The position numbers were made by a program, and so were the translations under genes. Of a stretch of 26,499 bases of DNA, positions 1 to 26,499 are shown one piece after another. Position 1 is the first letter of the stretch. Each line of letters starts with the position of its first letter. Under the pieces are notes generated by a model. That model had not been told where the DNA came from. It did no database searches and worked only from the letters and a program-made list of their open reading frames with translations. Location: IMG/VR virus record IMGVR_UViG_3300020044_003482, positions 1-26,499 of that record; one strand, written 5' to 3'. The stretch is from a virus (Duplodnaviria; Caudoviricetes).

Positions 1-28
1 CACTGTTACTGTTACTAACGGCACTTAA
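1..28 (+). CDS. 3' end of an upstream gene (partial, ...TVTVTNGT*), probably from the head module
   Basis: Open frame from position 2 ends at TAA 26-28, followed by TAG, a terminator and the tail genes. Confidence 0.4.
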
Positions 29-61
29 TAGTTAGGGGCGTTTCCTCCTTTTCGCCCCATT

Positions 62-95
62 ATGGGAGGGATTACACGGTCCCTCCCATTTCTTT
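62..95 (+). terminator. Rho-independent terminator before tail tubular A
   Basis: Stem ATGGGAGGGA (62-71) / TCCCTCCCAT (80-89) followed by TTCTTT; position analogous to T7 Tphi. Confidence 0.75.
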
Positions 96-110
96 ATGTG
101 GAGATAGATA

Positions 111-695
111 GTGGCTATTACAGATATTGATATTTGTGCTCGTGCTTTGATCTTGATTGGTGCATCACCTATCACATCATTTGATGATGGCACGACTGAA
201 GCAACTGTAGCCTCCAATCTCTACGAAGATACTGTCAAAGACATTCTTTCTCGTCATCGCTGGCGCTTTTCAACTGGACAAGTTCAAATGTCCAGACTGA
301 CCGCTGTTCCTGATGCTCGTTGGGATGCGGCCTATCAACTTCCAGCAGATCAAATTCTTGTTCACGCAGTTATGGTTAATGATAATGTCATTCCATATGA
401 TCGCTATCAGGATATGATCTATTGCAATGCTACGGCTGAAGAAGAAGTCTATATCGACTATTCATTCAGAGCAGATGAAAGCACTTGGCCTCCTTACTTT
501 GTAACGCTGGTGCAATATCAACTTGCTTCTATCTTCGCTTATTCTGTTGCAGCGCAAGAAATGCTTGCAGAAATGTGGGAGAAGAAAGCTGTCCGTCAAC
601 TTGCTGCTGCTCGATCTCTTGATAGTCAGAGCCAGACAACTCGCAGACTTAATGTCCAGCGCTATCATCAACTTCGCACTACAATTCGGGGGTAA
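111..695 (+). CDS. Tail tubular protein A / adaptor (T7 gp11-like)
   Basis: 194 aa; N-terminus DIDICARALILIGASPITSFDD, HRWRFS, YQLPAD typical of the family; GGAG RBS before a GTG start; synteny. Confidence 0.85.
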   Translation: MAITDIDICARALILIGASPITSFDDGTTEATVASNLYEDTVKDILSRHRWRFSTGQVQMSRLTAVPDARWDAAYQLPADQILVHAVMVNDNVIPYDRYQDMIYCNATAEEEVYIDYSFRADESTWPPYFVTLVQYQLASIFAYSVAAQEMLAEMWEKKAVRQLAAARSLDSQSQTTRRLNVQRYHQLRTTIRG

Positions 696-697
696 GT

Positions 698-2878
698 ATG
701 GGCGTTAAACTTGTCCAAACAAACTTCTCGTCTGGTGAGGTAGACCCTCTTCTTGATATGCGCCATGATACTGGCGCATATATGAATGGTGCGCGTAAAC
801 TTCGCAATGTGGCTCTACTTAATCAGGGTGGTGTTGCTCGCCGTGCTGGAACAACGCATCTTAATACGTTGACTGCTAGAACACGTCTCATCCCATTTGA
901 ATTTTCTTCTACTGAACGCTATTTATTTGCGTTCTCTAATACTCGTCTTGATATTTATGATCCAAATGGGTCTCTTATTACATCATTGACTGGATGTCCT
1001 TGGACAACTTCAATCTTGTTTAGCATGACGTATACTCAGGCTGCTGATGTCATGATCATTTGCCATCAGACAATGCCAATGCAAAAGATTGTACGCACTA
1101 GTTCAACAACATTTACTCGTTCTGCTCTTGAATTTACACAAGGTGTAAATGGTGAACAAATCTTTCAGCCATATTATAAATTTGCAGATGATGCTGTTAC
1201 TCTAAAAGCAAGTGCATCAACTGGATCTGGTGTTACTATAACAGCAAGCGCGGCACATTTTACAGCTGATTATGTTGGATTGCGTCTTCGTTGGTTTGGC
1301 GTAGAAATTCTTATTACTGGATATACAAGTTCTACAGTCCTTACTGGAACGATCAAAGGGACTTTAGAAGCAAACTATGATATTGATCCATTTAGGTCAA
1401 AAGATGGGTCTACGACTGTTGAAGTAACACATGCCCAACATGGTCTTGCTACTGGCGCAAGCGTTACAATTTCTGGAGCCAATGGGTTTGCTGGTATTAC
1501 AACTGCAAATCTAAATGGTGCAAGAACCATTACAGTTATTAACGATAACAAATATACGTTTGTTGCTGGTGGAGCTGCAACATCAAGCGTTGATGGTGGT
1601 GGTCCAAACGTTAAATTCAGCGGTGCAAATCTCCCGACACGAAACTGGGATGAACCATCATTCTCTGTAGTAGCAGGATATGCTGGTGCTTGCACATTCC
1701 ATGAATCGCGTCTTTGGCTTGGGGGATCTTTGTCTCAGCCTGATGCATTGTGGGCATCCAAGATTAATCAGTTCTTTAACTTTGATGTTGGAGAAGGTTT
1801 AGATAACGAATCAATTCAAGTCACTATTGGATCTGATGACATCTCTAACGTAAAGCATCTTGTGTCTAACCGACACTTGCAAATCTTTACATCGACATCT
1901 GAGTTTTATGTTCCTCGTAACCAGAATACGACCGTTACGGCTGGCAACATCACAATTAATAGGCAGACTCCATATGGTTGTGCTGATATTCCTCCACATC
2001 CTTTTGATGGTGCAACGGTCTATGTGCAAGCCACGCTAAAGGCTGTTCGTGAGTTTATCTATACGGATACCGAACAAGCCTATAATTCTGCCGCGTTGAC
2101 TATTCTATCTGATCATCTGGTCAGGTCTCCTTTTGATATGGCTGTTAGCTACGGCACATCAAAAAGAGCAGAACAGTATCTTCTCTTGGTCAATGATGAC
2201 GGCACTATGGCTGTCTTTCATTCTGCTCGTGCAGAAAAACTTGCTGGATGGACTTTGTGGAGCACAGAACATCCATCTGGAATTGCAAAGTTTGATAGTG
2301 TTGCAACAATCGGCGATAAGATCTATGTGTCTGTATTACGTGGCACATCATATTATCTTGAACAGTTTGCAGCAGATCATCTTGACCTATCTCTTGACTG
2401 TGCGCACTCTTATACAAGTGGATCTGCACAAACAGTATGGACTGTTAACTCTATTTATCAAGGCAGAGTAGTTTCAGTTGTATCAAACAACTACTATCTT
2501 GGTGACTTTACGGTTAATGGGTCAAATCAGATCACATTGAATGATGCAGTTACAGATATAACTATAGGGTTCAATTACAGTGTTGAAGTAGAAACACTCC
2601 CTGTGCATATTCAACTGCCACAGGGTGTATATACTGGTAGGCCAAAACGAATTGCTCGTGTTATTCTTGGGTTGAATAGCACACTTGCAGTTAGTATATC
2701 TGGCAATAGATTAATCATTCGTCAGGTAACAGATGATTTTTCTTTGCAGCCAACTGCTGTTACTGGGAAACGGGAGTTTTTCTTGCTCGGCTTTAATCGT
2801 GATGCAACAGTAGTCATAACTCAATCTGAACCATTACCTATGCGGCTACTTGGCTTGGCAATGGAGGTATCTGTTTAA
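698..2878 (+). CDS. Tail tubular protein B / nozzle (T7 gp12-like)
   Basis: 726 aa beta-rich; QTNFSSGEVDP start, GGVARRAGT, RLIPFEFS, FHESRLWLGG, C-terminal QSEPLPMRLLGL. Confidence 0.85.
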   Translation: MGVKLVQTNFSSGEVDPLLDMRHDTGAYMNGARKLRNVALLNQGGVARRAGTTHLNTLTARTRLIPFEFSSTERYLFAFSNTRLDIYDPNGSLITSLTGCPWTTSILFSMTYTQAADVMIICHQTMPMQKIVRTSSTTFTRSALEFTQGVNGEQIFQPYYKFADDAVTLKASASTGSGVTITASAAHFTADYVGLRLRWFGVEILITGYTSSTVLTGTIKGTLEANYDIDPFRSKDGSTTVEVTHAQHGLATGASVTISGANGFAGITTANLNGARTITVINDNKYTFVAGGAATSSVDGGGPNVKFSGANLPTRNWDEPSFSVVAGYAGACTFHESRLWLGGSLSQPDALWASKINQFFNFDVGEGLDNESIQVTIGSDDISNVKHLVSNRHLQIFTSTSEFYVPRNQNTTVTAGNITINRQTPYGCADIPPHPFDGATVYVQATLKAVREFIYTDTEQAYNSAALTILSDHLVRSPFDMAVSYGTSKRAEQYLLLVNDDGTMAVFHSARAEKLAGWTLWSTEHPSGIAKFDSVATIGDKIYVSVLRGTSYYLEQFAADHLDLSLDCAHSYTSGSAQTVWTVNSIYQGRVVSVVSNNYYLGDFTVNGSNQITLNDAVTDITIGFNYSVEVETLPVHIQLPQGVYTGRPKRIARVILGLNSTLAVSISGNRLIIRQVTDDFSLQPTAVTGKREFFLLGFNRDATVVITQSEPLPMRLLGLAMEVSV

Positions 2879-3390
2879 TGTGTGATCCAGTAACATTATT
2901 GATTGCTTCTACTGCCGTCTCTGCTGTTGGGGGTATGGCGCAAGCTGGGATGGCATCTGCGGCTGCTGAGTCTGAAGCTGCCTTCCGTAATTATCAAATT
3001 GAGATACAAAATCGTCAACTTGAAGAAGATAAAAAGCAAGCGGAGATCCAAGCAATTCAGCAAGAAAATGCTCGACAAGAGGCTTCTCGCCGTGCTCGTG
3101 CAACCAATGAGGCATTCATTGCTTCATCTGGTGTAGGAGAAAATATTTCTTTCTTGCAAGGCGCTGAAGTTGTTGCTGATAAAAATCTTCGCACTGATGT
3201 TGCGAGTATGCGATTAAATGCTCTTATTGGACAGAATCGCATTGCTGATCAAATCATGGTAAACAAAGCAGAAGGTCAATTTGCAATTGCTCGTGCTGGT
3301 ATGACTTCTCAGGCAGCATATATGGGTGCAGTTACAAATACGATTGGGACAGCCCTGAGTAATGCTTATCGCTACAAGGCTCGTTATTAA
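2878..3390 (+). CDS. Small internal virion (ejection) protein, T7 gp14-like
   Basis: MCDPVT start, hydrophobic Ala/Gly N-terminus, Gln/Ala helical body; position after nozzle gene. Confidence 0.75.
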   Translation: MCDPVTLLIASTAVSAVGGMAQAGMASAAAESEAAFRNYQIEIQNRQLEEDKKQAEIQAIQQENARQEASRRARATNEAFIASSGVGENISFLQGAEVVADKNLRTDVASMRLNALIGQNRIADQIMVNKAEGQFAIARAGMTSQAAYMGAVTNTIGTALSNAYRYKARY

Positions 3391-3400
3391 GGATTAAAAA

Positions 3401-6400
3401 ATGCCGATTCAAACTGATCCACAACAGATTGTAGTACAGCCAAGCGGTCGATATATCCGTGAGTTTAAAACTGATTTACCTCGTCCAAACTTAAATGTTG
3501 GAGCAATTGCAGAAGGAATTGGTCAGGTTGGTGGTGAGCAACTTTTGCGTGAGGCAAAGGTTGTTGGTGAAACTGCTGGTAAAAATGCACTTGTTCTTAA
3601 AAATGCTAATGGATCATATGAAGCACCTCCTGCGCCAGAAACATTTGGTTGGGCTGCAAAGTATGCATACGACAATGCTGTTGAGCAAACATATGTCAAC
3701 ACGTTGTATCGTGATGTTGAAAGAAGTTTGAACAATATTTCAAGCCGTCCTAATACAGCTCCCGAAGAACGTATTAGACTTATGGATGCATATATCCAGT
3801 CATCTATTAATACGGTTGATCCTAGATATAAAGGTCAACTTTCAATTATCTTTGGGCGTGAATTTAACCAGCGCCAAGCGTCTATTCTAAATCAGGCTCG
3901 TAGTGATGATGCATCATTCCGAACTCATGCTCTTGCTGGCGATACTAAAACTTATGTCAATAGTGCTATTGATGCTTGGAGTGCTGGAGATCCAGAAGCA
4001 GGAAATCTTCATCTTGCAGAAGGACGCAAATCATATGAAGCATCTATTCGCCTAAAAACTGTAGATGAAAATTTGATTGCTGATCAAATGCGCAAATTTG
4101 ATGAGCAAGCAAATGGGTTTCGTTGGTTTAATAATGTCTATCAAAAAGTTCGTGCTGCGGCAGCTGATAAAACAGCTAACCCAGATGATATTAGTCGTCT
4201 TTCTAGAATGTTGCAGGAAGGTGCAAGCCCAACTGGTGCAACTGCATTTGGTATAACTGACACTGATATTGTTAAGAATATGTCGCGTGAAGCTCGTATT
4301 CACATGCGTCAGATTGTTAGCAGTCTTGATCAGGAATATTCTGCACAGTTTGCTCAAAGTAATGAAGACCGTAAGGCTCAAGATCTTCATGACTTCTTGA
4401 CCGCTGGTGGAACATTTAAGCCAGACACATTCAGTGACAAAGATCTTGCCAATGCGAGTCGAAAAGCCTTACTTGCATCAAGTTTAAATCCTTATAGTCC
4501 AGAAGGCGTTAAGGCTCTTGCTTATAAATTCAATGGCGTTTTGCCACATGAATTATATAAAACCTATTTTGCTGGCATTCATGAAAATGATGCAGGAACT
4601 CCAGAAGGCGCTGCACGAATCAGAGAAAGACTTGATCTTTATCGTGCATTGAATGCGCTACCAACTCGTTCTGGTATCCAAGATAGAACTGAAGTTATTG
4701 GTCAGACTGAACGGAACTATCTTCGTGTTCTTGAGTCAAAACTTGAAGCGCAATATGGACTTCAAGAAGCTGATCGTTCTGTAAAAGCAATCTTCAAAGC
4801 TGCTGGTTCTTTGGATCAGGGTGCAATTATGAAGATGGTTCATAGTGCTTATAATGATTCAACTGGTAATACTGGCCCTGTTGATCAAAGGAAAATTGTT
4901 GACTCAGCAATTAACTCTGCTTCATTTCCTATCTTTGGATCTCCTAGTTATGGAGAGTTACCAAAGATAGCTCGTGATCAAATTGAATCATCCATTGCAT
5001 CCAGCATTTCGCAAGGCGTTGATTTTAGACAGGCTGCAAAAGATGCAGGAAATGACTTTGTTCGTAACTGGACAAAGAGCAAAGATGTTATTGCTGGATT
5101 GGTTGGTAATGCTACTTGGGTCCAGAAAAAAGATGAATTGCCAGTTGCATATGATGCTTTAACTGGTCAAGGCAATAAAGATTATATTAAGCCATATGTT
5201 GAAAAAATCATTGCCGAAAGACTTAATGATGGTCAAAAAGCAATTCTTGGTGAACTAAAGTATGGTGATAACATTAAGTTGGAGCCAACAAATATATCCG
5301 GCCCTAATCGTAGTTATTATCTTACTTACTATAAGCCAGATGCTCTTGGTTTTCAGCGTCTTGTTGACAAAAGTGGTCAGCCATTAATGGTTATTCCTCA
5401 AGGTGCAAAAGATGCCTATGAGAAATATACTGCTGCTGAAAATCAATATCGCACAATTATTGGTCGTGTTTCTACAAGCCAAGATATTATTCAACCAGAT
5501 GGTTCAGTTGCGACTGAAAAGCCAAAGAATAATATTGCCTTGATTGCAACTGGAACAAACGATTGGAACATAGAAGCTGGTCCTAAGATGGATCGTGCTG
5601 TTGGTAATAACATCAAAGAGATGATTGATCTTGCTCGTTCTCGTGGGCAACAACCAGTTCTCATTATGCCTAATGGCAATGATCCAAAATATGCAAATGT
5701 TCGAGACTCAATTACTCGCGCGATTGCGGATATTGGTCCTGATAAGGTAACGGTTGTTGAAGGTAAGTATCGTCAGAATGATTCTGCTCATCTTACTCCC
5801 GCATCAATTAAAGAAATTACAGACCAATATAAGGGCGCTATTGTCTATGGCGATAGCAACGCTGTGCTTCTTGGCAATAGACTTGGATATACACAGAGAT
5901 CTATTGAACTCAGAACTCAATCTGGGACTGTTCAAAATTATCCAAGCATTGTAGATGCAAAAGGAAATATGACTGCTCGTGGAGCAATGAATACGGCTTT
6001 CATTAGCGGTCTAATGAAGAATCATCCTATTCCTGCTGGCACATTGGAAAATCCTGCTCCAATTGATCGACCTCAACTTAACATTGATTTGAGGCATGTT
6101 GATCCACTGCCTTCAACAAACGAACTTTTGGGTAGAATAAACAATCAGCCAAACATGACTGAAGACAAAAAAAAATTGCTTGATGCAATCAGCACGAAAG
6201 TATCTGAGTATTCTCTTGATAATTATGCAACTTATGTTGTGAAGACAATTGGATTGGAGTCTGGCTTTAATCCAACTGCAAAAAACAAAAGTAGCAGTGC
6301 ATATGGTCTTGGTCAGTTTACTGATCCTGCATGGGCGCAATATGGTCGTGGAGATCGAAGCGATCCTGTGGCACAGATTGATGCATTCATGCGTCTTACC

Positions 6401-6670
6401 CAAGATAACATAAAATCTTTTGAACGATCATATAGTCGCAAGCCAAACTCTGGTGAACTTTATCTTATGCATCAACAGGGCGCTGCTGGTGCAATGGCAC
6501 TGCTTAATAATCCAGATGAGAATGCAATGGTTGCTCTGCAACGTGTTGTTAAAAGCAGAGAGACTGCTGTAAACTCTATCTATCTTAATGTGCCTACTAG
6601 TGCTCGTGCCTATGCTGGAAGTTTAACTTCTAAACAATTTACTGACATGTGGATGAATAGGTTTAATTAA
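3401..6670 (+). CDS. Large internal virion protein with SGNH-like segment and C-terminal lytic transglycosylase
   Basis: 1089 aa; C-terminal IGLESGFNPTAKNKSSSAYGLGQF and LYLMHQQGAAGA are SLT-fold motifs; GTND, DSAH and GDS motifs at 5552-5857. Confidence 0.75.
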   Translation: MPIQTDPQQIVVQPSGRYIREFKTDLPRPNLNVGAIAEGIGQVGGEQLLREAKVVGETAGKNALVLKNANGSYEAPPAPETFGWAAKYAYDNAVEQTYVNTLYRDVERSLNNISSRPNTAPEERIRLMDAYIQSSINTVDPRYKGQLSIIFGREFNQRQASILNQARSDDASFRTHALAGDTKTYVNSAIDAWSAGDPEAGNLHLAEGRKSYEASIRLKTVDENLIADQMRKFDEQANGFRWFNNVYQKVRAAAADKTANPDDISRLSRMLQEGASPTGATAFGITDTDIVKNMSREARIHMRQIVSSLDQEYSAQFAQSNEDRKAQDLHDFLTAGGTFKPDTFSDKDLANASRKALLASSLNPYSPEGVKALAYKFNGVLPHELYKTYFAGIHENDAGTPEGAARIRERLDLYRALNALPTRSGIQDRTEVIGQTERNYLRVLESKLEAQYGLQEADRSVKAIFKAAGSLDQGAIMKMVHSAYNDSTGNTGPVDQRKIVDSAINSASFPIFGSPSYGELPKIARDQIESSIASSISQGVDFRQAAKDAGNDFVRNWTKSKDVIAGLVGNATWVQKKDELPVAYDALTGQGNKDYIKPYVEKIIAERLNDGQKAILGELKYGDNIKLEPTNISGPNRSYYLTYYKPDALGFQRLVDKSGQPLMVIPQGAKDAYEKYTAAENQYRTIIGRVSTSQDIIQPDGSVATEKPKNNIALIATGTNDWNIEAGPKMDRAVGNNIKEMIDLARSRGQQPVLIMPNGNDPKYANVRDSITRAIADIGPDKVTVVEGKYRQNDSAHLTPASIKEITDQYKGAIVYGDSNAVLLGNRLGYTQRSIELRTQSGTVQNYPSIVDAKGNMTARGAMNTAFISGLMKNHPIPAGTLENPAPIDRPQLNIDLRHVDPLPSTNELLGRINNQPNMTEDKKKLLDAISTKVSEYSLDNYATYVVKTIGLESGFNPTAKNKSSSAYGLGQFTDPAWAQYGRGDRSDPVAQIDAFMRLTQDNIKSFERSYSRKPNSGELYLMHQQGAAGAMALLNNPDENAMVALQRVVKSRETAVNSIYLNVPTSARAYAGSLTSKQFTDMWMNRFN

Positions 6671-9600
6671 TGGAACTTACTCCAGAACTTACCGCTGAAT
6701 TTCAAAAGCCTGCCAATGAGCAATTTGGTGGGCAGCTTACTTCTGTCGAGCCTACTCCAGCTCCGTATATTACGGAAAAGCAAGGCGTGCTTGGCAACAT
6801 TTACGATATTGCAACACGCAGTTCGACGGCTAGTTTTTTGCAATGGCAACACGATCAGATCTATAATCGTGAAAATCCATCATTTAACTTGGCTCAATAT
6901 CTTGAGCAAAATCCAGATCGTCGGGCGTATGCTCATATCTTTGCTGATGCAGAAAATGCAAACTATGCCGATGACCGCTGGAAAAGATTTGTTAGCAATC
7001 AGGAAGCTGATAAACGTGTAAATGATAGTGAAGCATTCTGGTCTCGCATGGCTATTGAGACACTAACAGATCCAATCAATGCTGTTCCCGGACTTTCAAT
7101 GCGTCGAGGCGTTGGGATCATCGAAGGCATTATCCGTGGTTCTGGATCTGCATTACCATCTATTGCTGTCGATCAATTGGTTAAAGCCAAATACGATCCT
7201 AACTTTACATTTGATCAGGCTAAACATGAAGTTGTCTATGGCGCTTTATTGTTTGGTGCATTAGGTGGCGCTATTGGTCTTTTACGTCCAAACCGTGGAG
7301 TAGAAGCTCTTGCTAAAGACATGGCTATGGAAGCTCGTCGATTGGCTGGAGATAGTACTACACCTACAAAACCAACAAATCCATTAAACCTAACTGTTGA
7401 TCAATCTCCTACTGTTCTTCATAGCGTTCCTCATGATCAGAATGGAAGTTATCGTCCATTTGAGATTGTTGAGACTGGTGACACACCTACTGGATATGCA
7501 AGTGCATATGGCTTGGAAAAAGTTGCAGCGCAGCAGGGACCATTTGCTCGTCTTGTAAATAGCGGCTATCGCGTTATGGAAGATTTGGCTAATCGTCTTG
7601 CTGGCGATTACGGCACAATGTTCAAACGCAATCAAGTTGGTATTGCAACTGAACCTTCTGCATATCTTGCATCTGAAGGGTGGCGAGTTATGGCTGGAGA
7701 TGCCATTGCAGAACTGCGCCGTATTCATGCAGCATATCTTACAGATGGTTTACAAAGTGCAGAAGTTGCTGGAATCAATGTAAGAAGTGCTTTTGCTGGT
7801 GTTGCTGATACAGGTCGTAAGGCTTTAGGTATAGCACGTTCTGATGGCAAAATGCGCTTTGATCAATTCCTTGATGAGGTGTTTAAAACACATAAAGCAG
7901 ACTCTCTTGCTCATGATAATAAATATGTGCTTGAAGCAGCTAAATCTATTCGTCCATTTTTTGATGAAATTCTTGGCGCACAATTGCGTTCTGGTTATAT
8001 TCGTAATGCTGAATGGGCAAGCCGTAGTAAAGCGACATTAATTGGTGAGCGTCTTCGTGTTCTTGATGAATTGCGTGTTCTTGAAGGTAAGCAAAATCCT
8101 ACTGCAAATGAAACTGCACTTATACAACATCAACGTGAGCACATTAAAAAGCTGGATGCTGAGTTAAATCGTCTTGATGAACTCCTAAGTAATACAACTA
8201 ATGCGCCGTTACAAATCGGTGAAAAGGTTGATGTTGGCGTAACTGGTGTAAGCGGTATTGAGCGTCCTAGACAGCCAATGCCAGCTAATGAAAACTATTC
8301 AAAGTTTACAGGTCCAGAAAAATTCTATCTTCCTCGCATGTTTATTCCAGAACAGGTTGCTGCAAAAGAAGCAGAACTGCGGAAGATGATGACTGATTGG
8401 TATATGAATCCAGAGAATAATCCTAATGGCGTTCCTCTGGCAGAAAAAATTAAAGAACGCGTTGATGCTGAAATCAATGCAATGATGCAACAAACTATTA
8501 CTGGTGAACGCGCACCAGAAGGTGGTCTTGGTCGTGCATTCTTTACTCGTCAGCGCTCAAATGAAATTCCTAATGAAAAATTTGCAGAACTTGGTGTGAT
8601 TGATACAGACATTGCACATGTTCTTCATATGTATTCCCATCGCGCTGGCATTGGCATTGAATATACTCGTGCTTTTGGAAGCCCTGATGGTGAACTTGCA
8701 TTGTCTCGTGCTCTTGCTCAAGTGGCTCGTGAGAGTAAAGGCAAATCATCAGATGAAATTTTAAAGGAGATGCAAAATCTTAAAGATGAATTTGCAAATC
8801 TACGCGATGGTATGCTTGGCACTGCATTTAATAATCCAGATGCAATTGGTAAACGTGAAGCAAGCATTATGAAATCATGGTTTGCATTGACCTCTATGGG
8901 TCGTGCAATTTTTTCTTCGCTTGGTGAAACTGTTAGACCAATGTGGGTGCTTGGGATTAAAGAAAACTTTAACTTTGCACTTAATGCTCTTGGCAATACT
9001 GATCTAATTAAAAAAGGTATTGGTGAGCAACGTACAATGGCTGCTGATTTTTTTGAATTAGCCATGGGTTTGACTCATCGTCGTCAAATGGAAGGTGGTG
9101 TTGAATCTGGATTTAGCCTTAATAAGTACAATCAGGCTCTTGATCAAATAGAACGTCCATTAAGTTTTCTTTCTCGTGCTCCTCTTTATGTAATGAATGG
9201 AGTAGGAATCCTCACACATATCCAAAAAGTATATACTGGATTAGTGGCATCACACATTCTTATTCGTAATATCAAGAATGTTGCTGAAGGCGTGCATACT
9301 CCTAAAGAACTAGAGTTTCTTGCTAGTTATGGAATTTCTAGAGAAGACGCAAAACTTATAGCAAATATGCCAATTGAAACTGACCGTGGCATTAACTTTG
9401 CCAATACCGCAAACTGGTCGGATCGTGATTTGGCTCGTAAATTCTATGACTCTGTGACTGCTATTCAGCGTCGAGTAATTAACACTGCTGGTCCTGCTGA
9501 CAAACCAGCAATCATGATGGGCATTCTTGGTAAGGGCGCTGATCGTAGAGATGCGTCATTGTTGTCTGTTCCATTCCAGTTACGCACTTGGAGCATGGCT

Positions 9601-10086
9601 GCTACAAATAAGATTATGTTGTCTGGTTTGCAGGGCCGTGATGCCAGCTTTATGTCTGGCGCATTGATGATGGTAGGCGCATCTTATCTAATGATGGATT
9701 TAAAAACACCAGATAATGTTTGGAGAAAGATGAATATGGATGAGCGCATTCTTTCATCTCTTGAACACTCTGGCATCTTTGGATGGTATGGAGATATGAA
9801 CCATACTTTGGAACAACTTACGCAAGACAAGTTTGGTATTCGTCCCGCTATGAATATGCAACCAAAGTTTGGTCAGATGTCGGATGATTATACAACTGCT
9901 GGCGAATTGCTTGGTCCTGCTCCAACTAAAATGATGGATCTTTATAAGGCATTTTCTAATCCAACTTCTTCTAGTCGTGAGCGTTCCAGAGCCATTGTTA
10001 ATTCAATCCCGTTCAATAATTTGTTCTGGATTCCTCAGACATGGCGCAAAATGGCTATGCAAGGTGTTGAGGAAATAGTCCATTGA
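6670..10086 (+). CDS. Large internal virion protein (T7 gp16-like position)
   Basis: 1138 aa helical protein; YLPRMF motif; C-terminal ELLGPA...IPFNNLFWI; lies between ejection genes and tail fibre. Confidence 0.7.
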   Translation: MELTPELTAEFQKPANEQFGGQLTSVEPTPAPYITEKQGVLGNIYDIATRSSTASFLQWQHDQIYNRENPSFNLAQYLEQNPDRRAYAHIFADAENANYADDRWKRFVSNQEADKRVNDSEAFWSRMAIETLTDPINAVPGLSMRRGVGIIEGIIRGSGSALPSIAVDQLVKAKYDPNFTFDQAKHEVVYGALLFGALGGAIGLLRPNRGVEALAKDMAMEARRLAGDSTTPTKPTNPLNLTVDQSPTVLHSVPHDQNGSYRPFEIVETGDTPTGYASAYGLEKVAAQQGPFARLVNSGYRVMEDLANRLAGDYGTMFKRNQVGIATEPSAYLASEGWRVMAGDAIAELRRIHAAYLTDGLQSAEVAGINVRSAFAGVADTGRKALGIARSDGKMRFDQFLDEVFKTHKADSLAHDNKYVLEAAKSIRPFFDEILGAQLRSGYIRNAEWASRSKATLIGERLRVLDELRVLEGKQNPTANETALIQHQREHIKKLDAELNRLDELLSNTTNAPLQIGEKVDVGVTGVSGIERPRQPMPANENYSKFTGPEKFYLPRMFIPEQVAAKEAELRKMMTDWYMNPENNPNGVPLAEKIKERVDAEINAMMQQTITGERAPEGGLGRAFFTRQRSNEIPNEKFAELGVIDTDIAHVLHMYSHRAGIGIEYTRAFGSPDGELALSRALAQVARESKGKSSDEILKEMQNLKDEFANLRDGMLGTAFNNPDAIGKREASIMKSWFALTSMGRAIFSSLGETVRPMWVLGIKENFNFALNALGNTDLIKKGIGEQRTMAADFFELAMGLTHRRQMEGGVESGFSLNKYNQALDQIERPLSFLSRAPLYVMNGVGILTHIQKVYTGLVASHILIRNIKNVAEGVHTPKELEFLASYGISREDAKLIANMPIETDRGINFANTANWSDRDLARKFYDSVTAIQRRVINTAGPADKPAIMMGILGKGADRRDASLLSVPFQLRTWSMAATNKIMLSGLQGRDASFMSGALMMVGASYLMMDLKTPDNVWRKMNMDERILSSLEHSGIFGWYGDMNHTLEQLTQDKFGIRPAMNMQPKFGQMSDDYTTAGELLGPAPTKMMDLYKAFSNPTSSSRERSRAIVNSIPFNNLFWIPQTWRKMAMQGVEEIVH

Positions 10087-10128
10087 CAGCAATTTGTTAA
10101 GATAGCAAACAGGCTATAGGAGACTTAC

Positions 10129-12525
10129 ATGGCTATTTTGATTAACGACACATCGCCTCGTTCACAATACACAGCAACCTCTGGTCAGACTGTGTTTAGT
10201 GTTCCGTTTGAGTTCTTCTCAAATGCCGATCTCCTTGTTTATCAAAACTCTACGCTCAAGACATTGACCACACACTATACCGTGACTGGTGCTGGTGTCA
10301 CTGGCGGTGGATCTATTACGCTTGTATCAGGGGCTACTGCTGGAGATGTCATTACAATTGTGCGTGATATTCCTGTTAAGCGTGTGACCGACTTTCCTAC
10401 GTCTGGTCCGTTTAATGTTGACGCACTGAATACAGATCTTGACCGTTTGACTGCAATGATTCGTGAACGTGAGGATCAGGTATCTCGCGTTATCTCTCTT
10501 GCTCAAACTGATGCTGCTGTTAATCTTTATCTTCCAACTGCTGCTAATCGTGCATCTAAAGTGATGGCTTTTGATAGCACTGGCAATGTGATTATTGCTC
10601 AGGAACTTGGTCAGTATCGTGGCAACTGGGCATCTGGAACAGCATATATTCTTCGTGACATTATTAAAGATACAAGCAACGCAAACATCTACATTTGCGT
10701 AGCTGCTCATACATCGACTGGCTCTCAGCCAATCAGTTCAAATGCAAATAGCGCAAGCTGGGCATTGCTGGTGGATGCTGCAACTGCAACATCCGCATCT
10801 GCATCCGCAAGTTCAAGCGCATCTGCCGCTTCATCTAGTGCTTCGGCTGCATCTACAAGTGCTACAAATGCAGCAACTAGTGCAACACAAGCAACAACAA
10901 ATGGTGCGGCTCAAGTCACACTAGCTGCTGCTCAAGTTGCACTTGCTACAACTCAAGCCACAAATGCAGCTACTAGCGCATCAACAGCTACGACTCAGGC
11001 TTCTAATGCCTCGACCTCTGCTACCAATGCGGCATCATCTGCATCTGCAGCTTCAACAAGCGCAACTAATGCCGCAAGCAGTGCAACAAGCGCATCTAAC
11101 TCTGCCGCCTCTGCTGCTGCTGCTCTTGCCTCTGGCTTGTACTCTGCCGTCATTGACAAAAGTGCAAACTACACGGTTTTGCTGGCTGACGCTGGTGACC
11201 TAATCCGCGTAACCACTACCTCTGGTGCGGTAACAATTACGTTACCACAGATCAGCACTGTCACTGATGGCTTTAAGGTTGCCATTGTCAAATGGACTGG
11301 CGATGCCAATGCGGTAAACATTGCTCGTTCTGGATCTGATACAATCAATGGTGCAACTAGCGCAACGATTGGTTCCCAATATACCCAGACAACTTTTGTA
11401 GCAGACTTTGAAACCAATCAATGGTTTGCTGCAACGTCTGGTCTTGGTTCGACAAACGTAGTTATTGATACGTTCAATGGTACTGGATCTCAAACTGCAT
11501 TTACACTCTCTGGTGATGCTGGAACTAAAAATAATACTTTTGTATATGTAAGCGGCGTATATCAGGCTAAGTCAACTTATAGCCTTTCTACCACAACTTT
11601 GACTTTCTCGACTGCTCCTCCTTCTGGTACTGGAAATATTGAAGTCATTTGGACTCAACCTCTTGCTGTTGGCACTCCATCTGATGGAACAATTACGACT
11701 GCAAAAATTGTCGATGCCAATGTGACGGCTGCTAAACTTGCAACTGATTCTGTAACCACTGCAAAAATACTAAATTCCAATGTTACTACTGCAAAAATTG
11801 CAGATGCCAATGTTACACTTGCAAAGTTGAGCGCAACAGGAACTCCAAGTTCAAGCAACTTTTTGCGTGGTGATAACACTTGGGCAGCTCCTACAGGCGG
11901 TTTTTCCAACATCGCAGTTGCTACAACTACGGCGGCATCTAACTCAACAGGTACATCACTTGTTTGGAACAGTACAGGAAACCTGACTTGGACTGTGCCG
12001 ACTGGTGTCACCACTTGTAAGGTCACGGTTGTTGGCGGCGGTGGCGGTGGTGGCGGCTCTGGACAATCTGCCGGAGGGGGCGGTGCAGGAGGAGCGTCTA
12101 TCCGTGTTGTTACTGGCCTTACCCCCAGCGGAACTGTTGCTGTTACTGTTGGTGCTGGAGGTGGAGGCGGGTCTGGTTCTGGAGGAACTGGCACTACTGG
12201 CGGAACTTCATCGTTTGGGGCTTACGCTTCTGCGACTGGTGGTTCGGGGGGGACAGCAGTAAATGGCGGCGCGGGCGGAACGGGTTCCAGCGGGAATTTA
12301 AATATTTCAGGTGGCCTTGGAATTAGTGGGTATTTTGAACCGTCTTTAGGATATGGACAGTCTGGAGGTGGTGGAAATACACTGTTAGGTGGCGCGGGGA
12401 AAGGTGCAAATAACTCATCAAGCGTTGCTAGTGCGGCACAAAGCAACACTGGTGGTGGCGGTGGTGGCGGCTTTGCGGCGGCGGGAACATCTGGCGGCAC
12501 TGGCGTTGTGATTATTGAATGGTGA
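10129..12525 (+). CDS. Tail fibre protein (T7 gp17-like N-terminal anchor, Ala/Ser/Thr stalk, Gly-rich C-terminus)
   Basis: YTATSGQTVFSVPFEFF...LNTDLDRLT anchor; AGGAG RBS; low-complexity stalk; GGGGGGG...GVVIIEW end. Confidence 0.85.
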   Translation: MAILINDTSPRSQYTATSGQTVFSVPFEFFSNADLLVYQNSTLKTLTTHYTVTGAGVTGGGSITLVSGATAGDVITIVRDIPVKRVTDFPTSGPFNVDALNTDLDRLTAMIREREDQVSRVISLAQTDAAVNLYLPTAANRASKVMAFDSTGNVIIAQELGQYRGNWASGTAYILRDIIKDTSNANIYICVAAHTSTGSQPISSNANSASWALLVDAATATSASASASSSASAASSSASAASTSATNAATSATQATTNGAAQVTLAAAQVALATTQATNAATSASTATTQASNASTSATNAASSASAASTSATNAASSATSASNSAASAAAALASGLYSAVIDKSANYTVLLADAGDLIRVTTTSGAVTITLPQISTVTDGFKVAIVKWTGDANAVNIARSGSDTINGATSATIGSQYTQTTFVADFETNQWFAATSGLGSTNVVIDTFNGTGSQTAFTLSGDAGTKNNTFVYVSGVYQAKSTYSLSTTTLTFSTAPPSGTGNIEVIWTQPLAVGTPSDGTITTAKIVDANVTAAKLATDSVTTAKILNSNVTTAKIADANVTLAKLSATGTPSSSNFLRGDNTWAAPTGGFSNIAVATTTAASNSTGTSLVWNSTGNLTWTVPTGVTTCKVTVVGGGGGGGGSGQSAGGGGAGGASIRVVTGLTPSGTVAVTVGAGGGGGSGSGGTGTTGGTSSFGAYASATGGSGGTAVNGGAGGTGSSGNLNISGGLGISGYFEPSLGYGQSGGGGNTLLGGAGKGANNSSSVASAAQSNTGGGGGGGFAAAGTSGGTGVVIIEW
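11692..11829 (+). repeat. About five 10-aa (30-nt) coding repeats (V/I)TxAK(I/L)xDxN within the tail fibre
   Basis: ITTAKIVDAN VTAAKLATDS VTTAKILNSN VTTAKIADAN VTLAKL; ACTGCAAAAAT recurs at 11698, 11758 and 11788. Confidence 0.8.
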
Positions 12526-12529
12526 TGAC

Positions 12530-12730
12530 ATGAAAGCGGCATTGGTTTCTCCAGAAGAAAAAGTTTACTCCTACGATGGTTCCCTGCTTGGCGAGCGCAT
12601 TGCAGAAGTAAGCACAAACCCATTTGAAGTTGCGCCACCATTGTTTTGGGTATCTTGCCCTGATGATGCCATTGCAGATCGATGGTATTGGGATGGAACA
12701 CAGCCTGTTGCTCCTATTGAGCCAGAGTAA
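12530..12730 (+). CDS. Small tail-fibre-associated protein (possible assembly chaperone)
   Basis: MKAALVSP...FEVAPPLFWVSCPDD...WYWDG, directly after the Gly-rich fibre; ATG 12530 preferred over the track start. Confidence 0.6.
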   Translation: MKAALVSPEEKVYSYDGSLLGERIAEVSTNPFEVAPPLFWVSCPDDAIADRWYWDGTQPVAPIEPE

Positions 12731-12741
12731 GGATTAACATC

Positions 12742-13818
12742 ATGGCACTGACACAAGTACCAAACTCAATGCTAGCCTTTGACGGCGGTCCTCTTGGTAT
12801 GCGTAACCGCATCATCAATGGCGATATGCGGATTGATCAGCGTAATGCTGGGGCAAGTGTTACACCTACTACTTCTGGATATTATTCATGTGACAGATGG
12901 CAAAGCGTTGTTACCCAAACATCGAAATACAGCCTCCAGCAAAATGCTGGTTCTGTAACGCTACCAGTAGGGTTTCCTAACTATTTGGGCGTTACCTCTT
13001 TATCTGCATATTCCGTTGCTGCTGGCGATGCTTTTGCTATTGCTCAAAAAATAGAAGGCTTTAATATATCAGATTTAAACTGGGGAACTGCCAACGCTAA
13101 AACAGTTACTTTGTCAGCATGGGTGCGCAGCTCGTTGACTGGTACTTTTGGTGGTGCGTTACAAAATTCAGACGGAACAAGAAATTATCCATTTAGCTAT
13201 TCAATTCCGGTAGCAAATACTTGGACATCAATTAGTGTTACGATTGCTGGCGACATAACTGGCACTTGGAACGCAACAAACAGTAGCGGAATAGGGATTA
13301 ACTTTGGTTTAGGTGCTGGTTCTACATACAGTGGAACTGCTGGTGCGTGGACAGCCACTAACGCATATTCAGCCACAGGCGCAGTCTCCATCGTTGGAAC
13401 TTCCGGCGCAACTTTCTACATCACAGGTGTACAGCTTGAAGTTGGCACTATTGCCACGCCATTTGAACGGCGGCTGTATGGGCAGGAACTTGCGCTGTGT
13501 CAGCGGTATTTTAGTAAAAGCTACAATATTGATGTTGCTCCTGCGGCTGTTAGTGCATTAGGCCTACTTGCTGGTACTGCTGTTCTTGGTTTTTACCAGC
13601 ATCAAATTTATTTTCCTGTTAGTATGCGTTCAACTCCAAGCACTGTTACTTTATACAATCATGCAACAGGTGCAGTTGGAACATGGCGAGATAGTGCTGC
13701 TGTTGATAGGGCAGTTACAGCAGCGAATATTGGTATGAGTGGATGCGCCGTACAATGTTCAACTAATACATCAAACGCATATTACACTGGGCATTATACA
13801 GCATCAGCGGAGCTATAA
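12742..13818 (+). CDS. Second tail fibre / receptor-binding protein with carbohydrate-binding-like domain
   Basis: RNRIINGDMRIDQR, CDRW, ITGVQLEVGTIATPFE, ELALCQRYF, FPVSMRSTP and terminal ASAEL are motifs of a common phage tail protein family. Confidence 0.7.
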   Translation: MALTQVPNSMLAFDGGPLGMRNRIINGDMRIDQRNAGASVTPTTSGYYSCDRWQSVVTQTSKYSLQQNAGSVTLPVGFPNYLGVTSLSAYSVAAGDAFAIAQKIEGFNISDLNWGTANAKTVTLSAWVRSSLTGTFGGALQNSDGTRNYPFSYSIPVANTWTSISVTIAGDITGTWNATNSSGIGINFGLGAGSTYSGTAGAWTATNAYSATGAVSIVGTSGATFYITGVQLEVGTIATPFERRLYGQELALCQRYFSKSYNIDVAPAAVSALGLLAGTAVLGFYQHQIYFPVSMRSTPSTVTLYNHATGAVGTWRDSAAVDRAVTAANIGMSGCAVQCSTNTSNAYYTGHYTASAEL

Positions 13819-13820
13819 TC

Positions 13821-13997
13821 ATGACAACGGATGATACACGAGTGATCATAGACTCAGCGGTAGCCTCTGGTGCTATTACTATGCCCTTATGGGTCATCCA
13901 TATGCATGAGTATCTGCAACTCTTTACTCTTATTGGTGGCCTCGTTCTGCTTGTTATCCGTATCTATCTTGCCATCAGGGAAGCGAGAGGCGAGTAA
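13821..13997 (+). CDS. Small membrane protein, holin-like (58 aa; not in the ORF track)
   Basis: MTTDDTRVIIDSAVASGAITMPLWVIHMHEYLQLFTLIGGLVLLVIRIYLAIREARGE; fills the gap exactly; GGAG upstream. Confidence 0.65.
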   Translation: MTTDDTRVIIDSAVASGAITMPLWVIHMHEYLQLFTLIGGLVLLVIRIYLAIREARGE

Positions 13998-14000
13998 TGA

Positions 14001-14459
14001 ATGGACCCGTTAACAGTCTTAGCTACAATCAAGGCAACTGCTGCCACCGTTAAGACTGCGATTGGCGTAGGCAAAGAACTTGTCTCGGTAGCCAAAGAAC
14101 TTTCAGATATTATGAATGGGGTGGCTCACCTCACCCAGATAGCAGCGCAGCCAAAAGGTTGGCGCAAAGGTGGATCTGCCGAAGCTCGTGCTATAGAGGC
14201 ATTTGCAGCCAAGATGGAAGCAGAGCAGATAGAGCGTGAAGTTAAGTCACAAATAGTTCAAGTCTATGGTGTACGCGCTTGGGAGCAGATCCAGCGTGAT
14301 GTCGTGCGTATCAGAAAAGAAATGAAGATAGCTGCAATTGAACGTGCAGAACGAATAGAGTATATGATTGAAATGGGATTCACTATTGCAATTAGTATTG
14401 TACTCCTTGCAATGGTTTGTTGGGCGTTATGGTTTGCTATACACTATAACCTTGTGTGA
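14001..14459 (+). CDS. Hypothetical protein with C-terminal transmembrane helix
   Basis: 152 aa; MDPLTVLA start, coiled body, hydrophobic C-terminus; in the lysis cassette. Confidence 0.7.
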   Translation: MDPLTVLATIKATAATVKTAIGVGKELVSVAKELSDIMNGVAHLTQIAAQPKGWRKGGSAEARAIEAFAAKMEAEQIEREVKSQIVQVYGVRAWEQIQRDVVRIRKEMKIAAIERAERIEYMIEMGFTIAISIVLLAMVCWALWFAIHYNLV

Positions 14460-14469
14460 GGATAGATGA

Positions 14470-14994
14470 ATGGATCTCTCAAAGATCGGTGGCCTTTTGG
14501 CTCAATTAGCTCCTACGGTAGCGACTGCTCTTGGTGGCCCTCTCGCTGGATTGGCAGTAAAGACTTTATCAGAAGCTCTGTTTGGACATCAGGATGCAAG
14601 CGAATCAGAAGTCCAAGCCGCTCTAATGAACGCTACTCCAGAGCAGTTGCAGAAGCTGAAAGAAACAGACGCATCTTTCAAGCTCAAAATGAAAGAACTT
14701 GATATTGATTTAGAGAAAATATCTGCTCTTGATCGTGACTCTGCTCGTAAGATGCAGATGGAAACTAAGGATTGGTTGCCAAAAATACTTACTGTTTTGG
14801 TTACAATCGGATTCTTTGGTATTCTTTTTTGGCTCTTAATACATGGCGCACCACCATCTGGTAGCGAGACTTTGATCTATATGCTTGGCGCTTTAGGCAC
14901 AGCATGGACTGGCGTAATGCAGTTTTACTTTGGCTCATCTGCTGGTAGCAAAGCCAAGACAGATGCTCTTACTCAGAAGGATCTAAACAAATGA
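14470..14994 (+). CDS. Holin (GTA 3TM-holin-like)
   Basis: APTVATALGGPLAGLA, DRDSARKM, two C-terminal TM helices and FYFGSSAGS; stop overlaps the endolysin start. Confidence 0.7.
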   Translation: MDLSKIGGLLAQLAPTVATALGGPLAGLAVKTLSEALFGHQDASESEVQAALMNATPEQLQKLKETDASFKLKMKELDIDLEKISALDRDSARKMQMETKDWLPKILTVLVTIGFFGILFWLLIHGAPPSGSETLIYMLGALGTAWTGVMQFYFGSSAGSKAKTDALTQKDLNK

Positions 14995-15590
14995 ACTTTG
15001 TAGGCGATGCAATCAAACTTGATCTTGAAAGCATGGGTCATTTGGCTGAAGAGTTTGGAATTGAATTGGCATCCCTTCGTGCTGTCATTCTGGTTGAGTC
15101 TGCTGGCAGTGGATTTGATTCGTTTGGTAGACCAAAGGCTCTCTTTGAACGACATTACTTCTATAAGTTTGTTAAAGCTAACTATGATCAAGCGCTTCTT
15201 GATGAGGCAGTATCCAAGAAACTAGCCTATCCCAAGTGGGGAACATTGCCATATCCAAAGGGATCTACTGCTGTTTATCAAGAGATTGAGGCAGCTTATG
15301 AACTTGCTCCACGAGAAGCCTTGCTATCTACATCATGGGGTATGGGTCAGATTATGGGCAATAACTATGCTCTTGCTGGATGTAAGTCTGTTGAGGAAAT
15401 GGTTGATCAGGCTATGGACTCTGAAGAGAATCAATTAAAGCAGATGATGAACTTCATCAAAAATACAAACTTGCTTAATAAACTAAAAGCTCAGGATTGG
15501 GCTGGCTTTGCTAAAGGCTATAATGGTCCTTCATATGCAGCTAACCAATATGATACCAAATTGGAAGCAGCTTATAATAGGTATGCATAA
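14991..15590 (+). CDS. Endolysin, N-acetylmuramidase (DUF3380-like)
   Basis: AVILVESAGSGF, PKALFERHYF, STSWGMGQIMGNN, WAGFAKGYNGPSY, YDTKL. Confidence 0.9.
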   Translation: MNFVGDAIKLDLESMGHLAEEFGIELASLRAVILVESAGSGFDSFGRPKALFERHYFYKFVKANYDQALLDEAVSKKLAYPKWGTLPYPKGSTAVYQEIEAAYELAPREALLSTSWGMGQIMGNNYALAGCKSVEEMVDQAMDSEENQLKQMMNFIKNTNLLNKLKAQDWAGFAKGYNGPSYAANQYDTKLEAAYNRYA

Positions 15591-16510
15591 TGGGCTTACG
15601 AATGTCAGAGCAACTGCTTCGTCACACGATGCAGCTTTATGTCGATGCCAATAAGAACTTCTCGTTGGCAGCTAAACTTAACAAGATCCCAAGAGAAACA
15701 TTCCGTAGTCGTCTTGCTAGAGCTAAGGAAACTCTTGATGAAAAAGACTTTAATCCAGCTATTGATTGGACATATCCTCAATCTTTCTCGATTGATATGG
15801 CAAATAAAACTGCCTTAATTGGTGGCGATGCACACGTCTGGCCTGTTGGGCCAAGTGTAATGTGGAAGGCGTTCTGTGCTATTGCCAAGAAGATCCGTCC
15901 TAATTGTATTATTCTAAATGGTGATATGATTGATGGTGCTCGTATTAGTCGTCATGGACGTATGCTTGGTGGCAAAGCGCCAAAGTTATCTGATGAAATT
16001 GATGAATTACATCGTTGGCTAAAGATGCTTCCACTTGCAGAACATACACATTGGACGATTGGCAATCACGATTTGCGTGTCGATAACTATCTTGCAAACA
16101 ATGCACCAGAGTTAGAGGATTACGCTGGTCGCTTGCAAGACAAATTCCCTAACTGGAAGATGAGTTACTCTGTGATGCTGAATGATGTTGAGGTTCGTCA
16201 TCGTTTTCGTGGAGGCATCCACGCTGCATGGAACAATGCACTTCACTCAGGAGTCTCGATTGTAACGAATCATACTCATCAGTTACAAGTTTACGCAGTT
16301 CGGAATCGAAATGGATCTCATTGGGGAATTGAGACTGGGATGCTAGGCGATCCAAAATCTCCTGCATTTGAATATACAGAAGGTGGGCCGTCTCGTGTAG
16401 TGGAAGGATTTGTTCTTTTAACATTTGACGAAGATGGTCATCTACTTCCTCCTGAGTTTTGTGAGATGGTAAGAGGCCGGCCTGTCTTCCGTGGGAAATA
16501 TCTATTCTGA
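15590..16510 (+). CDS. Calcineurin-like metallophosphoesterase with possible N-terminal HTH
   Basis: GDAH, NGDMID, GNHD, VRH and HTH motifs in canonical order; N-terminal AAKLNKIPRETFRSRL. Confidence 0.85.
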   Translation: MGLRMSEQLLRHTMQLYVDANKNFSLAAKLNKIPRETFRSRLARAKETLDEKDFNPAIDWTYPQSFSIDMANKTALIGGDAHVWPVGPSVMWKAFCAIAKKIRPNCIILNGDMIDGARISRHGRMLGGKAPKLSDEIDELHRWLKMLPLAEHTHWTIGNHDLRVDNYLANNAPELEDYAGRLQDKFPNWKMSYSVMLNDVEVRHRFRGGIHAAWNNALHSGVSIVTNHTHQLQVYAVRNRNGSHWGIETGMLGDPKSPAFEYTEGGPSRVVEGFVLLTFDEDGHLLPPEFCEMVRGRPVFRGKYLF

Positions 16511-16595
16511 TTGTAAGCAGGATCATCTGCGCAGCAAAATACAATACGCCTCCTGTAAGAAGACCACCGATATACATCTGCGCTGATTCGCTCAT
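16149..16595 (-). CDS. Hypothetical protein with N-terminal hydrophobic segment, overlapping the phosphoesterase antisense
   Basis: AAGGA RBS; ATG 2 nt after the previous stop; MSESAQMYIGGLLTGGVLYFAAQMILLTI; the distal part looks non-conserved. Confidence 0.4.
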   Translation of the reverse strand: MSESAQMYIGGLLTGGVLYFAAQMILLTIRIDISHGRQAGLLPSHKTQEEVDDHLRQMLKEQILPLHETAHLLYIQMQEILDRLASQSQFPNEIHFDSELRKLVTDEYDSLQSRLLSEVHCSMQRGCLHENDDEPQHHSASQSNSSSS

Positions 16596-16597
16596 AA

Positions 16598-16825
16598 CTA
16601 TTCCTTGTGGTTCATACCGACAAAAACGTGAGTTAAATCACTGGTACGAACATAGACTTCTTCCTCTAATGTTTCGATAGTTTTTTTTAGTTCTTCGATG
16701 TCTTCATTTTGTTTGGTTAATTTTTCCCGCAACTGTTTAATTTCTGCAATGGCCTTCTTTGTATCACCAATGCTGGCAGAACAACCAATGTCAAGATCAC
16801 GTTGCATCCGTTCTACAATGTCCAT
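16598..16825 (-). CDS. Hypothetical coiled-coil protein (MDIVER...AEIKQLR)
   Basis: GAGGAG RBS; start overlaps the upstream stop (TGATG). Confidence 0.65.
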   Translation of the reverse strand: MDIVERMQRDLDIGCSASIGDTKKAIAEIKQLREKLTKQNEDIEELKKTIETLEEEVYVRTSDLTHVFVGMNHKE

Positions 16826-17004
16826 CACTCTTTCTCCTCTAATGCTTCACGAGCTTTCTGTTTATAATCATCTCGTGATGTATATGTGGTTGTCGCTAGA
16901 TCTTCTAGTTCATTTCTTAACCGTTGAATTTCATCTCTTGCTTTTTTAAACAACGGATCTCCATTAAATGCATATGCATCATTAAGTAAATCAATAATGT
17001 CCAT
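16825..17004 (-). CDS. Hypothetical protein, 59 aa (not in the ORF track)
   Basis: MDIIDLLNDAYAFNGDPLFKKARDEIQRLRNELEDLATTTYTSRDDYKQKAREALEEKE; AAGGAG RBS; fills the gap. Confidence 0.65.
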   Translation of the reverse strand: MDIIDLLNDAYAFNGDPLFKKARDEIQRLRNELEDLATTTYTSRDDYKQKAREALEEKE

Positions 17005-17005
17005 C

Positions 17006-17482
17006 TCAGTTCTCCTTGTGCTGTGTATGGTTAATCCTTGCTTGCCAAAACATTTCAGTCATAACTTTATAGTGCTCTTCCCATGCATGTCCTCTTGGAC
17101 CAATACGGTAATGAACGCTTGTAATTCCAGATTGTACTATAAAAGCTGCACAATTTGCGCATGGATGCAATGGCGTAACGTAAATTGTATAGTCTGTTAA
17201 TGGTTCATGAGCTGATAAAATTGCGTTGGCTTCCGCATGTACAGTTCTCAGCAACTTATCTTCTCTATTTGTATATACATCGTCTACACCACGAGGAAAT
17301 CCATTATATCCAACAGAAGCAATCGTTCGATCAGGTCGTACTATAACTGCTCCTACTTTAGTCGATGGATCTTTAGACCACGATGCAACTAGATCAGCCA
17401 TAGCAAAGAATCGTTTATGCCAATGATCATCATGACTTGCCAATCTATCTGTAATCATTTGCTTGCTTTTATATCCTGTCAT
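17006..17482 (-). CDS. dCMP deaminase
   Basis: WSKDPSTKVGAVI, GYNGFPRG, HAEANA and PCANC zinc motifs. Confidence 0.92.
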   Translation of the reverse strand: MTGYKSKQMITDRLASHDDHWHKRFFAMADLVASWSKDPSTKVGAVIVRPDRTIASVGYNGFPRGVDDVYTNREDKLLRTVHAEANAILSAHEPLTDYTIYVTPLHPCANCAAFIVQSGITSVHYRIGPRGHAWEEHYKVMTEMFWQARINHTQHKEN

Positions 17483-17895
17483 TTTTCAAGCCCATTTCTT
17501 CTGATGTGTGCAAGATAGCCACTTAAAATTGTGGTATGATCTTTATCAAACTTCCTGCCAATTTGTGGGTAAGATAGATTGGTATGTTTGCGAAGAAGAT
17601 AGTAAGCCTCATGCCTAGCATGAGTTAGATTCTTCTCTCTTGATTTGCTCTTTAGAAATTCTTCAACTGGCTTATCAATCTTCATTGCTACTTTTTCAAC
17701 GATCAATCTCCAGTTTGATTTGAGATCATGAACAATCTCTTTTTCTAGATTGATAAGCAGTATCATATCTTCTGCTGTCTGTTTTGTTTTGAGTAGTTGA
17801 TTAATCTCTTTGGTCTTTGCAAACTGATAGCCAGCTTGATTTATTCTATTCCTTATTTCCTTGTAGTGGTTAACCAGATTAGTATTCTGTTCCAT
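17479..17895 (-). CDS. DnaA C-terminal (domain IV) HTH-like protein
   Basis: SREKNLTHARHEAYYLLRKHTNLSYPQIGRKFDKDHTTILSG; start uncertain (17895 or 17904). Confidence 0.8.
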   Translation of the reverse strand: MEQNTNLVNHYKEIRNRINQAGYQFAKTKEINQLLKTKQTAEDMILLINLEKEIVHDLKSNWRLIVEKVAMKIDKPVEEFLKSKSREKNLTHARHEAYYLLRKHTNLSYPQIGRKFDKDHTTILSGYLAHIRRNGLEK

Positions 17896-17930
17896 TCTTA
17901 ACATCCATATTTTCTTTATTCTTCTGACGT

Positions 17931-18293
17931 TTAGGCTTTGCCTTCCGACTTGGTAGAATTTTGGGATGATGTATTTTCCATTCCAAACTCTTTGCATAAG
18001 AACTTTTTAAGGTCGGCTTTTTCTTTCTCTGCTTCATGTGATACCTCTGCACCTATGCCAGCATATCCAGCAATATCAATCCATGAATCATTATGAAGGC
18101 CACGTGTTGTTTGCAATCTTACAATCTTTTGAATGATCTCTATGATGCAGACATCATGTGGCTCAATATCAATTCCAAGATATGCAGTTAACATTTCTGC
18201 TACTCTTGCGAATCCTTCATATGGAGATCCATAAGTATCACCACGTTGCTCGACAGTTTGAAATGCCATACGCAATAGATCTTCTTTTTTCAT
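17931..18293 (-). CDS. Conserved phage protein (DUF6378-like)
   Basis: QRGDTYGSP...KIVR...HNDSWIDIAGYA pattern. Confidence 0.7.
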   Translation of the reverse strand: MKKEDLLRMAFQTVEQRGDTYGSPYEGFARVAEMLTAYLGIDIEPHDVCIIEIIQKIVRLQTTRGLHNDSWIDIAGYAGIGAEVSHEAEKEKADLKKFLCKEFGMENTSSQNSTKSEGKA

Positions 18294-18294
18294 G

Positions 18295-18717
18295 TTATTC
18301 CCTTATAAAGCTGAGTGAATCTAGTTCTTCCATGATACGTCTTAGTGCAAATTGAACAAGTGACAATTCATCCATAAGTTCTTTGCACTTTAGTTTATCA
18401 ATCCTCATGACAATATCTTTTGAATATTTATCCATGATGATTTTGTATGACTTATCAAAGTGTTCTGCATGTAACCCATTTGGTTCTTTGTCTATAAGAT
18501 CTTTACTCTTTCTTAATCCAACAATAACAGTTGTGTGATCAACGCCTAAAGATCTTGCGATGCGTGATTTGTTGATCGACACAATCTCAAACGATAGATG
18601 AATTACAAGAGCACGAGACCACGATGTTACACGGTCTCGCTTCTTTGCGAATATATCACGGACTTCAACGCCAGTTACTTCTGATACAATCTCAGCAACA
18701 TTCTTAACTGTGATCAT
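18295..18717 (-). CDS. Second DnaA C-terminal (domain IV) HTH-like protein
   Basis: VSEVTGVEVRDIFAKKRDRVTSWSR...SRIARSLGVDHTTVIVG. Confidence 0.75.
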   Translation of the reverse strand: MITVKNVAEIVSEVTGVEVRDIFAKKRDRVTSWSRALVIHLSFEIVSINKSRIARSLGVDHTTVIVGLRKSKDLIDKEPNGLHAEHFDKSYKIIMDKYSKDIVMRIDKLKCKELMDELSLVQFALRRIMEELDSLSFIRE

Positions 18718-19577
18718 GCCGCTTCACTTTTCTTTATACTAAAGGCTGAGATATATTCTGCAGCCTTGCTTGCCAATGATGCCGCACTAACAATAGCACT
18801 GCTGTTTTGTTTCATTATCTTTAGCCATCCATTAAGATATTTTGCATGATCATCACGCACATTGTTGGCAATGCCCCAATCTGCCGAGAGAAATGCAGCG
18901 CCAAGTTCAGCAACAAGTTCCTCATATGCATAGTTATCACTGCCATATTTCGTAGATAGTTCACGATTGAGGCGATCCTTTGCTCCAGTCCAATGGATCA
19001 ACTCATGGAATGTTGTCGAGTAAAAATGACCAGCACTATGGAATGTGTCAATATCTGGCATGAGTATCTTGTCTACAGATGGAATGTAACAAGCTGTCTC
19101 GCCACCATATGAAATGTTGGCATTGATTGCAGAAATAAACGACTCGATCTCCACATTGCGTTCATTGGCCCCTTCGCTATTTGGCGGCTTCGGGTCCAAT
19201 GCTCGCTCACCTTCCACTTGTTCTGCATTGAATACATATGATGTCGATGCAAAGACTACATTGCGTTTAGTGCCATCGTCTTGCTCTTTGTCTGATACAT
19301 TGTAGCGCAAGATAGGCGTACCCTTTGCGCCCTTCTTTACCTTGCAATCCATCATTGCCCATTGTTTGAACGTAGCCCAGCGCGTTGATGCAAAGCCATT
19401 GTTGATGCCACTGGCCCAACACATGAGGATGTTGGAGCCATTATATCTTTGCAGTGTGTAGGCATTGGTTGGAGTATGGAAGCCTGTCTTACGCCAAGGT
19501 GGACTCCATGTTCCTGCATCGTCGAGCATATTGATGAGCGTGTTTGTTACCTGCTGGTATGGGTTCAGCTTTTCCAT
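18714..19577 (-). CDS. ardC: ArdC-like antirestriction protein (ssDNA-binding domain plus zincin-like domain)
   Basis: YQQVTN, PWRK, PTNAYTLQRYNGSN, WATFKQW, VFNAEQVEG, HELIHWTG (HExxH), YAYEELVAELGAAFL. Confidence 0.88.
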   Translation of the reverse strand: MEKLNPYQQVTNTLINMLDDAGTWSPPWRKTGFHTPTNAYTLQRYNGSNILMCWASGINNGFASTRWATFKQWAMMDCKVKKGAKGTPILRYNVSDKEQDDGTKRNVVFASTSYVFNAEQVEGERALDPKPPNSEGANERNVEIESFISAINANISYGGETACYIPSVDKILMPDIDTFHSAGHFYSTTFHELIHWTGAKDRLNRELSTKYGSDNYAYEELVAELGAAFLSADWGIANNVRDDHAKYLNGWLKIMKQNSSAIVSAASLASKAAEYISAFSIKKSEAA

Positions 19578-19598
19578 TGTCTTCTCCTTTGTGTGGGT

Positions 19599-19616
19599 GG
19601 GGGGATTGCTCCCCCC
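19599..19616 (-). promoter_or_regulatory. GNRA-capped hairpin upstream of the ardC RBS
   Basis: Minus strand GGGGGGA-GCAA-TCCCCCC; no U tract on the coding strand. Confidence 0.5.
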
Positions 19617-19619
19617 TTG

Positions 19620-19811
19620 TTATACGATGTTATGCGATAGCGTTTTAATCGTCTTGCCTGAGTCAAGTTTCACATGGATTGATCGTGAAGTTATCTTTGA
19701 GATCGTTCCCATGCCTTTGTTTGGCTCGACATAAACACGCTGACCTTCTTCTAAAATCCTAAACGAACCGTTAGGATCTATGTCTGGTATAGTCATAACA
19801 ATATCCTGCAT
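19620..19811 (-). CDS. Hypothetical small beta-rich protein
   Basis: 63 aa; start overlaps the ssb stop (TAATG). Confidence 0.55.
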   Translation of the reverse strand: MQDIVMTIPDIDPNGSFRILEEGQRVYVEPNKGMGTISKITSRSIHVKLDSGKTIKTLSHNIV

Positions 19812-20200
19812 TAGAATGGTATATCCTCTGCTGTTACATTATCGCGTTGATCAGGCACAGACTCTCCACCTTCTGACTTGCCAAGCAAATGGACTTCGCC
19901 AGAGAAAGCGTTGACGATAATATCAACTGCCATCTTCTCTTGTCCGTTCTTATCCATATAGGTGCGCTTGCCTATGGTTCCTTCAACATAGACCTTGCTG
20001 CCTTTCTCAGCATACTTGTCAAGGAACTGTGCCTTCTTGTCATTGAAGCAAGTCACATCCCACCATGTTGTTGCCTTGCCATCTGTCTTTGACCAGCCTG
20101 TTGTTGCAACAGAAAATTTTGCAAACGATTTGCCATCGCTGCTTTGTTTGATCTCTGGCTTCTTGCCAATGTTGCCGACGAGTGTAATCTTAGCTAACAT
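19811..20200 (-). CDS. ssb: Single-stranded DNA-binding protein
   Basis: ITLVGNIGKKPE, FSVAT, KGSKVYVEG and acidic tail EDIPF. Confidence 0.95.
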   Translation of the reverse strand: MLAKITLVGNIGKKPEIKQSSDGKSFAKFSVATTGWSKTDGKATTWWDVTCFNDKKAQFLDKYAEKGSKVYVEGTIGKRTYMDKNGQEKMAVDIIVNAFSGEVHLLGKSEGGESVPDQRDNVTAEDIPF

Positions 20201-20768
20201 TTTTTAGTTCCTCTTGTTTTGCTGTATACTTCTGGCGCAGCATTGCCATCTCTGCCTTGCCCAAATGCTCGGCATTCGTTTTGATTTGCTTTGCTACATC
20301 GCTGAGATCGTCAGCCGTAGCGCAAAGACTGATTGCAACTTCGAGAGTTTCAGTCAGCATTTTATTATTGAACTGCGCATCTTGATCCTCATCTGGATCA
20401 TCGCCAGTCTCAAGGCCAAGCGTTTTGAGCAATGCATATTTGACAGCATATGACATTGCCTTGCCAGCTCCTTTGTCTTGATCGTCAATGCCATAGCCAA
20501 ACGACATGACATCAATGCAATCATCTGGATTGTCGATGTTAACAAAGCGCATCGTCATCAAGCAGTGTGTACGATTGCCGATCTGCTCATACTGGATATG
20601 AACAATATGATAGATGATTCCTTCTGCCAGTAGAGCAGGGCGCACCTTAGCTGTGACTGCATCATGCGATACAATCGAGTAACGCATACCCTGCTTCTTT
20701 TCTTTCTGGATATAATCGACCTTGCTCATTGCAGCAGCAAGACGCTGATGTAAATTCTTAGTAGTCAT
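20190..20768 (-). CDS. ERF-family single-strand annealing protein
   Basis: NLHQRLAAAM, GIDDQDKGAGKAMSYAVKYAL, ETGDDPD; located between yqaJ and ssb; start refined by GGAG RBS. Confidence 0.8.
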   Translation of the reverse strand: MTTKNLHQRLAAAMSKVDYIQKEKKQGMRYSIVSHDAVTAKVRPALLAEGIIYHIVHIQYEQIGNRTHCLMTMRFVNIDNPDDCIDVMSFGYGIDDQDKGAGKAMSYAVKYALLKTLGLETGDDPDEDQDAQFNNKMLTETLEVAISLCATADDLSDVAKQIKTNAEHLGKAEMAMLRQKYTAKQEELKNVS

Positions 20769-21006
20769 AGTCATCTCCAAATGCGTGTGATCCATAGTCC
20801 TCGTCTACTCCGAAGCCAGCAGATGCTAGTGCCGATGCATGATCTCCATCCGCATCGTCATCTACATCTGGCCCTTCATAGGTGTCTCGGTGTTCTTGCA
20901 GTTTCTTCATTATATCATTGCCAAGTTTGACAAGTTCTTTAACGTCAGAGAACAGCAACTCAGTTGCCATGTCCTCCAGATAAGCCTCCATTTCATTCAT
21001 TGTCAT
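20758..21006 (-). CDS. Hypothetical acidic protein
   Basis: 82 aa with DGDHASALASAGFGVDEDYG tail; overlaps neighbouring start and stop codons. Confidence 0.65.
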   Translation of the reverse strand: MTMNEMEAYLEDMATELLFSDVKELVKLGNDIMKKLQEHRDTYEGPDVDDDADGDHASALASAGFGVDEDYGSHAFGDDYDY

Positions 21007-21314
21007 TGTTTGTAATCCTTATGAATCCAGACAGTATGCTCTCTGCCATATGTATCATCTGCATGTTTGCGAGTTGTACCAGAGTTAACAATGATACCTT
21101 GTCTTGTTGCCTCTGATCTCCTTGCTCGATAGGTGGATTTGATTGTTTTAAAATGTTCATTCATTTCAACATCCGTAAACCCATTCGGCCCCACCTTTAA
21201 TGCATAATCAATGATGCGATTATGAAAGACTGATAGGTGAGGATAGATTGCTTCTGCTGCCATGATGCTGGTAGGTTCAGCATGTCTACGATAGAGTTTG
21301 AATGACTCATCCAT
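21003..21314 (-). CDS. Hypothetical protein, possibly winged-helix DNA-binding
   Basis: AAGGAG RBS before ATG 21314; GFTDVEM...RARRSEA...VNSGTTR...VW. Confidence 0.6.
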   Translation of the reverse strand: MDESFKLYRRHAEPTSIMAAEAIYPHLSVFHNRIIDYALKVGPNGFTDVEMNEHFKTIKSTYRARRSEATRQGIIVNSGTTRKHADDTYGREHTVWIHKDYKQ

Positions 21315-22125
21315 CTTGCTTCTCCTTGGCTGCTCTGATGGATACACGACCACGTTTGTCACGCTTGGCTATAATGCCAACGCCATAGGCTTCACCTACA
21401 TTGTCGGCAATCAGGCCACGCAATGTTTCTTTTGCTGCGTCATGTTTCTTTGATGCATTGATAGTCTCTGCATAGTCGATGGCTGCGCTTGTCCATTCAT
21501 TATTGTTTTCCATATCGACAACAATCAGATTATCTACTGGAATAAGTTCAACGGACTTTTCGATGCGCTGGAGTTCTGCGTTTGGGATAATCTCAGGCTC
21601 GACTTTATTCTGAAGATGCCACCAGAAAGCCTTCTCCATTTTGAACAACTGAAGCTGATAGTCTGGATCATAATCAACACGAATCATGTTTGGTTCTGTG
21701 TTGCCGCAGATAACACTGAACATGCAGTGTCTCTTCTTAGTCACCATCATATAGTGTTGAAGTTGTGGCATATAGTAACGCGCTTTCTCGTAGCTATTGG
21801 CATGGCTACCAGAGTGCTTGACCTCGATGAATGTATCTTCTGACTTAATCCAGCCGTCAAGATGGGCAAACATCCAAGGCTCATCTTCATGTTCGATGCG
21901 GCCCATGCACACATCAATCTCGATATTGTTTTGACGTGCAAGCCATTGAACATGAAAGGATTCTGTCCAGATTCCAAGTTGGACTTTGAATACATTTGAC
22001 AGATCTTCTGGTTCTTTCTGTCCTGTCTTCTCAAGATAGAGTGCGTTCCAATCGCCAGCCATAATGCGCATTGCATCTGAACCACCGATCCCATTTGAAC
22101 GGTCCATAAGTTTAACCATAGTCAT
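21307..22125 (-). CDS. YqaJ / lambda-exonuclease-family recombination nuclease
   Basis: RSNGIGGSDA, LYLEKTG, AHLDG, IEVK, QLQHYM; AAAGGAG RBS before ATG 22125. Confidence 0.9.
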   Translation of the reverse strand: MTMVKLMDRSNGIGGSDAMRIMAGDWNALYLEKTGQKEPEDLSNVFKVQLGIWTESFHVQWLARQNNIEIDVCMGRIEHEDEPWMFAHLDGWIKSEDTFIEVKHSGSHANSYEKARYYMPQLQHYMMVTKKRHCMFSVICGNTEPNMIRVDYDPDYQLQLFKMEKAFWWHLQNKVEPEIIPNAELQRIEKSVELIPVDNLIVVDMENNNEWTSAAIDYAETINASKKHDAAKETLRGLIADNVGEAYGVGIIAKRDKRGRVSIRAAKEKQDG

Positions 22126-22149
22126 TGCTCTCCTTTGTTTATTGTGTGT

Positions 22150-22179
22150 ATTGTGTAGCATAAATGCAGTTGTGTCAAT
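22150..22179 (-). promoter_or_regulatory. Putative sigma70 promoter of the recombination operon with an operator in its spacer
   Basis: Minus strand TTGACA-N17-CACAAT; spacer holds ACTGC-ATTTAT-GCTAC (22155-22170). Confidence 0.55.
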
Positions 22180-22669
22180 CAAGTTTCTTTAGTCGTTTAA
22201 GATTATTCTCTGCTGTTATAAAACGTTTGACCCATATATCGAGTCGATCTGTTATAGGTGCAGCAGCCGTCATGAACTCTGCAATTAATGGCATGTTAGG
22301 CCACTTATGTTCACGACATATCTTACGACATGCTTCCTTGAATGAGATAGATGGGACTGTTTGCAATGATTGCAGATAGATCTGATAACCCAAGCCATCA
22401 GGAACTTGCGCTCTGAACACTCGTGCTATTGCTTGCAATGATTGATCAATCTCATCTGTCGAAGCTGGATCTTGGAGCCGCCTCATAGAGAGGACGGCGG
22501 CGACAAGAGACTGCTCGACTTCATTAATGTCTGCTTCTTCTGGCAGACTATATTTCATATTGAGATAGGTAACTATGTAGTTTAGTTCGTCTGATATGAT
22601 AGTCTTTAACCAGTCTGGTACGGGAACCATATAATTAATTGGATCCCTATTCGCATATAGATCAGTCAT
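22175..22669 (-). CDS. Hypothetical protein, possibly replication accessory
   Basis: 164 aa; GGAG RBS; C-terminal YLQSL...EAC...KWPNMPLIAEF recalls proteins of phage replication modules (weak). Confidence 0.65.
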   Translation of the reverse strand: MTDLYANRDPINYMVPVPDWLKTIISDELNYIVTYLNMKYSLPEEADINEVEQSLVAAVLSMRRLQDPASTDEIDQSLQAIARVFRAQVPDGLGYQIYLQSLQTVPSISFKEACRKICREHKWPNMPLIAEFMTAAAPITDRLDIWVKRFITAENNLKRLKKLD

Positions 22670-22677
22670 ATATTCTC

Positions 22678-23094
22678 CTATGGTATTTTATCTATCCAAG
22701 TCTCTACCTTTCCTGCTGGAATCTCATTGATCTGCAACTCATAGATTGCTTCAACAAGTTTCTTCTTCATCGTGTAGACATCTGTGATCATACCTTTCAC
22801 ATCTTCCACAATGATATAACTAATGCCCCCAGTATCAGACAGTACAGCATAACGGAAATCAGCGCGATAGTTAGCAATGTGCTTACCCTTAATCATGATT
22901 TGATAAGTAGGTTGAAGTTCTAATCTACTTATCTTCCCTTGTTCTTCCATTGCTATCAGTTGCAGATACCGCTTACCTTCTGCACCAGACGCAAACCAAT
23001 GCCCATTAATATGTTCACCTTGAGCATTATATTTACCTTTGCGAGGACTTACTGCTGGCACTTTTTTGTTAACAGATCCTTTAGGACGGGCCAT
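22678..23094 (-). CDS. DUF1064-like PD-(D/E)xK endonuclease
   Basis: KYNA, FASGAEGKRY, LELQPTY, YRADFRY, IVEDVKG. Confidence 0.85.
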   Translation of the reverse strand: MARPKGSVNKKVPAVSPRKGKYNAQGEHINGHWFASGAEGKRYLQLIAMEEQGKISRLELQPTYQIMIKGKHIANYRADFRYAVLSDTGGISYIIVEDVKGMITDVYTMKKKLVEAIYELQINEIPAGKVETWIDKIP

Positions 23095-23325
23095 TTAATT
23101 TACCTTCTGAGTAACAAGTTTCAAATCAAGAGCTGCGCACCAGCACATTATGTAGAAAGATGATGGCAATCTGACACCACTTTCCCACTTGCTGACTAGC
23201 CCACTTGAAACACCAATGTCATTGTTCAATTCTTCCTGACTTAATCCCTGTCTCTCTCGCTCACGAATGAGTTCAGTTATTAGATCTTTATAGAATGATT
23301 GTTCAACTATTGTTGGCGTTCTCAT
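23095..23325 (-). CDS. XRE-family HTH regulator
   Basis: RERQGLSQEELNNDIGVSSGLVSKWESGVRLPS; start refined to MRTPT. Confidence 0.85.
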   Translation of the reverse strand: MRTPTIVEQSFYKDLITELIRERERQGLSQEELNNDIGVSSGLVSKWESGVRLPSSFYIMCWCAALDLKLVTQKVN

Positions 23326-23527
23326 TGATACTTTCTTTGGCCTTTTGATGCAGTTCTTCCAGAGCGCGAGAGACTTTGAGTGCTGTTCCGAGTCGCATAT
23401 CTTGTCCATGTTTCACCCTGTAGAATGTGCTATCTGGTACTCCTGCTAACTTGAATGCAGACTTTAGGTCTACATTATATTGGTAGGCTTTTAGTTCTAA
23501 CTGAAGAACGTATGAGTTAATTAGCAT
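23303..23527 (-). CDS. Cro-like HTH regulator
   Basis: LKSAFKLAGVPDSTFYRVKHGQDMRLGTALKV; GGAGG RBS; first gene after an operator-bearing promoter. Confidence 0.7.
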   Translation of the reverse strand: MLINSYVLQLELKAYQYNVDLKSAFKLAGVPDSTFYRVKHGQDMRLGTALKVSRALEELHQKAKESINENANNS

Positions 23528-23537
23528 AGTCACCTCC

Positions 23538-23575
23538 ACTGCGATAATGCTACTGCACTACCGCAGTGAAGGCAA
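23538..23575 (-). promoter_or_regulatory. Putative sigma70 promoter with two tandem operators
   Basis: Minus strand TTGCCT (23575-23570)-N17-TAGCAT (23552-23547); ACTGC-N6-GC sites at 23538-23553 and 23552-23567. Confidence 0.65.
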
Positions 23576-23581
23576 GAGATA

Positions 23582-23875
23582 TTATTCTGCTGCTTCTTTC
23601 TCTTCGACCACATCAAGCATTGAGCGGATCTTTTCTTCTCGGTCGAACTCTCCTTTGACAATCATATCTGTGATCTCAAGTGATGTTGCCAACTTGATTT
23701 GCGGTGGTGGAACTGGCTTGCCATCCTTCTTGGTTTTAAGAAGCGTTCCCCATCCTTCCTCATGAAACATTGTCTCATGATTGAACAGCAAATTAAATGC
23801 TGCAACATTCTCTGGTGTAAACTCAACGACTGCTTTGTCTGACCAATAGGTGCTGATGATCATATAGGTTTTCAT
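23582..23875 (-). CDS. Hypothetical protein
   Basis: 97 aa; CAGGAGAA RBS. Confidence 0.7.
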   Translation of the reverse strand: MKTYMIISTYWSDKAVVEFTPENVAAFNLLFNHETMFHEEGWGTLLKTKKDGKPVPPPQIKLATSLEITDMIVKGEFDREEKIRSMLDVVEEKEAAE

Positions 23876-23901
23876 TTTAGTTCTCCTGTTTGTTTGATTG
23901 A

Positions 23902-24240
23902 TTAACCGAAGCTGATACGAACACTTGTTCCATCAAGCAAGGCTTCGACATTGATACTCTCGACTTCTTCTGATGCAATCTCGCGGATCTTATCATCGAA
24001 ATCATAGTCGTTGATTTCTTCTTGGCAGATCTCGCGTATCCTGTCTTCTCCAAGATAACTATCCTCAACCACCTCCTTTACATAGAGCAAGATTGTTTCT
24101 TTAATATCAATCTCGTCTGTCATCACCTTACTCTTGAGTTGGTTGCGAACAACCTCGTCAATATATTTTTTGATGTAGAACATTGCTTCACCGACGATAA
24201 CATTTTCGCGGTGTAGTTTTTCTTCACGATCATTAGTCAT
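23902..24240 (-). CDS. Hypothetical acidic protein
   Basis: Asp/Glu-rich with IREICQEEI/IREIASEEV internal repeat; AAGGTG RBS before ATG 24240. Confidence 0.7.
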   Translation of the reverse strand: MTNDREEKLHRENVIVGEAMFYIKKYIDEVVRNQLKSKVMTDEIDIKETILLYVKEVVEDSYLGEDRIREICQEEINDYDFDDKIREIASEEVESINVEALLDGTSVRISFG

Positions 24241-24454
24241 TGTCTTCACCTTTCATGAGTTTGATAATCTGTTCCAGTGTGCTGGTATCATAATTCTCGA
24301 AGCGTTCTTCCATATCTTCTCGGACCCATTGATAGAAGTCTTTGTCACTCATGGACGTAAGCACTTCGAACTCTTTCTTTGTCAGCCAATCAATACATTC
24401 TTGGCGAATGTTATGTTCAAGATCCTGACCTTCTGATCGCATAACGATAATCAT
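24233..24454 (-). CDS. Hypothetical protein
   Basis: 73 aa; GAGGAGG RBS. Confidence 0.7.
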   Translation of the reverse strand: MIIVMRSEGQDLEHNIRQECIDWLTKKEFEVLTSMSDKDFYQWVREDMEERFENYDTSTLEQIIKLMKGEDND

Positions 24455-24464
24455 TATTGCCTCC

Positions 24465-24548
24465 TCATGGTAAGAGTAGATAGTAATCTATGGCAACGCT
24501 GATGAGATATAACCACATCAGCATACTCAACATCTCAAATATATTCAT
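24465..24548 (-). CDS. Putative 27-aa hydrophobic peptide
   Basis: MNIFEMLSMLMWLYLISVAIDYYLLLP; GGAG upstream; fills the gap. Confidence 0.35.
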   Translation of the reverse strand: MNIFEMLSMLMWLYLISVAIDYYLLLP

Positions 24549-24660
24549 AGCCATTCTCCATATAATCCAATGCTTCTTCGAGCATGAAGTTCATCTCACG
24601 TTCAGTAATAATGCCACTTACATAAAGCATGTAAGCATGATTAAACATATCAGATTTCAT
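24535..24660 (-). CDS. Hypothetical 41-aa protein (not in the ORF track)
   Basis: MKSDMFNHAYMLYVSGIITEREMNFMLEEALDYMENGYEYI; CAGGAGAA RBS. Confidence 0.55.
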   Translation of the reverse strand: MKSDMFNHAYMLYVSGIITEREMNFMLEEALDYMENGYEYI

Positions 24661-24816
24661 ATCAATTCTCCTGTTTGGTTTTGTTTACTGCTGCCAGCTT
24701 TTAGTAGTCAGCTTTTTTGAAGCGCAGTTGTATGTGACTCACCAAAAGCCCCTTCCTTTCGCGGCTTAGAAGAGCGCCTGTGTTGACCAGTCTCTCTCTA
24801 CACGAGCGATAGCGGA

Positions 24817-24855
24817 ACAAGAAAAAAGGTGAGCGCCCTGTCGAGAGCGCCCACC
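24817..24855 (-). terminator. Rho-independent terminator after the first leftward gene
   Basis: Minus strand GGTGGGCGCTCT-CGAC-AGGGCGCTCACC then TTTTTTCTTGTT. Confidence 0.85.
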
Positions 24856-24863
24856 TCGTTAAG

Positions 24864-25403
24864 TCAGAGTGTGCCGTTCGAGCGGCGTGGTTCAAACGAG
24901 ACACCTAACATATTCGCTAACTCGGAAGCTGCTGTAGATGTCTGTTTGGTCGTGGTCGGAGTCTTGAAGTTAACTGGTGCATTGTAAGTGAAGGGTTTGT
25001 CAGAGAGCAGATCATGGCGCTCAACCAACTTCTTCAGCGCCAACTCTGCTGCGTGTTTGCAATCTTGGATGCGAGTCAGTTTGTCTTTGACCCGTGTAAA
25101 GTTCCCTTCCCAGATCTCGACTCCGTTCTGTGCCTGTTCAATCAGGTTCTTGGCTTCGACCTTCAGTGCATCTTCTTGGTCGTCGAAGTAGCGGATCTGC
25201 TTGGTCAGGTTGTAGCACATGCCATTCAAGACCGAGATCTGTGTAAACTCAAGACCGTTGTAGTTCTGGATAACTCCCTGCTTATCTGTGTATTGGACTG
25301 GATAAGAGAAGAAGCTATTGAGGCTGATGATTACGTTGTCGAGCAGTTGTTCAGCGGTGTTCGTGGTTGCTACTGCGTTCTTCTGTGCTGATTTCTTAGT
25401 CAT
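24864..25403 (-). CDS. Hypothetical protein, first gene of the leftward arm (179 aa)
   Basis: CAGGAGAGAG RBS before ATG 25403 (MTKKSAQKN...); terminator directly downstream. Confidence 0.75.
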   Translation of the reverse strand: MTKKSAQKNAVATTNTAEQLLDNVIISLNSFFSYPVQYTDKQGVIQNYNGLEFTQISVLNGMCYNLTKQIRYFDDQEDALKVEAKNLIEQAQNGVEIWEGNFTRVKDKLTRIQDCKHAAELALKKLVERHDLLSDKPFTYNAPVNFKTPTTTKQTSTAASELANMLGVSFEPRRSNGTL

Positions 25404-25412
25404 GATACTCTC
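25380..25412 (-). repeat. Left copy of a 33-nt inverted repeat (partner 26443-26475)
   Basis: GAGAGTATCATGACTAAGAAATCAGCACAGAAG; 31/33 identical to the right copy. Confidence 0.9.
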
Positions 25413-25465
25413 TCCTGTGTTAGCGAACCAGATCATCTAGTTCTTCTTACTAACACCTTCCCCAT

Positions 25466-25716
25466 TAAAACGGGGACCCACCAACCATCAAGGATCCAAG
25501 ATAAAGTTTGCGATAGCTTGAAGAGTCCCTATGTAGGCGAGATGAGCTGTCGGATACTCGCAATACTCCCCATGCTCGGTCGGCCAAGAAAGAGGCCGCC
25601 CTGTGCGTGGGTCCGTGTTGCTCCGTGTCCGCCATCTCACTACGCCAGTAAACTTTTTCTTGGCCCGTAGGCTCGCTTCGCTCGTCCTTGACGGTCGGTC
25701 CCCCCCGTTTTATTAT
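25466..25716 (+). promoter_or_regulatory. Long imperfect fold-back carrying a sigma70 promoter in one arm (Frpo/sso-like)
   Basis: Eight nested complementary segments; TTGACG (25688-25693)-N17-TATTAT (25711-25716) lies in the 3' arm. The structure is observed; the function is inferred. Confidence 0.65.
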
Positions 25717-25940
25717 TGAAATTAGTGGAGGAAAATCATAGGGGTCACGTCAGTCACAGTCGAGCGCCAGCGAGACCGAGCGTAACAGCGAGTAGTAACT
25801 CTTTAATCAATAACTCTAATAGGTGGTCGACGGATCGGTAAACCCGTTGTTCTTCACTGGTCTGATAGATTTATGTAGTGAAACAGGGCTTGTCGTTCAT
25901 GCTTCTGTGGACCATACCCCGTTTTAAGTAGATCTACGTA

Positions 25941-25969
25941 TTGACACCCTTTTTTGTGGTGAGTACTCT
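25941..25969 (+). promoter_or_regulatory. Putative sigma70 promoter for terS
   Basis: TTGACA-N17-TACTCT, 33 nt before the ATG; AAGGA RBS. Confidence 0.6.
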
Positions 25970-26002
25970 ATATACAGATGAGAGAAAGAAAAGGACTTAA
26001 AC

Positions 26003-26395
26003 ATGGGCCGTGTAGTGGCTAACGTGTCTACACCCAGTGGTGATCTGACGCTAAAGCAGGATGCCTTCGTCGATGCGTATGTAGCAAATGGTGGGCAAGG
26101 AACACAGGCTGCAAAGGATGCGGGTTACAGTGAGTCTGGATGCCATGTTGAAGCGAACAGGTTGCTGAAGAATCCCCTGATTATTCAAGAGGTTCATCGC
26201 AGAACGGTCATGGCTATAGGAGCGGCGTTACCAAGTGCTCTGAAGACGATAACCAGATTGTCGAGCGGTGCTAAGAGCGAGTATGTGCAGCTAGAAGCAT
26301 CCCGTGATCTGCTTGATCGTGCTGGTATGAGAGCGGCTCAGCGGATAGATCACCGTGTTGATGGTGAGTTACGTGTGAGTATAGACCTGTCGTGA
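26003..26395 (+). CDS. terS: Terminase small subunit
   Basis: LTLKQDAFVDAYV...GTQAAKDAGYS...ANRLLKNP HTH; QLEASRDLLDRAG. Confidence 0.85.
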   Translation: MGRVVANVSTPSGDLTLKQDAFVDAYVANGGQGTQAAKDAGYSESGCHVEANRLLKNPLIIQEVHRRTVMAIGAALPSALKTITRLSSGAKSEYVQLEASRDLLDRAGMRAAQRIDHRVDGELRVSIDLS

Positions 26396-26442
26396 GTAGG
26401 CCCGTGGTGTGTGTATGGTCGACAAGGGGGGGTTAAAACTAG

Positions 26443-26475
26443 GAGAGTAACATGACTAAGAAATCAGCACTGAAG
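26443..26475 (+). repeat. Right copy of the 33-nt inverted repeat
   Basis: GAGAGTAACATGACTAAGAAATCAGCACTGAAG. Confidence 0.9.
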
Positions 26476-26499
26476 GCAACTGCACCAGTTGCAACCACC
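26452..26499 (+). CDS. Partial gene MTKKSALKATAPVATT..., N-terminus paralogous to the gene at 24864-25403
   Basis: AGGAGAG RBS; open to the window edge. Confidence 0.55.
   Translation, partial: MTKKSALKATAPVATT

Follow-up and report, generated by a model that had tools for sequence, protein, structure and literature searches.

Promoters that act on single-stranded DNA (ssDNA) have been described in the leading regions of plasmids, where the accessible parts of the sources distinguish class 1 (Frpo, ssi1-3), class 2 (klcA/ardA, ssp2) and class 3 (M.EcoGIX) elements (PMC12672017, PMC11541004, bioRxiv 10.64898/2026.01.09.698686). The klcA/ardA hairpins were mapped as class 2 ssDNA promoters in pESBL by 5' RACE (accessible text of PMC12672017). 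In phage N4, early hairpins of 5 bp are read by a giant virion RNA polymerase (accessible text of PMC13434306 and PMC13037366). GNA mini-hairpins occur at ssDNA origins and promoters, and those of the GCGNAGC type, whose DNA form is much stabler than the RNA form, are present at the initiation sites of G4, ssiA and N4 (accessible text of PMC13037366). A literature search, with most subscription papers outside its range, returned no description of an element such as the one reported here in a tailed dsDNA phage, HTVC010P-type phages and Hodr included.

The window, which is the whole stretch of 26,499 nucleotides analysed, is a single 26.5-kb podophage contig lacking about 8 kb of the genome. 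Its + strand carries T7-like tail and internal virion genes. The leftward arm encodes a RecE-like exonuclease, ERF, SSB, ArdC and two proteins with a DnaA C-terminal helix-turn-helix domain (17479-17997 and 18295-18717); next come ORF1 (24864..25403, - strand, 179 aa), an imperfect rod hairpin of 247 nt (25466..25712, no strand assigned to the feature itself) and the gene of the terminase small subunit (terS, 26003..26395, + strand). Among cultured phages, Pelagibacter phage EXVC031P Hodr (OQ414635) is the closest, with a tail protein 45.7% identical to that of the window. Hodr has the same ORF1-rod-terS layout, with a rod z of -13 to -14. The OQ414635 record (locus L081) bears the title EXVC031P Hodr and locus tags of EXVC032P Baldr.

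Folding and alignment to relatives showed that the rod consists of nested complementary arms at the positions given in the initial annotation, which had been made from the letters alone. The outermost stem (25466-25475/25703-25712) is a perfect 10-bp inverted repeat and is paired at 10 of 10 positions. It is followed by stems of 13 pairs in 15 with two A-C mismatches (25480-25494/25685-25699) and 13 pairs in 14 with one T-T mismatch (25496-25509/25650-25663). The stem at 25533-25544/25633-25643 pairs only with a small internal loop. The inner core (25551..25631) contains three repeated 7-bp units (25551-25557/25625-25631, 25560-25566/25615-25621 and 25569-25575/25605-25611), each with one T-G pair, and the CGGCC/GGCCG stem that closes the loop is fully paired (5/5). 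The units are separated by TC or TCC loops, which read GGA or GA on the template strand in the relatives, and one compensatory pair change was found in the core (25562/25619). A GCGAAGC DNA mini-hairpin (25675..25681) lies on the - strand of the window and on the + (template) strand of the relatives; the equivalent side branch of contigs L002 and L093 is a C-GAA-G triloop hairpin. The word of the 10-bp terminal repeat has a third copy at 25917-25926 in the window, which is missing from contigs L001 and L003.

The stability expected by the initial annotation was confirmed on both strands: the fold of 25456-25726 is better than all 200 of 200 shuffles, with z of -5.17 (+) and -5.91 (-) for DNA parameters and -6.72 (+) and -5.62 (-) for RNA parameters. 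When 524 windows of 300 nt were scanned with Watson-Crick pairs only, the one that contains the rod shared first place once GC content was corrected for (z -3.1, -97 kcal/mol); the other top window, 22351-22650, had a z of just -2.1 against shuffles. A sliding scan of 250 nt failed to frame the rod. None of the Rfam 15 covariance models matches the rod, the three matches elsewhere being chance ones (E 3-5). The rod is a single copy in 23000-26499, the window scan gave no second rod, and the genomic position is the same across loci; a MITE or mobile palindrome was rejected on these grounds. The element therefore gave no match to a known structured RNA or to a MITE, the two matches that the initial annotation had set against its own proposal.

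The rod is one copy of a family-wide element located between ORF1 and terS in Hodr-related phages. The discovery set comprised 80 terS loci and three others, with a leftward first ORF within 1.5 kb in 68 and 35 loci after removal of redundancy; a further 162 loci were held out, of which 124 could be used and 56 were non-redundant. ORF1 was assigned by a simple rule that is wrong in a few loci, and the loci are related to one another, so the counts below are not fully independent. The 300 nt at the ORF1 head fold with a z of -5 or lower in 23 of the 35 discovery loci (12 shuffles each). The median number of long-range pairs there is 97, compared with 29.5 in 32 late coding windows and 37.5 in 30 early ones, and at least 60 such pairs are present in 44 of the 56 held-out loci. 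The rod position is kept across loci whose sequences cannot be aligned. The sequence of the arms is copied from the region upstream of ORF1, and the region of the ribosome-binding site (RBS) and ATG of ORF1 is paired by the rod in 21 of 25 discovery and 30 of 46 held-out rods. Covariation in related phages, which the initial annotation had called for, was seen as pair-keeping double changes in 13/59, 10/62 and 16/73 pairs of three clades, these being small sets of related sequences (11, 4 and 5, respectively). In HTVC203P and MEP301 (tail identity about 31%), no comparable rod was seen in the regions folded, as judged by eye without shuffles.

Several contigs of the family show further peculiarities. 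Very long imperfect inverted repeats (~70% identity) are located ~1.1 kb upstream of terS in L030, L032, L058, L061, L066 and L071 and extend several hundred bases into ORF1. Contigs L098-L102 lie within bins labelled archaeon, Rhodobiaceae and Gammaproteobacteria; they are probably co-binned phage rather than host evidence.

ORF1 proteins form one family that heads the early arm in 46 of the 65 loci compared, Hodr and the window included. Protein comparison placed ORF1 in no known family, with no assignment from Pfam, PHROG, PDB sequences or Atlas. Its predicted structure (pLDDT 76) comprises a helix, a beta-hairpin and a long helical hairpin, and fold searches returned generic helical hairpins and three uncharacterised phage proteins, nothing specific. 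An intrinsic-terminator-like hairpin with a T run (24826..24857, - strand) closes the ORF1 unit; such a hairpin follows ORF1 in the window, in L001 and in 14 of 30 loci. Beyond it lies an ordinary sigma-70-like site, TTGATA-17-AATCAT (24637..24665, - strand; TTGACA-17-AATAAT in Hodr), which by its sequence could drive the rest of the early arm. Thus, the unit that the rod would control is ORF1 and not ardC and ssb, which are 5-6 kb away from the rod; a transcript from the folded + strand would meet the terminator and would not simply continue into the ardC/ssb arm, as had been suggested earlier. A rightward role of the rod hexamers toward terS, also suggested at first, is not needed, since terS has its own promoter-like site ~35-60 nt upstream (TTGACA-17-TACTCT, 25941..25969, + strand). 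Near-consensus promoter sites precede terS in the relatives. In most of 84 loci, terS is directly followed by a motif of a G run and an A run (26426..26439, + strand, in the window). It is highly conserved (G6-8 plus T/CAAAAAC), with an A/T-rich block ~40 nt on, and is a candidate packaging signal of the family. Contig ends are mildly denser near terS (10/40 starts and 10/31 ends within 500 nt), in numbers too few to place a terminus.

The folding strand was analysed by a strand-neutral method, in which Watson-Crick pairs predicted on both strands were kept and isolated 1x1 mismatches were counted on the ORF1 template strand; it superseded an earlier, too permissive count (367 vs. 306). On the template strand, G-T exceeds A-C (42 vs. 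12 in discovery, 64 vs. 5 in held-out loci), G-G exceeds C-C (11 vs. 0 and 12 vs. 3) and G-A exceeds C-T (33 vs. 25 and 40 vs. 25). Counted per locus, the bias is 17 vs. 6 with 12 ties in the discovery set and 33 vs. 5 with 18 ties in the held-out set, and it is absent from the coding-window controls (3 vs. 4; 4 vs. 1). The mild preference for G-A over C-T is closer to RNA than to DNA pairing rules. C(GNA)G triloops number 31 on the template strand of the discovery rods, compared with 11.2 +/- 3.5 in shuffles and 14 on the coding strand, and 43 in the held-out rods, compared with 12.5 +/- 2.9 and 12; without the closing-pair rule, the excess is modest (17 vs. 9). GNRA and UUCG loops show no enrichment on the template strand in either set, and an excess of UNCG loops on the coding strand in the discovery set (8 vs. 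2.4 in shuffles) was not replicated in the held-out set (1 vs. 2.6). Cytosine deamination on one strand could add G-T pairs, but neither the G-G pairs nor the triloop excess. Given the mismatch bias and the DNA-type triloops, the best reading of these sequence statistics is that the rod very probably folds as ssDNA on the template strand of ORF1. The initial annotation had built its proposal on a fold of the + strand as ssDNA but had left the folding strand open; the family data decide for the + strand, and for DNA over RNA. The argument of that annotation from the three inner pairs fared less well: the T-G pairs are present on the + strand of the window, but in the orientation of the relatives these positions read A-C on that strand, and the argument from the window is a mirror image because this copy is inverted.

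Structural comparisons of the related contigs revealed this inversion. The 247-nt rod of L001 and L003 is 92.7% identical to that of the window and reversed, with colinear flanks, and the breakpoints fall inside the 10-bp terminal repeat, one in the left copy (25466..25475) and the other in the right copy (25703..25712). The rods of L084, with the same outer arms and a different core, and of L002 and L093, which share the core but not the outer arms, likewise have the orientation opposite to that of the window. The window is thereby inverted against all five relatives. Outer arms and inner core are swapped as modules among L001 (2498-2744), L084, L002 and L093, with the fold kept. In contigs from four public runs aligned to the window, the relatives' orientation occurs among the pieces listed and the window form in none of these. 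Homologous rod pairs have the same orientation in 108 of 113 discovery cases, the five inverted ones all including the window, and in 199 of 199 held-out cases. The last 59 nt of the window (26441..26499, + strand) are an inverted tail, 100% identical to L002 586-644 at the ORF1 start and joined via 7 nt of microhomology just past the G-run motif. This tail is probably a chimeric contig end and gives reason to doubt the rod orientation in the window. On the sequences compared, the flip would have arisen in nature, as a rare inversion, or in the library, as a chimera; a flip by the assembler alone is unlikely because the repeat is only 10 bp, with chimeric reads still a possible source. A flip-flop hairpin telomere or invertible switch was rejected, as no rod other than that of the window is flipped and the perfect repeat measures just 10-11 bp.

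Promoter signals are arranged in the rod as the initial annotation described them. TTGACG (25688-25693) is paired in the 3' arm and is followed after 17 nt by TATTAT (25711-25716), unpaired at the base of the rod; together they form the predicted non-template arm of a fold-back promoter (25688..25716, + strand). The partner of the -35 hexamer (25486..25491, - strand) reads TTGATG (TTGACG in L001, L003 and L084) and the -10 behind it is poor. Since both arms carry a -35 and the -10 sits in the flank, TTGACG still precedes a -10 after the flip. TTGACG-17-TATTAT is the best of nine sigma-70 matches in 23000-26499 (10/12), where shuffles give 5.6 +/- 2.3 matches. In L001, the corresponding TTGACG-18-TATTCT lies on the + fold with TTGACG fully paired, TATTCT in a bubble and the stem re-closing beyond, and transcription from this fold would start ~60 nt before the ORF1 ATG. 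By analogy with the L001 fold, a pyrimidine tract of the window (25456..25465, + strand) is predicted to re-pair with 25724-25733 past the -10 bubble and to mark the start-site region of the leftward transcript. L002 and L093 keep TTGAC at the same place though the stem sequence differs, and in Hodr, L026, L057 and L077 the -10 of the 3' arm is good and that of the 5' arm is worse. The -35 and -10 are rebuilt in the 3' arm, with the -10 imperfectly paired, in the window, L001, L026, L057, L077 and Hodr.

Family-wide, the signals are weaker. Paired -35-like hexamers point outward in 30 cases and inward in 15 (p 0.036); a cruder count on the 3' side of the held-out rods has no direction (38 vs. 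40), and the -10 of the 3' arm is not better than that of the 5' arm (16 vs. 13). A full sigma-70 promoter in Frpo geometry was found at p <= 0.1 in 6 of 24 rods (Fisher p 0.09), which is a weak test: the matrix only approximates that of E. coli, and the score null has little power because only two of the four F leading-region hairpins pass. The promoter geometry is clear in the clade of the window and not significant across the family.

The rod shares several properties with the Frpo/ssp promoters. It is a long imperfect stem-loop of similar size immediately upstream of a gene, it very probably folds on the template strand of that gene (in the family data, the window's copy being flipped), and it has a -35-like hexamer paired in the 3' arm. 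In contrast, it adjoins terS in a tailed phage and is not behind an oriT or in a leading region delivered by conjugation; no relaxase was found among the window proteins scanned, which are a tailed-phage gene set. It is a single copy that heads one unannotated gene, often pairing across its RBS and start codon, and its promoter role is predicted. Alignment to the plasmid sets, which the initial annotation had proposed, gave no overall homology and short matches in three relatives only. L079 agrees with the F klcA hairpin, a plasmid class 2 element, at 19 of 20 nt just upstream of its -35-like hexamer, and a second match, to the F ssb hairpin, surrounds the -35; the two score 35 and 29, respectively, where the null reaches 28 at most. 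The matches of L079, L031 and L067 to four F hairpins cover 17-23 nt. Searches with blastn found no match between the window rod and plasmid ssDNA promoters or between the F klcA hairpin and phages, and gave only the Hodr terS and one chance plasmid match for the window against phages and plasmids. The klcA-like motif GCGAAGCG..CCYTTG alone is not specific: a scan of viral contigs gave 40 matches, mostly in unrelated viruses without rods, and one of the 40 lies beside a family terS. In a different virus group (L107, L110, L113, L114, L116, L117, L136 and L143), GCGAAGCG directly precedes a TTGACA-17-TATGC site, which is followed by a small rightward ORF, and a clear rod is lacking. The rod thus most likely works like a plasmid ssDNA promoter and is not a member of that group by homology or context. 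N4 offers a parallel as a tailed dsDNA phage whose earliest transcription uses GNA-triloop ssDNA hairpins (accessible text of PMC13037366). However, the rod is about 100 bp long compared with the 5-bp hairpins of N4, and no RNA polymerase gene was found among the window proteins (about 8 kb of the genome missing). A Xanthomonas phage preprint was rejected as a parallel, its hairpins being protein.

From the observed structure, position, strand preference, DNA-type loops and fixed orientation of the rod, we infer its use by RNA polymerase, its dependence on ssDNA and a source of that ssDNA. The reading that we prefer, at a probability of roughly 0.5, is that the rod acts as an ssDNA promoter of ORF1 for the host RNA polymerase and that the transcript may double as a primer. 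The rod would form on the single-stranded template strand of ORF1, with the 3' arm as a diverged inverted copy of the ORF1 promoter and leader, often also of the RBS and first codons. Folding would rebuild a duplex -35, an open -10 and a downstream duplex, on which the host polymerase would transcribe ORF1 alone. The ssDNA could come from resection of the 5' strand at the genome end that lies close to the packaging-like motif downstream of terS, or from strand displacement in replication, which would favour a priming role. If packaging started at the G run and ran rightward, terS, the rod and ORF1 would lie at the end that is packaged last and enters first. The 3' end there would belong to the + strand, and loss of the 5' strand by resection would expose precisely the strand that folds. 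We know of no route that makes the terS-side end of a tailed-phage genome single-stranded. It is conceivable, if on balance doubtful, that these phages, a widespread aquatic family with T7-like tails and Hodr among them, deliberately expose the terS end as ssDNA on entry and that the fold-back promoter fires ORF1 before the duplex is restored, in the manner of plasmid zygotic induction.

A rather unlikely alternative, though the strongest of those considered, is that the rod serves chiefly as a single-strand initiation signal (lagging-strand origin) on the displaced + strand, with the primer made by host primase, primosome or RNA polymerase and ORF1 served by ordinary promoters. The strand, loop and orientation evidence fits it equally, the promoter statistics are weak, and no primase, helicase or polymerase was found among the 31 window proteins scanned. 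The ssoA of rolling-circle plasmids and the minus origin of M13 are strand-specific, orientation-fixed imperfect palindromes. So are the G4 origin and RSF1010 ssiA, in which, as in related priming sites, GNA mini-hairpins are found (accessible text of PMC13037366), and rolling-circle-like replication with host enzymes has been proposed for Skadi, a sister HTVC010P-type phage (accessible text of PMC10504331). However, the rod, unlike these origins, is tightly coupled to a gene start, and the frequent pairing of the ORF1 RBS and ATG and the single-gene terminated unit are a better fit to gene control. The early module of HTVC203P is similar, yet no long rod was seen at the divergence region of this phage (folded without shuffles), and no rolling-circle Rep or nicking initiator or nick site was found in the 26.5-kb window, from which about 8 kb of the genome is missing.

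It is improbable that the rod is a by-product, either an inverted second copy of the ORF1 promoter region that template-switch correction keeps alike or a nuclease-blocking fold at the genome end, with its G-T pairs derived from one-strand deamination. The arms do copy the ORF1 upstream region, flips occur, as the window shows, and template switching in quasi-palindromes can mimic compensatory change. However, deamination leaves the G-G excess over C-C (23 vs. 3) and the triloop excess unexplained, the free flipping expected of a neutral palindrome is not seen (no inversion in 199 held-out pairs), and the position is kept where the sequence is unalignable. Least probable of all is a structured RNA, be it an ORF1 mRNA leader that hides the RBS or an antisense or packaging-related RNA that runs rightward: RNA and DNA parameters give equally good folding z, RBS sequestration is common, a leftward TCGACT-17-TATGAT site lies at 25763-25735, and the G-U, G-G and weak G-A preferences fit RNA energetics, but the favoured strand is antisense to ORF1 and therefore not its mRNA leader, a + RNA would need its start within ORF1, the loops in excess are C(GNA)G triloops and not GNRA or UUCG loops, an Rfam match is absent, and external leftward promoters are not enriched family-wide (Fisher p 0.46).

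The reading of the rod as an ssDNA promoter of ORF1 is directly testable, because Hodr, a member of the family, is in culture. The paired-mismatch and triloop tests provide a simple way to separate ssDNA elements from RNAs in other genomes. The ssDNA promoters known so far belong to conjugative plasmids and ssDNA replicons, which pass through an evident single-stranded stage. The element stands at the head of the early arm in considerably more than a hundred contigs of tailed phages. Its presence there implies that one end of these genomes has a functional single-stranded stage, which is not described in the literature searched, and points to ORF1 as a first-expressed, unannotated protein that may be of interest with regard to host defences.
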